This document shows, one piece after another, positions 1 through 64,000 of a stretch of DNA of 64,000 nucleotides. Within the stretch, counting starts at the first letter, position 1, and every line of letters starts with the position of its first letter. The notes under the pieces are model-generated. The model was given only the letters and a program-made list of their open reading frames with translations. It was not told where the DNA came from and searched no databases. Source of the DNA: Bacteroidota bacterium (GTDB taxonomy: Bacteria > Bacteroidota > Bacteroidia > Chitinophagales > BACL12); NCBI GenBank assembly GCA_029571985.1, contig JAKQVC010000194.1:9139-73138 (forward strand), in the 5' to 3' direction. Both the position numbers and the translations under genes were made by a program.

Positions 1-1101
1 TAACAGTAAGTTCGCATAGAACAAATACTTATAATCGGTGCGTGCACGATCGAGCCACCAACGGTTTTCTTCCGGAATATTTCCATACCAGTATAACATG
101 AACTGGCTAAACCATAAGTAAGTCCAGAACACGCTGAAGCCGAATGCATATTTACCTAAATCGTGTAAGTGGTTTTCATTTAATTGCTCCAGGTATCCCT
201 GACGTTTCAAATAAATGAGCACCAATATAATTGTACAAATAGATGCAATCCAGAGAGAAATAAAGTTATACCAGCCAAATAAGGTGCTGTACCAATGCGG
301 ATCGAGCGACATCACCCAGTCCCAAGTCATTGTAGAGCTGGTAACCGCCCAAATAATCAGGAACACCGCAGCCAGGATACGTGTTTTTTGGAACCAAACC
401 GTTGGGCCTTCGATATCTTCACGCAACGAATACTTACGTAAAGTGATTGCCACACCCACCCATAAAATCAGGTATAATAAAGAGCGGATTGTCCAGAATG
501 TTTTATTCAGATAGCTGTCTTTGCCGTCTAATAATTTATCGTAGTGTGGATTTTCAACATTACCATTTGCATCCGGGTGTAACTCTTCTGCATGATGAGC
601 AGATGCTTCATCATGATGAACCGGTTCAGCAGCCTGATGATATTGGAATGCCTGCCATTCACGGTTATAATCAGTAGTATGACCGTGTTCGGTTCCGTGT
701 TCTGCTTCGTATTCTTTCAACGCTTCCACGCTTACCACTTTCTCAGTAACGAAATCGTTTCTCCAATGTTCGTACAAATTGTGATAACCAGCCCAAACAC
801 CAACAACCACAACCAGCATCAGAATTGCACCATACAGTGAAAACTGGCTAATGGCTTCAGGAATACGCTTTACTGTCACGTGCCATCCGGCCATCGCAAT
901 CTGGTGAGCCGTCAGGAAGAAAACTGCCAGAACAGAAATGCCCAGGAAGAAAATCGTGTCGTGCAGATAATTTGACCAGAACCTGTCCATAGAGGTACCC
1001 ATGGCCATTCCGATCCCTACGAGTATTACGCCCAGTACGAGCATACCCAGAAACAGGTTTCTCAGCTTGGACGTAAAAGTAAAAGTATTTGAGCCGTTCA
1101 T
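1..1101 (-). CDS. actF: Alternative complex III subunit F (quinol:cytochrome c oxidoreductase membrane subunit), 3' end truncated by the window edge
   Basis: Absent from the ORF track. Hand translation from ATG at 1101 gives MNGSNTFTFTSKLRNLFLGML...AMAGWHVTVKRIPEAI...YDKLLDGKDSYLN...TWDWVMSLDPHWYSTLFGWY, which are ActF motifs. Follows actE. Confidence 0.9.
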   Translation of the reverse strand, partial: MNGSNTFTFTSKLRNLFLGMLVLGVILVGIGMAMGTSMDRFWSNYLHDTIFFLGISVLAVFFLTAHQIAMAGWHVTVKRIPEAISQFSLYGAILMLVVVVGVWAGYHNLYEHWRNDFVTEKVVSVEALKEYEAEHGTEHGHTTDYNREWQAFQYHQAAEPVHHDEASAHHAEELHPDANGNVENPHYDKLLDGKDSYLNKTFWTIRSLLYLILWVGVAITLRKYSLREDIEGPTVWFQKTRILAAVFLIIWAVTSSTMTWDWVMSLDPHWYSTLFGWYNFISLWIASICTIILVLIYLKRQGYLEQLNENHLHDLGKYAFGFSVFWTYLWFSQFMLYWYGNIPEENRWWLDRARTDYKYLFYANLLL

Positions 1102-1147
1102 GCTATTCTGATTTCCGATGATTATTTCGATAGTGGTTATTCAAATA

Positions 1148-1852
1148 TTATTTTGCTTCTGCTGTTGCTGCAGTTTCAGGTGCTGTTTGTGCTGTTGCGG
1201 CCTGTGCTGCTGCATAATCAGCTTGTAACTTTTTAATATAGGTAATTACCTTCCAGCGCTCCTGTTTGTTCAAAGCATATGCATATGGTTGCATAGCGTT
1301 CCGGCCATAGCTAACTGAATGAAACATGGTTCCTTCGGTCATCGCCATATATACAGGATCAAAATATGAAGGAGGAGCTGCGGTATATTTTCCGGAAGTA
1401 ACAATCACGCCTTTTCCGTCGCCGGCTTTACCGTGACAGATTGCACAATAAATATCAAAGAAATGTTTTCCGGTTTCAACTGCTTCTTTATCCTGAATGG
1501 TAAATGGATTTTTGTTTGCAGTGGCAGCCAACAGGTAACCTTCCGGTGTATTCGGAATGGTATACGGCAGGTTTAATGCCATCGACAAGCTATCTCCTTT
1601 TGTTCCTGCTACTGCATTGCCTACGTAAGGCACTGTATGTGCAACAGGCATTAAGGCCGACATGTGATTAGGCAATTCCGGATGCAACGCATACGTTTCA
1701 TACGCACGCGAATAGTTCATATCATATGTATAGCTGTCGCCAGGATAATCACCACTTGCCTTTTTACAGGAAGTGAATGTTGCAGGAACAATTACTACGG
1801 CAACCAACGCAACTACTAAAGTATTTTTCACCATTGGTATGGATTTTCTCAA
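1148..1852 (-). CDS. actE: Alternative complex III monoheme cytochrome c lipoprotein subunit
   Basis: Lipobox FTSC, single CAICH heme motif, distal Met (GRNAMQPY), position in the act operon. The start could be TTG 1852 or a nearby ATG. Confidence 0.9.
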   Translation of the reverse strand: MRKSIPMVKNTLVVALVAVVIVPATFTSCKKASGDYPGDSYTYDMNYSRAYETYALHPELPNHMSALMPVAHTVPYVGNAVAGTKGDSLSMALNLPYTIPNTPEGYLLAATANKNPFTIQDKEAVETGKHFFDIYCAICHGKAGDGKGVIVTSGKYTAAPPSYFDPVYMAMTEGTMFHSVSYGRNAMQPYAYALNKQERWKVITYIKKLQADYAAAQAATAQTAPETAATAEAK

Positions 1853-2380
1853 TTAAAGTTCTTTTTCATGAATTTCTACTGCACCGCTATCGCTTAACAC
1901 TTTGCGGATTTCTGCTTTTTTAGCATCGGTAGTATGATCATCAATTTCGAATGTCATGGCAAACATGTGACAAGTAGTTCGCTCGTCAATAATTTCTGAT
2001 TTCATACCCGGAGCCAATCTGTTCAGATACAGATAGGTTAAAAACATACCTACAGATGCAAAAAGCACTGTGAGCTCGAATGTAATTGGAATCCATGAAG
2101 GCAGCGACAAATAAGGTTTACCACCATAGTTAATCGGGTAATTATTTGTGGTAATCCACAGAATAAACGACAACGCCGTTAATGTACCTGTAGCACCAAA
2201 AATAAAACCTGCGCTATGGAGTTTTGTCATACGTAATCCCATGGCATCATCCAGACCATGCACCGGAAATGGTGTATAGCAGTCGTGGATTTTGAGACCT
2301 TCTGCCCGCACTTTTTTTACAGCTTTAATGAGTATTTCCTCATCTTCATACAAGCCGTACATTATTTTTTTCGTGGACAT
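1853..2380 (-). CDS. actD: Alternative complex III subunit D (DUF3341)
   Basis: YTPFPVHGLDDAMG, YGGKP and PITFELTVLFA motifs; two TM helices. Confidence 0.93.
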   Translation of the reverse strand: MSTKKIMYGLYEDEEILIKAVKKVRAEGLKIHDCYTPFPVHGLDDAMGLRMTKLHSAGFIFGATGTLTALSFILWITTNNYPINYGGKPYLSLPSWIPITFELTVLFASVGMFLTYLYLNRLAPGMKSEIIDERTTCHMFAMTFEIDDHTTDAKKAEIRKVLSDSGAVEIHEKEL

Positions 2381-2412
2381 GAGCTATATGTTGTTTAAAA
2401 TCTGTTTAATAA

Positions 2413-3813
2413 TTAATGGTGGCTGTGATCATCTTGTTTATGCACCGCATTAGGACCAGTATACTGATCGCCTGCTGTCTTCAAAATGGATTTCACCTCT
2501 GCAACCGCAATTACCGGAGCTACTTTCGCAAAAATCAGGAACAGGGTCATAAAGAATCCGATCGTTCCTATATATATGAAAATCTCAACCGTTGTCGGAT
2601 AATACATTGTCCAGCTCGACACAATAAAGTCGCGGTGCGTAGACGTAACGATGATTACGAAACGCTCGAACCACATACCCACGTTAATGAAAATAGACAT
2701 GAAGAATGTGAACACTACGCTGCGACGTAATTTACGCACCCAGAATAATTGCGGTGACACCACGTTACAAGTCATCATACCCCAATAACTCCACCAGTAA
2801 GGACCCATTGATCTGTTCAGGAACGCATATTGTTCGTAAGGGTTTCCAGAATACCATGCGGTGAACAACTCAGTAATATAAGCCACACCCACAATTGAAC
2901 CGGTAAGGATAATTACCTTATTCATGGATTCGATGTGACCCAGTGTGATATATTCCTGTAAATTAAATACCCTGCGCACAACCAGCATCAGCGTTAACAC
3001 CATTGCGAATCCAGAGAAAATCGCACCCGCAACGAAATATGGCGGGAAGATGGTTGTATGCCAACCCGGAATAACGGAGGTAGCGAAGTCGAAGGATACA
3101 ATGGTATGCACTGACAATACGAGAGGAGTAGAAAGTCCGGCTAACACTAATGAGATAGACTCAAAACGCTGCCAGTTTTTCGCTGTTCCCTTCCAGCCGA
3201 AGCAGAAAATATTATACATCTTTTTGGTAAAGGCTGATTTGGCGCGGTCGCGGATAAGTGCGAGATCCGGAATCAAACCTGTATACCAGAATACTAACGA
3301 AACTGTAAAGTAAGTTGAGATCGCGAATACGTCCCAAAGGAGTGGTGAGTTGAAGTTTACCCAAACCGGACCACGTGTATTCGGATACGGGAAGATAAAA
3401 AAGGCCAACCAAACACGACCCATGTGAATAATCGGGAAGAAGCTCGCACACATTACGGCGAAGATGGTCATCGCCTCAGCGGAACGGTTTACACCCGTCC
3501 TCCATTTCTGGCGGAACAATAAAAGGATGGCGGAGATCAGCGTTCCGGCGTGACCGATACCGATCCACCAAACGAAGTTGGTGATATCCCATGCCCAACC
3601 CACGGTTTTGTTCAATCCCCACAAACCGATACCATAGGTAATGGTGAGGCCGATCATCACAAATCCGTTAATGGCAAGCAGACCTGAAAGCGTAGTAGCT
3701 AAAAACCAGGCTTTGCTCGGTTTGGTTTCTACCGGAGCACAAATATCATCTGATATCTGCTTGTAGGTCTTATGACCCTGTATAAGCGGTTCCCTTAAAG
3801 GTGATACGAACAT
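2413..3813 (-). CDS. actC: Alternative complex III quinol-binding subunit C (NrfD/PsrC family)
   Basis: WDITNFVWWIGIGHAGTLISAIL, NFNSPLLWDVFAISTY and GWHTTIFPPYFVAGAIFSG motifs. Confidence 0.96.
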   Translation of the reverse strand: MFVSPLREPLIQGHKTYKQISDDICAPVETKPSKAWFLATTLSGLLAINGFVMIGLTITYGIGLWGLNKTVGWAWDITNFVWWIGIGHAGTLISAILLLFRQKWRTGVNRSAEAMTIFAVMCASFFPIIHMGRVWLAFFIFPYPNTRGPVWVNFNSPLLWDVFAISTYFTVSLVFWYTGLIPDLALIRDRAKSAFTKKMYNIFCFGWKGTAKNWQRFESISLVLAGLSTPLVLSVHTIVSFDFATSVIPGWHTTIFPPYFVAGAIFSGFAMVLTLMLVVRRVFNLQEYITLGHIESMNKVIILTGSIVGVAYITELFTAWYSGNPYEQYAFLNRSMGPYWWSYWGMMTCNVVSPQLFWVRKLRRSVVFTFFMSIFINVGMWFERFVIIVTSTHRDFIVSSWTMYYPTTVEIFIYIGTIGFFMTLFLIFAKVAPVIAVAEVKSILKTAGDQYTGPNAVHKQDDHSHH

Positions 3814-3831
3814 AACTGCTTAGGTGGTTGA

Positions 3832-6800
3832 TTATTTATAATTGTAAAGATCCATGATATCTAAAGCCTTGTCTGATTTCACATCGGCTTTTTCTTTGTT
3901 CCTTACTTTCGTTTTATATGTGATTGAAGGCACCCAGTGGAATTCTTCCAGAATACCAAATGAGCGGTCATCCATAGATGCTTTAGTTAACATGCTGTTT
4001 TCATCGTAATTGTTTCCGAATACGATTGCATCAGCAGGGCATCCACTTTGACAAGCGGTGCGTATTTCGCCATCGGCTAATTCGCGACCTTCTTTCTTGG
4101 CTGTCAGTTTTGCATCCTGTATACGCTGCACACAGAAAGAACATTTTTCGATTACACCGCGTGAACGCACCGTTACATCCGGGTTGAGCACTAAGCGGGT
4201 TAAATCTTCGAACAAGCCCAATTCTTCTGTTCCTTCAGGATCGTTCATGTGGCCGAATGTATCAGCAGCACCATAATCGAACCAGTTGAAACGACGCACT
4301 TTATACGGACAGTTATTTGCACAATAGCGTGTTCCGATACAACGGTTATACGCCATTTGATTAAATCCTTCTGAGCTATGGTTAGTTGCGCCTACCGGAC
4401 AAACGTTTTCGCAAGGTGCGTTTTCGCAATGCTGACATAACATCGGCTGGTACAATACTTCCGGATTTTCAGGATCGCCTGCATAATAGCGGTCGATACG
4501 CATCCAGTGCATTTCGTGTGCGCGAATAACTTCTGCTTTACCTACAACCGGAATATTGTTTTCGGCATTACATGCAACAACGCAAGCGCCGCAACCAATA
4601 CATGAGTTGAGGTCAATATTCATTCCCCAATTAAAGCCATTCTTTTTACCGAAATAATCCGGATAGAAGGTTACATTACTCCAGGCTAATGCTTCCTCAC
4701 GGTCTTCATTACCTGCTTTTGGGTTATGCTTATATTCTTCGAGAATAGTTTCCTTAACAATGCGGCGTGGACCTAAACCATCATTAATGCTAAAGTGTGT
4801 TTGCGTTTGCGCAAGTTTAACGTTCTCGCCTTTAGGTTTGATTTCTGCACCACCAGCCATGTAGCTCACACAGTCGCCACTGGCATCCAACATTGGATAT
4901 ACGTTCACACCTACGCCTGCACCACCTTTACCAATAGCTGTTCTTCCGTAACCTAAAGCCACAGAAACAGAGCCATAAGCCTGACCAGGTTGAATGGCGA
5001 TTGGCAAATCGATAGATTTTCCGTTTACCGATAAGGTAACCATATCGCCGTGCATGTAGTCTTTTTCCTTAGCCCATGTAGGAGATACGTTGAGGTAGTT
5101 ATCCCAGGTAATTTTAGAAATAGGATCTGGTAATTCATGCAACCAAGGATTATCTGCATAACGGCCATCGCCGATGGCTACAGATTCATAGAATTGCACC
5201 TGTAAGCCACTTGCTTTTTTCGACATCGCCATGATAGCAGCTGCAGAGGCAGCAATATCAGTTGGTTGCGCCGGTGTTGCAGTTGCCTCGGCCATCATCA
5301 TATCTGCAGATGCTGGTTGATACAACCCAATTTGTAAAGCCTGATTAAAGGCAGTACCCGCTGCAAGATTATTTGCTAATAAGCCGGTTGTCCAGCTCTG
5401 CATCAAGAAATCATAATAATTAGTTGCATTACCGCTCCACAGCAACAATGATTCCTGCATTTGACGTGTATCAAACAATTTGGAAATTGTAGGCTGTGCT
5501 AATGAGTAATGTCCTTGTTTAGGTTCATAGTCGTTCCATGATTCGAGGAAATGACTATCCGGACATACAAACTGACAAGCTTCGGCGGTTTCATTTATGC
5601 TGTTAGCAAATGAAATTGAAACGCCTGCTTTGCCAATAGCTTCTGCTAATTGAGTTCCGAGTGCATGATCGTAAACCGGGTTACAATCGTAGAACATAAC
5701 TGCACCAACCTGACCACCTTTTAATTCAGAAATCAGATTTTTAATAGTCGCATCAGAACCCTGACGTAATTGAGAAGCGTGTGTAAAGTTGATTGTTTTA
5801 CCGTAGTTGCCTAAAGCATCGTTAATAGCGTTTACTACTAACTGCACATGTTTATCATTACAACCGGCAACAACTAATGATTCGCCGGCATGTTTTTTCA
5901 ACCAGGTAGCTGCTTCGCTGATGCGTTTTTGCTTAGCCTCATCTTGCAATTTATTTCCTGCAGAGGCATTTCCACCGGTAATGGCATCATATAAATTCAA
6001 TGCAACGATACCTAATTCAGAAGGCAGAACTGCAACGCGATAATCGGCATTAGAACCGGTTAATGAGAGGCGACTTTCAAAATGATAGTGGCGGCTCATT
6101 TCCGCATTTTCTTTCGACACTTTTCTGGTTGCGATATATCCTTTTGTATATTCTACAGGAGATATCCAGGTACCCAGAAAATCAGCATCAATTGAAACGA
6201 TTGTTTTTGCAGCACTAAAGTTATAATCAGGTATAGCAGCAACGCCTTTTGATTCGGCATTTGCCATCAGCATACCATCATAAGAAACGGCATCATATGC
6301 CATTACTTTAGTGTTTGGAAATTTTTCAGCAAATTTTGCAAATACCTTTTTTGTAGAAGGGCTGATTACCGTAGAGGTAATGATGCGCACATTTGCATTT
6401 GGGTTAGCAGCTAATTTTCCATTGATAGCGGTATCCACTTCTTCCCAGGTTGTATTTTTCATACCGCGATCGCTTTTCACCATTGGATTGCGATAACGGG
6501 CTGTATCATACAAACTTAACACTGCAGCCTGCACACGTGCAGATGTTCCACCTTTTGTGATTTGTGAATCTTTGTTACCCTCAATTTTAATCGGGCGACC
6601 TTCACGGGTTTTCACAAGGATGCTACAGTAGTCACCACCTGCATAATACGTAGATGCATACCAGGTAGCGATACCAGGTATTACATCTTCCGGCTTAAAC
6701 ACGTAAGGTGCTACTTTTTTTACCGGGATTTCGCATCCGGCAGCTACAGTGGCTGCGGTAAGACTGAATCCGACTACTTTAAGGAAATCGCGACGAGAAG

Positions 6801-6933
6801 CCTGCAGTGAATCATTTTTTTCATCAAAAAATTCAACCGGTATTTCCTGATTAAACTCGTGTTGAGCGAGTTCCATAAATTCCGGCTCCTGCTTTAACTC
6901 TTCAAGGCCTTTCCAGTATTTTTTGTCTGCCAT
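3832..6933 (-). CDS. actB: Alternative complex III subunit B (Tat lipoprotein, molybdopterin-oxidoreductase-like domain plus Fe-S domain)
   Basis: YWKGLEEL, Tat motif SRRDFLK followed by AGC, REGRPIKIEGN, and Fe-S motifs CIGCGACVVAC, CQHCENAPCENVCP, CIGTRYCANNCP, CSFC. Confidence 0.96.
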   Translation of the reverse strand: MADKKYWKGLEELKQEPEFMELAQHEFNQEIPVEFFDEKNDSLQASRRDFLKVVGFSLTAATVAAGCEIPVKKVAPYVFKPEDVIPGIATWYASTYYAGGDYCSILVKTREGRPIKIEGNKDSQITKGGTSARVQAAVLSLYDTARYRNPMVKSDRGMKNTTWEEVDTAINGKLAANPNANVRIITSTVISPSTKKVFAKFAEKFPNTKVMAYDAVSYDGMLMANAESKGVAAIPDYNFSAAKTIVSIDADFLGTWISPVEYTKGYIATRKVSKENAEMSRHYHFESRLSLTGSNADYRVAVLPSELGIVALNLYDAITGGNASAGNKLQDEAKQKRISEAATWLKKHAGESLVVAGCNDKHVQLVVNAINDALGNYGKTINFTHASQLRQGSDATIKNLISELKGGQVGAVMFYDCNPVYDHALGTQLAEAIGKAGVSISFANSINETAEACQFVCPDSHFLESWNDYEPKQGHYSLAQPTISKLFDTRQMQESLLLWSGNATNYYDFLMQSWTTGLLANNLAAGTAFNQALQIGLYQPASADMMMAEATATPAQPTDIAASAAAIMAMSKKASGLQVQFYESVAIGDGRYADNPWLHELPDPISKITWDNYLNVSPTWAKEKDYMHGDMVTLSVNGKSIDLPIAIQPGQAYGSVSVALGYGRTAIGKGGAGVGVNVYPMLDASGDCVSYMAGGAEIKPKGENVKLAQTQTHFSINDGLGPRRIVKETILEEYKHNPKAGNEDREEALAWSNVTFYPDYFGKKNGFNWGMNIDLNSCIGCGACVVACNAENNIPVVGKAEVIRAHEMHWMRIDRYYAGDPENPEVLYQPMLCQHCENAPCENVCPVGATNHSSEGFNQMAYNRCIGTRYCANNCPYKVRRFNWFDYGAADTFGHMNDPEGTEELGLFEDLTRLVLNPDVTVRSRGVIEKCSFCVQRIQDAKLTAKKEGRELADGEIRTACQSGCPADAIVFGNNYDENSMLTKASMDDRSFGILEEFHWVPSITYKTKVRNKEKADVKSDKALDIMDLYNYK

Positions 6934-6969
6934 CTGGTTATGGTTAGATTTGAGCTAATGTAAATGAAA

Positions 6970-8220
6970 TCAATAGTGACATTTCTGACATTCAGTTGCA
7001 CCAATGTCAACCGCTTTTACGTTTTCTATTTCGCCATTTTTCAGTTTTTCATGTAACACGGCATATGGCTTATAGAAATCGTTAGTGGTAAAGTTTACGT
7101 TTGAATTGCGGTGACAGTTGATACACCATCCCATCGAGAGGTTTTCCTGTTGTTGAACAACATCCATTTCCTGAATCTGACCATGACAAGTTTGACATTC
7201 GATACCACCCACTTTTACGTGTTGAGCGTGGTTGAAGTAAACATGATCAGGAAGGTTGTGGATTTTCACCCATTCAATTGGCTTAGGCTCACTTTCATAT
7301 TTGAGCGTTGAAGGGTTGAAGCCGATATAGCTATAGATTTTCGCAATTTCTTTATCGTAAACCGCCTTTGGGTAGTTTGGATCTGTTCCGGAAACACCCT
7401 GAATATTATAGTGGCAGTTCATACACACGCTTAATGATGGAATTACGGCAGCTTTGCCTCGTTCAGCGCCTACGTGGCAATATTTACAATCAATTTGATT
7501 GATACCGGCGTGTACTTTATGAGAATATAAAATCGGTTGTTCAGGTGCATATCCTTGCTGACGACCCAAAGATGTTGCGCTGTTCCACATCGATACGCTC
7601 AACCAGCAGAGCAATAAAATACCGATGAGGCCTACTAACGGGCGGAAACGGCGTTGACGGAACCACGGGGTTTGGTCAGGAGCCGGGTCATCATATTTCT
7701 GATGCACCATCACATTCAGATACTTCACGGCACGCGACATAATCATAGCGATTATGGCAAGCGCAATGATGAGTATCCAATACAATTGGGTATTATCTTT
7801 TTTAGCCTCAACCGGACCAGCCGCTGTATCTACCGGAGGTGCCGCTTTACGTGCAGCCTCTGCGTCGATATACACAAGGATATCGGCGATATTGGCATCC
7901 GTCAGTTCAGGAAATGCAGGCATCACTGAGCCATACTCTTTGTAAAGAGCATTAGCATACTTGTCGCCTGTAGCCAGGAATGACTGAGAATTCTTGATCC
8001 ACGCGTAAAGGTTGGTACTATCCGTCCAGCGCTCGCGCACCCCCTGAAGGGCCGGGCCAGTCATCTTTTTATCGATAAGGTGGCATCGCTGACACTTACT
8101 TTGGAATAGTTCCTTGCCTTCTGCTTCGCCGGCAAACGCAGTGTTTACCGTTGTCACAAACGCGAAGAAAAACAAACCGGTCAGTAGGCGTCTGAAGGTC
8201 GTCTGGTTCTTCAACTGCAC
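6970..8220 (-). CDS. actA: Alternative complex III multiheme cytochrome c subunit A (N-terminal monoheme domain plus pentaheme domain)
   Basis: Six CxxCH motifs (CQRCH, CKYCH, CMNCH, CQTCH, CINCH, CQKCH) and HNLPDHVYFNHAQHV. Start moved to GTG 8220 because the -7 promoter element overlaps the ORF-track TTG at 8274. Confidence 0.93.
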   Translation of the reverse strand: MQLKNQTTFRRLLTGLFFFAFVTTVNTAFAGEAEGKELFQSKCQRCHLIDKKMTGPALQGVRERWTDSTNLYAWIKNSQSFLATGDKYANALYKEYGSVMPAFPELTDANIADILVYIDAEAARKAAPPVDTAAGPVEAKKDNTQLYWILIIALAIIAMIMSRAVKYLNVMVHQKYDDPAPDQTPWFRQRRFRPLVGLIGILLLCWLSVSMWNSATSLGRQQGYAPEQPILYSHKVHAGINQIDCKYCHVGAERGKAAVIPSLSVCMNCHYNIQGVSGTDPNYPKAVYDKEIAKIYSYIGFNPSTLKYESEPKPIEWVKIHNLPDHVYFNHAQHVKVGGIECQTCHGQIQEMDVVQQQENLSMGWCINCHRNSNVNFTTNDFYKPYAVLHEKLKNGEIENVKAVDIGATECQKCHY

Positions 8221-8271
8221 AATCGTGTAATTTTTAAGTTTAAGGATTTGGCTGATTTCTAAAAACCCGTG

Positions 8272-8279
8272 CAAAGCTA
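8272..8279 (-). promoter_or_regulatory. Bacteroidota sigma -7 element of the act operon
   Basis: Minus strand reads TAGCTTTG, matching TAnnTTTG. Confidence 0.65.
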
Positions 8280-8482
8280 ACCACCAACCTCCAAAAGTTT
8301 AACAAAACATTTAAAATTTTTTTGGGTGTTTTACGTCACAATCAAACCCTTTCTCTGCAAGGATTTCAGACGTCAAAAAACCACTCTTTAGACCCATTCT
8401 AAATTGCGGGTATGGGTTATGCACATATAATCACACAAAATATCGCCTTTGGCCATCAAAGGCTGGCACAGTTTTGTATAGT

Positions 8483-8490
8483 TAACTTTG
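8483..8490 (+). promoter_or_regulatory. -7 promoter element of the lipoprotein gene
   Basis: TAACTTTG, 17 nt before ATG 8508. Confidence 0.6.
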
Positions 8491-8507
8491 CAAAGACAGG
8501 AGGATAT

Positions 8508-9683
8508 ATGAAACCACTTATTTACGTTTTAGCCAGTATTGTAATTTTAGGAAGCGGATGCAAGGTTGCAGAAAAGGAATTCCGGAAGGGTAACTATGAT
8601 GAAGCCATCGACATTTGCGTAAAGCGACTGATTGACAATCCAGACAAGTCGGAGTACATCATTTTGATGGAAGATGCCTTTTACCGGGCAAATACGGAAG
8701 ACTTAGATGCAATTAAGGCCTTGCATACAGAAGGCCGTCCTGACAGGTGGGAGTCAGTTTATCACATATACGAAGGTATTTACAACCGTCAGCAAAAAAT
8801 TGCCCCTCTTATGCCCCTTTATGTAGGAGCTGAGGAGCGGGATGCCGAATTTAAGTTCGTAGATGCTATTGGTGAGTTGAACAATGCCAAAAAGAACGCC
8901 GCTGCGTATTGGTATGCAGCAGGCTCAGAAAAACTAGCCACGGGAGATATGTATAAGGCAAGAGAGGCCTACTACCTCCTCAGCAATATTTACCGGTTTT
9001 ACGCGACCTATAAGAATGTTGATGACCTCATTAATGAGGCTAAACAGAATGGTACAGCCGATGCCTTGTTTATGATTACAGATCGCAGCAGCGGCAATTA
9101 CAATTATGCAGTTCAACAGGAAATTGACGGATTTGCGGTTCAGGAAGAAAACGGCACCTGGTATAGATTACACAATGCCTTTCCGGCAGATGAAGCTGAT
9201 TATACAGTTGAGCTGGTTGTGCGGCAGGTGGAGGCTTTCCAGGACAGGGTGAGCACCAACAGATACCAGGAAAGCAAAGAAATTGTGGATGGCTATGAGT
9301 ATGTGTATGATGCGGAGGGCAACAAAGTATTAGATAGTCTCGGCAATCCTGTAAAGGTGCCTGATTATAAGACTGTAACCGCTTTTGTAACGGAAACCTG
9401 GCAGGAAAAGGTTGCAACTGTAAGCGGCGAAATCTTATACAAAGACAGAAATGGTTCCGTTTTGCGCAGCATACCCGTTGAAAGCGATGCTGTTTTTCAG
9501 AACTATTATGCTGTTGCCACCGGTTTTTACGAGGCCCTAACCCCGCAAAGCAAACAGAAAATTGGTGGTCAGCCTGTGCCTTTCCCACCTGATGATGTGC
9601 TGCTTGTGGATGCGGTAAAGCAGCTCAAATGCAATGTTGATGCGGTGTTGCATGATTATAATGAACAGTATTTAGGTCGATAA
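8508..9683 (+). CDS. Hypothetical lipoprotein with an N-terminal TPR-like helical region
   Basis: Lipoprotein signal MKPLIYVLASIVILGSGC from ATG 8508; helical motif EFRKGNYDEAI; terminator follows. Confidence 0.75.
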   Translation: MKPLIYVLASIVILGSGCKVAEKEFRKGNYDEAIDICVKRLIDNPDKSEYIILMEDAFYRANTEDLDAIKALHTEGRPDRWESVYHIYEGIYNRQQKIAPLMPLYVGAEERDAEFKFVDAIGELNNAKKNAAAYWYAAGSEKLATGDMYKAREAYYLLSNIYRFYATYKNVDDLINEAKQNGTADALFMITDRSSGNYNYAVQQEIDGFAVQEENGTWYRLHNAFPADEADYTVELVVRQVEAFQDRVSTNRYQESKEIVDGYEYVYDAEGNKVLDSLGNPVKVPDYKTVTAFVTETWQEKVATVSGEILYKDRNGSVLRSIPVESDAVFQNYYAVATGFYEALTPQSKQKIGGQPVPFPPDDVLLVDAVKQLKCNVDAVLHDYNEQYLGR

Positions 9684-9696
9684 TAACCCGAATGGT

Positions 9697-9737
9697 CAGC
9701 CCGCCTGTATGTCCGCATGCAGGCGGGCTGTTTTTTT
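9697..9737 (+). terminator. Rho-independent terminator
   Basis: CAGCCCGCCTGTATG-tccg-CATGCAGGCGGGCTG followed by a T run. Confidence 0.9.
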
Positions 9738-9855
9738 ACAAGTATTGCCATGTTCCTGTAAATTTTTCTGCTTTCATGCTAAAACCCCTCGGTTGAACGT
9801 TACCTGAACGACCTGCCTGTCGGAACAAGAATAGAATGTCGTTTAAATTTGTCGC

Positions 9856-12189
9856 GTGAAATCAAGACTACTCTCTGTATTTCTGACGGTATTTTCGTCA
9901 GGAATTATATCTCCATTGTTAGCGCAGGTGTATACCATTAGCGGCTATGTAACGGATGCAGCATCCGGTGAAAACCTCATCAGTGCTACTATAGTAGACA
10001 AACGCGATTATGCGGGAGCCGTTGCCAATAATTATGGATTCTTCAGTTTAACCGTTCCTGCAGGAGATTTAACGGTGTTGTGTTCCTATATTGGTTATAC
10101 CACCCAGGAAAAAGCGATTTCATTAAAGGGCGATACCACCATTCATTTTACACTTCAGGCATCAGCCGAATTAGAAGAGGTGGTTGTGCAGGCCGAACGT
10201 TCGGGTGAACAATTTCAGGAGCGCACGCAAATGAGTACGATTGAAATTCCCATAGAGCAAATAAAAGCGTTGCCTGCATTTTTAGGTGAGGTTGATGTGC
10301 TGAAAACATTGCAATTATTACCCGGTGTTTCCGGAGGTACGGAGGGCACGAGTGGATTTTTTGTTCGTGGAGGATCCCCTGATCAGAATTTAATTTTGCT
10401 GGATGGCGTGCCTGTTTATAATGCTTCCCATTTATTTGGATTCTTCAGCGTGTTTAATGCAGACGCGATTAATAAAGTTACTTTAATTAAGGGCGGATTT
10501 CCGGCGCGATATGGCGGACGATTATCCAGTGTGGTTGATATCCGCATGAAAGAGGGCAATATGCAATCCTTTCACGGTGAGGGCAGCATCGGATTAGTGG
10601 CAAGCCGGCTGACATTAGAAGGCCCTATTATTAAAAACAAAACCTCTTTTATTGTTTCTGCACGTCGCACGTATATCGATTTAATTGCCCGTCCATTTAT
10701 GGATTTAGAAAATGGCGACAGGCAGGGTTATTATTTCTATGATTTAAATGCAAAAATCAATCACAAATTTTCAGATAAAGACCGGTTATATATTAGCGGA
10801 TATTTTGGTCGCGATGAAGCTTACTTCACCAGCAAATATCAATATTCAGAAGACAGTGAACGCGAGGATGATTCAGGTTTATCGTGGGGTAATGCTACCG
10901 CTGTTGCGCGATGGAACCATGTAATCAATAAACGTATTTTCAGCAATCTGACGGCCACCTTTACTGATTATTCTTTTCAGATTTACAGCAACAATGAAGA
11001 GATTTTTGAGGACGGCACAACTTCATCCTTTGGCTTTCGATATTTTTCCGGTATTAGTGACTGGAGTTTAAAATATGATGTTGATTTTATTCCACGTCCC
11101 AACCATTATTTAGTATTTGGGGCATCAGCCACTTACCATACTTTCAGACCAGGCGCCAGTCAATTTGAATCGAACAGTCCGGATTTTGAGTTCCCTGATG
11201 TTGAGTTAGGTTCGGCAAATGTGTATGCAACCGAACTGGATGTATTTGCTGAAGATGATTGGGAGATCAACCCCAAGTGGAAAGTGAATTACGGTTTACA
11301 CACAAGTGGTTTTTATGTAAATGAAACCTTTTACCCTTCCCTTCAACCGCGCATTAGCGGCCGTTATTTAATTAACGAATCTTTATCAGTGAAGGCATCC
11401 TTTGCAACGATGACACAATTTATTCATTTACTTACAAACAGTGGCATTGGTCTTCCAACGGATCTATGGGTGCCGGCAACGGATAGTGTGCCACCACAAA
11501 ACAGCTGGCAACCAGCTTTAGGTATTGCCTGGCAGTTTAAAGAAGGTTATGAAGTGAGCGTTGAAACATACTACAAAAAAATAAACGGCATTATTGATTA
11601 TAAAGATGGTGCCAGTTATCTGGAGGATGGATTTGAAGACTGGCAAAGCAAAGTTGAAAGTGGAGAAGCCCAGGCATATGGAGCAGAATTTTTTATTCAG
11701 AAACGTCACGGCGATTTAACCGGATGGGTAGGCTATACTTTATCGTGGAGTAATCGTCAATTCCCGACAATCAATTTAGGAGAGCGTTATCCATTTAAAT
11801 ATGATCGCAGGCATGATTTTGAAATTGCCGCTGTTTATCAAATTAATGACCACATTTCTGTATCGGGCACATGGGTGTATAGTAGCGGACAACCCATTAG
11901 TTTGCCAATTGCTAAATACGAAGGTTTATATGGACAAACTTTGTTTGCTTACGAGGGCAGGAATGGATATCGCATGCCGGATTATCATCGCTTAGATGCC
12001 AATATTTCTTTCACTAAACAAAAAGAAAAATATGAACGCACCTGGAATATTGGTGTATACAATGCCTATAACCGTTATAATCCCTTCTTCGTGTATGTAG
12101 CCTATGATTATTTGACGAACACGAATAATTACACACAGGTGAGTTTATTTCCCATCATTCCAAATGTTTCTTATGAATTTAAATTTTAA
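9856..12189 (+). CDS. TonB-dependent receptor with a CarboxypepD_reg-like N-terminal domain
   Basis: TISGYVTDAASGENL; plug GEVDVLKTLQLLPGV...VRGGSPDQNLILLDGVPVYN; GGFPARYGGRLSSV; C-terminal YEFKF. Confidence 0.93.
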   Translation: MKSRLLSVFLTVFSSGIISPLLAQVYTISGYVTDAASGENLISATIVDKRDYAGAVANNYGFFSLTVPAGDLTVLCSYIGYTTQEKAISLKGDTTIHFTLQASAELEEVVVQAERSGEQFQERTQMSTIEIPIEQIKALPAFLGEVDVLKTLQLLPGVSGGTEGTSGFFVRGGSPDQNLILLDGVPVYNASHLFGFFSVFNADAINKVTLIKGGFPARYGGRLSSVVDIRMKEGNMQSFHGEGSIGLVASRLTLEGPIIKNKTSFIVSARRTYIDLIARPFMDLENGDRQGYYFYDLNAKINHKFSDKDRLYISGYFGRDEAYFTSKYQYSEDSEREDDSGLSWGNATAVARWNHVINKRIFSNLTATFTDYSFQIYSNNEEIFEDGTTSSFGFRYFSGISDWSLKYDVDFIPRPNHYLVFGASATYHTFRPGASQFESNSPDFEFPDVELGSANVYATELDVFAEDDWEINPKWKVNYGLHTSGFYVNETFYPSLQPRISGRYLINESLSVKASFATMTQFIHLLTNSGIGLPTDLWVPATDSVPPQNSWQPALGIAWQFKEGYEVSVETYYKKINGIIDYKDGASYLEDGFEDWQSKVESGEAQAYGAEFFIQKRHGDLTGWVGYTLSWSNRQFPTINLGERYPFKYDRRHDFEIAAVYQINDHISVSGTWVYSSGQPISLPIAKYEGLYGQTLFAYEGRNGYRMPDYHRLDANISFTKQKEKYERTWNIGVYNAYNRYNPFFVYVAYDYLTNTNNYTQVSLFPIIPNVSYEFKF

Positions 12190-12193
12190 TCCG

Positions 12194-13138
12194 ATGCGTT
12201 TATTTTCCATTTTTGTTTTGGTGGCTGCTATTGGTTTTAGTGGTTGTGAAAAAGTGATTTACCTGGAAGTAGAAACGCAGGAAAATAAACTCGTAGTAAA
12301 CACCACACTTGCACCAGGCGATTATGCCTCTTCACGTGTAACATTAAGTGCAGACCCGTTGGCATTAAGTTTTGATGGATTAGGTGTTTCAGATGCTACC
12401 GTAACGATAACCAGAAATGGAAACACCTCTTTTGTTTTAGATAATTATGGCGATGGCGCCTACGGTCTGGAGCCGGAAGCGCATTTGGTAGAGCCGGGTG
12501 ATGCATTAACCATGACGGTTACTGCACCAGGGAAGGATCCCGTTGAAGCAAGCACTACCATACCGAATCTGGTACCCATTACATCAGTTCAAATTTTAGA
12601 TACAACCTATAAAACCTATAGTTATTCTTCAGTTGATCCCGACGGTAATATTGTGATCATTGACACCTTAATTCCCTACTATCAAATTGAGCTGATTTTT
12701 ACCGACCCGGAAGAATCAAACCAATACGGATTGACTATATTATATGAAGATGCCGTATTTACTGTAAATGCCTGCTTCACAACCAGTAATCCAATTTTTG
12801 GTTTAGATAATAGTTGGGTATCTAACAACCTGGAGGAGAACGGCGAGGTGACCATATGCGATGAAATACGTTTCCCTGATTATGCGAATAATGGACAGGA
12901 AATCAGAATCGTTGTTGATGTTTTCGCCATTGAAACCTTGTTCGCAACAGAGCCTAAATTTAAATTTGTGTTATCTAATTTGAGCGACGAATATTATTCT
13001 TATCTGGCATCTTCCATGTTACAGGAAGGCAGTAATGGAGACCCCTTTAGTGAACCTGTTGTCGTGTATTCAAATATTCAGGGAGGCTTTGGCATATTTG
13101 CCGGGTTTACCAAAAGTATTGCAGAAATCGCATTGTAA
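12194..13138 (+). CDS. DUF4249-family lipoprotein (TonB receptor partner)
   Basis: Lipobox FSGCEK, C-terminal PFSEPVVVYSNIQGGFGIFAG, directly after the receptor. ATG 12194 preferred over the ORF-track start. Confidence 0.85.
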   Translation: MRLFSIFVLVAAIGFSGCEKVIYLEVETQENKLVVNTTLAPGDYASSRVTLSADPLALSFDGLGVSDATVTITRNGNTSFVLDNYGDGAYGLEPEAHLVEPGDALTMTVTAPGKDPVEASTTIPNLVPITSVQILDTTYKTYSYSSVDPDGNIVIIDTLIPYYQIELIFTDPEESNQYGLTILYEDAVFTVNACFTTSNPIFGLDNSWVSNNLEENGEVTICDEIRFPDYANNGQEIRIVVDVFAIETLFATEPKFKFVLSNLSDEYYSYLASSMLQEGSNGDPFSEPVVVYSNIQGGFGIFAGFTKSIAEIAL

Positions 13139-13225
13139 TCACAATACGCCCCTTCTTAGCGTTAGAAAAGTGGGGCGTAGGTATATACAGTTGTTTTTCA
13201 TTTAATCATCATTAAACTATCTGCT

Positions 13226-13939
13226 ATGAAAAAGCTTCTCAGTATTTGTTTTGCATCAGCCTGTATGTTTGCGGTACAGGGTCAATCAACAACACCTGTA
13301 TATCTGACCCAGCCTGAGGTTCCCTATATTGAAGTTCGCGGAAGTGCTGAAATGGAAATAATACCAGATGAAATATATGTTTCCGTAACATTACAGGAGC
13401 GCTTCGATGGCCGAACCAAAGTGACGATGGGCGAGCAGGAACAAAAATTCATGGATGGTATTACGGCATTAGGCATTCCCAAATCAGATGTGAGTTTGAG
13501 TGATGCAGATGCAGATTTTGAAAAGTTTTTATTGAAAGAAGATGCGTCTTTAACCTCCAAGAACTATTTGGTTTTAGTTCATACGGCAGAAATGGTATCC
13601 AAGCTGTATAGTAAGCTTGCAGAAATAGATGCTGAGAATGCCTATATCGCGAAATTAAGTCATTCAAAAATTGAAGAATATCGCAAAGAGGTTAAAATCA
13701 ATGCCATAAAAGCTACACACGAAAAAGCCGGATATTTACTTGAAGCAATCGGAGAAGAACTTGGTCAGCCCTTGGAAATAACTGAAATATCAGAAACCCC
13801 CGAGAAGAAAACATACGGCTATTCGCAATATGCCAATACAAATTATAGTATGGATGCTTTTTCGCCGGATTTAAGCGGAATTGGATTTGAAAAAATTAAA
13901 TTGCGGTATGAGTTTTATGGGAAGTTTGCGATAAAATAA
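13226..13939 (+). CDS. SIMPL (DUF541) domain periplasmic protein
   Basis: Signal peptide; IEVRGSAEMEIIPDEI; NAIKATHEKAGYLLEAIGEELG. Confidence 0.85.
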   Translation: MKKLLSICFASACMFAVQGQSTTPVYLTQPEVPYIEVRGSAEMEIIPDEIYVSVTLQERFDGRTKVTMGEQEQKFMDGITALGIPKSDVSLSDADADFEKFLLKEDASLTSKNYLVLVHTAEMVSKLYSKLAEIDAENAYIAKLSHSKIEEYRKEVKINAIKATHEKAGYLLEAIGEELGQPLEITEISETPEKKTYGYSQYANTNYSMDAFSPDLSGIGFEKIKLRYEFYGKFAIK

Positions 13940-13960
13940 ATTATTCAGAATCAACCAAAT

Positions 13961-13998
13961 AAAATGCCCGGATAGCAACGCACTATCCGGGCATTTTT
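13961..13998. terminator. Bidirectional terminator between convergent genes
   Basis: AAAATGCCCGGATAG-caacgca-CTATCCGGGCATTTTT. Confidence 0.9.
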
Positions 13999-14010
13999 AT
14001 ACACCATAGT

Positions 14011-14913
14011 TTACTTCAGCATAATTGCTTTAGAAGTTGAAAATTTCTCACCCGACACTTTTACAAGATATATGCCACCGGATGTCTGTAACTCGATTGG
14101 TGCAGATGCCTGGGCAAGGTTTGAACAATATATACGTTCGCCGCTCATTGTGAATACCTCAACCTGCAAATCGCCATTTGAAAGCACAGCATCACATTTA
14201 ATATAAATGAGATTATTATAACTATATATTTCAGCCTCTGGTTGCGCCTGGTGAATATCTGTGTAAGTTCCAGACGTTTGTCCGGTGAGAATAAACCGTT
14301 CGGGTTCTGACTCGTAGGCAAAATCGTGAATAATAAATTTACTTAAAGAATCTTCTACAGAGCAACGCACCCAACCATAATGCATGTTGCCGTCATCCGA
14401 TTTAAAGTGAACACCTATAAACTGTTCTGTCAAAACAGGAACCCAATGCCCAAGCGAATGCTCAACCTCATTATCATCAATCGTGCGCGCAATTAAACCC
14501 ATTACTTGCCAATCTGCATCCTGAAAACTCATCATAATGCCAACCGGATAATAAAACGGTATTGCATAAGGTCTGAAAGTATCAACCATTGAATACAAAA
14601 CAGAGCCATTATAAAACCAGCTGCCGGCCACTTCAACATTCACGGGATTGGGGAGTTCGAGATCCAATCGGTTTCCATAGAGTACCTGATAATAATCTGT
14701 AGCATAAATAAATCTATGCAACTCAAAATACAATTCATCGCTACCGTTCTGATCCAAATCTAAATAGGCAAAATCATCATCCAATTGCAAAACAGGATCG
14801 GGTTCAGGATTCGTGTAAATGATATCTGCAGAAACCTTAAAGCATGACAAAAGGGCTGAGGCCATAAGTCCATACTCTTTCAAGGTAAACCGAGCATTTG
14901 CCATGTGTTTCAT
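14011..14913 (-). CDS. T9SS type A sorting-domain secreted protein, function unknown
   Basis: Signal peptide, LDLDQNGSDE and HYGWVRC motifs, CTD-like end (VFTMSGERI...GGIYLVKV...KAIMLK). Confidence 0.75.
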   Translation of the reverse strand: MKHMANARFTLKEYGLMASALLSCFKVSADIIYTNPEPDPVLQLDDDFAYLDLDQNGSDELYFELHRFIYATDYYQVLYGNRLDLELPNPVNVEVAGSWFYNGSVLYSMVDTFRPYAIPFYYPVGIMMSFQDADWQVMGLIARTIDDNEVEHSLGHWVPVLTEQFIGVHFKSDDGNMHYGWVRCSVEDSLSKFIIHDFAYESEPERFILTGQTSGTYTDIHQAQPEAEIYSYNNLIYIKCDAVLSNGDLQVEVFTMSGERIYCSNLAQASAPIELQTSGGIYLVKVSGEKFSTSKAIMLK

Positions 14914-16787
14914 AAGATTATAAATTTAGTGTATACCTGTTTATCCCCTATTCCTAATTCAACAAAATACATACCTGATGCGGAAAGTGAAATTATTGTA
15001 TCTAAATGCTGCATGGCCGGCAATTCAAATACCAAATTTCCTAAAGCATCGAAAATCATACAATAATCAAATGCGCCAGGGTATAATAAGTGAACGTTAG
15101 AAACAGCAGGATTCGGAAATACCAAAATGGCAAGTTCATCATATGTTTGTCCGATAGTCCAGTTGTAAGGAGCACCCCAGCCAAAACATCCATCCTCAAA
15201 CTGCACATGCACCGAATACATACCGTACTCAAGCGGCAAATAAGTCTGATGAATAGCACCGGGTATAATAGTATTGTTGAAATACCATTGGTAGGCCAAA
15301 CCTTCAGGTGCCACCAATCCAAATTCCGTTAATGTTATCGGATAATCTAAAGTGCTGCAATCGGAAGACTTTGCAATAAAATAATCTGGTTGAGTAGACA
15401 ATTGAATATTGATTAAGGTATCCAATCCAAAAATTAAAGTATCCTGATATAATCTATTTTGGTAAATGATATTCCCATATGTATCCCACAAAACCCTTGG
15501 TGTGGATGGCCATTCCATTGGAATAAGAAAACCTGAAATTGGCTCTAGCGGCTCTTGAAAGGAAACAACCAAAGGATCGCAACAGGGTGGGTCTGCTACC
15601 AATGTATCACCATTGATTGGGAAACTATCGTACAAAATAACACCAATCGTAATGCGTCCTATAGGTGAAACAGCAAATGTCATTTCATCAGCTTCATAAT
15701 TACCGGGAATAGTATCAGCATATACAGGCAAACCCTGGTCACTCAAATGTGCCACAAACCGTTTTTCAGTTTCCAAAGCATTTATTGTATCGGCACCAAT
15801 AATTGCCATTTCATCTTCAATATTGCCCCATATATAGATTTCTTTTCCAAAAGGTTCGAAATCTAAAATAGATTCATTCTGAGCACAAATAGTTGTGGCA
15901 TATTCAACAGTACCTTGCCTGTTACATCGACCAACAAAATATTCATCATGCCAGGGAGCAGATAATACGAGTGTGATGTTTCCAATTGAATACGTATCTA
16001 TATCAAATCCCCCAGAAAAGTAAACGTCCCCCAGATTATTGCCTTCGATACTAAAGTCCTCCGTGCGTTCGTCTAAAAGAAAAGCCCAGTCGGCAGCGTT
16101 GGCCTCATTGAAATGAGCGATAAACGGTTTTGTTTTTTCTTCTTCATTTACCAAAACGTATCCTCCTAAATCAAGAGAGAGGCACCAACTTTTCATTATA
16201 CCAGCCAGAAAAAATCCACCTACAGCATCGCTCTCAATTCCTATGGGTTCAAAATCGGAACCGGTAAAAAGATGATACCATTCCAGGACTCCATCAGCTT
16301 TAAACTTCAATATAAAATTAAATTCACCTGCATCCGGGAGATACAATTTATGGTCATCTACCCATAATTCACCACTATTACATGCACCTAGAACATACAC
16401 ACCACCATCTATTCCAAATTGAGCCGAAATAATCTCTACCTCACTTAATGCGTATGGCGATTGATAATTATGCATCAGCTTCAGCCAGCGCAAGGAACCA
16501 TCTGAATTAATTACCGCTAAATAATCATTAAAAATTGAAAATTCATCGGTATTAATCAGCATGTAATCTCTAATAACAATTGCCGGACTTTCAGTATTAC
16601 CCGCAATGAGTACATTACCCTTATGATCTGTGTCGATAATAGAAATGGGGTCATTTTGAGTCCCATGCACTGAAACACCCCAGCTCCAATTTGGTATCTG
16701 AGCAAGTGCTGGTTTAATAAGATCTAAACAGCACATCAGGCAGCAAAAGGCAAGCCTGGAAATAAAAAAACCCCGTCTATGGTTCAT
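14910..16787 (-). CDS. T9SS-secreted protein with beta-propeller-like (SBBP-like) repeats
   Basis: Repeats such as DHKGNVLIAG, FILKFKADGVLEW and GDVYFSGGF; YQWYFNNTIIPGA Ig-like segment; CTD VFPNPA...SGMYFVEL...KFIIL. Confidence 0.8.
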   Translation of the reverse strand: MNHRRGFFISRLAFCCLMCCLDLIKPALAQIPNWSWGVSVHGTQNDPISIIDTDHKGNVLIAGNTESPAIVIRDYMLINTDEFSIFNDYLAVINSDGSLRWLKLMHNYQSPYALSEVEIISAQFGIDGGVYVLGACNSGELWVDDHKLYLPDAGEFNFILKFKADGVLEWYHLFTGSDFEPIGIESDAVGGFFLAGIMKSWCLSLDLGGYVLVNEEEKTKPFIAHFNEANAADWAFLLDERTEDFSIEGNNLGDVYFSGGFDIDTYSIGNITLVLSAPWHDEYFVGRCNRQGTVEYATTICAQNESILDFEPFGKEIYIWGNIEDEMAIIGADTINALETEKRFVAHLSDQGLPVYADTIPGNYEADEMTFAVSPIGRITIGVILYDSFPINGDTLVADPPCCDPLVVSFQEPLEPISGFLIPMEWPSTPRVLWDTYGNIIYQNRLYQDTLIFGLDTLINIQLSTQPDYFIAKSSDCSTLDYPITLTEFGLVAPEGLAYQWYFNNTIIPGAIHQTYLPLEYGMYSVHVQFEDGCFGWGAPYNWTIGQTYDELAILVFPNPAVSNVHLLYPGAFDYCMIFDALGNLVFELPAMQHLDTIISLSASGMYFVELGIGDKQVYTKFIIL

Positions 16788-16830
16788 GAGCAGGTTTTTT
16801 TAAATAGTGATGGAACAATCGAAGGTATAC

Positions 16831-16864
16831 AAAAAAAAGAAGCCTTCGGTTAAGAAGACTTCTA
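16831..16864 (-). terminator. Probable terminator after atpC
   Basis: Imperfect hairpin AGAAGTCTTC/GAAGGCTTCT followed by a T run on the minus strand. Confidence 0.65.
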
Positions 16865-16889
16865 TTTCTTTAAACAGGTTGTATGCAGC

Positions 16890-17138
16890 TTATGCTTTCT
16901 CCACTCCCTCGACCAGCACACTCACCGTATTATTTACCACCTCAACGAAACCACCTTTAATGGTGTAGATGATATTTTCTTTGCCGGTATTCACACGCAT
17001 TTTCCCGGTTGCCAGGGCGGCAATCATCGGTGCGTGGTTGTTCAACACTTCAAAAGATCCGGTGATACCGGGCATTTGAACGCCTACGGCTTCTCCACTA
17101 TAAATCTTTTTCTCAGGTGAAAGGATTTCGAGTTGCAT
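16890..17138 (-). CDS. atpC: F1Fo ATP synthase epsilon subunit (short Bacteroidota form)
   Basis: LEILSPEK...PGITGSFEVLNNHAPMIA...GGFVEV; follows atpD. Confidence 0.95.
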   Translation of the reverse strand: MQLEILSPEKKIYSGEAVGVQMPGITGSFEVLNNHAPMIAALATGKMRVNTGKENIIYTIKGGFVEVVNNTVSVLVEGVEKA

Positions 17139-17160
17139 ACTATACGTTTACCTGATTGGA

Positions 17161-18678
<1,518 letters not shown>

Positions 18679-18704
18679 TTAATGTACGTTTTTGAAATCC
18701 GCCG

Positions 18705-18735
18705 CAAAGATAGGGGTTTGTTGTTAAATGGACAA
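18705..18735 (-). promoter_or_regulatory. atpD promoter (-33 TTG / -7 TATCTTTG)
   Basis: Minus strand: TTG at 18735-18733, 20-nt spacer, TATCTTTG at 18712-18705. Confidence 0.75.
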
Positions 18736-18750
18736 GAAAAGTGTTTGGAA

Positions 18751-19125
18751 GTGCGGAGGTGGAATGCAGAAGGTGTCGACGTGTCGACGTTCCGACGTGT
18801 CGACGTGGAATGCAGGTGTGTAAGTGTGGTCCGCCGTACGGCGGATGGTGTGTGGAAGTGTGCGAATGGAGGAGGTGTTGACGTGCGGAGGTGCGGACGG
18901 AATGCAGAAGGTGTCGACGTGTCGACGTTCCGACGTGTCGACGTGGAATGCAGGTGTGTAAGTGTGGTCCGCCGTACGGCGGATGGTGTGTGGAAGTGTG
19001 CGAATGGAGGAGGTGTTGACGTGCGGAGGTGCGGACGTGCGGAGGTGCGGACGTGCGGAGGTGCGGACGTGAATGCAACTGTGTTCAGGTGTTTCCGCCA
19101 TACGGCGGATTCAGGTGTTCAGGTT
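18751..19125. repeat. Octamer-based tandem repeat region with an exact 138-bp duplication and three embedded palindromes
   Basis: Units GTGTCGAC, GTGCGGAG, GTGCGGAC, GTGTTCAG. 18761-18898 is repeated at 18899-19036. TCCGCCGTACGGCGGA at 18830 and 18968; TCCGCCATACGGCGGA at 19094. Confidence 0.95.
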
Positions 19126-19166
19126 AGTAAAATTCAATATGGCCACATAGGGAAGACAAAACCACT

Positions 19167-19302
19167 AACCAGCCCCATCGGGACGACACATTCACTATCA
19201 AGCCATAGCCGCGTCTTATAACCTCCAACCAGCCCCAGGGGGGCGACACATCCACTAACAGGACTATACAGCAATAAAAAACAGCCCCATCGGGGCGACA
19301 CA
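19167..19302 (+). repeat. Three spaced REP-like repeats, consensus CAGCCCCATCGGGGCGACACA
   Basis: Cores start at 19171, 19231 and 19283 (periods 60 and 52), each with a GCCCC-nnn-GGGGC-type hairpin and unrelated intervening sequence. Confidence 0.85.
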
Positions 19303-19445
19303 ACGGCCCTTGTGAAACTACCCCGTCTATCGCAACCAAACTTTGCGGTCACATGTGAAGCAGAATTATTTATTGGTTACGAACCACTTTACCATATCAA
19401 TGCAATCACAGTATTTAATCCCCTTAAGTACATTATGGAAATAAT

Positions 19446-20663
19446 TTGGCCAAAAAGCGGAACTTTGCAACGGGCATACCTTTTAGTGTGTCTGTGCCGT
19501 TAATGATGGAACTATTCCGCATGTTTGACAGTCGAGGGGGTGCCCGTGTGTTGTCGCCGAAAAGGTTGGTAACCGTTTTTTTCGTCTTGGTTTGTTTGAT
19601 GAGCTTGTCTGCAAATTGCTTCGGACAAACAACTGCCGTTCCGGTAGATTCAACCCGAAAAAAAGGTAAATTTTTTCCTTCTCCCCTACTTGGATATACA
19701 CCTGAAACCAAATGGTATTTCGGAGCCGGTTTTGTGTGGTATTTACCTCCATCAAAAAAATTCCCGAACAGTAACCCTTCTGTTATTAAAGCCGTTGCTG
19801 TTTATACCACCAACAAACAAATCGAAAGTAATATTAACGGAGAAAGCTGGTTCAGAAATAATTTGTACAAACTGGATTATTCGACCAGCTACTATAAATT
19901 CCCCAATGCTTTTTATGGTATCGGAAATAATACCTTAATCAGCAACCGGGAAACGTATGGGTTTGATTTCTTCAATATTTTACTCAATGCCCAGCGACGC
20001 ACACTCGGGAAATATTTTGTGGGCGGACGATTGTTTTTAGAACACACCGATATGTATGATATCCAGCCCGGCGGGTATTTTGATTCGGTGGAGATTACAG
20101 GAGAAGACGGCGGATTAAATACCGGATTAGGGCCCTGGATTACTTATGATACACGTGATAATATTTATTTTCCGGTTAAAGGAATGCTAGCCAATATTTC
20201 GGCTGTTGCGCACACAAAGTATTTGGGTAGTGCTTACGATTACATGCATTATGAATTCGAATACAGCAAATTCATGAAAATTTTTAAAAACGATGTATTT
20301 GCTTTTAATGCCTATGTTGAATGTGTACCGGGTGATGCCCCATTTAACCGACTGGCCGAATTAGGTGGTGATAAAAATATGCGCGGCCATTTTGAAGGTA
20401 GGTATCGCGATGTGAACTATGCAACCCTGCAAGCTGAATATCGGGCCACTTTGTGGAAATATTTTGGCTTTACCGTGTTTGGCGGAATCGGAGAAGTTGC
20501 CCATACATTTAATGATTTTTCATTGAGCGGTTTAAAGTATAGCTACGGCGTAGGCGGCCGTTTATTCATCGTACCTGAAGACAAGGTGAGCCTGCGTGTG
20601 GATTATGGTTTTGATGGAGAAGGCCATGACGGTGTATATATTACCTTCCGAGAGGCCTTTTAG
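19446..20663 (+). CDS. BamA/TamA (Omp85) family outer-membrane beta-barrel lacking POTRA domains
   Basis: GYTPET, YDTRDN, LGGDKNMRGH...GRYRD, GVGGR, RVDYG, C-terminal EAF. The true start is probably downstream (19503 or later), since a -7-like GAACTTTG lies at 19460. Confidence 0.85.
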   Translation: MAKKRNFATGIPFSVSVPLMMELFRMFDSRGGARVLSPKRLVTVFFVLVCLMSLSANCFGQTTAVPVDSTRKKGKFFPSPLLGYTPETKWYFGAGFVWYLPPSKKFPNSNPSVIKAVAVYTTNKQIESNINGESWFRNNLYKLDYSTSYYKFPNAFYGIGNNTLISNRETYGFDFFNILLNAQRRTLGKYFVGGRLFLEHTDMYDIQPGGYFDSVEITGEDGGLNTGLGPWITYDTRDNIYFPVKGMLANISAVAHTKYLGSAYDYMHYEFEYSKFMKIFKNDVFAFNAYVECVPGDAPFNRLAELGGDKNMRGHFEGRYRDVNYATLQAEYRATLWKYFGFTVFGGIGEVAHTFNDFSLSGLKYSYGVGGRLFIVPEDKVSLRVDYGFDGEGHDGVYITFREAF

Positions 20664-20739
20664 CGATTTCAGACACAACGGCACATTCCTGTGGGTGATG
20701 AGTCTGGAATTGATGTGACAATACCTTATTTTTACGGCA

Positions 20740-21492
20740 ATGCAAATAGAGTTTAACCTGTTTTACCACCTCGGAAAATTCCTGATCATGATCAGACGCA
20801 TGTTTTCGCGTCCTGAACGTTGGCAAATGTTTATCCGGGAGTTTTTCCGTCAAATGGTAGATATCGGTGTTGGCTCAGCTTTTATTGTACTTTTAGTTTC
20901 CATTTTTATCGGTGCGGTAACAGCCGTGCAAACAGCCTATCAGTTATACGGTACACCATTTGTTCCCTCATCATATATTGGATTGATTGTACGGAATACG
21001 GTAATTTTTGAATTAGCCCCAACCTTTACTGCATTAATTCTCGCCGGAAAAGTGGGATCTAACCTGGCATCAGAATTAGGTTCAATGCGTGTTACTGAGC
21101 AAATTGATGCTTTAGAAATCATGGGCGTGAATACAGAAAGTTATTTGATAGCCACACGGATTTTTGCCGCATTGGTTACCATTCCAATCCTGGTTGCCAT
21201 TGCCAGCTTCGCAGGTATAATGGGCGGTTACGCTGCTACTGCGGCCGGCTCTTATTATAATGTTGAAGATTATGTGCAGGGCATCCGGATGTTTTTTCAT
21301 CCCTTTGATGTACAGTTAATGTTTATCAAATCATTCGCCTTCTCCTTTATCGTATCCTCCATTTCGTGCTACATGGGTTATTATGTGCAGGGAGGTAGTG
21401 TAGAAATAGGACGTGCAAGCACAAAGGCGGTAGTATATAGTTGCATTTTTGTTTTACTGGCAGATTATGTGATAGCAGAATTATTGCTGTGA
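20740..21492 (+). CDS. mlaE: MlaE-family ABC permease
   Basis: AGKVGSNLASELGSMRVTEQIDALEIMG; GGSVEIGRASTKAVV. Confidence 0.92.
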   Translation: MQIEFNLFYHLGKFLIMIRRMFSRPERWQMFIREFFRQMVDIGVGSAFIVLLVSIFIGAVTAVQTAYQLYGTPFVPSSYIGLIVRNTVIFELAPTFTALILAGKVGSNLASELGSMRVTEQIDALEIMGVNTESYLIATRIFAALVTIPILVAIASFAGIMGGYAATAAGSYYNVEDYVQGIRMFFHPFDVQLMFIKSFAFSFIVSSISCYMGYYVQGGSVEIGRASTKAVVYSCIFVLLADYVIAELLL

Positions 21493-22262
21493 TAGAAATC
21501 AGAAACATATCAAAATCATTTGGCGAACAGCATGTGTTACATGATGTTTCAGCCGTATTTGAATCAGGTAAAACAAACCTGGTAATTGGCATTTCCGGAT
21601 CAGGGAAAACGGTTCTGATGAAAATCATGACCGGACTTATTTCACCTGATCAAGGTGAGGTTTTTTTTAACGACCGTAGCTTCTTTGACCTGTCGAGAGC
21701 CGAACAAAAATTATTGCGCCGTGAAATCGGGATGTTGTTTCAGGGCTCTGCCTTATTTGACAGTTTAACGGTAGAAGAAAATGTGATGCTACCTTTAAAT
21801 ATGTTCAGTAATGCAACAGCAAAAGAAAAGCTGAACAGAGTGAATTTCTGTCTCGAACGCGTTAACCTCTCAGGCTCCAATAAAAAATATCCGGGTGAGT
21901 TATCAGGTGGCATGAAAAAACGTGTAGGTATTGCGCGAGCCATCGTTTTAAATCCAAAATATTTATTTTGTGACGAACCGAACTCAGGGTTAGACCCACG
22001 CACTTCCATTGTTATTGATGATTTGATTATTGAAATCACCAAGGAATATAATATGACCACCATCATCAACACGCACGACATGAACAGCGTGATGGAAATT
22101 GGTGAAAAAATTGTATTCTTATTCAAAGGCCAGAAAGACTGGGAAGGAAACAGCAGTGAAATTCTCAGCGCAACAGATGAGAATCTGAACGCCTTTATTT
22201 TCGCATCTGACTTTTTACGCGAAGCGCGAGATGCTTTGAAAGAGAAAAAAGGGTTAATGTAA
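21489..22262 (+). CDS. mlaF: MlaF/Mkl-family ABC ATPase
   Basis: GISGSGKT, LFQGSALFDSLTVEENV, LSGGMKKRV, DEPNSGLDP. GTG 21489 overlaps the mlaE stop. Confidence 0.92.
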   Translation: MIEIRNISKSFGEQHVLHDVSAVFESGKTNLVIGISGSGKTVLMKIMTGLISPDQGEVFFNDRSFFDLSRAEQKLLRREIGMLFQGSALFDSLTVEENVMLPLNMFSNATAKEKLNRVNFCLERVNLSGSNKKYPGELSGGMKKRVGIARAIVLNPKYLFCDEPNSGLDPRTSIVIDDLIIEITKEYNMTTIINTHDMNSVMEIGEKIVFLFKGQKDWEGNSSEILSATDENLNAFIFASDFLREARDALKEKKGLM

Positions 22263-22300
22263 TTGTAAACACATTTCTATTGGCTTTTAGAATGGTTGTT

Positions 22301-22885
22301 TTACTGCTTTTTTCCAATATCAAATGCAAGACTCACATTACACCCCATCACAAAATTAAATGTTGCAGTGGTATAGGTTTGCTCGGTAGATACAAAGGCT
22401 ACTGATTCGTTAACAACCGGAATCCGTTCACTTATCCATGGAACAATAGAAATATTGGAGGCCGAATGCTTGAATGGTTTAATTTCATAACCTACTACAG
22501 GCCCCACACGAACAACCACATTATTGCTTAATTCTTGAGTAGATTTATATTCAATTTCCATTTGCTGGTAAATTGCCTCAACCCCAATAAATAAACCGGA
22601 AGGCTTGCTCAATAAGCGATAATATCCACCTTGAACAAAGTAGCTCCTGGTTTCGTAAAAAAACTCGCTGTCCGGATTTAAAAAATCAGGTAATTCATTA
22701 CGACCGCCATCCAGAAAAAATCGATTTTGACCATGCGTATATACTCCCCATACACTGAAGCCTTTGGCCATAAAGTCAAACATATCCATTTGCACCGCAA
22801 TGGTTTTGACTGTAGAGTCAGTATCCGAGGCCTGTGCCGCTCGGATTCCCATAAACAGGAGTAATACTAAGAAGGTTTTTTGCAT
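22301..22885 (-). CDS. Hypothetical exported protein, probably a small outer-membrane beta-barrel
   Basis: Signal peptide ending AQA, alternating aromatic/hydrophobic strands, own -7 element TAACTTTG. Confidence 0.65.
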   Translation of the reverse strand: MQKTFLVLLLFMGIRAAQASDTDSTVKTIAVQMDMFDFMAKGFSVWGVYTHGQNRFFLDGGRNELPDFLNPDSEFFYETRSYFVQGGYYRLLSKPSGLFIGVEAIYQQMEIEYKSTQELSNNVVVRVGPVVGYEIKPFKHSASNISIVPWISERIPVVNESVAFVSTEQTYTTATFNFVMGCNVSLAFDIGKKQ

Positions 22886-22898
22886 GACAACTTTTGCA

Positions 22899-22942
22899 CA
22901 AAGTTACTTGCATGTATGCAAGCAACAATTTGCATTTGCAAA
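22899..22942 (-). promoter_or_regulatory. -7 element with two adjacent palindromic operators (candidate Crp/Fnr sites)
   Basis: TAACTTTG (22906-22899), CTTGCAT-gt-ATGCAAG (22907-22922) and TTTGCA-tt-TGCAAA (22929-22942). Confidence 0.65.
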
Positions 22943-22946
22943 AAAA

Positions 22947-23513
22947 TCACTTCAACTGAGCACGAATTTTGCTGAGTGAAGCATTGTTAATGCCAAGCCA
23001 GGAAGAGATATATTTCAACGGTATTAATTTTACCATTTCGGGTGCATTTTGCAGCATGAAATGATACCTTTCCGTTGCATTCATCGATTGAAACATTAAC
23101 ATTCGGTTTGCTACCTGATTATAGGCAGATTCAAGAATGACGGTCTCGAGTTTTGCAATGGCAGGTCGTTCCGACTTCAGTTGCTCAAACTGGTCGATTC
23201 GGATGGCAAATAATACACTGGGTATTACCGTTTGCAGATGCGTTTCTAAAGGTATCTGCGATTGTAGAAGCATTGGAAAATTTACCTCATTTGAGAAATA
23301 AAATTCGAGGGTTTGCTCCTTGTTATGAAGAATGGCGAATTTTCTGATTAAGCCATCCACCACATAATACAATTTCTTTGAACCCATCTCCGGGCCAGAA
23401 AATACCCGATTCTTTTCTACTTCCATTTTAATGATAATGGCATCCAATGCCGATTTATCCTCGACTGGTAATTGATAAATTAAATCCTTAATTGATATAG
23501 AGGATGCAGGCAT
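22947..23513 (-). CDS. Crp/Fnr-family transcriptional regulator
   Basis: LYYVVDGLIR, ATERYHFMLQNAP, HTH IPLKYISSWLGINNASLSKIR. Confidence 0.88.
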   Translation of the reverse strand: MPASSISIKDLIYQLPVEDKSALDAIIIKMEVEKNRVFSGPEMGSKKLYYVVDGLIRKFAILHNKEQTLEFYFSNEVNFPMLLQSQIPLETHLQTVIPSVLFAIRIDQFEQLKSERPAIAKLETVILESAYNQVANRMLMFQSMNATERYHFMLQNAPEMVKLIPLKYISSWLGINNASLSKIRAQLK

Positions 23514-23582
23514 AGGGTTTGCCGGAAATGATTGAATTAAGCATACAAATATGACAAGATTTCTTTACAATCAATACATGTA

Positions 23583-24368
23583 TTATAAAAATACCCGAAT
23601 ACCACTTTTTAGCCATAGGATTCGCTCACTTGCTTCAGGATACTTTTGTAGGACCTTCTGAGCGATGGTTTTATTCTCCTTAAAATGTGACCAGCCATGC
23701 TGATGAATAGGAATTATCTGAGCTGGTTCGAATAATTGTGCTGCCAGCAACAAGTCGTTAGAATGCATGGTAAACCGTCCCCATCCGCTTAGGTATCTAA
23801 ATTGTGCTGATCCAACATGAAAAAAAGCGATATCAATTTTAGGAAACCTGTGGTTGATGACATGCATGCCCCTAAAAAAAACAGTATCTCCCGATATATA
23901 AATACATTTCAATTCTGGTTCAGGACATTCGATAATAAATCCTGTTACCGGTCCGCTTAAAAATGACGGCATCCACGAAGGATGGTGTTGGGCAGGCACT
24001 GCTGTAATGCGTAATTTATTCTTATTTGGTGTATATACTGTAATTGTTTCCCAGGGTGCTAAACCTTGTATGCGTGGCATCGCTTTTTGAGCTGCAGGTG
24101 TTGAAAGTATCATCGGGATTTTATCTGCAACTTTTCTACCCGCCTCGTCAAAATTATCTTTGTGTTGATGATGACTCAATAATAAAACATCAATATTTCC
24201 GATTTGCTCAACTGTTAGTGCAGGCATCCCTGTTTTTTTCGACCAGGCACCAAAACCATGATGATACCATTTTCCCGGTGCATCAAATACCGGATCTGTT
24301 AATAGGCGCAACCCATCAATTTCCAATAACATGCAGGCCGTATCGATATGCGTAACAGAAATTGGCAT
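23583..24368 (-). CDS. MBL-fold metallo-hydrolase
   Basis: LLTDPVF, LLSHHQHKDNFD, VPAQH, YISGDT, IPIH. Confidence 0.88.
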   Translation of the reverse strand: MPISVTHIDTACMLLEIDGLRLLTDPVFDAPGKWYHHGFGAWSKKTGMPALTVEQIGNIDVLLLSHHQHKDNFDEAGRKVADKIPMILSTPAAQKAMPRIQGLAPWETITVYTPNKNKLRITAVPAQHHPSWMPSFLSGPVTGFIIECPEPELKCIYISGDTVFFRGMHVINHRFPKIDIAFFHVGSAQFRYLSGWGRFTMHSNDLLLAAQLFEPAQIIPIHQHGWSHFKENKTIAQKVLQKYPEASERILWLKSGIRVFL

Positions 24369-24370
24369 AC

Positions 24371-24892
24371 TTATTTATCAGATGCAGGATTTTCTAATCG
24401 GTTTTTAAGCGCGGCATTCATTTGGGTGAAATTCGTACACGCATCCGTGAACACTTTTTCGCCATAGTGTTTACCAAACCAGCCGCCCCAATTTTCACCT
24501 TGTGTCAATAGGGTCGTGTGCGCATCTATTTCTTCCAATTTAAAATAATGCTGCACACTAAAAAACATCCCGGCACGGCCTCCCCAGGTTAATAATTTAC
24601 CAGGTTCGTAGGAAAGTACTTTTGCTTTAAAATCATGTACATCTCCATCAACCGTTTTATAGGTAACCCGTATACGGTTATTCAATGTAAGTTCGCCTTC
24701 TATGTTGAGGATATAGGTATGCCATTCCGGATAGGCTTCCACCTTCACCAACTGTTGCCAAACACTATCAGCCGGCGCCTGGATTTGGATACTGGAAAGC
24801 ACTTCCGCAGAGGTACAGGATATTTGCGCACCTGCAGAAGCGACAGCTCCCAAAACCAGCATAAGACTGAAATAAACCCGGACAATCATCAT
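24371..24892 (-). CDS. SRPBCC (polyketide cyclase/START-like) domain protein with signal peptide
   Basis: IQIQAPADSVWQQL...YPEW...HYFKLE...TLLTQGE...F..MNAALKNRLE. Confidence 0.85.
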   Translation of the reverse strand: MMIVRVYFSLMLVLGAVASAGAQISCTSAEVLSSIQIQAPADSVWQQLVKVEAYPEWHTYILNIEGELTLNNRIRVTYKTVDGDVHDFKAKVLSYEPGKLLTWGGRAGMFFSVQHYFKLEEIDAHTTLLTQGENWGGWFGKHYGEKVFTDACTNFTQMNAALKNRLENPASDK

Positions 24893-25082
24893 GAACCATT
24901 TGAATTGCGTATAAATTTGATGAATAAAATCGAGAGTTCAGCAGGCACTCGAATTTTTTTGTCAAATGTCATGTTTATCGATGAAACACGATTAAGTGTT
25001 ACCAAGTATCTAAGGATGCACATTGATACCAACACACGCTTCTCATCAAATGCCTATTTGCATTTAATAGCAGCCATTTTAT

Positions 25083-25841
25083 TTACCAAAGAAATGGATG
25101 ATCCAATAACCCATAATAATAGAGGATATTATGCGTAGAATACAAGTCCATATGCAGGGTCAACTGATCCATTGCCGGAAAATTTTCTTCGAAATGATCA
25201 CACCTTGCTGCGCAGGAAACACATCCTGTTAAAGACGCATAAAAAAGTGCGTAATACAGTTCCATCACCTCGCCTGATATACTGTCAGGCATATTAAAAA
25301 TATCTGCCCGATGGGTTGCGCTGGATAATAACTCGTTATACCTGGCTAAGGCGTAAGTGCTATCCGCTAAAACCTCAACAGTGGCAAGATTAAAATTTGG
25401 GTTTACAGAAATACAGACACCTGAATCAATAACATGAACCATCAATTGCAAAATTTCTGTAGGAACATAAAATGAATCAACTGAAACCAAAGGTAAATTC
25501 ACATAATACGAAAGTTGAAAATCAGTTTCTGATGTGCGAATAATCTGTATTCGGCTAACCATTGGTCCGAGGTCGAAAATTTCAGTAATTGAATCTGTTG
25601 CCCCTACTATAAACATATCGTACTTTACAACAGTATCCTGAATTTGCATATGCAAGTTTATATCAGAGGTAAGTTGCGTGTAACAACGATGAAAATTTGC
25701 ATGTTGCTGTGCCTGCAAGCTAGTGACGGGTATCATCATAATACATAAGATTATTACGAGAACCCTCAATGGCACTGAAAACATCTGTGATATATAGTTA
25801 ACCTTCAAAAGCAATGCATTCAAAGTTAGCAGGATCTTCAA
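25083..25841 (-). CDS. Hypothetical exported protein
   Basis: 252-codon ORF with a signal-like segment ending LQA and a C-terminal CxxCxxxC. The true start is probably the internal Met (MFSVPLR). Confidence 0.5.
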   Translation of the reverse strand: MKILLTLNALLLKVNYISQMFSVPLRVLVIILCIMMIPVTSLQAQQHANFHRCYTQLTSDINLHMQIQDTVVKYDMFIVGATDSITEIFDLGPMVSRIQIIRTSETDFQLSYYVNLPLVSVDSFYVPTEILQLMVHVIDSGVCISVNPNFNLATVEVLADSTYALARYNELLSSATHRADIFNMPDSISGEVMELYYALFYASLTGCVSCAARCDHFEENFPAMDQLTLHMDLYSTHNILYYYGLLDHPFLW

Positions 25842-26011
25842 AATAGACCCAGTTTGTTTCGCAAAATTCCCTGTATCTAAGCACCCCTCAATTCACTACT
25901 GTAAAACAGCTTTAGACTGATTGCGCATCCCCATCCCACACAAAATCTTTCCTTTGAAATTGAACCATTTGATTATTGGCCACATTCCTATTTTCGTCTT
26001 ATCTTCGCGGC

Positions 26012-26884
26012 ATGAGCGTTTTAGTAGGAAAACATACCCGTTTGGTGGTGCAGGGCTTTACAGGCAAAGAAGGCACCTTTCATGCAGAACAGATGATTGC
26101 CTATGGCACGAATGTGATTGGTGGGGTTACACCTGATAAGGGTGGTACCACACATCTCGACAGGCCGGTTTTCAATACCGTAGAAGATGCGGTTAAAAAA
26201 GAAGGCGCCAATACATCCATCATATTTGTACCGCCGGCATTTGCCGCTGACGCCATTATGGAATCTGCTGATGCAGGTATTTCAGTGATTGTGGCTATTA
26301 CCGAGGGTATTCCGGTTCAGGATATGATTCGGGTAAAATCGTACATCGCCGACCGCAACTGCACGCTCATCGGACCAAACTGTCCGGGTATTATTACACC
26401 AGAAGAAGCAAAAGTGGGCATCATGCCCGGCTTTATACATAAAAAAGGCACTATTGGTATCGTTTCACGCTCCGGAACCTTAACGTACGAAGCGGTTGAT
26501 CAGGTAACCAAGGCCGGTTTAGGTCAGAGCACCTGTATCGGTATCGGTGGCGACCCAGTTCCAGGAACAACCACACTGGATGCCGTTAAATTATTAATGG
26601 CCGACCCTGAAACCGAAGGCATTATCCTGATTGGTGAAATTGGTGGCACTATGGAAGCCAATGCAGCTAACTGGATTAAAGAATTTGGCACTAAACCCGT
26701 AGTTGGATTTATTGCCGGTCAAACAGCACCAAAAGGCCGCACCATGGGCCATGCAGGCGCCATCGTAGGTGGAAAAGACGATACCGCCGCCGCCAAAATG
26801 GAAATCATGCGCAATTGCGGCATCACCGTAGTAGAAAGCCCCGCCTATTTAGGAGAAACGATGTTGAAAGCGTTGAGGGGATGA
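26012..26884 (+). CDS. sucD: Succinyl-CoA synthetase alpha subunit
   Basis: MSVLV...[22 protein letters not shown], phospho-His motif MGHAGAI. Start at ATG 26012. Confidence 0.98.
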
Positions 26885-26887
26885 TTT

Positions 26888-27012
26888 GGTGAGTGGTGAG
26901 TAGTGAGTGGTGAGTGGTGAGAGCCTGCTATGAAGTGAAGCTTTTTGGAGCGCAGCGGCGAAAAGATTCTACTTCATAGGTGAGTAGTGAGTGGTGGAAG
27001 TGGAATGAGGAA
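26888..27012 (+). repeat. G-rich heptamer array (GGTGAGT/AGTGAGT) interrupted by a GCCTG-tagged hairpin element
   Basis: Heptamers at 26888-26921 and again from about 26979. Element GCCTG-CTATGAAGT-GAA...TTC-T-ACTTCATAG at 26923-26979. Confidence 0.85.
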
Positions 27013-27076
27013 TGCTATAATGTAGACCAGTAATCAATCGCGAATAACCAGTCAAACCCACTCCAAACACCTCCAA

Positions 27077-27132
27077 CCCACTACCTGATACCTGATACTT
27101 GATACCTGATACCCACTACCTGATACTTGATA
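27077..27132 (+). repeat. C-rich heptamer array, 8 units (CCTGATA/CTTGATA/CCCACTA)
   Basis: Eight contiguous 7-mers ending 10 nt before the fabG ATG. Confidence 0.9.
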
Positions 27133-27142
27133 CCCAAAAAAT

Positions 27143-27889
27143 ATGTCATTACTAACCAACACAACCGTCCTGATCACTGGTGCCTCTCGTGGTATTGGTG
27201 AGGCGATGGCTATGCGTTTTGCGGAAGCCGGAGCACATGTTGCCTTTACTTATCTGAGCAGTGAATCGCGTGCACAGGCACTGGAAGAAAAGTTGCGCGC
27301 CATGGGCGTTAAAGCCAAAGGTTATAAAAGTAATGCAGCCGTATTCGCCGAAGCAGAAAAACTGGTGAATGATGTAATGGCCGATTTTGGCACGATTGAT
27401 ACACTTGTAAATAATGCCGGTATCACCCGCGATACGCTGATGTTACGTATGTCAGAAGAGGATTGGGATGCCGTGTTAGATACTAACCTCAAATCTGTAT
27501 TTAACCTGACCAAATTTGCTATCAAACCGATGATGAAAGCCCGAAAAGGCAGTATTATCAATGTTTCATCTATCGTGGGTATGATCGGTCAGGCCGGACA
27601 AGCCAATTATTCAGCGTCGAAGGCTGGTATTATTGGATTCACAAAATCTATCGCTAAAGAATTAGGTTCACGCAATATCCGTTGCAATGCGATAGCGCCA
27701 GGGTTCATCGAAACAGATATGACCGGCGAGTTATCAGAAGAATTAAAGCAAACCTATTTCAAATCTATTCCACTTGGCCGTTTTGGTCAGGGGAAAGAGG
27801 TGGCTGATGTGGCAGTTTTTCTGGCTAGCGACATGAGCAGCTATGTAACCGGACAGGTTATTAGCGTGTGTGGTGCTTTAAATACCTAA
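27143..27889 (+). CDS. fabG: 3-oxoacyl-ACP reductase
   Basis: TGASRGIG, NNAGITRD, YSASK, PGFIETDM. Confidence 0.95.
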   Translation: MSLLTNTTVLITGASRGIGEAMAMRFAEAGAHVAFTYLSSESRAQALEEKLRAMGVKAKGYKSNAAVFAEAEKLVNDVMADFGTIDTLVNNAGITRDTLMLRMSEEDWDAVLDTNLKSVFNLTKFAIKPMMKARKGSIINVSSIVGMIGQAGQANYSASKAGIIGFTKSIAKELGSRNIRCNAIAPGFIETDMTGELSEELKQTYFKSIPLGRFGQGKEVADVAVFLASDMSSYVTGQVISVCGALNT

Positions 27890-28090
27890 TTGCTATTTTC
27901 TTGGGTTTCAGTTTAAACGTTATCGGGTTGCCCATTGTGCAATCTGAAAAACTATGCCTAAATGTTACCATCTGTTAACCCGGCATATTTTTTAATTGTT
28001 ATCTATATCCTAACTGCATGGGCAGTCGTTGTTATGTATATTCGCACTGTGCTTGAACAGGCATCTTTTTTGTTCATGCACCGGTAACAT

Positions 28091-30196
28091 ATGCAATTTC
28101 AGGTATTTACAGATCAACCGGCGTGGTTTTGGCTACTGTGTGTGGCAGGTGGTGTTGCTTTCGCAATGGGCATGTATTGGCGCGAACGCAAAGTGCTCAG
28201 TTATATCGAAAACAGGTGGTTGCGCAGAGGTATGTTTGCTGCGCGGTGTATAGCTTCTACCCTATTACTCTTTTTATTACTCGACCCATTTATTAAATCG
28301 AGCTCAAACGAAACTGAAAAGCCGGTTGTCGTGATGTTACAGGATAATTCTGCGAGTATCGGAAACGCCCTGACAGACTCTGTAGCCTATTTAAAACAAT
28401 GGCGTGATTTACAAACCGCTTTAGGTGATGATTTTGATGTGCGCATGTATCCGTTTGGAGAACAATTAGGTGATGAATCTGCAGCACTTAATTTCCAATC
28501 GGCAACAACAAATATGTCGCAGGCCATACAGTCTATAAATAATTTATACGAACATGTACATGTTGCCGGTTTAATTGTTGCGAGTGATGGATTATATAAT
28601 AGTGGCAGCAATCCTTTATATATAAAAAATGAAGTATCGGCACCCATTTACGCCATCGGTTTAGGCGATACCACACAAAAAAAAGATGCACGGGTATTAC
28701 GCGCTCTGCATAATAATATTGTATACCTGAACGATCGCTTTTCGGTGCAGGCTGATATTGAAGCAATTTTTTGTCAGGGTGTATCGCTGCGCATCAGCTT
28801 AACAGAAGTAACAGGAAAATCGAATGCACCATTAGGCTCCGTTACTTTACCTGCAGATGCTGCACAATATACCGGATCTGCCAGTTGGGAGGTTGTAGCC
28901 ACCACACCGGGTATGCATCATTATCGCATTTCTATTCAACCGGTTGATGGTGAACATACTACTGCCAATAACGTACAGGAATTATATGTTGAAGTATTAG
29001 ATGCCAGACAAAAAGTATTGATTTTAGCAAACGCACCTCATCCCGATATTCAGGCACTGAGACAATCCATTGATGCTAATATGAATTATTCGGTTGATGT
29101 GCAATTAGCAAGCACATGGAAAGGGTCTGTAAACGATTACGACCTGGTTATATTACACCAGCTCCCCTCTCTCGCACATCCGGTTTCTCAGGCATTGCAG
29201 GATATTCGAACAAGGCAAATTCCAGCCTGGTTTATTACCGGTGAACAAACGCATTTACCGGCATTTAATAAAGCGCAATCGCTGGTTTCCATAAACAGCA
29301 ACGGGCAATCAGCGAATGAGGTAACCGCATTGGTTGAAACCCAATTTAATGTATTCAGTCTGGATCTGGAGATGACAAACACCTTACCCAGGCTTCCGGC
29401 ATTAGCGGCACCTTACGGACAATATTCTGTTTCACCTGCTGCACAGATATTAGCTTTTCAAAAAATTGGTAATGTGGGCACTAAATCACCTTTATGGGTT
29501 GTGAGTGCACCGGGTGGAGAAAAAACCGCTGTATTATGTGCAGAAAATTATTGGCGCTGGAGATTATATGATTATGTACTGAATAATAATCATACCGTAA
29601 CTGACGGCCTCGTGAGCAAAACAATTCAATACCTGGCTGTAAAAAATGATAAAAAACAATTTCGGGTCAATCAAACGCGTTCCATCTATAACGAAACAGA
29701 AAGCATAGTACTAGATGCCGAGCTCTACAACGACAGCTATGAATTAACGAATTCGCCCGATGCCACGATCACAATAACAGATGAACAAGGCAAAGACTTT
29801 CCGTTTCAATTTTCTAAAACACAAAACAGCTACACCCTGCAGGCCGGTTATTTTCCGGCAGGCAGTTATACTTACAATGCCAGTGCAACGCTAAACGGAA
29901 AGCAATTTACGGATGCCGGTGCATTCAGTATTTTGCCTGTGACCTTAGAAACCATCAATACCACCGCTAATCACCAATTGCTTAATCAGATGGCGGTTCA
30001 AACCGGTGGTACTTTTGTACATCAAAATAATATAGCTCAACTTGAAAATATCATTCGTGAAAGCACGGCGGCAAAACCCATTATGCGTGAAATCACACGC
30101 ACCCAGTCGGTTATTCATTTAAAATGGATTTTCGCCATTCTACTCATTTTACTGAGCGCCGAATGGTTTGTGCGCAAATTTATGGGTGGCTATTAA
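28091..30196 (+). CDS. Membrane-anchored vWA-like domain protein (conserved Bacteroidota hypothetical)
   Basis: Two N-terminal TM helices, MIDAS-like DNSAS...TN...SDG, IGLGD, APHPDI, WRWR, C-terminal EWFVRK. Confidence 0.8.
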   Translation: MQFQVFTDQPAWFWLLCVAGGVAFAMGMYWRERKVLSYIENRWLRRGMFAARCIASTLLLFLLLDPFIKSSSNETEKPVVVMLQDNSASIGNALTDSVAYLKQWRDLQTALGDDFDVRMYPFGEQLGDESAALNFQSATTNMSQAIQSINNLYEHVHVAGLIVASDGLYNSGSNPLYIKNEVSAPIYAIGLGDTTQKKDARVLRALHNNIVYLNDRFSVQADIEAIFCQGVSLRISLTEVTGKSNAPLGSVTLPADAAQYTGSASWEVVATTPGMHHYRISIQPVDGEHTTANNVQELYVEVLDARQKVLILANAPHPDIQALRQSIDANMNYSVDVQLASTWKGSVNDYDLVILHQLPSLAHPVSQALQDIRTRQIPAWFITGEQTHLPAFNKAQSLVSINSNGQSANEVTALVETQFNVFSLDLEMTNTLPRLPALAAPYGQYSVSPAAQILAFQKIGNVGTKSPLWVVSAPGGEKTAVLCAENYWRWRLYDYVLNNNHTVTDGLVSKTIQYLAVKNDKKQFRVNQTRSIYNETESIVLDAELYNDSYELTNSPDATITITDEQGKDFPFQFSKTQNSYTLQAGYFPAGSYTYNASATLNGKQFTDAGAFSILPVTLETINTTANHQLLNQMAVQTGGTFVHQNNIAQLENIIRESTAAKPIMREITRTQSVIHLKWIFAILLILLSAEWFVRKFMGGY

Positions 30197-30285
30197 GTTC
30201 CTGAAATCGCGATAGTATGCTCTGCTACCGACCAGATTAGTATACTTTCCACACGGAAGTCCATTTTTTAAACGTTATAGGCCGT

Positions 30286-30633
30286 ATGCTTACGGGTAAC
30301 TTTACATGGATGGGACTTTTTTCCAACTTCAGAACAAGGATGCGGGCTTCGCGAATACCAACGCTGTTGCTGAATAAGTATTTAGCCACGTTGTTTGTAT
30401 TCGGGATTTGGATGACCTTTTTTGATGAAAATAACTTTATCAGACAATACCACCGCATTACTGAACTCAATTCCGTGCAACGTAAAACAAGTTATTACGT
30501 TAAGGAAACTGAAAAAGCAAAAAAACAACTCTACGCCCTCAAAACAAATCAACATGCCCTTGAGCGCTTCGCTCGTGAAGAATATTTTATGAAGAAGCCG
30601 AATGAGGATGTATATATTATTTTGGAGGAATAA
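30286..30633 (+). CDS. ftsB: Septum formation initiator (FtsB/DivIC family)
   Basis: NKY...WMTFFDEN, coiled coil, LERFAREEYFMKKPNEDVY. Exact start uncertain. Confidence 0.85.
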   Translation: MLTGNFTWMGLFSNFRTRMRASRIPTLLLNKYLATLFVFGIWMTFFDENNFIRQYHRITELNSVQRKTSYYVKETEKAKKQLYALKTNQHALERFAREEYFMKKPNEDVYIILEE

Positions 30634-30739
30634 GGAATAAGGAATGAGGAATGAGGAATAAGGGGTGAGTGGTGAGGGGTGAGGGGTGAGTGGTGAGGGG
30701 TGAGGGGTGAGTGGTGAGTGGTGAGTGGTGAGTGGTGAG
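30628..30739 (+). repeat. 16-unit heptamer tandem array: GAATRAG x5 then KGGTGAG x11
   Basis: 112 bp equals 16 x 7. Begins at the last codon and stop of ftsB. Confidence 0.95.
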
Positions 30740-30834
30740 TTTTTGATGGGACTGATGGGTTGTGAATTTTTTTTGGGGTGTAGAGGAAGATTATTTTTAT
30801 TTTGGGCCGAGAGCTTTGACAACTTTTTAAAATA

Positions 30835-30871
30835 AAAAAAGCCTCAATCGATAATGATTGAGGCTTTTTTT
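30835..30871. terminator. Bidirectional terminator (ftsB / eno)
   Basis: AAAAAAGCCTCAATC-gataat-GATTGAGGCTTTTTT. Confidence 0.9.
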
Positions 30872-30887
30872 ATTGTTTTTATTATGC

Positions 30888-33285
<2,398 letters not shown>

Positions 33286-33504
33286 TAAAGCACAAAGATA
33301 CTTGGTGGAGGCGGCAGTTTCGTACCGAAATGCAGTAAAATCATCGAAAATTAACGGTTTATGCACAGTGCAACCTGGTTAATGGCAAAAGGTCGCGGTT
33401 CGGGCTGTATGCAATTGACTACACTTGTCGATTAGGGCTGGTATTGGTGCATTGTTTTACCCGGGTGGTAAAAATATCTTTAAGTCCGGTTCAAAGTATC
33501 AAGT

Positions 33505-34728
33505 ATGAAGAAAAGCATTACCCTCATCATGGGCATCGTGTGTACACATGTGTACGCGCAGAGCCAACTTTCACCGGAAATCACCTCCTGGATAACCACC
33601 GGTAACAACAGTGCCAATTTTGACGCACAATTTTCAATTTTAGAACAGGTTCAATATACCGACGAACATGTATTTCTGTCGTGTACCGGTATTCCAACCT
33701 ATGATGTTGGACCATGGGATGATCCAGCCTTAGGCACCAACCAAAATTTTGTGTTCAGCATCACCAGAACACCACAACCAGCGGGCAACCCTGAGTCGCT
33801 GCAACAAGGTCGCATTGGTGTTTGGAGTAATGGTATTAGCGTGTATTCTCCGATAAACAAGGCCAGCTATCAATTTAAGGATACCTGGCATTTTGATGAA
33901 GTGAGTAAAATAGATGAAGAAACACCATGCGATGGCTGGGTTTACGAAAATGGTGAATATTATACTTATAGTACAGCCAGTTGTTTATATGACGCCGCTA
34001 CTGATAATGCACACGCACCCATAGTTGGCTATGCGTTTGACGGATATCCTATTTACGGTGGTCTGGGATTTGCCAATGCGGATGGCACCGGTGGTGTTGT
34101 GCGCATGCGTTCTTCCTATCAATTAAGAAATATTTCAGAACGCCATACCCTACCCGATGGCTCCGAATTGCCTGAATCATTATGGGGACCAGATGTAAAT
34201 AATTATTTTCCATTAGGTCGATTTGTAGAAGATTATGTGTACACAGCCGGCAGCGGCGATTTAGATGAACACAACGGACGCTTTTGTGTAACACCTGAAT
34301 ATCCTAATGGCACCTACGCTTACTTTGTAACGGTTGATGCAGCATTCAATCCTGCATTTCCTTACGTAATTGGCGATTCATTTTATGGAAAAGTAACCGA
34401 TGGTAATATTGGTGAGTTTGCCGGTCACAATCAAATTGATGCGGCTGCAACTACCTATGCTTCTGTTGGCGTTTCCGGTATTATCGACATTATGTTATAT
34501 CCAAATCCTGCCACAGATTATTTCCATGTGTATATTTTACCGGGATACGAAAACAATATTGCTGCCCGACTTATTGACATGAGTGGTAACGTAGTATTCC
34601 AGGAATTAAACTGGCAACCCGGTGTTAATTATCCGATTGATGTGCGATCAATGAATAGCGGCATGTATATATTGCAATTGGTATCCGGTAATGCATCGGT
34701 AACGCATCGTTGTATAGTCCGGAACTGA
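33505..34728 (+). CDS. YHYH-family protein with T9SS type A sorting domain (degenerate YHYH motif)
   Basis: HAPIVGYAFDGYPIYG and GDLDEHNGRFCVTPEYPNGTYAYF; CTD YPNPA...SGMYIL. Confidence 0.82.
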   Translation: MKKSITLIMGIVCTHVYAQSQLSPEITSWITTGNNSANFDAQFSILEQVQYTDEHVFLSCTGIPTYDVGPWDDPALGTNQNFVFSITRTPQPAGNPESLQQGRIGVWSNGISVYSPINKASYQFKDTWHFDEVSKIDEETPCDGWVYENGEYYTYSTASCLYDAATDNAHAPIVGYAFDGYPIYGGLGFANADGTGGVVRMRSSYQLRNISERHTLPDGSELPESLWGPDVNNYFPLGRFVEDYVYTAGSGDLDEHNGRFCVTPEYPNGTYAYFVTVDAAFNPAFPYVIGDSFYGKVTDGNIGEFAGHNQIDAAATTYASVGVSGIIDIMLYPNPATDYFHVYILPGYENNIAARLIDMSGNVVFQELNWQPGVNYPIDVRSMNSGMYILQLVSGNASVTHRCIVRN

Positions 34729-34974
34729 TAAACCTTATATGCAAGAATCCCTGTTTTAAGAAACAGGCCGATTTATATTAAGTTGCAGGAAATGAAGGGT
34801 GATAATAACAACAAAGTGTATTAATATAGACTTAGTCCATACATCCTGACTTGTTTTTGCCTAATGGCCATAAAGAGCGCGTATTGCTTACTTTGAACAA
34901 CGCGTTTTTTATGGCCATCGTTTTTTTCGGTAAATCCTGTAGCGTATGCCGAATAACGATTGAGATGTTCAATA

Positions 34975-36060
34975 TTATTTTGCAGGAAATAGCTGTGGCT
35001 GAGTTGCCAGTGTTGCGCCATGCTGCTGAATAATCCGCAATACCTGTTGCATCACCTGGTTGCGCAGGTCAACATATTCATTCCATTTCACATATTCAAA
35101 ATGCATTTCCACTACCATTTCAATTGAAATGGGGGTGATGGCATACACACCAACATTTACCTCATCGTTTCGCAAGGGATGTTCCTCACCAAACTTTGTC
35201 AGATCTGCACGTATGGCTTCTAATTTCTGAAGGGAAGTTGTTTGATCCAAGGCTAGCATAAAATACAATCGGCGGGATGTTCTCCGCGAAAGATTGCTCA
35301 GCTTAGCGTTCATGATAGTTTTATTCGGAATCGTGACATAAGATGTATCCATCGTACGGATACGTGTGCTGCGAAAACCTACTTTAACAACTGTTCCGCT
35401 CATACCATCAAACTCTATTAGATCGCCAATGATAAATGGCTTTTCAGAAAATATGCTGATGCTGCCGAAAATATTTTGCAACGATTCCTGAGCTGCAAAT
35501 GCGATGGCAATACCTGCGATACCGGCACCTGCAATAATAGAATAGATATTCACCCCAAAAACAACACCCAGGATACTCAGAATAGCAATTGTCCAAACCA
35601 GCAATCGCAAAATATCCTTCATAAACACAATCAACTGATCATCCCAAGGATCTTCTGTTTTTTCGGCGCGATGTTTAAGCACCATTACAAAGAAGTCGGC
35701 AATTCTGCTCACCAGCCAGGCAATATTCAGGATGAGCAAAAAACGATAACTGCCTAGCATGAGTTTAGTAACCAATTCATGTCCCTTTGCCGGCTGGTCG
35801 GGAAATGGATAATTTAATGTATGAAAGCCGATATAAATGGTTTGCAATACAATAAAATATTGCAAAGGCTTGAGTATCATTTTTAAAAACTCCTGATACA
35901 TCTCTCCAGCCTCCGTTTTCTGCACCATTCTGAATAGGAGCATACTGATTAACCTGGAAATGTATCTTTTAAAAATGATGACAAATAACAATACCCCCAG
36001 TAGCCAGAACCACTGTCGCCATGTATTGTAATAAACTTCCTGATTCAAAAAATCCTGCAT
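34975..36060 (-). CDS. Small-conductance mechanosensitive channel (MscS family)
   Basis: AGAGIAGIAIAFAAQESLQNIFG, KPFIIGD, GFRSTRIRT, IPN. ATG 36060 lies downstream of -7 TAATTTTG (36088-36081). Confidence 0.92.
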   Translation of the reverse strand: MQDFLNQEVYYNTWRQWFWLLGVLLFVIIFKRYISRLISMLLFRMVQKTEAGEMYQEFLKMILKPLQYFIVLQTIYIGFHTLNYPFPDQPAKGHELVTKLMLGSYRFLLILNIAWLVSRIADFFVMVLKHRAEKTEDPWDDQLIVFMKDILRLLVWTIAILSILGVVFGVNIYSIIAGAGIAGIAIAFAAQESLQNIFGSISIFSEKPFIIGDLIEFDGMSGTVVKVGFRSTRIRTMDTSYVTIPNKTIMNAKLSNLSRRTSRRLYFMLALDQTTSLQKLEAIRADLTKFGEEHPLRNDEVNVGVYAITPISIEMVVEMHFEYVKWNEYVDLRNQVMQQVLRIIQQHGATLATQPQLFPAK

Positions 36061-36184
36061 AGCCTGTTTACGCTTCTCTGCAAAATTACATAACATACCG
36101 CTATGACTGAATAATTGGACAAATCTACCGTCAGTTGTTTCCAATGAACCGCTGCATTTGGCCAAATCTGCTCAATTTTAGGGC

Positions 36185-37351
36185 ATGATCACTAAATTGC
36201 TGACACCGGTTCGCACAACAGAAGCACTTTCTGAATGGACGATACAATCCTATCATTGGGCCAAACGCATTCAGGTGTATACAGAACCGGGTAATTTTCC
36301 AGAAACCACTGATTGCCTATTGGCTATCATCGGACTTCCGGAGAGCAGAGGCAGTCTTCAAAACAGCGGAAGTGATACCGGTGCTGATATCATTCGCAAG
36401 CATGTATATCAGTTAGCCGTTAACGAATATCCATTGCAATTAATTGACGCAGGTGATATCATACCCGGAGAAACCCCGGAAGATACCTGGCAACACATAA
36501 AAATGGTAATGGAATGGTTTCTGGGTCAGCAAATTTTACCGATACTAATTGGCGGCTCGCAGGATAATACGATTGGTCAATATCTGGGTTACGAATTTCT
36601 GGGGCAGGCTGTAAATCTGACAGTACTGGATGAGCGAATTGACCTGGATGATCCAGAATATTTGCCGCCGGCACGCACATGGCTGCAACATATTTTTAAA
36701 CACGAACCCAAATATTTATTTAATTATTCAGCCATTGCGTATCAAACGCATTTCAATGCACAGGAAGTTTTGCGCGCAATAGATGATTTATTCTTCGACG
36801 CTACCAGATTAGGGCGATTAAAAGAGAATATCCAATTTGCAGAACCGGAAGTGCGTGATGCCGATTTAATGAGCATCGACATATCCTGTATCCGAGCAGC
36901 AGATGCACCCGGTATCGCACATGCTACACCAAATGGTTTATCCGGATGGGAAATATGTCAAATTATGCGATACGCCGGTATGAGCGATAAAATTACTTCG
37001 TTGGGTATATATGAATACAATCCGATGTTTGATAATCAGGAACTAACTGCCAAACTGATTGCACAAATGATCTGGTATTTTGTTGATGGTTATTATAATC
37101 GAAAAAGTGACTATCCGATTGTTTCTGAAAAGGACTTTACCAAGTACATCGTAAATGTAGCGGAAAGCGATTATGATTTAACTTTTTGGAAAAGTATGAA
37201 AAGCGGCAGATGGTGGGTAGAAGTACCTTTTGTTGTGCAGGAGCGGTTTGAACGACATCAGTTAGTGCCTTGCTCATATGAAGATTATGAAAATTCTTTG
37301 CGCAACGATGTGCCGGAAAAGTGGTTGCGAATTTTCCATAAGTTGAGTTAA
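36185..37351 (+). CDS. Arginase/formimidoylglutamase-family protein (Bacteroidota type)
   Basis: DAGDI, LIGGSQD, SIDISCI, PNG, YAGMSDK, AQMIWYFVDG, S.RWW. Confidence 0.85.
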   Translation: MITKLLTPVRTTEALSEWTIQSYHWAKRIQVYTEPGNFPETTDCLLAIIGLPESRGSLQNSGSDTGADIIRKHVYQLAVNEYPLQLIDAGDIIPGETPEDTWQHIKMVMEWFLGQQILPILIGGSQDNTIGQYLGYEFLGQAVNLTVLDERIDLDDPEYLPPARTWLQHIFKHEPKYLFNYSAIAYQTHFNAQEVLRAIDDLFFDATRLGRLKENIQFAEPEVRDADLMSIDISCIRAADAPGIAHATPNGLSGWEICQIMRYAGMSDKITSLGIYEYNPMFDNQELTAKLIAQMIWYFVDGYYNRKSDYPIVSEKDFTKYIVNVAESDYDLTFWKSMKSGRWWVEVPFVVQERFERHQLVPCSYEDYENSLRNDVPEKWLRIFHKLS

Positions 37352-37424
37352 ATAGCAGAAATGTGCTGCACAACATAACACCAGCGCACGTCTGATGACA
37401 TGCGTGCCAGAGTCAACCCGAATA

Positions 37425-38705
37425 TTATTGAATTATTTTCTCCAGCCGAATACCTCTCGACCCTTTCAATAAAATGGTTGCGCCGGAAAAATGTTGATCA
37501 TCAAACCAGGCTTTTACCTGATCACTATTTTCGAACGACAACACATTTGAAACATCAATACTTTTAAAAATTGGTCCCACAGTTACCACCTGTGCAAAAT
37601 TACCTGATCGTGCAAGCTCCAGTATTTCCGTATGTTCCTGTTGCGCAAATGCACCCAGCTCCAGCATATCGCCGATAATGACAATTTTAAGGGATGCCTG
37701 GAGTCGCGCGAAATTTTCTAATGCCACCCGCATGCTGCTGGGGTTTGCATTATAGGCATCCAAAATAAAAGTATTGTTACCTATCTCCCGCCATTCGCTT
37801 CTGTTGTTGCCGGGCGTATACTGTTCAATTGCCTCCTGAATATCTGCGTAGGGCACATCAAAATATTTTCCTATGCACGCTGCGGCAATAATATTATCCG
37901 CATTATAACTACCAACCAGTTGCGAGCGAATGGTAATTTCATCATCAATGGTTACAACCGCTTTATCCTGATCTGGTACTACTTTGCCAACAATGTAATC
38001 GTTCTCGCTGTATCCGTAACTCACCGTATGCGCATATGCTTGTGCAAGTGGTGCTAATTGCGATTGATTGCTGTTCCAAAAAATCACTCCTTCCTGATGC
38101 ATCACATACTGATATAATTCTGATTTTCCTTTCAGCACACCGGCCTCGCCACCAAATCCTTCCAGATGCGCTTTACCGATATTTGTGATTAACGCAAAAT
38201 CAGGTTGTGCATAGTTGCAATAGCCTGCAATTTCACCCTGATGATTGGCACCCATTTCGATGACAGCAAAAGTGCAATCCTGCTTTATATTCAAAATCGT
38301 AAGTGGCACACCAATGTGGTTATTTAAATTACCCTTTGTTGCGTAAGTAATATATTTTTTTGAAAGAACTGCTGCTATTAATTCTTTGGTAGTTGTTTTA
38401 CCATTCGACCCGGTAAGTGCGAGTACCGGAAATCCAAATGTATTTCGATAAGCCGCTGCTAACTGCTGCATTGTTAATAGCACATCTTCCACTACAATAC
38501 ATGCCTCAGAAATGACATATGATGAATCATCAACCACACAATAGGCAGCACCTTTCGCTAAAGCTGCAGCAGCAAATTGGCCACCATTTACATGTTCACC
38601 GGGCAGGCCAAAAAACATTTCACCGGATTGCACGGTCCGATTATCAATACTGGCTCCTGTGCAAGTGAGAAATTTTTGGAAGAGGTTTTCGATAAGGTGT
38701 TCCAT
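37425..38705 (-). CDS. murF: UDP-MurNAc-tripeptide--D-Ala-D-Ala ligase
   Basis: TGSNGKTTTKE, NNHIGVPLT, EMGANH, DAYNANPSSM, GDMLELG, KGSRG. Start at ATG 38705. Confidence 0.97.
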   Translation of the reverse strand: MEHLIENLFQKFLTCTGASIDNRTVQSGEMFFGLPGEHVNGGQFAAAALAKGAAYCVVDDSSYVISEACIVVEDVLLTMQQLAAAYRNTFGFPVLALTGSNGKTTTKELIAAVLSKKYITYATKGNLNNHIGVPLTILNIKQDCTFAVIEMGANHQGEIAGYCNYAQPDFALITNIGKAHLEGFGGEAGVLKGKSELYQYVMHQEGVIFWNSNQSQLAPLAQAYAHTVSYGYSENDYIVGKVVPDQDKAVVTIDDEITIRSQLVGSYNADNIIAAACIGKYFDVPYADIQEAIEQYTPGNNRSEWREIGNNTFILDAYNANPSSMRVALENFARLQASLKIVIIGDMLELGAFAQQEHTEILELARSGNFAQVVTVGPIFKSIDVSNVLSFENSDQVKAWFDDQHFSGATILLKGSRGIRLEKIIQ

Positions 38706-38718
38706 CGGGTATAAAATT

Positions 38719-38749
38719 AAAAAAGCCCTCCGCAATCACGGAAGGCTTT
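38719..38749 (-). terminator. Probable terminator after gldJ
   Basis: Minus strand AAAGCCTTCCG-tgattg-CGGAGGGCTTTTTT. Confidence 0.7.
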
Positions 38750-38770
38750 GACATTATTTATCGGCCAACT

Positions 38771-40294
38771 TTAAAACTTGTTCATATTTCGGTTGGTCTT
38801 GTTGAGTTTCTTCTGTTTTTTGGTTTTCTTGAATTGGTTACCACCTTTTGTTTCATTGTCAACATCACCACCTAAGCGGATCATGGCACAACGGAAACCG
38901 ATAGTAGCGGTAGACAAATCTTCTTCCAGGTAACGGCGTGAACCAGGTGAGCACCAGAAGGCCTCATCTGCCCAGCTACCGCCTTTGTAAACGCGGGCGT
39001 TATCGCTGATCAGGGTTGAACGTCCGTATTCATAAGTAACATAAGAAGTTGAGTCACCATCGAGGTAATCTACCACATAGCCTTTCTTATAGTTACGGCG
39101 GTTAACAGCCTCTTCATCTTTCACAGGGCGGTAACGGATACGACCAAGTGAATCGAGCAGAGGATAATTATCTTCATCTAAATCGCGCACCTGATACTCA
39201 TTACCACGATAAGGGTTGAGGTCATCCATTTCAATATAAGTAGTAGGACGATACACATCGGCCACCCACTCATTCACGTTACCGGCCATGTTATACAGAC
39301 CGTAATCGTTTGGCATGAATGAATAAACAGGAGCAGTAATGATAGAGTTATCGTTTAATTTACCGGCAACACCCGCATAGTCACCACGACCACGCTTATA
39401 GTTAGCCAGCATTTTACCCTGAGCCCATTTTTCTTTTGCAGATGGCTCACGAAGGGTATTGCCATCCCAAGGATACAGGCGGCGATCTGTAATCATCTCA
39501 TTACCCGGTACGCGGTTACCAATTAAACCGAGAGCGGCATATTCCCATTCAGCCTCGGTAGGCAAGCGATAATCCGGTAAGAGGATACCATCTTCCATAC
39601 GCACGGTGCGGCCCATTTTCGGGTCAGCAGCGTATGGACTGTAGTCCTTTTTACCTTTACGCAAACCGGTGGTATACTGACCTGTCATATAAGTTTCGGA
39701 TGTGAAGTTATCTTCACCGGAACCCATTGTATTTACGTCGATATATTTTTTCTCCGCGAGAATCATCTCATTCACACGGTCGGAGCGCCATTTACAGAAT
39801 TCAGTAGCCTGTAACCAGGAAACACCTACTACAGGATAGTTCTGATAAGAAGGGTGACGGAAATAATACTGCACATAAGGCTCATTGAAGGCCAATTCTT
39901 CACGCCAAACCAGTGTATCAGGAAGGGAGTTCTGAATAACTTCAGGGAAGTCAGGGAACTGCTTAATCATCCAATACACATATTCGCGGTAGTGCAGGTT
40001 AGAAATTTCCGTTTCATCCAGGTAAAAGGATGATACCGTTACGCGGCGCGGAATGTTGTTGTATTCAAAAGTAACGTCCTGTTCAGTGGTACCTTGAACG
40101 ACAGTACCGCCCTGAACCAACACGAGGTTAGGCCCCGTAGCCTGTCCGTCATACCGATGTGCTTCAAAACCACCCCATTTAGGGTCGTTGTACTTAAAGC
40201 CGGAAACCGAAGATCTTTTCTTACAAGAAGTTCCGAAAGCCAACAGCAGGACTGTAAAAGACAGAACTATTACAGGATGCAGGTTTCTTTTCAT
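38771..40294 (-). CDS. gldJ: Gliding motility lipoprotein GldJ (FGE-sulfatase fold)
   Basis: Lipobox GTSC, PDTLVWR, YPVVGVSW, RLPTEAEWEYAA, IGFRCAM; gldJ-murF order divergent from porU. -7 element TACATTTG at 40331-40324. Confidence 0.9.
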   Translation of the reverse strand: MKRNLHPVIVLSFTVLLLAFGTSCKKRSSVSGFKYNDPKWGGFEAHRYDGQATGPNLVLVQGGTVVQGTTEQDVTFEYNNIPRRVTVSSFYLDETEISNLHYREYVYWMIKQFPDFPEVIQNSLPDTLVWREELAFNEPYVQYYFRHPSYQNYPVVGVSWLQATEFCKWRSDRVNEMILAEKKYIDVNTMGSGEDNFTSETYMTGQYTTGLRKGKKDYSPYAADPKMGRTVRMEDGILLPDYRLPTEAEWEYAALGLIGNRVPGNEMITDRRLYPWDGNTLREPSAKEKWAQGKMLANYKRGRGDYAGVAGKLNDNSIITAPVYSFMPNDYGLYNMAGNVNEWVADVYRPTTYIEMDDLNPYRGNEYQVRDLDEDNYPLLDSLGRIRYRPVKDEEAVNRRNYKKGYVVDYLDGDSTSYVTYEYGRSTLISDNARVYKGGSWADEAFWCSPGSRRYLEEDLSTATIGFRCAMIRLGGDVDNETKGGNQFKKTKKQKKLNKTNRNMNKF

Positions 40295-40349
40295 ACTTTT
40301 TTTCTTTTACTTGAGAGTTAACGCAAATGTAGCAAACTTATTTTGAGAT

Positions 40350-41432
40350 TCACAAAACTCTGGGGCATTCCAGCATACTTTTCTGCCCATTTTTAATGGC
40401 ATGGCCTGCTCTTTCCTTAAAAGTGAACATAAGCGACACCTCATGGGCGCCGCCTGTAAGGCCTGCAAGCTGCCCGGTACTTACATCGTAGCTATATCCA
40501 AACCGCACCATTCCCTTCGCCATCCCGACCAAAAACACCACATCGCTGAGGTTAGCCGTGGTGTGTTTAAAGGCCAAACCGCCTAAAAACAAGCCTTTTT
40601 TGGCATAGATGCCTGTTTGCAGCTGATTGAATCCGGCCTGCGACGACCAGAGCAGATAAGGATTTACGAGCAAATCGTCCTTCTTTTTACCTCCAAAAAA
40701 GATACCTGCCTGAGCCCCGATGGTTCCGGGCAGGGTGCTGGCACTGTTGCCATAAAAGCTGATGGTTGGCGTATTCAGATGATCGAAAGCCATGCCCACG
40801 TAGAGGCGGTTGCTGTAAAAAAGCAGTCCCATGCCCACATCCATGGTATTAAAATTATTTGAAGCCGGCGCCGGTTCGCCAGTGGGGTTCGGGTTCCCGG
40901 CAGCATCATTAAACCCGGTGAGCAGGTTAATCTGATCATAAAATTGAATATCCTGCCAGTTTATACTGTACTGCAAATAGTCTAAACCAATGCCAATATT
41001 AAGTGCATAATCAGCCCCAATCCTCGCTTGGTACATATATTGCAGCCCGGCCTGAGTAGAGGTAAGCAGGCCATCACCCTGAACATCCTGTACAACATTA
41101 AATCCCAGCCCACTCCTCATTTTACCGATATAAGCATCTCCTGCTGCACGATAGGTTACATAAGACTGAGGCATGGTTGGCCACTGGTCGCGAAAATTCA
41201 GAATAAGTCGCGGATCACCGAAAGCGCCGGCAAAGGCCGGGTTAACTGTAGTTTGAGCTGCAAACCACTGACTGAACCGCAAATCCTGACCAGAAACCTG
41301 AGTGGCAGAAAAAATGAACCAAACGCAGGCGCCAAACATTACGTGTTTACTGTCGGCACGTTTAATAATTGACCAAACGATGGCAATAAACTTATGATAT
41401 TTGCGTTCTTGAACCACTCTGTTGTTAACCAA
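40350..41432 (-). CDS. PorP/SprF-family T9SS outer-membrane protein
   Basis: QDLRFSQ...NPAFAG...RDQW...HLNTP...GYSYD...GAHEVSL. The true start is probably downstream of 41432. Confidence 0.9.
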   Translation of the reverse strand: MVNNRVVQERKYHKFIAIVWSIIKRADSKHVMFGACVWFIFSATQVSGQDLRFSQWFAAQTTVNPAFAGAFGDPRLILNFRDQWPTMPQSYVTYRAAGDAYIGKMRSGLGFNVVQDVQGDGLLTSTQAGLQYMYQARIGADYALNIGIGLDYLQYSINWQDIQFYDQINLLTGFNDAAGNPNPTGEPAPASNNFNTMDVGMGLLFYSNRLYVGMAFDHLNTPTISFYGNSASTLPGTIGAQAGIFFGGKKKDDLLVNPYLLWSSQAGFNQLQTGIYAKKGLFLGGLAFKHTTANLSDVVFLVGMAKGMVRFGYSYDVSTGQLAGLTGGAHEVSLMFTFKERAGHAIKNGQKSMLECPRVL

Positions 41433-41441
41433 TCTTACTTG

Positions 41442-44400
41442 ATGAAAGCGAATGTCTCTGCACTGCGTAAGCTGTTTTCGGCTGCAATGTTAACGTGTTT
41501 ATGGATGAATGCAGTATGGGCGGGTGCACAATTTTCGGTGGATCGCTCACTGCAGTGGTCAGCCACCTTGCGTCCTTTTAATAGCGAAAGTGGTATCAGT
41601 TACAATGCCTTATCATTTGCAGGGGCATCTTTTTCTGTTGAAAACACTTATGTATTGCCACAATTTCAGGAGTCATTTCCGATATCTGGCTCCCTCGTTT
41701 CATCGGCAACACTTACCAATACAGTATTTAGTCCCGTGACCGAATTAAATGGAAAAGAGCTCGAAAAATTGCGGTCAAAACTGTCGAAAGAAATTCAGGT
41801 ACACGCATCCGTTGGTTTTGCACAAAAGCAACCGGAAGCTATCATAGATTTCATTCCGTTGCGCATCAATCCCAGCACAAATGTGGTTGAAAAATTGGTG
41901 TCGTTTACCCTCACGATTCAAACGTCTGACATTGCCCTGAAAACAACAGAAACTACTGACGTAACAGGCATCAGCGCATTGTCGTCAGGCCGCTGGTATA
42001 AAATCAGTCTGACAAAAGAAGGGATTTATAAAATTGATAAAGACTTTTTAAACAGTTTAGGAATATCCGGATCCATTTCCTTTTCAACCTTAGGTGTATT
42101 TGGTAATGGCGGAGGCATGCTGCCTGAATCGAATGCGGATTTCAGGTATGACGACATTCAGGAAAACAGCATTTACAAATTTGATGCAAACGGGAATAAT
42201 ATTTTTGACGATGGCGATTATATTTTATTCTATGGTCAGGCGCCGCATCGATTTAATTATATTCCTTCAGAAAATACTTTCCGGCATCAGAATAATATTT
42301 ATTCCGATAAAACCTGTTATTTCATTTCACCGGATAAAGGAACAGGCAAATTTATTACCGGCACCGCCTCATTACCTGTGGAAAATTACACCACATCCAC
42401 CTATGATATTATACAATTTATTGATGCGGATAAATCCAATTTATTAAGCAGTGGAAGAGCCTGGTATGGTGACGCCTTTGATATTTTTAATCCATCGCGC
42501 GACTACAGTTTTACCTTTCCGGATTTAGTTGCAGGTTCTACCATGCAATATCGCATAGAAGCTGCTGGTAACAGCCCTTCCGGCAGTATTATTTTAAATC
42601 TGAGTGCAAATGGTACGGCCTTGCCGGTTGATATTGTTATCAGCCAATTAGTGGAAGGTTTTACCGAAACGTATGCCTATGCTGAATTAGCAGAAAGCGC
42701 TTTCACAACCACCGGGTCATCTGTTACTATTGGTATTGATTTTACAGGCTCTTCTACATCAACAGCCTGGTTAGATTATATTGAATTATTAGGCCGCGCA
42801 CAAATTAAATATGCGGGTAGTCAGCTTATGTTCAGAGACCTTCAAAGTATTGCGCCGGGCAGGATAACAAAATTTTCTGTTCAGGCAAATACGGGAGTTT
42901 TCATTTGGGATGTGACTGACCAAACACAGGTTAAATCAATGGATTATTCAGCTGCAGGTGGTGTTGTGGAATTTATTACAGCAACAGACTCTTTACGTGA
43001 ATTTATTGTTTTTGAACCTGCGAATGCCTATAGCAGTGATGAATTAAATTTTGAGCAAGAAGTAGCCAATCAAAATATACATAACGATACGTATTTTCCG
43101 GATTATGTGATTGTAACGCATCCTTCGTTTCTTTCAGAAGCACGTCGTTTAGCAGCATATCATTATAATGAGGATGGATTAGATACTTTGGTGGTTACAA
43201 CCACACAGGTTTACAATGAATTTAGCAGCGGTGTGATGGATTTATCTGCCATTCGCGATATGATGCGCATGTTTTATGTGCGTGCCGGAGCTGATGCCGA
43301 TAAATTACCACGCTACTTATTAGTGTTTGGAGATGCATCATTTGACTATAGAAATATCACTTATGCAGATGACGAAAACACGATGAAGGTGCCAACATTT
43401 GAAAGTCCTGAATCTCTTCAGAAAGCCTATTCTTATTGCACGGATGACTATATGGGATTTTTAGATGTTACAGAGGGCGATGATATAGAAAGCACATCTG
43501 AAAAACTTGATATTGGTATTGGGCGATTACCATGTGTAACGATTGAAGAAGCCGGACAACTGGTTGATAAAATCATGCATTATTCCTCGCCCGAATCACT
43601 GGGTAGCTGGCGGAATAATTTAAGTTTTCTGGCAGATGATGAAGATTATAATACCCACGTGGAAGATGCAAACCTGTTAGCCATTTACATGGAAGCCAAT
43701 CACCCGGTTTACAATCTGGATAAAATATATTTTGACAGCTATCAGCAAATTCCAGGTGCCGGGGGCGAGCGATATCCGGAGGTGGAAACGGCCATCAATA
43801 ACAAGCTATTTACCGGTTCGCTCATTATGAATTATTTAGGTCATGGCAATGAACAAAACTGGGCACAGGAACGCGTGCTTTCGGTTGATGATATTAATAG
43901 CTGGACAAACTATGATAAGTTGCCATTATTCATCACGGCAACCTGTTCATTTTCGAGGTATGATAATCCCGGTTTGCGTTCGGCGGGTGAGTTAGTGATC
44001 ATGAATCCAAGAGGTGGCGGTATTGCCTTAATGACAACGGTGCGATTAGTTTATGCTTCAGCGAATTACGATCTCAATAGTAATTTTATTGAGCATTTAT
44101 TTGATGCACCGGGTGGCATTAATCCACGTTTGGGCGATGCTGTCAGGTTAGGAAAAAATGCAGTTACCACTCAACCTGAAAACAACCGCAAGTTTATTTT
44201 GTTAGGAGATCCGGGTGTGATGTTGAACTATCCAAAATATCAGGTGCAAACCAAAACCGTTAATGGCTACGATATTACCGTGTATACCGATACGTTGAAG
44301 GCGCTTGACAAAGTAACGATTACCGGAGAGGTAACCGATGAAAGCGGCGAAAAACTGACCGGTTTTAATGGTATTGTGTATCCTGCGGTTTACGATAAAC

Positions 44401-45347
44401 CGGTACTGGTAAACAATCTGGTGAACGACCCAACCTTTAGTGGTGTGGGTGGATACGGACCGAGCGAGCCATTCTCGTTTTACGTGCAAAAAAATGCCTT
44501 ATATAAAGGAAAAGCCAGTGTGGTAAATGGTGATTTCAGCTTTGCGTTTATTGTTCCTAAGGATATCAGTTACAGTTTTGGCTCCGGCAAACTGAGCTAC
44601 TATGCAGATAACGGGTTAGAGGATGCGCATGGCTTCGATACAGAGGTAATTATTGGCGGCACAGCAGATGATGCCGTATTAGATGATGTTGGGCCGGAGG
44701 TTGAGGTGTACATGAATGATGAAACCTTTGTTTTAGGCGGTTTGACAGATGAAAACCCGATATTGTTAATTAAGCTCAGCGACAGCAGTGGTATTAACGC
44801 GCTGGGCAACGCCGTTGGACACGATATAACGGCAACCTTAGATGAAGACCAGCAGACGCTGTTGAAGCTCAATGAATATTATGAATCGGATTTAGACCAA
44901 TACCAAACGGGTTCTGTGGTTTATCCGCTTAGCGATATTGCCACCGGCAGACATACCGTGAGTGTGAAGGCCTGGGACGTGCATAACAATTCAGGAGACG
45001 GGTATACCGAGTTTATTGTGGCTGAAACGGCCGATCTGGCCTTGAGTCACGTGCTAAACTATCCAAACCCGTTTACCGATAATACATCCTTCTGGTTTGA
45101 ACATAACCGGCCGGGCGATTTGCTCGATGTGAAGGTAGAGGTATTTACCGTGAGCGGAAAGCGGGTAATCACCCTGCAGCAGCAGGTTGTAACCGACGGC
45201 TACCGGGTTGATTCCATTACCTGGGATGGGCGAGATGCTTACGGGGATCCGATTGGAAAGGGTGTTTATGTATATAAAGTGAGCGTTAAAGCTGCCAGTG
45301 ATAACAGCAGCGCTCAGGAATTTCAAAAACTGGTTATACTAAAATGA
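41442..45347 (+). CDS. porU: T9SS sortase PorU (peptidase C25)
   Basis: GRWYKI, YLLVFGDASFDY, IGIGRLP, catalytic NYLGHG and ITATC, LLGDP, KAWD, CTD NYPNPF; directly upstream of porV. Confidence 0.95.
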   Translation: MKANVSALRKLFSAAMLTCLWMNAVWAGAQFSVDRSLQWSATLRPFNSESGISYNALSFAGASFSVENTYVLPQFQESFPISGSLVSSATLTNTVFSPVTELNGKELEKLRSKLSKEIQVHASVGFAQKQPEAIIDFIPLRINPSTNVVEKLVSFTLTIQTSDIALKTTETTDVTGISALSSGRWYKISLTKEGIYKIDKDFLNSLGISGSISFSTLGVFGNGGGMLPESNADFRYDDIQENSIYKFDANGNNIFDDGDYILFYGQAPHRFNYIPSENTFRHQNNIYSDKTCYFISPDKGTGKFITGTASLPVENYTTSTYDIIQFIDADKSNLLSSGRAWYGDAFDIFNPSRDYSFTFPDLVAGSTMQYRIEAAGNSPSGSIILNLSANGTALPVDIVISQLVEGFTETYAYAELAESAFTTTGSSVTIGIDFTGSSTSTAWLDYIELLGRAQIKYAGSQLMFRDLQSIAPGRITKFSVQANTGVFIWDVTDQTQVKSMDYSAAGGVVEFITATDSLREFIVFEPANAYSSDELNFEQEVANQNIHNDTYFPDYVIVTHPSFLSEARRLAAYHYNEDGLDTLVVTTTQVYNEFSSGVMDLSAIRDMMRMFYVRAGADADKLPRYLLVFGDASFDYRNITYADDENTMKVPTFESPESLQKAYSYCTDDYMGFLDVTEGDDIESTSEKLDIGIGRLPCVTIEEAGQLVDKIMHYSSPESLGSWRNNLSFLADDEDYNTHVEDANLLAIYMEANHPVYNLDKIYFDSYQQIPGAGGERYPEVETAINNKLFTGSLIMNYLGHGNEQNWAQERVLSVDDINSWTNYDKLPLFITATCSFSRYDNPGLRSAGELVIMNPRGGGIALMTTVRLVYASANYDLNSNFIEHLFDAPGGINPRLGDAVRLGKNAVTTQPENNRKFILLGDPGVMLNYPKYQVQTKTVNGYDITVYTDTLKALDKVTITGEVTDESGEKLTGFNGIVYPAVYDKPVLVNNLVNDPTFSGVGGYGPSEPFSFYVQKNALYKGKASVVNGDFSFAFIVPKDISYSFGSGKLSYYADNGLEDAHGFDTEVIIGGTADDAVLDDVGPEVEVYMNDETFVLGGLTDENPILLIKLSDSSGINALGNAVGHDITATLDEDQQTLLKLNEYYESDLDQYQTGSVVYPLSDIATGRHTVSVKAWDVHNNSGDGYTEFIVAETADLALSHVLNYPNPFTDNTSFWFEHNRPGDLLDVKVEVFTVSGKRVITLQQQVVTDGYRVDSITWDGRDAYGDPIGKGVYVYKVSVKAASDNSSAQEFQKLVILK

Positions 45348-45409
45348 CCCCTCCCCTCGTTACAGAATGTTGTAATTTTGCGAACCTTAATATATTTTAG
45401 ATTCTTCTT

Positions 45410-46618
45410 ATGCGAATATCTCTGAGACTGACAGTGTTGATTGCGGTGGTTATCCTGGTTGGAAATGCCAGCCGCGCACAAATTTCACTTGGTGGAGACA
45501 CCGGTGATGAATATTTGAATACGGTGACAACCGCGGTGCCCTTTTTGCGCATTGCCCCTGACGCACGTTCTGGTGGCCTTGCCGATGCCGGTATAGCGAT
45601 TTCACCAGATGCAAACTCTATTTTCTGGAATGCTTCTAAAGCCGTTTTCATTGATGAAAAGCACCCATATGGCTTGTCGATGACCTATACCCCATGGCTC
45701 AGCAACCTCGTTGATGACATTTATCTGGCCTACCTGACCGGTTATTGGAAGGTTGATGAGTTGTCAGCATTAAGCACTTCACTCCGCTACTTTTCATTAG
45801 GTAGCATCACCTTTACAGATGCTTCAGGTAATGTTTTACAGGATTTCAGACCAAATGAATTTGCCTTTGACGTTGCATATTCACGTAAACTGGCCGACAA
45901 TTTATCGGCAGGTCTTACACTGAAATATCTTTTCTCCAACCTGGCTACTGATCAGGTGGTAAACGGTGTTCAGGTTACCCCGGCTATGGGTGTTGCTGCA
46001 GACATCAGCTTGTTTTACACAAGCAAGTTTGATACCGGCGATAAAGATTCTGAACTCGGTTTAGGTTTGGTGATTTCAAATGTGGGCAATAAGGTGACTT
46101 ACACCAGCAGTGTCGAAAAAGACTTTATTCCAACTAACCTGGGACTTGGTGCAGCTTATAGTGTGAATTTTGATCAATTCAACAAGTTGACCCTTGCGTT
46201 AGATGTAAACAAATTATTAGTACCTACACCGGACACTACGGATACTGACAATGATGGTATTCCAAACTTCAAAGAAGAAACCATGATAAGTGGTATGTTA
46301 GGTTCATTTAGTGATGCACCAAACGGATTCAGCGAAGAATTACATGAATTTATGATTAGCACCGGTTTAGAATATTGGTATGATGATAAGTTTGCAGTGC
46401 GCACCGGTTATTTTTATGAGCATCCAACAAAAGGTGATCGTCAATACTTCACTGTTGGTTTAGGTTTGCGCTATAATGTATTCGGACTTGATTTTTCATA
46501 TTTAGTTCCTACCAGCAACAACCAAAATCCATTGGATAACACCTTGCGATTTACATTAATTTTTAATCTTGATGCACTTGGCACATCAGGTGCTGAAGAA
46601 AGTGGATCTGACAGTTAA
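45410..46618 (+). CDS. porV: T9SS outer-membrane shuttle PorV
   Basis: TTAVPFLRIAPDARS, YTPWL, SLRYFSLG, KLLVPTP, KGDRQY, PLDNTLRF. -7 element TAATTTTG at 45373. Confidence 0.95.
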   Translation: MRISLRLTVLIAVVILVGNASRAQISLGGDTGDEYLNTVTTAVPFLRIAPDARSGGLADAGIAISPDANSIFWNASKAVFIDEKHPYGLSMTYTPWLSNLVDDIYLAYLTGYWKVDELSALSTSLRYFSLGSITFTDASGNVLQDFRPNEFAFDVAYSRKLADNLSAGLTLKYLFSNLATDQVVNGVQVTPAMGVAADISLFYTSKFDTGDKDSELGLGLVISNVGNKVTYTSSVEKDFIPTNLGLGAAYSVNFDQFNKLTLALDVNKLLVPTPDTTDTDNDGIPNFKEETMISGMLGSFSDAPNGFSEELHEFMISTGLEYWYDDKFAVRTGYFYEHPTKGDRQYFTVGLGLRYNVFGLDFSYLVPTSNNQNPLDNTLRFTLIFNLDALGTSGAEESGSDS

Positions 46619-46635
46619 ACTTATTTTTACTGTAT

Positions 46636-46671
46636 AAAAAAAGGCTGATTCAAATGAATCAGCCTTTTTTT
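46636..46671 (+). terminator. Rho-independent terminator after porV
   Basis: AAAAAAAGGCTGATTCA-aa-TGAATCAGCCTTTTTTT. Confidence 0.9.
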
Positions 46672-46838
46672 ATTGCATAATGTGTGCTTGTCATCCTACT
46701 GTCATAAACGGCGCAAACGAAAGTTGGTGGCTGATTCTTGTACAGAAAAATAAAAAATATTTCCTGCACGTATCCCAACCTCTATACCAGGTACGTCGTG
46801 TATGTATTTGTTAAACAATTATTTAAATCTCCTCTATT

Positions 46839-48455
46839 ATGAAAAGAATTACAACTCTACTCCTGATTACACTCACAACGATATTTCACGCCTGGGCTAA
46901 ACCCATGTTTTGCAGTTCAGCATTTACTGTTACCATTGACGGTGCAACGGCTGCATTTAATGGAGAAGCAACAGGTGTATCACCTTATTTCAGTTGGGAT
47001 TTCGGCGATGGCACTTACGGAAGTGGCGAAGATGTGATACATACCTATTCAGATAATGGTTTGTATCTGGTTTGTCTTTCTGTAATTACGGCTGACAGCT
47101 GCTTTTCCGTCTCTTGCGACAGTATCTACATAGACGGTGCCGGTGGTGGTGTTGATAGTGGTGAATGTTCCGCTGCATTCACGTGGTTTGAAACATTTGG
47201 CACCGTCTATTTTACTGATGCTTCCGATGATGGAGGTGCAGATGACATTTATTGGCAATGGAATTTTGGTGACGGCTCTATGTCGGATGCAGAAAATCCG
47301 GTGCATACTTATTTGCCTGGCACCTATGAAGTGTGTCTGACAATTTACACCAGCGATTCCTGTTCGAGTATGTTTTGCGATTTAGTGACTGTTGGTGGAG
47401 GTATTGACTCTATGTCATGCAGTGCAGGTTTTGTTTTTGATACGGATGATGACATGGCCTATTTCGAAAATACCAGTACAGGCGGTGGCGCTGATATTGT
47501 ATCCTATTGGTGGTCATTTGGTGATGGCACCTATTCTGATGCAGAAAATCCATCGCACCTTTATGCTGATGATGATATTTATTTTGTTTGTCTGACAATT
47601 TACACTGCAGATTCCTGCACTAGCACTTATTGCTCTGAGGTGATCATCGGAGGCGGTGGTGGAGGTATTGACTCACTGCTTTGTGCAGCTGAATATGAAT
47701 ATACAGTATCAGGCACAGAAGTAGATTTTGTGAATACCAGCGATGGTGGCGGTGCGGATATCTGGACATATTATTGGGAATTTGGTGATGGCGGAACCAG
47801 CTACGAAGAAGATCCTACACATATCTTCGCATTTGAAGGTGTTTTTGAAGTTTGCTTAACCATTTTCACTTCAGATAGTTGTTCAAGCACTTATTGCCAA
47901 CCGGTTGATATCACGGATGGTGATACTACTGGTGTATGTAATGCTTTCTTTGAATATGATTTCGGTATTACCCCTTGGGGAATTTTTACAACGAATTTAT
48001 CAGATGATGGTGGTGCACCTACAATGACTTACTCTTGGGATTTCGGAGATGGTGGAACGAGTACAGAATTCGAACCTGTGCACGAATATGCTATAGGCGG
48101 AAGCTACAATGTATGTCTCACAGTAACCACGCCTACATGCAGTGATACGTATTGTTTAGTTGTAGACATTGCTGCTGCAACAGATGATATTTTACTCGGA
48201 GGTTTAGTTGTGACACCAAATCCAGCTCATGATAATGTGCAGATTCAATTTAGCAGTACAGAAACATCATTAGCACAGATGTATGTAGCAGATTTGACTG
48301 GTAAACAAATATATGCTCTATCCTCAGAACCCGTTCAAACCGGATTTAATGCAATTCAAATCGAAACATCCACCTGGGAGTCAGGGATGTATGTGATACA
48401 TATCCAACTTGCTGATGGCAGCATCGCAAGCGAGAAAATATTGGTTGTGCATTGA
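46839..48455 (+). CDS. T9SS-secreted protein with five PKD domains
   Basis: Five WxFGDG...H.Y/F...VCL repeats; CTD PNPA...DLTGK...SGMY...KILVVH. Confidence 0.9.
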   Translation: MKRITTLLLITLTTIFHAWAKPMFCSSAFTVTIDGATAAFNGEATGVSPYFSWDFGDGTYGSGEDVIHTYSDNGLYLVCLSVITADSCFSVSCDSIYIDGAGGGVDSGECSAAFTWFETFGTVYFTDASDDGGADDIYWQWNFGDGSMSDAENPVHTYLPGTYEVCLTIYTSDSCSSMFCDLVTVGGGIDSMSCSAGFVFDTDDDMAYFENTSTGGGADIVSYWWSFGDGTYSDAENPSHLYADDDIYFVCLTIYTADSCTSTYCSEVIIGGGGGGIDSLLCAAEYEYTVSGTEVDFVNTSDGGGADIWTYYWEFGDGGTSYEEDPTHIFAFEGVFEVCLTIFTSDSCSSTYCQPVDITDGDTTGVCNAFFEYDFGITPWGIFTTNLSDDGGAPTMTYSWDFGDGGTSTEFEPVHEYAIGGSYNVCLTVTTPTCSDTYCLVVDIAAATDDILLGGLVVTPNPAHDNVQIQFSSTETSLAQMYVADLTGKQIYALSSEPVQTGFNAIQIETSTWESGMYVIHIQLADGSIASEKILVVH

Positions 48456-48475
48456 TTGTGTTCCTTTAGTCGCTG

Positions 48476-48506
48476 AAGCCGGGATTGTGCGATCCCGGCT
48501 TTTTTT
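48476..48506 (+). terminator. Rho-independent terminator
   Basis: AAGCCGGGATTG-tg-CGATCCCGGCTT followed by a T run. Confidence 0.88.
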
Positions 48507-48528
48507 ATGCAGGAAATCTCCAAATGAC

Positions 48529-48590
48529 TGCATTTCAGGCCTGCCCTGAAGTGAAAACTACGCAGTGGAGTGGAGTAGTTTTCTACTTCA
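48529..48590 (+). repeat. Solo copy of the GGCCTG-tagged bulged hairpin element
   Basis: TGCATTTCA-GGCCTG-CCCTGAAGT-GAAAACTAC-gcagtggagtgga-GTAGTTTTC-T-ACTTCA, matching 49249-49310 and 49462-49523 except in the loop. Confidence 0.95.
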
Positions 48591-48675
48591 ACCTATTAAT
48601 TCTATTGTGAGATACTCCGAAATCTGAAAAAGAATTCAACCCAAGGTTACCCAACATTTCAACGATGATTAAAAA

Positions 48676-48999
48676 TTAAACAGAGTCTTCTATCCAAGTA
48701 ACGGCTGTATTTTTATACACCGGTAACTTTAACTTAGCCAATGTGTTCGAAAGCATTATTCGAATGGCTTTTTTGCCGGCAGTTGTTTTTAAATACTTCT
48801 CTCGTCTTACTGCATCATCCTTAAAATAATAATACTCTATAAAGATGAGTTTTAAAGGCAGTCTTGATGATGTGCTGATGCATAACCCACTATTATGTTC
48901 ATGCATTCGCTTTACGATATCACTAGTGAATCCAGTGTATAACATATTATCCGTCTTACTAAATAATATATAGACACAATAGTCAAGTCCAGTTTGCAT
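48676..48999 (-). CDS. Stand-alone GIY-YIG nuclease (YhbQ/UPF0213-like size)
   Basis: YCVYILFS...LYTGFTSDIVKRMHEHNSG...T..R.P.KL...E...AVRREKYLKT..GK. ATG 48999 preferred (ORF track starts at 49026). Confidence 0.92.
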   Translation of the reverse strand: MQTGLDYCVYILFSKTDNMLYTGFTSDIVKRMHEHNSGLCISTSSRLPLKLIFIEYYYFKDDAVRREKYLKTTAGKKAIRIMLSNTLAKLKLPVYKNTAVTWIEDSV

Positions 49000-49164
49000 C
49001 GGCTTCTGATTGACACAAAAATCCACACTTATTCTGGCACCGCTATATTTTTTTAATAGCAGTTACCGACATAGGGGTGGCGCAGATAACTTTTACATGG
49101 AAAGTAGCTCTGAAAATTGAGTAACCGCTTAACAATAAAGCAGCGATTCACGCTTATCCACAAG

Positions 49165-49526
49165 CCCTGAAGCAGATCTCCTGCGTCGATCGCTTCAGGG
49201 CAGGCCCTATATCTCGTATATTGCTTTGACCAAAGGTCAAAGTATCATTGCATTTCAGGCCTGCCCTGAAGTGAAAACTACGCAGCAAAGCGGAGTAGTT
49301 TTCTACTTCAAGGCTTTTCTTGTAATGCAAAACATAATCTAATTAAATGTCAATGTTTTAATTCCACAACCAGCTCTCCCTGAAGCAGATCTCCTGCGTC
49401 GATCGCTTCAGGGCAGGCCCAATATCTCGTACATTGCTTTGACCAAAGGTCAAAGTATCATTGCATTTCAGGCCTGCCCTGAAGTGAAAACTACGCAGCA
49501 AAGCGGAGTAGTTTTCTACTTCAGGG
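49165..49526. repeat. Two direct copies of a 146-bp composite palindromic (REPIN-like) element
   Basis: 49165-49310 and 49378-49523 differ at 2 positions. Each consists of an inverted tagged hairpin, a central hairpin CTTTGACC-aaa-GGTCAAAG, and a forward tagged hairpin. Confidence 0.96.
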
Positions 49527-49552
49527 GTATTGAGTAATTTTGGGCTATCTTA

Positions 49553-52500
49553 ATGCATATGAAAGAAGCTCAACCATATCATCCTCAAAACAAGGTGCGC
49601 ATTGTAACAGCAGCCAGTTTGTTTGACGGGCACGATGCGGCCATCAATGTGATGCGCAGGATTATTCAGGCAACGGGGGTTGAAGTGATTCACCTGGGGC
49701 ACGACCGCAGCGTTGAGGAGGTGGTGAATTGCGCCATTCAGGAAGATGTGCAAGCTATTGCCATGACGTCATATCAGGGCGGACATGTCGAGTACTTTAA
49801 ATACATGTTTGATCTGTTGCAGGAAAAAGGTGCCGCACATATTAAAATTTTTGGCGGCGGAGGTGGTACAATCCTGCCAACCGAAATAGCAGAATTACAT
49901 GCCTATGGTATTACGCGAATTTATTCTCCGGATGATGGTCGCGCGATGGGCTTGCAAGGTATGATTAATGATTTAGTGCAAAAAAGTGATTTTCCAACAG
50001 GTGTTCAATTAAATGGTGAAGTAAAACGCATTGCAGGACAGGAATGGAACAGCATAGCAAAATCCATTTCAGCTGTTGAAAATCAAACTGCAGATGCAGA
50101 ACGAATTCTGCAGGAAGTGGAAGCACAAATATCAACGAGCACAACACCAGTTTTAGGAATAACAGGCACAGGCGGCGCAGGTAAATCCTCTTTAGTAGAT
50201 GAGTTGGTGCGCAGATTTTTACTCGACTTCACAGATAAAACAATTGCCATATTATCGGTTGACCCGTCAAAACGGAAAACGGGTGGTGCATTATTAGGTG
50301 ATCGCATACGCATGAATGCCATCAATAACAAACGTGTTTATATGCGTTCGATGGCAACACGTCAGGCGAATCTGGCATTAAGTAAACACGTGGATGAGGC
50401 GGTTAAAATTCTGAAAGCTGCACATTTTGATTTAATCATTTTAGAAACTTCAGGAATCGGTCAAAGTGATACGGAAATTACGGAACACAGCGATGTGTGT
50501 TTATATGTCATGACGCCGGAATATGGTGCCGCGAGTCAGCTCGAGAAAATTGACATGCTGGATTTTGCGGATATGATTGCCATCAATAAATTCGACAAGC
50601 GCGGTGCACAGGATGCCTTACGTGATGTTAGGAAGCAGTTCCAGCGCAATCATAAATTATTTGAGCAGGATGTGGAACAGATGCCAGTTTTTGCAACGAT
50701 TGCCTCTCAGTTTAACGACCCAGGCACAAATCAATTATATCGTCATCTGATGGATACCATCCGCACAAAAACAGGTGTGGATTTACATAGCGATTTTCAT
50801 GTTTCGGATGAGATGAGTAAAAAAATATTTATCATCCCACCACAACGCACAAGATATCTCGCAGAGATTTCAGAGAACAATCGAAATTATGATAAAAAGG
50901 TTGCCGAACAAGCGGCTATTGCACAACAATTATATGCATTAGAAACTGCTTCTAAAGCCATTGAAGATGCTCAGGTGCGCAACACCCTGTTGGAAACCAG
51001 CAATAAACTCAGCAAAAAACTCGACCATGAACATGCTGATTTAATCAAGCAATGGGCCGATAAGAAAAAATCATATCGCGATGAATATTACACCTTTAAG
51101 GTGCGGGATAAAGAATTAAAAATAAAAACGCATAGCGAGAGTTTATCGCATGTGCAGATTCCCAAAATTGCCATGCCGAAATTTGAAGCTTGGGGTGATG
51201 TATTGAGATGGCAGCTACAGGAAAATGTTCCAGGTGAATTTCCTTATACAGCAGGTATCTACCCTTTCAAACGCGAAGAAGAAGACCCTACGCGTATGTT
51301 TGCCGGTGAAGGTGGACCTGAACGCACAAATAAACGATTCCATTACGTAAGTTTAGGCATGCCGGCAAAGCGACTGAGCACTGCATTTGATTCAGTAACC
51401 CTGTATGGAAATGATCCTGATTATCGCCCGGATATTTATGGTAAAATCGGCAACTCAGGGGTGAGTATTTGCTGTCTGGATGATGCGAAAAAATTGTACA
51501 GCGGTTTTGATTTAGCTGATCCAAAAACTTCTGTATCAATGACCATCAATGGTCCGGCGCCGATGCTTTTGGGATTTTTTATGAATGCGGCCATTGACCA
51601 ACAATGCGAAAAATATATCCGCGCGCATGGATTAGAAGCAGAAGTTGAAGCAAAAATTAAACAGATTTACGCAGGCAAAGAACAATTGCGACCAACCTAT
51701 CATGCATCAGAATTGCCGCAAGGAAATGATGGACTTGGCTTGATGCTATTAGGCGTTACCGGCGATCAAGTATTACCTGCTGATGTGTATGCAGATATTA
51801 AAGCAAAAACATTAAGTGTTGTTCGCGGCACTGTTCAGGCGGATATTTTAAAAGAAGATCAGGCACAAAATACCTGTATTTTCAGCACTGAATATGCGCT
51901 CCGTTTAATGGGTGATGTGCAGGATTATTTCATCCGAAATAAAGTGCGCAATTTTTATTCCGTTTCGATTTCCGGATACCACATTGCAGAAGCCGGTGCT
52001 AATCCGATTACCCAACTGGCGTTTACGCTGGCGAATGGATTTACTTATGTAGAATATTACCTGAGTCGCGGCATGCACATCAACGACTTTGGTCCGAATT
52101 TATCTTTCTTTTTCAGCAATGGTGTTGATCCGGAGTATGCTGTGATTGGCAGAGTGGCCAGAAGATTGTGGGCTAAAGCGATGAAATTTAAATATGGAGC
52201 GGATGAGCGCACACAAAAATTAAAATATCATATTCAAACTTCCGGCAGAAGTTTACATGCGCAGGAAATTGATTTTAACGATATCCGCACTACCCTTCAG
52301 GCATTATATGCCATTTATGATAATTGCAATTCGCTGCATACCAATGCGTATGATGAAGCCATAACCACTCCAACCGAAGAAAGTGTGCGCAGGGCGATGG
52401 CGATTCAACTCATTATCAATAAAGAATTAGGCCTGGCGAAAAATGAAAACCCAATGCAGGGCTCCTTTATTACTGAAGAATTAACTGATTTAGTTGAAGA

Positions 52501-52924
52501 AGCTGTACTCTCTGAATTTGACCGTATCACAGAACGAGGCGGTGTATTGGGTGCCATGGAAACGATGTATCAACGGGGAAAAATCCAGGAAGAAAGCCTG
52601 TATTATGAAACCTTAAAACATACAGGTAAATATCCAATCATCGGGGTAAACACATTTTTAAATTCAAAAGGATCGCCAACAGTAATTCCTGCCGAAGTAA
52701 TCCGTGCTACCGAAGAAGAAAAAGAAGCTCAAATTACAACCTTGCGTAATCTGCATGCCATGCACACAGAAAAAGCGCAACAGCAATTACGCCATATCCA
52801 ACTTGCCGCCATCGAAAATCGCAACGTGTTTGAAACACTGATGGAAGCCTGTAAATATTGCTCGCTGGGACAAATAACAAAAGCAATGTTTGAGGTAGGC
52901 GGGCAGTATCGGAGAAATATGTGA
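49553..52924 (+). CDS. icmF: Fused isobutyryl/methylmalonyl-CoA mutase with MeaB-type GTPase (IcmF)
   Basis: B12-binding [12 protein letters not shown], GTPase GTGGAGKSS / LLGDRIRM / NKFD, mutase [26 protein letters not shown]-terminal GGQYRRNM. -7 element TAATTTTG at 49535. Confidence 0.93.
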
Positions 52925-52939
52925 TGGGGGGGTGCGCAT

Positions 52940-52958
52940 GTGTCGACGTGTCGACGTG
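52940..52958 (+). repeat. Short GTGTCGAC octamer repeat, same unit as at 18773-18804
   Basis: GTGTCGAC GTGTCGAC GTG shortly after the icmF stop. Confidence 0.6.
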
Positions 52959-53073
52959 ATGAGGGTTTATTTTTGTTGGCTTAGTTTGGCGCCATCAGGT
53001 ATGATTTCCCCAACACACTATTATATCTAACCTTGAATACCTATTTTCACACTTCAAATTATTCCCAAATTAC

Positions 53074-54309
53074 GTGAAACCTTTTGCTGCTGATTTACGA
53101 GATGCTTATCAGGGAATGGAAGCCCAACGTTGGAAATTGCATATAAGTCGATTTCTCACACACCTGTTTGAATTTTATTTTTTAGTTGTTGTGGTGAGTT
53201 TATTTATTGGGTTTCTGGTAATGTTTTCTGCAAATGCGGATTTTGGTGGTTTTCTCAAGGTTATGAATGTATTCATGATAACGGTATTATCTATTGTTGT
53301 CATCGGAATTGTCCGCAAGCAGGTATCTCAATTTCTGACTAAACGTAAATCAATCATTTCTGATAGTCCTTTCAGCATCTGGATGATCACCCTGCTTATT
53401 TCCGCATTGGGTTTGTATGCGGGTTATGTATTGGGAACACGATTTCTGGGCGCAGAAATGTCGTTGCATTTTATGTTGAGATGGGGTGCAGCATTAGGTA
53501 GTGTGTTTGTTTTTTTGGGCCCATATTATCTGCTCAAACGCGTGGAAACACGCATGGTGCAACAATATAAGTCGATTCTTTTTCAGTATGCTTTACCAAA
53601 AATCAAAAACGATGCACGCTATACGGAATCCGGGTTTATTGGTAAACAGGTATTCCTCGACAGTAAACTGTACCCGCTCACCTCAGGCGCAACACAAACT
53701 TCATCACCAGATTCAGGAGAAATTTTCAGCTATAAAGGAACTGACCTGATTTTATGTCCGGATGCACAATTTCAATGCTGCTACTTAGATGTGATTAAGC
53801 GCGAAACAGTGAGAAGTTCCGGCAAAACGGAAACGAAAATCGCTCCATTGTTTAACGGATATTTTATTGTGATGGATACCGACAAACGCATTAATGGAGA
53901 AACCTATCTAGTTCCGGATATCAGCACAGCATTATTTGGAGAAGTTATTGGTGAATCCTTCAATAGGCTCGGCAACAGACCCGGCACTCAGATAGCTTTT
54001 ATGGAAGACCCCGGATTTGAGGCCAGATTTACAGTGTATACAACGGATGAACAGGAAGCCCGTTATTTGCTGTCGCCAAAACGTGTTGAACGAATCAGAA
54101 TGTTTGCTGAGCAATTTATTCAACCCATTTCCATTGCTTTTATTGAAAATCACATCTTTATTGGTATTCAACAGGATGCAGATTTATTCTCTCCCCCACC
54201 GTTCGGCCCTATTTATGAGGAGAAAACTGTTGAAAATCAATTGAGTATACTTTCAGCCATACTGACACTTCCAGATCAATTTGATATCAAACGGGATAAC
54301 TGGAAGTAA
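53074..54309 (+). CDS. DUF3137-domain membrane protein
   Basis: Four N-terminal TM helices; LFNGYF, EDPGFEARFTVYTTDEQEARYLLSP, ISIAF. Confidence 0.8.
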   Translation: MKPFAADLRDAYQGMEAQRWKLHISRFLTHLFEFYFLVVVVSLFIGFLVMFSANADFGGFLKVMNVFMITVLSIVVIGIVRKQVSQFLTKRKSIISDSPFSIWMITLLISALGLYAGYVLGTRFLGAEMSLHFMLRWGAALGSVFVFLGPYYLLKRVETRMVQQYKSILFQYALPKIKNDARYTESGFIGKQVFLDSKLYPLTSGATQTSSPDSGEIFSYKGTDLILCPDAQFQCCYLDVIKRETVRSSGKTETKIAPLFNGYFIVMDTDKRINGETYLVPDISTALFGEVIGESFNRLGNRPGTQIAFMEDPGFEARFTVYTTDEQEARYLLSPKRVERIRMFAEQFIQPISIAFIENHIFIGIQQDADLFSPPPFGPIYEEKTVENQLSILSAILTLPDQFDIKRDNWK

Positions 54310-54318
54310 GGTAGAACG

Positions 54319-54810
54319 TTACACCCCGTTCGATCCTTTCCCCTTCATCTCAATCTTCATCGGCCTGCTGAACGATTCTTCAAGCGAAATGAAAGTTTCA
54401 GTCCGGTCAATACCAACAATAGGTTGTATTTGATCATGCAGAATTTTCTTTAGGTGAGTGGTATCCTTGCAAATGATCTTGATAAACATGCTGTAGGTAC
54501 CGGTCATATAATGACATTCAACAATTTCATCAATGTTTTCCAGCTCCTTCACCACCTTATCATACATGGAACTTTTGTCCAGGTAAACACCCAAATACGC
54601 TGTTATGCCATATCCGAGCTTCTGAGGATTTACAATGAGGTGCGAAGATTTGATGAGCCCCATGGCGTCCATTTTCTTCATCCTGACATGTATCGTACCC
54701 GGCGAAACCCCTATTTTCTGGGCGATTTCGGTGAAAGGCATCATCGCATCCTGCATCAACAGGTGCAAAATCTGGATGTCGACTTTATCAATTTCGTAAT
54801 TTTCAGACAT
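54319..54810 (-). CDS. asnC: Lrp/AsnC-family transcriptional regulator
   Basis: IDKVDIQIL...PFTEIAQKIGVSPGTIHVRMKKM...ECHYMTGTYS...RTETFISL. -7 element TATATTTG at 54845-54838. Confidence 0.9.
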   Translation of the reverse strand: MSENYEIDKVDIQILHLLMQDAMMPFTEIAQKIGVSPGTIHVRMKKMDAMGLIKSSHLIVNPQKLGYGITAYLGVYLDKSSMYDKVVKELENIDEIVECHYMTGTYSMFIKIICKDTTHLKKILHDQIQPIVGIDRTETFISLEESFSRPMKIEMKGKGSNGV

Positions 54811-54895
54811 GTGACGTTCAAGTTATTGTTGTATCGTCAAATATAAGGGATTGTTTTTTGTATTTTAATAAGTTTTGCAATTTTTTTTTATTTTA

Positions 54896-54928
54896 TTTGC
54901 AAAATTCAAGCAGGTTGAGATATCTTTG
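54896..54928 (+). promoter_or_regulatory. Consensus Bacteroidota promoter (-33 TTTG, 21 nt, -7 TATCTTTG) with no downstream CDS
   Basis: TTTG at 54896-54899 and TATCTTTG at 54921-54928. Confidence 0.75.
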
Positions 54929-54932
54929 TTAT

Positions 54933-55012
54933 AACCTTTTACAGGTTATTGGTTAGGCAACATACCCCTTACGAGTGCTGCATGATGAGGAGCGTGCAGC
55001 ATTCTTTTTTTT
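54933..55012 (+). ncRNA. Candidate small regulatory RNA of about 80 nt
   Basis: Consensus promoter upstream, G/U-rich GGTTATTGGTTAGG segment, 12-bp terminator stem plus T8. The next gene is convergent. Confidence 0.6.
54973..55012 (+). terminator. Rho-independent terminator oriented for the + strand
   Basis: GAGTGCTGCATG-atgaggag-CGTGCAGCATTC-TTTTTTTT. Confidence 0.85.
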
Positions 55013-55071
55013 ACCCCTTTCGTATGGATTAGTGGTCATTGGCAGAAACCCGCACAGGCTGGCCAAAGAGA

Positions 55072-56484
55072 TTATGCCTTTCGGCGCTCCAGCAAAGCAA
55101 TGCACTCTACGTGGTAGGTTTGAGGGAACTGGTCGAATGGCTGCAATACAGTAACCGCGTAGTCGTTAATGAGCAGTTGTATATCCCTGGCCTGGGTAAC
55201 CGGGTTACAGGAAACATAAACGATCTTTTCAGGCGCAAGCTGTAATAATTGATCACAAACATCTTTATGCATTCCCGCCCTTGGAGGATCAGTTATCACA
55301 ACATTTGCTCGTCCGTTTTCTTCTATAAACGTCTCCGTAAAGATCTTGGCCATATCCCCGGCATAAAATGCACAATTGGTGATGTTGTTCAGACTGGCAT
55401 TTTTCCGGGCATCTTCGATAGCTGCCTCAACTAATTCAATGCCAACTACCTTTTTACAATGTTTGGCAGCCAGTAAGGCAATACTCCCCAAACCGGTATA
55501 TAAATCATACACCTCATCGTCAGGATTAAGTTGCGCCAACTCAAGAGTGCGACGATACAGGTTGCGTGCCTGTTCAGTATTCGTCTGGAAGAATGCTCGA
55601 GGTCCTAATTGGTAGCGGATGCCATCTATTTCTTCAATCATGGTTGGTTCACCTGCATAGAGCGTGACATCCAAATCATAGATAATATCGTTTTTCTTGG
55701 TATTGATGCAATAATGCAGAGAAGTAATTTCAGGGAAAGTGTGATGTATATGCTGCATCATAGGCAGTAATACATCCGGTTTATCTTCCGCCACAACTAC
55801 AATTACCATTAAATGATTCAGGGAAGTATTTCTGATAATCAAATTGCGCATATACCCTGTATGATTGCGCAAATCATAAAAGGGTAAACTATGCATTAAT
55901 GCATATGATTTAACCGACAATCTGATTTCATTCGATAAGGAAGCCTGTAAATAACAACGTTCGATATCAAACACATTAGCGAATTGCCCTTTTACATGAA
56001 AACCACAACCGGGTTTCTTTTGAGGAGGGTTCGATTTATCGTAATTCGGATCATGCACATATGCCCCATTGGTAAATGTGAATTCCATTTTGTTCCGATA
56101 ATATCGATCGTATGGAGATGCAACAATGGGTAATATTTCCGGAAATCCTGGAGTGCGTTTTAATAGCCTGAACGCATCATCAACCAGTTGTTGTTTAAAT
56201 TGAAGCTGAGTTGCATACTCAACATTTTGCCAGGTACATCCTCCGCAAATATCAAAGTGCGTACAAAATGGTTCAACCCGTAACTTGCTATACGTATGAA
56301 ATTGTGTAACATACCCGGTATCGTAGCCATTGCGTTTTCTGGCAACCTGTATGTCAACAATGTCACCGGGAATTACACCTTCCGTAAATACCACTTTACC
56401 TTCTACCCTGCCAAAAGCCGTTCCACTATTTGCAACACCTTCTATGGTTACCTGCTGATGTATCTTTTTCTTATTCCGGGCCAT
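55072..56484 (-). CDS. rlmD: 23S rRNA m5U1939 methyltransferase
   Basis: TRAM domain, C..F..CGGC, YRNKMEF, FFQTN, DLYTGLG, DPPRAG, YVSCNP, FPQTYHVE. Confidence 0.95.
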   Translation of the reverse strand: MARNKKKIHQQVTIEGVANSGTAFGRVEGKVVFTEGVIPGDIVDIQVARKRNGYDTGYVTQFHTYSKLRVEPFCTHFDICGGCTWQNVEYATQLQFKQQLVDDAFRLLKRTPGFPEILPIVASPYDRYYRNKMEFTFTNGAYVHDPNYDKSNPPQKKPGCGFHVKGQFANVFDIERCYLQASLSNEIRLSVKSYALMHSLPFYDLRNHTGYMRNLIIRNTSLNHLMVIVVVAEDKPDVLLPMMQHIHHTFPEITSLHYCINTKKNDIIYDLDVTLYAGEPTMIEEIDGIRYQLGPRAFFQTNTEQARNLYRRTLELAQLNPDDEVYDLYTGLGSIALLAAKHCKKVVGIELVEAAIEDARKNASLNNITNCAFYAGDMAKIFTETFIEENGRANVVITDPPRAGMHKDVCDQLLQLAPEKIVYVSCNPVTQARDIQLLINDYAVTVLQPFDQFPQTYHVECIALLERRKA

Positions 56485-56556
56485 GCGACAAAAATACAGT
56501 ACTTACGCAAGAGGAATGTGCAGCAAGCAGGTATATTTATAATACCAATTACAATA

Positions 56557-58428
56557 TTACCTGACTACAACAATTTTATGTGTATCATGCAATTGTCCAC
56601 CCAGCACAATGCGCAAATAATAAACCCCTTGAGCCAGCGGCGCTGTATTAAACAGAAACACGTTGTTTCCTGCCTGAGCCTGTGCGCGCAAGAGATATTT
56701 AATCATATTACCCTGCTCATCGTACAGATAAAAATCGATAACATCTGACGACGATAAACTGATTTCTGCAAAAAATTCATGCTGAACCGGGTTTGGATAA
56801 ACTTGTGACGGTATAGGTTTAGTTTGTTCGACTGTAACAGCTGGTTCAACCGTGCTGCGCAGACTGGCAATCCATGTTGCATTGTTTCGTTCGGTAAAAG
56901 GAAAAGATTCTATGTATTTACCAAACGTACCACTCATCCAAACCACACCTGGCTGATTGTATTTGCGTTGCGACCCTGTATAATCTCCCCAACGTTCGTA
57001 GCCGCCTGAAAGAACATTTACCCAGGTATCACCCGTATGAATATTCACAACCTCTGAATATCCGCCCCAATTATAAAAAACGCCACTTACACCCGCATAG
57101 ATCGTTGGTGCAGAATGATCGAATGTGATTATTGACTGATCATCTCCCGGAAATTTTCCTGTATAAGAAAGATTCGCATAACCAAAATCCAATGTGTCAT
57201 CTCCAATAATATGTGCTTCAATGGTATTTGTTCCACCCACATCACTGATGACGCCATGATATATGCTGCAAAATCCGGTTGAGGTATCCAGACAATTGGA
57301 CACAAACTGAATCTGGCCATTCTCATAAAAACTACCTAATACTCGTCCATCATTGGTGTCGAAAATATTTGTTGAATATTGGCGTGCCTGTGGTGGCACT
57401 CTGTATGACAGGTTACTGCGCGAGAAATTAACTTCTAATTCTGTTGTCGGATCGTCTAAAGTACCTGTAATGTGTACCATAAATATGGTGTCATTTACTT
57501 CCGCAAAATTTCGGTTAGACAGAAAATACATATCCGGACCATAAGTTGTTGAACCGCCTTTAACCGGATTCAGGTTTCTGATTGGTGCGCCACCAAAATA
57601 AATACTATCCCAAAAAATGGCATCCAATGGCTCAGCGTTATAGCCATTATCCAAAGACATTTGCCAAATAAGTGTTTCAGAAAAACCTGTTTGCCAAGGT
57701 TCATCCGGAATAATCAGATTGATTGTCAGAAATAATTCTTCTTCTGTCAATGCAAACATGGGGAAATCGGTCCACCGGTTATTATCCTTCGGGTTACCCG
57801 GCAGTGCATATAAGTTCCAGGCACCTGTCGGGTCTTCCGTTTGTGAAAAACCAATTATGATATATGTATTTTCAGGATCAAACCCAGCCAGGAATAACAG
57901 CACGAATCGATCCGCACGTGGGTCATACATCACTTTTGGATCAAATTTGCCATCCACAATACCCAGAGTATCTGCAAAGGCAGCCAGGGATGTTGTAAAC
58001 AACATAGTACCCAATGAATCATACATGTAAATATTTGAATTCATAACCGAAACGATTATACCATCATTACTGATAGCCAAATCATTATCATTAGGCACAT
58101 AGGCTGTCATAATATTTCCTTCCCAACCGGATAGAATTTCAGGTGCTGTAATATCTGTTTGTGTTCTGAATGCTGCAGGACCTTTCGGGGTGATGACATC
58201 TCCGTATAATGAATCTTTCAAATCAATTAAATGGCGTCGATATCCGGTTGAACCTTGAGGCGGCATTTCGGTTGAAAAAAATATGGGTGCAAAATCATCG
58301 TGCAGCTTCTGTAAATCAACAGTTACCGGAACAGGTGCCGTTATTTTTTGCGGGCTGACTGAAGGTGACTGACTATAAGCCACACCAGTTAAAAAAGTGA
58401 ACAGCGAGATGATTGTAATCCTGCGCAT
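56557..58428 (-). CDS. T9SS-secreted protein, function unknown
   Basis: Signal peptide; PNDNDLAIS, FDPKVMYD and RWGDYTG motifs; CTD VYPNP...LAQGVYYL...HKIVVVR. Confidence 0.8.
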   Translation of the reverse strand: MRRITIISLFTFLTGVAYSQSPSVSPQKITAPVPVTVDLQKLHDDFAPIFFSTEMPPQGSTGYRRHLIDLKDSLYGDVITPKGPAAFRTQTDITAPEILSGWEGNIMTAYVPNDNDLAISNDGIIVSVMNSNIYMYDSLGTMLFTTSLAAFADTLGIVDGKFDPKVMYDPRADRFVLLFLAGFDPENTYIIIGFSQTEDPTGAWNLYALPGNPKDNNRWTDFPMFALTEEELFLTINLIIPDEPWQTGFSETLIWQMSLDNGYNAEPLDAIFWDSIYFGGAPIRNLNPVKGGSTTYGPDMYFLSNRNFAEVNDTIFMVHITGTLDDPTTELEVNFSRSNLSYRVPPQARQYSTNIFDTNDGRVLGSFYENGQIQFVSNCLDTSTGFCSIYHGVISDVGGTNTIEAHIIGDDTLDFGYANLSYTGKFPGDDQSIITFDHSAPTIYAGVSGVFYNWGGYSEVVNIHTGDTWVNVLSGGYERWGDYTGSQRKYNQPGVVWMSGTFGKYIESFPFTERNNATWIASLRSTVEPAVTVEQTKPIPSQVYPNPVQHEFFAEISLSSSDVIDFYLYDEQGNMIKYLLRAQAQAGNNVFLFNTAPLAQGVYYLRIVLGGQLHDTHKIVVVR

Positions 58429-58571
58429 ACGATGAATTTGACCACTAAATTAAATGATTCCCGATGGAAATCCGTAAAAGTAGTTGTTAAACTCCTGCAT
58501 GCCAGGCAGTCTGAATATCCGACAACCGTGTCAACTGCAGTAATCAGCAATACACTTGGCTTAAACAACCA

Positions 58572-59261
58572 CTATGGTCTGATTAACTTTTTTACTTTAC
58601 CTAATAAACTATTGGGATGGTCGTTCAGGTAAGTAATAAGTCGGTATTTGAACCAGGATTTCGTGGTATAAAATTCCTGAAAGTACATACCATCGCGCGG
58701 GTCGGCATCCTGGATTTTTTGGATGAGGTGTAAATTACTTAAGGCAACTGGATGCGTTTTGAAATCGTGACGATTTTTTTCGACAAACTGATTCACCAAT
58801 CGCGTAGACCGCATCCAGGTATCATGAAATAAAATGTAGCCGCCTTTTTTCACCAGCATGGCGGCAAAATAAAAATCTATAAGAATACCATCGAATTTAT
58901 GATCGCCATCAATAAAAATAAAATCGTATTGTTCATTTTTATGACAGAGTTCCGGCAAGGCGAAATGTGAAAAATCTTCAATATGTGTAAAAGCAGCGCC
59001 TAAACCTGCTGCCTGAATATTTTTCACTGCCTGATACCCATAATTTTTTTGAAATGGATCTATAGCTGTATGTGGTTGTTGTGTTGCCAACATGATATAT
59101 GCTGCTGACCTGCCATATCCCAGACCGACTTCCAAAGTTTTAGAAATCTTTTTTTCCTGAATAAATTGATAGATAAACCTGGCCTCCTCTACCCGAACAG
59201 GCGTTTTTTTATCTGTTTCAGGTATTTGAAGTATGCTTTCTATTTGATCGATGGTTGTCAT
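58572..59261 (-). CDS. Class I SAM-dependent methyltransferase (Methyltransf_24-like)
   Basis: TLEVGLGYGRS, IDPFQ, DFIFIDGDH, GGYILFHD. ATG 59261 overlaps the 3' end of the GT4 gene. Confidence 0.88.
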   Translation of the reverse strand: MTTIDQIESILQIPETDKKTPVRVEEARFIYQFIQEKKISKTLEVGLGYGRSAAYIMLATQQPHTAIDPFQKNYGYQAVKNIQAAGLGAAFTHIEDFSHFALPELCHKNEQYDFIFIDGDHKFDGILIDFYFAAMLVKKGGYILFHDTWMRSTRLVNQFVEKNRHDFKTHPVALSNLHLIQKIQDADPRDGMYFQEFYTTKSWFKYRLITYLNDHPNSLLGKVKKLIRP

Positions 59262-60381
59262 AAGTGTGTTGCATAATGCTGAAAATACGTTCGGCTGATT
59301 TATCCCAGTTAAACGTATTTTTAGCTTGTTGAGCTGTTTCGAGTGCGTATTTTTTAAGTTCTGTTCTATTGCGTAAAAAGATGTGCATGGCACGTGCAAT
59401 ATCCTCGGCTGATTCCGGATTAAAATATACCGCATGTTCGCCACCTACTTCAGGCAGACTGCTGCGGTTGGAGCAGATAACCGGAACACCGGCGTAACGG
59501 GCTTCGAGCACGGGGATGCCGAAACCTTCAAACAATGAAGGATATACAAGAGCATCAGCTGCGCCAATAGCTTCAGTTAATTGCGTTTGATTCATTGAGC
59601 CTGCAAAGATAACATCATCTTTAAACTGCATGGCATTATAGGTGGTATAGGTTTCACCTGTTTTCCATGCAAACCTGCCAACAATCAATAATTTATGATT
59701 GCAAACACCTTCCTTTCGGAGTGCATCATATGCCTGCATCAGCATGCCAACATTTTTACGCGGGTGAATACTGCCCACATAAATAAAATATGGATGATCA
59801 TCTGTAATTCGCTTGCGGACAATTGATTGTGTTTCATCATCCAGTGGCATAAATTGACTACTTGCCCCATTGGCAACAACCTGTATTTTATCTTCTGGCA
59901 CCTGGTATTTATCTATAATATCCTGTTTTGAAAACGCGGATACGGTGATAATCGATGCCGCTTTCGATAAATACCGGGGTGTATGAGACTTTAAAAAAGA
60001 GTACGTCAGTTTGGGAATGTGGTGTGGGAACTCAATGTATGCCAGATCATGTACTACTAAAATAGTAGGCACCTGAGCAGTAAGCGACAGCATGCCATCC
60101 GTAGAAATAAATAAATCAGGTTTGTACTTCTTAAAAATACCGGGCAAAGCATGCTCAAACCAATACTTCCATAAATAGGGATGCCTGGCGGGTGGCCACA
60201 CTTTAATGGGTGTTACATTATCAGCAAATACAAAGTCAGGATCCCAGTCGCGGTCAAACAGAAACAGAAATTGATGTTCCGGATGACTACGGGTGATACG
60301 TTTCATGGTTTCATATGTAAACCATCCAATACCTTCCAGCTTATCCTGAATAAGGAAACGGGTATTAACAGCTATGAGCAT
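59218..60381 (-). CDS. Glycosyltransferase family 4
   Basis: IAVNTRFL...LEGIG, VHDL, VGSIHPRKN, YPSLFEGFGIPVLEA, SSLPEV. Confidence 0.93.
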   Translation of the reverse strand: MLIAVNTRFLIQDKLEGIGWFTYETMKRITRSHPEHQFLFLFDRDWDPDFVFADNVTPIKVWPPARHPYLWKYWFEHALPGIFKKYKPDLFISTDGMLSLTAQVPTILVVHDLAYIEFPHHIPKLTYSFLKSHTPRYLSKAASIITVSAFSKQDIIDKYQVPEDKIQVVANGASSQFMPLDDETQSIVRKRITDDHPYFIYVGSIHPRKNVGMLMQAYDALRKEGVCNHKLLIVGRFAWKTGETYTTYNAMQFKDDVIFAGSMNQTQLTEAIGAADALVYPSLFEGFGIPVLEARYAGVPVICSNRSSLPEVGGEHAVYFNPESAEDIARAMHIFLRNRTELKKYALETAQQAKNTFNWDKSAERIFSIMQHTYDNHRSNRKHTSNT

Positions 60382-60517
60382 GTTATACTAGTTGGGTTTT
60401 ACCAATAAATAAAATAAGCGTAGAAGTAGTCCGAAACACGTAAACTTTAGAGTAGAAGTAGGTCGCTAGAGTCTAATTTGAAGCAATTATAGCTATTTTT
60501 ATCGCCTCGGCAAAGAA

Positions 60518-61996
60518 ATGCGTAAAAATTTTATCACCAACATCAGTTTTTTATTGCTGCTTAACCTGCTCATTAAGCCGTTTTGGATTTTGGGTATTGA
60601 CAGGGGTGTACAAAATGAGCTGGGACCTCAGGTATATGGCGTATACTTCGCCTTGTTCAATTTTGCCTATATCTTCCAAATCGTACTGGATTTCGGGATC
60701 AACAATTATAATAACCGGCTGATTGCACGATCGCCTGAAAAACTGGCAGGTCAGTTGGTGTCGACCCTCCTGTTAAAAATAGGACTTGGTGCAGGTTATA
60801 TAGTCGTATTAGGTATTGCGGCAAAGGTGGCCGGGTTCACGTCAGAAATGGAGCTTTCCATTTTAGGGCAGCTTGCCCTGCTGCAAATAGCGATCAGTTT
60901 TTATGGCTTTTTGCGCAGTAACGTGAATGCCTTGCATTTGTTTAAAACGGATGCAGTATTATCCATCTTAGATAAAGCGATAACCTCCCTGTTATGTGGT
61001 TTGGTGCTGTGGACAAACTTCCTCCACCTGGAGTTAAGTATTCCTTTGTTTATCTGGCTTCAATTGATAGGTTACGGATTGAGTATTGCAGTTGCATTTT
61101 TGATTATCGGGTCAAGACGAATTCAGTTTGTCAGACATTTCGACTGGTCGTTAATCAAAAGCATATTTAAGCAAAGCTTACCTTACGCATTACTGGGATT
61201 TTTAATGACTGCTTACTATCGCACTGATGGTGTCTTGCTGGAGCGATTGTTAGGTGGAGCGCAAGGCGATTACCAGGCTGGTGTGTATGCTTCTGCATTC
61301 AGGCTATTGGATGCCTTAAATATTTTGGGTTTTTTGTTTGCGGGTTTATTGATGCCCATGTTCAGCCGCCTGTTGGAATCCGGTTCTTCGATACGCAGTT
61401 TGCTTCAGTTAGGATTTACACTGATGCTTATAACCAGTGCAGGTGCCGCGAGTTCTTTCTGGTGGTACAGGGTACACATTATGGACCTGTTATATCCTGA
61501 TATGCAGGCCGAAGGAGCAGCCGTTTTTGGCTGGTTGATGATTGCATTTGTGCTCATGAGTATGACCTATATTTTTGGCAGTTTAGTTACCGCACATGGC
61601 AATATCCGCGCGCTTAATCTGATTTCGTTTGCCGGATTTATATTGAATTTGGTTCTTAATATTATCTATATTCCGAAACATCTGGCGGTAGGCTCTGCAT
61701 TAGCCACTACCCTTACGCAATCACTCGTATTTATAGCTCATGCCTGGGTGGTGCATAAAACATTTACCGAGCGGATTTCTGCAGCTATTTGGATAAAAAG
61801 TCTGGTATTTATATGTCTGGTTTCAGCCGGTGGATGGGCATCATCGTTGGTGCCGTTGAACTGGCCTTTGCAAATGGGTATTTCGCTGCTATGGATAGTA
61901 CCGGCTGCCTTTGCCTCTGGTATGGTGCAGCTGCAGGACCTGAAAAACAGCATGTTGGCACTAGCTGACGCCATCAGCAAACGCACGGAGGCTTAG
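60518..61996 (+). CDS. Oligosaccharide flippase (Wzx/MOP family)
   Basis: Many TM helices; LNLLIKPFWI, YGVY, LDFGI, GVYASAFRLLDA. Confidence 0.88.
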   Translation: MRKNFITNISFLLLLNLLIKPFWILGIDRGVQNELGPQVYGVYFALFNFAYIFQIVLDFGINNYNNRLIARSPEKLAGQLVSTLLLKIGLGAGYIVVLGIAAKVAGFTSEMELSILGQLALLQIAISFYGFLRSNVNALHLFKTDAVLSILDKAITSLLCGLVLWTNFLHLELSIPLFIWLQLIGYGLSIAVAFLIIGSRRIQFVRHFDWSLIKSIFKQSLPYALLGFLMTAYYRTDGVLLERLLGGAQGDYQAGVYASAFRLLDALNILGFLFAGLLMPMFSRLLESGSSIRSLLQLGFTLMLITSAGAASSFWWYRVHIMDLLYPDMQAEGAAVFGWLMIAFVLMSMTYIFGSLVTAHGNIRALNLISFAGFILNLVLNIIYIPKHLAVGSALATTLTQSLVFIAHAWVVHKTFTERISAAIWIKSLVFICLVSAGGWASSLVPLNWPLQMGISLLWIVPAAFASGMVQLQDLKNSMLALADAISKRTEA

Positions 61997-62032
61997 GCCG
62001 AAATGTTTACCTTTGCAGGCTAAACTGCCTAT

Positions 62033-62929
62033 ATGGAGCAATCTAACGACCTGATCAGGTTATTGCAAATCATTTTCAAGTGGAAAAAGCCAATCATTAT
62101 TGTAACTATTGTGGTTGCATTAGTGTCATGCGGCGTTACCCTGCTCATGCCGAATTACTACAAATCGAGCGTTAATTTCTATCCCTCAAACCCAATCATG
62201 ACCGACCGTCAGGTACTATACAGCCAGATAGCCGGTGAAATTGAAATTGATTACTTCGGTAGTCCCGGCGATATTGATCGTATGCTCACGCTTGCCAATG
62301 CCAGCAGCCTGGTTGATTATATTATTAATCATTTCCATCTCATGGAGCATTACGACATTGATTCAACCAGTAAATATGGTCGTTACAATGTAAAAAAGGA
62401 GTTTCTTGAAAATTACAGTGCCATCGAAACCGATTATGGTGCCATAGAGATTAGTGTATGGGATCAGGATAAAAATTTAGCCATGGAAATGGCGAATCAC
62501 ATTGTAGCCACAATTGACCAGCATAATAAAGAGTTATTGCTGCGCGATAAAAAACTGGTTGTAAAAACCTTTCAACAGCAGGTTGCACAAAAAGAATCCA
62601 TTGTAAATCAACTGAGCGATTCTATTGCGGCAATGCGCACCAGTGGGTCTACACCTGAAAAAATGCTCATCATGGATGAACGTTTAAGAAATGCAGTTGC
62701 TGATTTAAATACCAATCGCATGTTATTGGAGCAAAATCAAACGGCTGTAAATACCGATTTCTCTACGGTACATATAACAGAGGAAGCATATCCTGCCTTA
62801 CGCAAAGACAAGCCTGTCAGATCAATTATTGTAATTGGCGTTACACTGGCAACTCTGGTATTTATGGTTTTATTAGCTGTTATTGTAGAAAACTACAAAC
62901 GCATTAAATCAAAACTCCAGCATGCTTAA
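62033..62929 (+). CDS. Wzz-like polysaccharide chain-length determinant
   Basis: N-terminal TM then PNYYKS, coiled coil, A.PA.RKDKPVRS before the C-terminal TM. -7 element TACCTTTG at 62008. Confidence 0.85.
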   Translation: MEQSNDLIRLLQIIFKWKKPIIIVTIVVALVSCGVTLLMPNYYKSSVNFYPSNPIMTDRQVLYSQIAGEIEIDYFGSPGDIDRMLTLANASSLVDYIINHFHLMEHYDIDSTSKYGRYNVKKEFLENYSAIETDYGAIEISVWDQDKNLAMEMANHIVATIDQHNKELLLRDKKLVVKTFQQQVAQKESIVNQLSDSIAAMRTSGSTPEKMLIMDERLRNAVADLNTNRMLLEQNQTAVNTDFSTVHITEEAYPALRKDKPVRSIIVIGVTLATLVFMVLLAVIVENYKRIKSKLQHA

Positions 62930-64000
62930 AGAGCAGGGACTTAAACCTGTTGAACAATCTGTTTTCTGGGCGGCTACAGCCATTTCAGTAGTTGCACTGC
63001 TGGCGGGTGTGGTATTGCATGAACCTTTATTTTATGTAGTTCCTGCTGCCTTCCTGTTTGCATTCCAGATGTTGGTTGATTACAGGGCTATTTTTTATTT
63101 GCTCGTTTTAGCTACCCCGTTTAGTATTGAATATTATTCAACCACCGGCCTCAGCACTACCCTGCCAACCGAGCCGCTGATGGTTGTGTTTATGCTGTCT
63201 TTTATTTTCCTGCTTTTCTTGCGAACAGCCGATTTTGAACGCAGATTCGTAACACATCCGCTTACAATAATATTATTCGTGCATTTTGGGTGGATGATTT
63301 TCACAACAATTTTCGCACAGGAATTAGTTATTTCACTTAAATATCTGTTGGCCAAAACCTGGTACATAGTTACCTGGTATTTTATAGGGGGCTCTATTGT
63401 AAAGAATCTGGACACATTCAAACGTGTTTTCTGGCTGTTTTTTATTCCAACGCTTGCTTTAACGATTTACACGATTATCAACCATTGGCAATACAATTTT
63501 GCTTTTAGTGAGGTAAATAGAACCATGATTCCATTTTTCAGAAACCATGTGAATTATGCTGTATTCCTCGCATTAATGCTACCATTTACCTTTTTTGCTT
63601 ATCAGTGGTACGATAAATACACCTGGCCGCGAATGCTGATTAAATTCGGCATTGTTGTATTGCTGGCCGGAATATATTTCAGCTATACACGCTCAAGCTG
63701 GTTGAGTGTGGTGGGTGCGTTTGGCGCCTATTTCCTGATTCGCAAAAATCTGCTGATGCCGGCAGTTATTGTATCAATTGCAGGCGTTATCATGTTTGCA
63801 ATTGTGATGCTGCACGATAATAAGTATTTAGATTATGCGCCCGATTATCAGAAAACGATTTACCACAGCAATTTTTCTGATCACATGGAATCTACCATCT
63901 CCCTCGAAGATGTTTCCAGTGCGGAGCGTATTTATCGATGGGTAGCGGCTATTCATATGATAGGTGATAAACCGTGGTTGGGATTTGGTCCCGGACAATT
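62922..64000 (+). CDS. O-antigen ligase/Wzy_C-family membrane protein, truncated by the window edge
   Basis: Absent from the ORF track. Hand translation from ATG 62922 gives MLKEQG...LPTEP...PFFRNHVNYA...SYTRSSW...SSAERIYRWVAA.HM..DKPWLGFGPG. Confidence 0.85.
   Translation, partial: MLKEQGLKPVEQSVFWAATAISVVALLAGVVLHEPLFYVVPAAFLFAFQMLVDYRAIFYLLVLATPFSIEYYSTTGLSTTLPTEPLMVVFMLSFIFLLFLRTADFERRFVTHPLTIILFVHFGWMIFTTIFAQELVISLKYLLAKTWYIVTWYFIGGSIVKNLDTFKRVFWLFFIPTLALTIYTIINHWQYNFAFSEVNRTMIPFFRNHVNYAVFLALMLPFTFFAYQWYDKYTWPRMLIKFGIVVLLAGIYFSYTRSSWLSVVGAFGAYFLIRKNLLMPAVIVSIAGVIMFAIVMLHDNKYLDYAPDYQKTIYHSNFSDHMESTISLEDVSSAERIYRWVAAIHMIGDKPWLGFGPGQ

What the first reader, a model, noticed from the sequence alone, without database searches (positions are those of the whole stretch)
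48529..49526. Stand-alone GIY-YIG nuclease surrounded by tagged palindromes: candidate REP/RAYT-like system using a different nuclease
Seen: between the PKD-gene terminator and the icmF promoter lies a 1-kb cassette containing only a 107-aa GIY-YIG gene and five copies of one hairpin architecture: GGCCTG tag, CCCTGAAGY, inner stem, CGCAG-containing loop, inner stem, bulged T, RCTTCA(GGG). Forward copies start at 48538, 49258 and 49471 (inner stem GAAAACTAC/GTAGTTTTC). Reverse copies lie at 49165-49206 and 49378-49419 (inner stem GATC/GATC, with a compensatory AAGC/GCTT change). A sixth copy is at 26923. Known: REP sequences are tagged hairpins that flank, and are cut by, RAYT HUH transposases; GIY-YIG domains act as homing or structure-specific endonucleases (I-TevI, Slx1). 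Inference: this is an analogous system in which a minimal GIY-YIG nuclease recognises and propagates its flanking hairpins. I know of no characterised example, but cannot exclude prior description.
Basis: partly seen in the sequence, partly recalled or inferred. Interest (0 to 1): 0.85.

Follow-up and report, generated by a model that had tools for sequence, protein, structure and literature searches.

The report
GIY-YIG nuclease cassette with bulged hairpins
A tiny nuclease gene travels together with two characteristic DNA hairpins across many Bacteroidota genomes, usually parked right behind a tRNA gene, and in this genome one of the hairpins has multiplied to about eighty copies, which suggests a so far undescribed kind of selfish DNA element.

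Summary
Five tagged hairpins and a 107-aa GIY-YIG gene fill the 1.1-kb gap between the PKD gene and icmF. Two of the five copies come from a 213-bp tandem duplication.

First, the long hairpin belongs to a genome-wide REP-like family: 78 nhmmer hits in this 4.0-Mb assembly. The genome's two RAYT-like genes are flanked by different repeats.

Second, the gene-plus-hairpin unit is conserved across Bacteroidota. In 80 homologous loci, 88 of 103 hairpin hits lie within 250 nt upstream of the gene. 61 of the 80 genes sit 81-464 nt behind a co-oriented tRNA or tmRNA gene. 49 of 62 such tRNAs have the hairpin core within 14 nt of their 3' end, against 0 of 35 tRNAs in this genome.

All these hairpins share one core, AAGYAGA paired with TCRCTT, which leaves a bulged A. 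Starting from hairpins alone in 150 other genomes, both palindromic hits had the gene about 90-100 nt downstream.

The protein is a minimal Slx1-like nuclease. The linkage is solid. That the nuclease cuts or spreads the hairpins is inferred, not shown. My searches found no description of this unit.

The parts
48676..48999 (-). GIY-YIG nuclease gene, 107 aa from the ATG at 48999. An upstream in-frame GTG at 49026 would give 116 aa.
   Evidence: Pfam PF01541 at E 5.6e-15. P0002 is 98% identical and 107 aa. Y30, G32, R40, H44, E64, R75, E76 and others are invariant among 26 homologues. The fold is closest to 1zg2 and Slx1.
48538..48591 (+). Long hairpin L1 with GGCCTG tag, downstream of the gene. 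In gene sense it has the same orientation as the long hairpins that follow tRNAs in other genomes.
   Evidence: z -3.58; 38.0 bits.
49165..49206 (-). Short hairpin S1 with GGCCTG tag and loop GACGCAGGA, 138 nt upstream of the 116-aa start. In this genome the short type was found only at this locus.
   Evidence: z -4.12; only 2 of 60 hairpins are the 32-nt type, and both are here.
49224..49242 (.). 19-nt palindrome CTTTGACC-AAA-GGTCAAAG inside the 51-nt spacer between the S1 and L2 tags. It is repeated in the second unit at about 49437-49455.
   Evidence: Read. A similar palindrome follows a tagged hairpin in G006 (L112). Function unknown.
49258..49312 (+). Long hairpin L2 with tag.
   Evidence: z -4.12; 42.1 bits.
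49378..49419 (-). Short hairpin S2 with tag, a duplicate of S1.
   Evidence: (z -3.06).
49471..49526 (+). Long hairpin L3 with tag, a duplicate of L2 and the best paired of the three.
   Evidence: z -5.89; 43.3 bits.
49165..49531 (.). Tandem duplication of the S-spacer-L unit: 154 nt twice, 97% identical, 213-nt period.
   Evidence: family D1.
26922..26977 (+). Dispersed member of the same family (tag AGCCTG, outer stem CTATG/CATAG), lying inside a (GGTGAGT)n microsatellite. It is absent from the orthologous site of the close relative G006.
   Evidence: z -5.21; 60.6 bits.
48477..48506 (+). Intrinsic terminator of the PKD / type IX secretion gene. This is the left border of the region that differs from relatives.
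   Evidence: Sequence. The same terminator is conserved in G011, after which similarity stops.

Best explanation
This is a copy of a compact selfish cassette that is widespread but patchy in Bacteroidota.

The cassette has three parts. The first is a long hairpin (L). The second is a short hairpin (S) in the opposite orientation. The third is a minimal Slx1-like GIY-YIG nuclease gene. Both hairpins are built on one conserved stem core, AAGYAGA paired with TCRCTT, which leaves a bulged A. Outer and inner stems vary and co-vary.

The cassette normally begins directly after the 3' end of a tRNA or tmRNA gene and ends a few bases after the nuclease stop codon. In this genome it lies between the PKD gene and icmF, not next to a tRNA. 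Its S-L unit has been duplicated in tandem. The tagged L hairpin has spawned a REP-like family of about 80 extragenic copies.

Proposed mechanism (inferred): the nuclease, which has no separate DNA-binding domain, recognises the bulged hairpin when it is extruded from single-stranded or supercoiled DNA and nicks at or near it. Host repair and replication then copy the hairpin, or the whole cassette, into new sites. Candidate sites are CCA-like ends, loops of other hairpins and GGTGAGT repeats. The same process would produce the tandem arrays.

Shown: the linkage, the cassette limits, the patchy distribution, gene-less hairpin spread, and the protein type. Inferred: binding, cleavage and the copying route.
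For: 1. Linkage from gene to hairpin. In 80 homologous loci from public genomes, a strict hairpin scanner gave 103 hits. 88 lay within 250 nt upstream of the gene (45 in S orientation, 43 in L orientation), 1 lay downstream, and 56 of 80 loci had at least one. The same scanner gave 86 hits in this genome and 0 on the reversed sequence.

2. Linkage from hairpin to gene. In 150 genomes sampled evenly from the class, a hairpin pattern hit 12 besides this one. I followed 5 of those 12. The 2 palindromic hits (G063, G190) each have a clade gene about 90-100 nt downstream. The 3 non-palindromic hits have none.

3. Congeners. The few true hairpins found lie next to the orthologue in G002, G003, G004, G007, G008, G014 and G015.

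4. The hairpins are not general tRNA terminators. 49 of 62 tRNAs or tmRNAs directly upstream of the gene have AGYAGA within 14 nt of their 3' end. The figure is 0 of 35 for this genome's tRNAs and 0 of 2 for other tRNAs in the same loci.

5. Mobility.
- At least 13 tRNA species plus tmRNA serve as neighbours.
- Orthologues in one genus sit at different loci.
- Two copies in one assembly are 91% identical, from the base after CCA to 13 nt past the stop.
- 8 of 16 congeners keep PKD next to icmF with spacers of 118-422 nt, against 1097 nt here.

6. Hairpin-only spread.
- 78 profile hits were found.
- Of 64 near-full-length copies, 55 sequences are distinct, so identical copies exist at separate loci.
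- The copy at 26922-26977 is missing from the G006 orthologous site.
- By my reading, hairpins are nested in the loops of other hairpins in several loci.

7. Structure is conserved through change. Outer stem pairs are CG 28 / UA 22 and CG 30 / AU 19. The core pair is UA 47 / CG 6, among 55 distinct copies.

8. Protein. PDB sequence hits are only the UPF0213 proteins 1zg2 and 1ywl. The fold search ranks 1zg2 first and then Slx1-Slx4 entries.

9. No rival enzyme. The two Y1_Tnp genes carry other REP families.
Against: - No biochemical or expression evidence exists for any nuclease-hairpin contact.
- Most genomes with the gene have only 1-6 hairpin pattern hits, close to control. Only G000 (55 hits against 3 in the control) and G044 (41 against 7) show expansion. 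The gene is therefore not sufficient for spread.
- L+S modules without the gene occur behind tRNAs in G010, G002 and G004. G009 and G010 carry hairpins but no clade gene.
- The amplified family differs from the local copies in its inner stem, and the local copies score low against the family profile.
- GIY-YIG enzymes hydrolyse DNA and cannot rejoin it, so any mobility must lean on host functions that I cannot name.
- Shared inheritance of gene and hairpins would also arise if the hairpins were only expression or termination signals of the cassette.
Confidence: 0.5

Rival explanations
1. A free-standing homing-endonuclease-type cassette aimed at tRNA gene DNA, working like phage SegB. The nuclease cuts cassette-free tRNA loci and the break is repaired from a cassette-bearing copy. 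L is the tRNA terminator. S is an expression or insulation signal. The dispersed family in this genome is spread by something else.
For: - 61 of 80 homologues lie behind a co-oriented tRNA or tmRNA.
- Cassette tails often carry a T-loop-like GTTCGA motif or a tRNA 3' fragment. One duplicated copy carries a tRNA 3' half.
- Distant paralogues in this genome sit in a tRNA array between tRNA 3' halves.
- In passages of PMC13096335, SegB is a GIY-YIG endonuclease often found near phage tRNA genes. It cuts within tRNA genes at RAWTSGAAC and drives tandem amplification. Tandem duplication is also seen here.
- The inner part of L often looks like an intrinsic terminator with a T run.
Against: - The protein is 85-115 aa with no DNA-binding domain. 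Its match to the intron/homing endonuclease model TIGR01453 is 14.5 bits against a cut-off of 56. Its fold is Slx1-like rather than I-TevI-like (I-TevI ranks 14th, E 0.41).
- The window copy has no tRNA anywhere in 64 kb.
- This reading does not explain why S carries the same bulged core as L.
- It also does not explain hairpin nesting or gene-less hairpin families.
Confidence: 0.25
2. A host-serving or harm-limiting RNA function. The tRNA, hairpins and nuclease mRNA are co-transcribed, and the nuclease cleaves the bulged hairpin RNA to free the tRNA 3' end or to control its own mRNA.
For: - The gene is co-oriented with, and a median of 181 nt behind, the tRNA.
- The L outer stem pairs with the tRNA 3' end itself.
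- Passages of PMC1564403 note a fusion of a prokaryotic Slx1-like domain to a TrmH-type tRNA methyltransferase and suggest an RNA role.
Against: - No RNA data exist. The one RNA run laid did not cover the cassette, which is no evidence either way.
- No Rfam family matches the hairpins.
- The window copy and about 80 dispersed hairpins are not next to tRNAs.
- The patchy distribution argues against a housekeeping role.
Confidence: 0.12
3. Coincidence. An ordinary REP family, spread by a RAYT or unknown factor, happens to pile up beside an unrelated small nuclease gene.
For: The family is genome-wide and extragenic like REPs. The genome does encode two Y1_Tnp proteins.
Against: - Both Y1_Tnp genes are flanked by other repeat families.
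- The hairpin-gene linkage recurs across orders of Bacteroidota and was predicted correctly from hairpins alone.
- The short hairpin type was found only at the gene.
Confidence: 0.03

Closest known systems
REP / RAYT systems (REPtrons) of Proteobacteria
   Same: A usually single-copy nuclease gene lies beside imperfect palindromes that carry an unpaired tag and a bulge. In some genomes tens of extragenic copies of the same palindromes occur, often in arrays.
   Different: The enzyme is a hydrolytic Slx1-like GIY-YIG, not a HUH Y1 transposase. The tag is GCCTG, not GTAG (GTAG is recalled, not tested). The hairpins usually sit on one side, upstream of the gene. The home site is a tRNA 3' end. 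Most carriers show no amplification.
SegB and other free-standing GIY-YIG homing endonucleases of T-even phages
   Same: A GIY-YIG gene lies next to tRNA genes, shows presence/absence between relatives, and is linked to tandem amplification (PMC13096335, passages).
   Different: By recall, SegB-type enzymes are about twice as long and have DNA-binding domains of the I-TevI lineage. This protein is the bare catalytic domain of the Slx1 lineage. It is chromosomal in Bacteroidota and comes with conserved bulged hairpins.
Slx1 (with Slx4) and bacterial UPF0213 proteins (PDB 1zg2, 1ywl)
   Same: Closest in sequence and fold. Slx1 cuts branched and stem-loop DNA by structure. That is the activity proposed here.
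   Different: Eukaryotic Slx1 has a RING domain and needs Slx4. The bacterial UPF0213 proteins have no assigned function. My searches found no reported link to repeats or tRNA genes.
IS200/IS605 elements
   Same: Subterminal imperfect hairpins with an extrahelical base, and insertion directly 3' of a short target without an obvious target duplication (IS200/IS605 properties recalled).
   Different: There is no TnpA. The cassette is only about 0.6 kb. The hairpins cluster at one end.

Membership tests
GIY-YIG superfamily, Slx1-like minimal (UPF0213) branch | GIY-YIG catalytic domain detectable by profile | tested here: met
   PF01541 at E 5.6e-15, 55.9 bits against a cut-off of 22.6.
GIY-YIG superfamily, Slx1-like minimal (UPF0213) branch | Conserved Tyr, Tyr, Arg and Glu of the active site | tested here: met
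   Y30, R40, H44, E64, R75 and E76 are invariant, and Y19 is at least 90% conserved, in 26 homologues. Which residue plays which catalytic role rests on recalled I-TevI/Slx1 knowledge.
GIY-YIG superfamily, Slx1-like minimal (UPF0213) branch | No auxiliary domain; closest to UPF0213 and Slx1 rather than I-TevI or UvrC | tested here: met
   107 aa. PDB sequence hits are only 1zg2 and 1ywl. Foldseek ranks 1zg2 first, Slx1 at 2-11, and I-TevI at 14 with E 0.41. Model pLDDT is 79.
GIY-YIG superfamily, Slx1-like minimal (UPF0213) branch | Nuclease activity | not testable with these tools
   Needs purified protein.
REP / RAYT system | Associated gene is a HUH Y1 transposase (PF01797) | tested here: not met
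   The gene is GIY-YIG. The genome's two PF01797 genes (C181, C35) are flanked by different repeats.
REP / RAYT system | Gene flanked by the same palindromes that are dispersed in the genome | tested here: met
   L copies lie on both sides of the gene in the window. There are 78 family members genome-wide sharing the tag, core and loop motif.
REP / RAYT system | Enzyme cleaves and rejoins the palindromes | not testable with these tools
   Biochemistry is needed. A GIY-YIG enzyme would not form the covalent intermediate (recalled).
Free-standing GIY-YIG homing endonuclease (Seg / I-TevI type) | Catalytic domain joined to a sequence-specific DNA-binding region | tested here: not met
   107 aa, a single domain. 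TIGR01453 scores 14.5 bits against a cut-off of 56.
Free-standing GIY-YIG homing endonuclease (Seg / I-TevI type) | Presence/absence at a fixed site between close relatives | tested here: met
   Absent from the PKD-icmF spacer in 8 of 8 syntenic congeners. The gene sits behind different tRNAs in different species.
Free-standing GIY-YIG homing endonuclease (Seg / I-TevI type) | Cuts the cassette-free allele | not testable with these tools
   Needs an assay.
MITE | Terminal inverted repeats with a target-site duplication, derived from a DDE transposon | tested here: inconclusive
   The unit is a single 56-58-nt hairpin with a one-sided tag. At the one empty site compared, a possible GTGAG duplication cannot be told apart from the surrounding microsatellite. 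I did not look for a parent DDE element.
Described RNA families (Rfam 15) | Match to a curated covariance model | tested here: not met
   In the window, only chance-level hits below the gathering scores. In 20 homologous loci, only tRNA and tmRNA.

The most novel reading that the evidence does not exclude
A new class of prokaryotic mobile element. Its only protein is a bare Slx1-like GIY-YIG nuclease that recognises a bulged DNA hairpin by shape. It homes to the 3' ends of tRNA and tmRNA genes, and it can launch REP-like bursts of its own hairpin. This would be a hydrolytic-nuclease counterpart of the HUH-based REP/RAYT and IS200/IS605 systems, and it would give the bacterial UPF0213 / Slx1-like proteins their first function.
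Probability: 0.35. Interest if true: 0.9.

Novelty: new variant of a known kind. Interest (0 to 1): 0.78.

Why it matters
Bacterial Slx1-like (UPF0213) proteins are common and have solved structures, but no function is assigned to them. A conserved cis-partner, a bulged hairpin with a defined core, gives a direct and cheap assay for them.

If the nuclease drives hairpin spread, REP-like repeats can arise without a HUH transposase. That would change how such repeats are read in genomes that lack RAYTs. It would also add a new minimal mobile element that targets tRNA 3' ends.

The hairpin core and its placement also offer an annotation rule for the stretches between tRNAs and small GIY-YIG genes in Bacteroidota.

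Tried and rejected
- Rfam. The window region gave only chance-level hits. 20 homologous loci gave only tRNA and tmRNA. The hairpins belong to no described RNA family.

- PHROGs, PADLOC and NCBIfam. There were no hits in PHROGs or PADLOC. NCBIfam gave only a sub-threshold hit. None of these libraries offers a phage or defence label.

- Alternative pairing of L arms with S arms. I considered one large structure in which the 5' arm of L pairs with the 3' arm of S. I rejected it by eye: in loci such as L049 and L054, L and S differ at the core Y/R position and in their outer stems.

- Hairpins as ordinary tRNA terminators. Rejected. None of this genome's 35 tRNAs has the core after it, and none of the 38 hairpin loci lies within 400 nt of a tRNA.

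- Exact cassette borders in the window. Not obtainable. The whole spacer between the PKD terminator and the icmF start is unlike that of G011 or G006.

- Degenerate pattern AAGYAGAN{8,38}TCRCTT in five genomes. Too noisy in four of them, with counts near the control. Only G044 stood out.

- Public reads. DNA contigs from three runs of three studies (activated sludge, anaerobic digester and sludge metagenomes) carry the cassette with no differences listed in the pieces shown apart from one inserted T behind 49491 and a single mismatch in 49284-49407, and show no joints. This gives no evidence of excision or of empty alleles. The one RNA run laid has contigs over the PKD and icmF parts only. Lack of cover over the cassette is no finding.

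- Co-variation of hairpin loop type with protein subclade. Not computed. Cassette inheritance as a unit predicts it under every hypothesis, so it would not discriminate.

- Complex prediction. Not used, because the report claims no protein-protein contact.

- The search of earlier findings.

- Literature. No paper holds GIY-YIG together with 'repetitive extragenic palindromic' or with YhbQ. Searches returned nothing describing this unit; I saw only their listings. I read passages of PMC1564403 and PMC13096335. Supplementary files were not opened. SegB site lists in the supplements of PMC13096335 might bear on the T-loop-motif comparison.
Full report
**The observation**

The stretch between the terminator of a PKD-repeat, type IX secretion-sorted protein and the start of a fused isobutyryl-CoA mutase gene (icmF) is 1097 bases long. 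These genes were identified by Pfam hits PKD, Por_Secre_tail, MM_CoA_mutase, MeaB and B12-binding.

The stretch holds one ORF on the minus strand, 48676-49026. It matches the GIY-YIG catalytic domain at E 5.6e-15. A near-identical protein on record starts at the internal ATG and is 107 aa.

The 14-base tag-plus-stem motif occurs five times. 0.19 are expected by chance, and none of 100 shuffles reached five. All copies fold into hairpins with a bulged T, with energies 3 to 6 standard deviations below shuffles.

One correction to the finding: 49165-49318 and 49378-49531 are a 97% identical tandem duplication with a 213-base period. The locus therefore holds a long hairpin downstream of the gene and a short-plus-long unit upstream that has been duplicated once.

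**The hairpin is a genome-wide family**

The window lies on contig C132 of a 4.01-Mb, 282-contig assembly with 42% G+C.

- The tag motif with at most one mismatch occurs 40 times. The reversed control gives 0.
- A profile built from 48 seed copies finds 78 copies on 29 contigs.
- A strict structural scanner gives 86 hits against 0 on reversed sequence.
- 60 of the 86 hits are single hairpins of 70 nt or less. I attribute the other 26 to pairings between neighbouring copies in arrays.
- The hits fall in 38 loci. By the nearest ORFs of 100 aa or more, they lie between ORFs, often as head-to-tail arrays.
- 51 of the 60 carry the GCCTG tag.
- 25 and 26 of the 60 have GTGAG heptad-repeat sequence within 30 nt on the 5' and 3' side. 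Background is 1.3% of random windows.
- The outer stem changes by compensating pairs: CG 28 / UA 22 and CG 30 / AU 19 among 55 distinct copies.
- The short hairpin type was found only twice, both times at the GIY-YIG locus.
- The three long local copies share tag, core and loop motif with the family. They have a different inner stem and score 38-43 bits, where most members score 50-66.

**It is not a RAYT family**

The genome has two PF01797 (Y1_Tnp) genes. Each is flanked by its own, different palindromic repeats.

**The gene and the hairpins go together far beyond this genome**

Among 40 relatives, nine have a close homologue: 47-60% identity, E at most 2e-21. Reading their flanks showed short hairpins of the same build a few tens of bases upstream of most of these genes, in the same orientation relative to the gene. 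A long hairpin and a tRNA or tmRNA gene usually lay beyond them.

A scan of one genome per species found 181 relatives. The best 80 loci were kept. By their record titles they include Chitinophagales, Cytophagales-type, Flavobacteriales and Sphingobacteriales-type assemblies.

All these hairpins share one core: AAGYAGA on one arm pairs with TCRCTT on the other, leaving a bulged A. Outer and inner stems are free to vary.

In the 80 loci the scanner found 103 hairpin hits:
- 88 within 250 nt upstream of the gene (45 in the short-hairpin orientation, 43 in the long-hairpin orientation);
- 1 downstream;
- 56 of 80 loci with at least one upstream.

61 of the 80 genes lie 81-464 nt (median 181) behind a co-oriented tRNA or tmRNA. 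At least 13 tRNA species are used. In 49 of 62 such RNA genes the core starts within 14 nt of the 3' end. The outer stem of the long hairpin often pairs with the last bases of the tRNA itself.

Controls: none of this genome's 35 tRNAs has the core behind it, and neither do 2 other tRNAs in the loci.

**A test in the other direction**

A hairpin-only pattern was run on 150 genomes sampled evenly from the class. It hit 12 of them besides this genome. I followed five of the 12:
- the two whose hit is a true palindrome (G063, G190);
- three non-palindromic hits.

Both palindromic hits have a clade gene starting about 90-100 nt downstream of the hairpin. The three others have none. I did not examine the remaining seven hits beyond reading their sequences, which do not look palindromic.

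In five further genomes the clade gene was present once in four and as a tandem pair in G042. Each also had 2-9 more distant small GIY-YIG paralogues.

**Limits and mobility of the unit**

- Two copies in one assembly (L040, L064) sit behind different tRNAs. They are 91% identical from the base after CCA to 13 nt past the stop codon, and unrelated outside that span.
- Another intragenomic pair (L027, L041) also carries the 3' half of a tRNA.
- L032 has the start of a second cassette about 30 nt after the first.
- Cassette tails often contain a T-loop-like GTTCGA motif.
- In syntenic relatives (L045, L056, L086), similarity runs 1.5 kb upstream but stops within 2-8 nt of the stop codon.
- In the window's genus, PKD and icmF are neighbours in 8 of 16 congeners. 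Their spacers are 118-422 nt, too short for the cassette. Their clade genes, where present, lie on other contigs.
- The dispersed copy at 26922-26977 interrupts a (GGTGAGT)n repeat that is uninterrupted in G006.

**What limits the claim**

- A pattern for the long hairpin gives 55 hits here (control 3) but only 0-10 in each of 40 relatives (controls 0-6), including those with the gene.
- Only one other genome examined (G044) shows an expansion: 41 against 7.
- L+S modules without a gene sit behind tRNAs in G010, G002 and G004.
- The gene is therefore linked to the hairpins but is neither sufficient for their spread nor always retained.

**The protein**

The only solved relatives by sequence are the UPF0213 proteins 1zg2 and 1ywl.

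An AlphaFold model from 11 sequences has mean pLDDT 79 and is disordered after about residue 94. Foldseek ranks 1zg2 first and then a series of Slx1-Slx4 structures, including complexes with flap and branched DNA. I-TevI ranks 14th at E 0.41.

Tyr, Arg, His and Glu positions are invariant in 26 homologues.

Passages of the 2006 superfamily survey describe prokaryotic Slx1-like proteins as the minimal form. They lack auxiliary domains and the C-terminal Asn and have only predicted roles. One fusion hints at RNA metabolism (PMC1564403).

**Interpretation**

The best-supported reading is a compact selfish cassette made of hairpin L, hairpin S and the nuclease gene. It lodges at tRNA or tmRNA 3' ends. 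In this genome it has moved to a non-tRNA spacer, duplicated its S-L unit, and seeded a REP-like family.

I infer that the nuclease recognises the bulged hairpin by shape and nicks it, and that host repair does the copying. Four things make this plausible:
- the protein is Slx1-like and has no DNA-binding domain;
- both hairpins carry one conserved asymmetric core;
- hairpins sit inside the loops of other hairpins;
- no other candidate enzyme is linked to the family.

None of these is a direct test.

The main rival is a SegB-like homing cassette that cuts tRNA-gene DNA, with the hairpins serving only as terminator and expression signals. In passages of PMC13096335, SegB is a GIY-YIG enzyme frequently found beside phage tRNA genes. 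It cuts at a motif whose complement reads like the tRNA T-loop and drives tandem amplification.

A third reading is cleavage of the hairpins as RNA in a tRNA-cassette co-transcript.

Chance co-location is all but excluded.

**Novelty**

Full-text searches found no paper combining GIY-YIG with repetitive extragenic palindromes or with YhbQ. Searches on Bacteroidetes, tRNA and hairpins, on mobile palindromic elements near tRNA genes, on UPF0213, and on 'downstream of tRNA' returned nothing describing this unit (listings only). The library omits most subscription journals, and I opened no supplements, so prior description cannot be excluded.

I rate this a new variant of known kinds (REP-like repeats and free-standing GIY-YIG cassettes). 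There is a substantial chance that it is a new class of element.

**Other data**

DNA contigs from three public runs of three studies (activated sludge, anaerobic digester and sludge metagenomes) contain the cassette with no differences listed apart from one inserted T behind 49491 and a single mismatch in the pieces shown, and with no joints.

Noticed in passing
G000:C181:47000-48500 (L001) and G000:C35:4000-4800 (L002), outside the window: Two Y1_Tnp (RAYT-like) genes. One is flanked on both sides by arrays of GTGTCGCCCC...GGGGC palindromes. The other has CGCGCTCACGCGGGTC-type repeats on one side. These are two classical-looking REP/RAYT pairs in a Bacteroidota genome.
   Followed up: partly
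G000:C50:184400-185700 and 189800-190200, outside the window: Three distant small GIY-YIG paralogues (about 33% identity) sit in a tRNA array. Each follows a terminator and is followed by a tRNA 3' half. The T-loop of that half is interrupted by a 28-nt hairpin (CCCGCCTGCTC-GACGCAGGA-GGGCAGGG). This hairpin shares the loop GACGCAGGA and the GCCTGC tag with the window's short hairpin.
   Followed up: partly
window 26874-26921 and 26978-26995: (GGTGAGT)n heptad microsatellite flanking the dispersed hairpin. Similar repeats give dozens of hits in relatives G006, G011 and G016, which lack the hairpin expansion. They may be a preferred landing site.
   Followed up: partly
window 27082-27134: A second simple repeat (ACCTGATAC-like units) just upstream of the next gene. 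It also gives many hits in G016, G001 and G011.
   Followed up: no
L114, L115, L116 (G006, G011, G016), about 60-170 nt upstream of icmF: In the closest relatives the PKD-icmF spacer holds a different conserved repeat-like block (GCACCTGATTGCAGCGGAAAGCCCGGA...GGACTTG.AGCGGAAAGCAGG). Similar sequence turns up beside hairpins in L011, L103 and L111. It is probably another dispersed repeat family of this genus.
   Followed up: no
L112 (G006:C85:12893-13028): A single tagged long hairpin is followed by a spacer with a palindrome (GTCTGACC...GGTCAGAC), much like the window's 49224-49242 palindrome. It lies at a contig end, so whether a GIY-YIG gene follows is unknown.
   Followed up: no
L011 (G011:C247:13276-13566 and the 250 nt after it): The G011 homologue has an in-frame TGA. 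It is followed, not preceded, by two tagged hairpins of the window's family in inverted orientation. It is only 51% identical to the window's protein, although IcmF is 90% identical between the two genomes.
   Followed up: partly
G044 (genome of L083), e.g. C2:353580-353801 and C24:230611, 880503: A second, unrelated Bacteroidia assembly has several small families of core-bearing hairpins, some in arrays with a 98-nt period, and one clade gene.
   Followed up: partly
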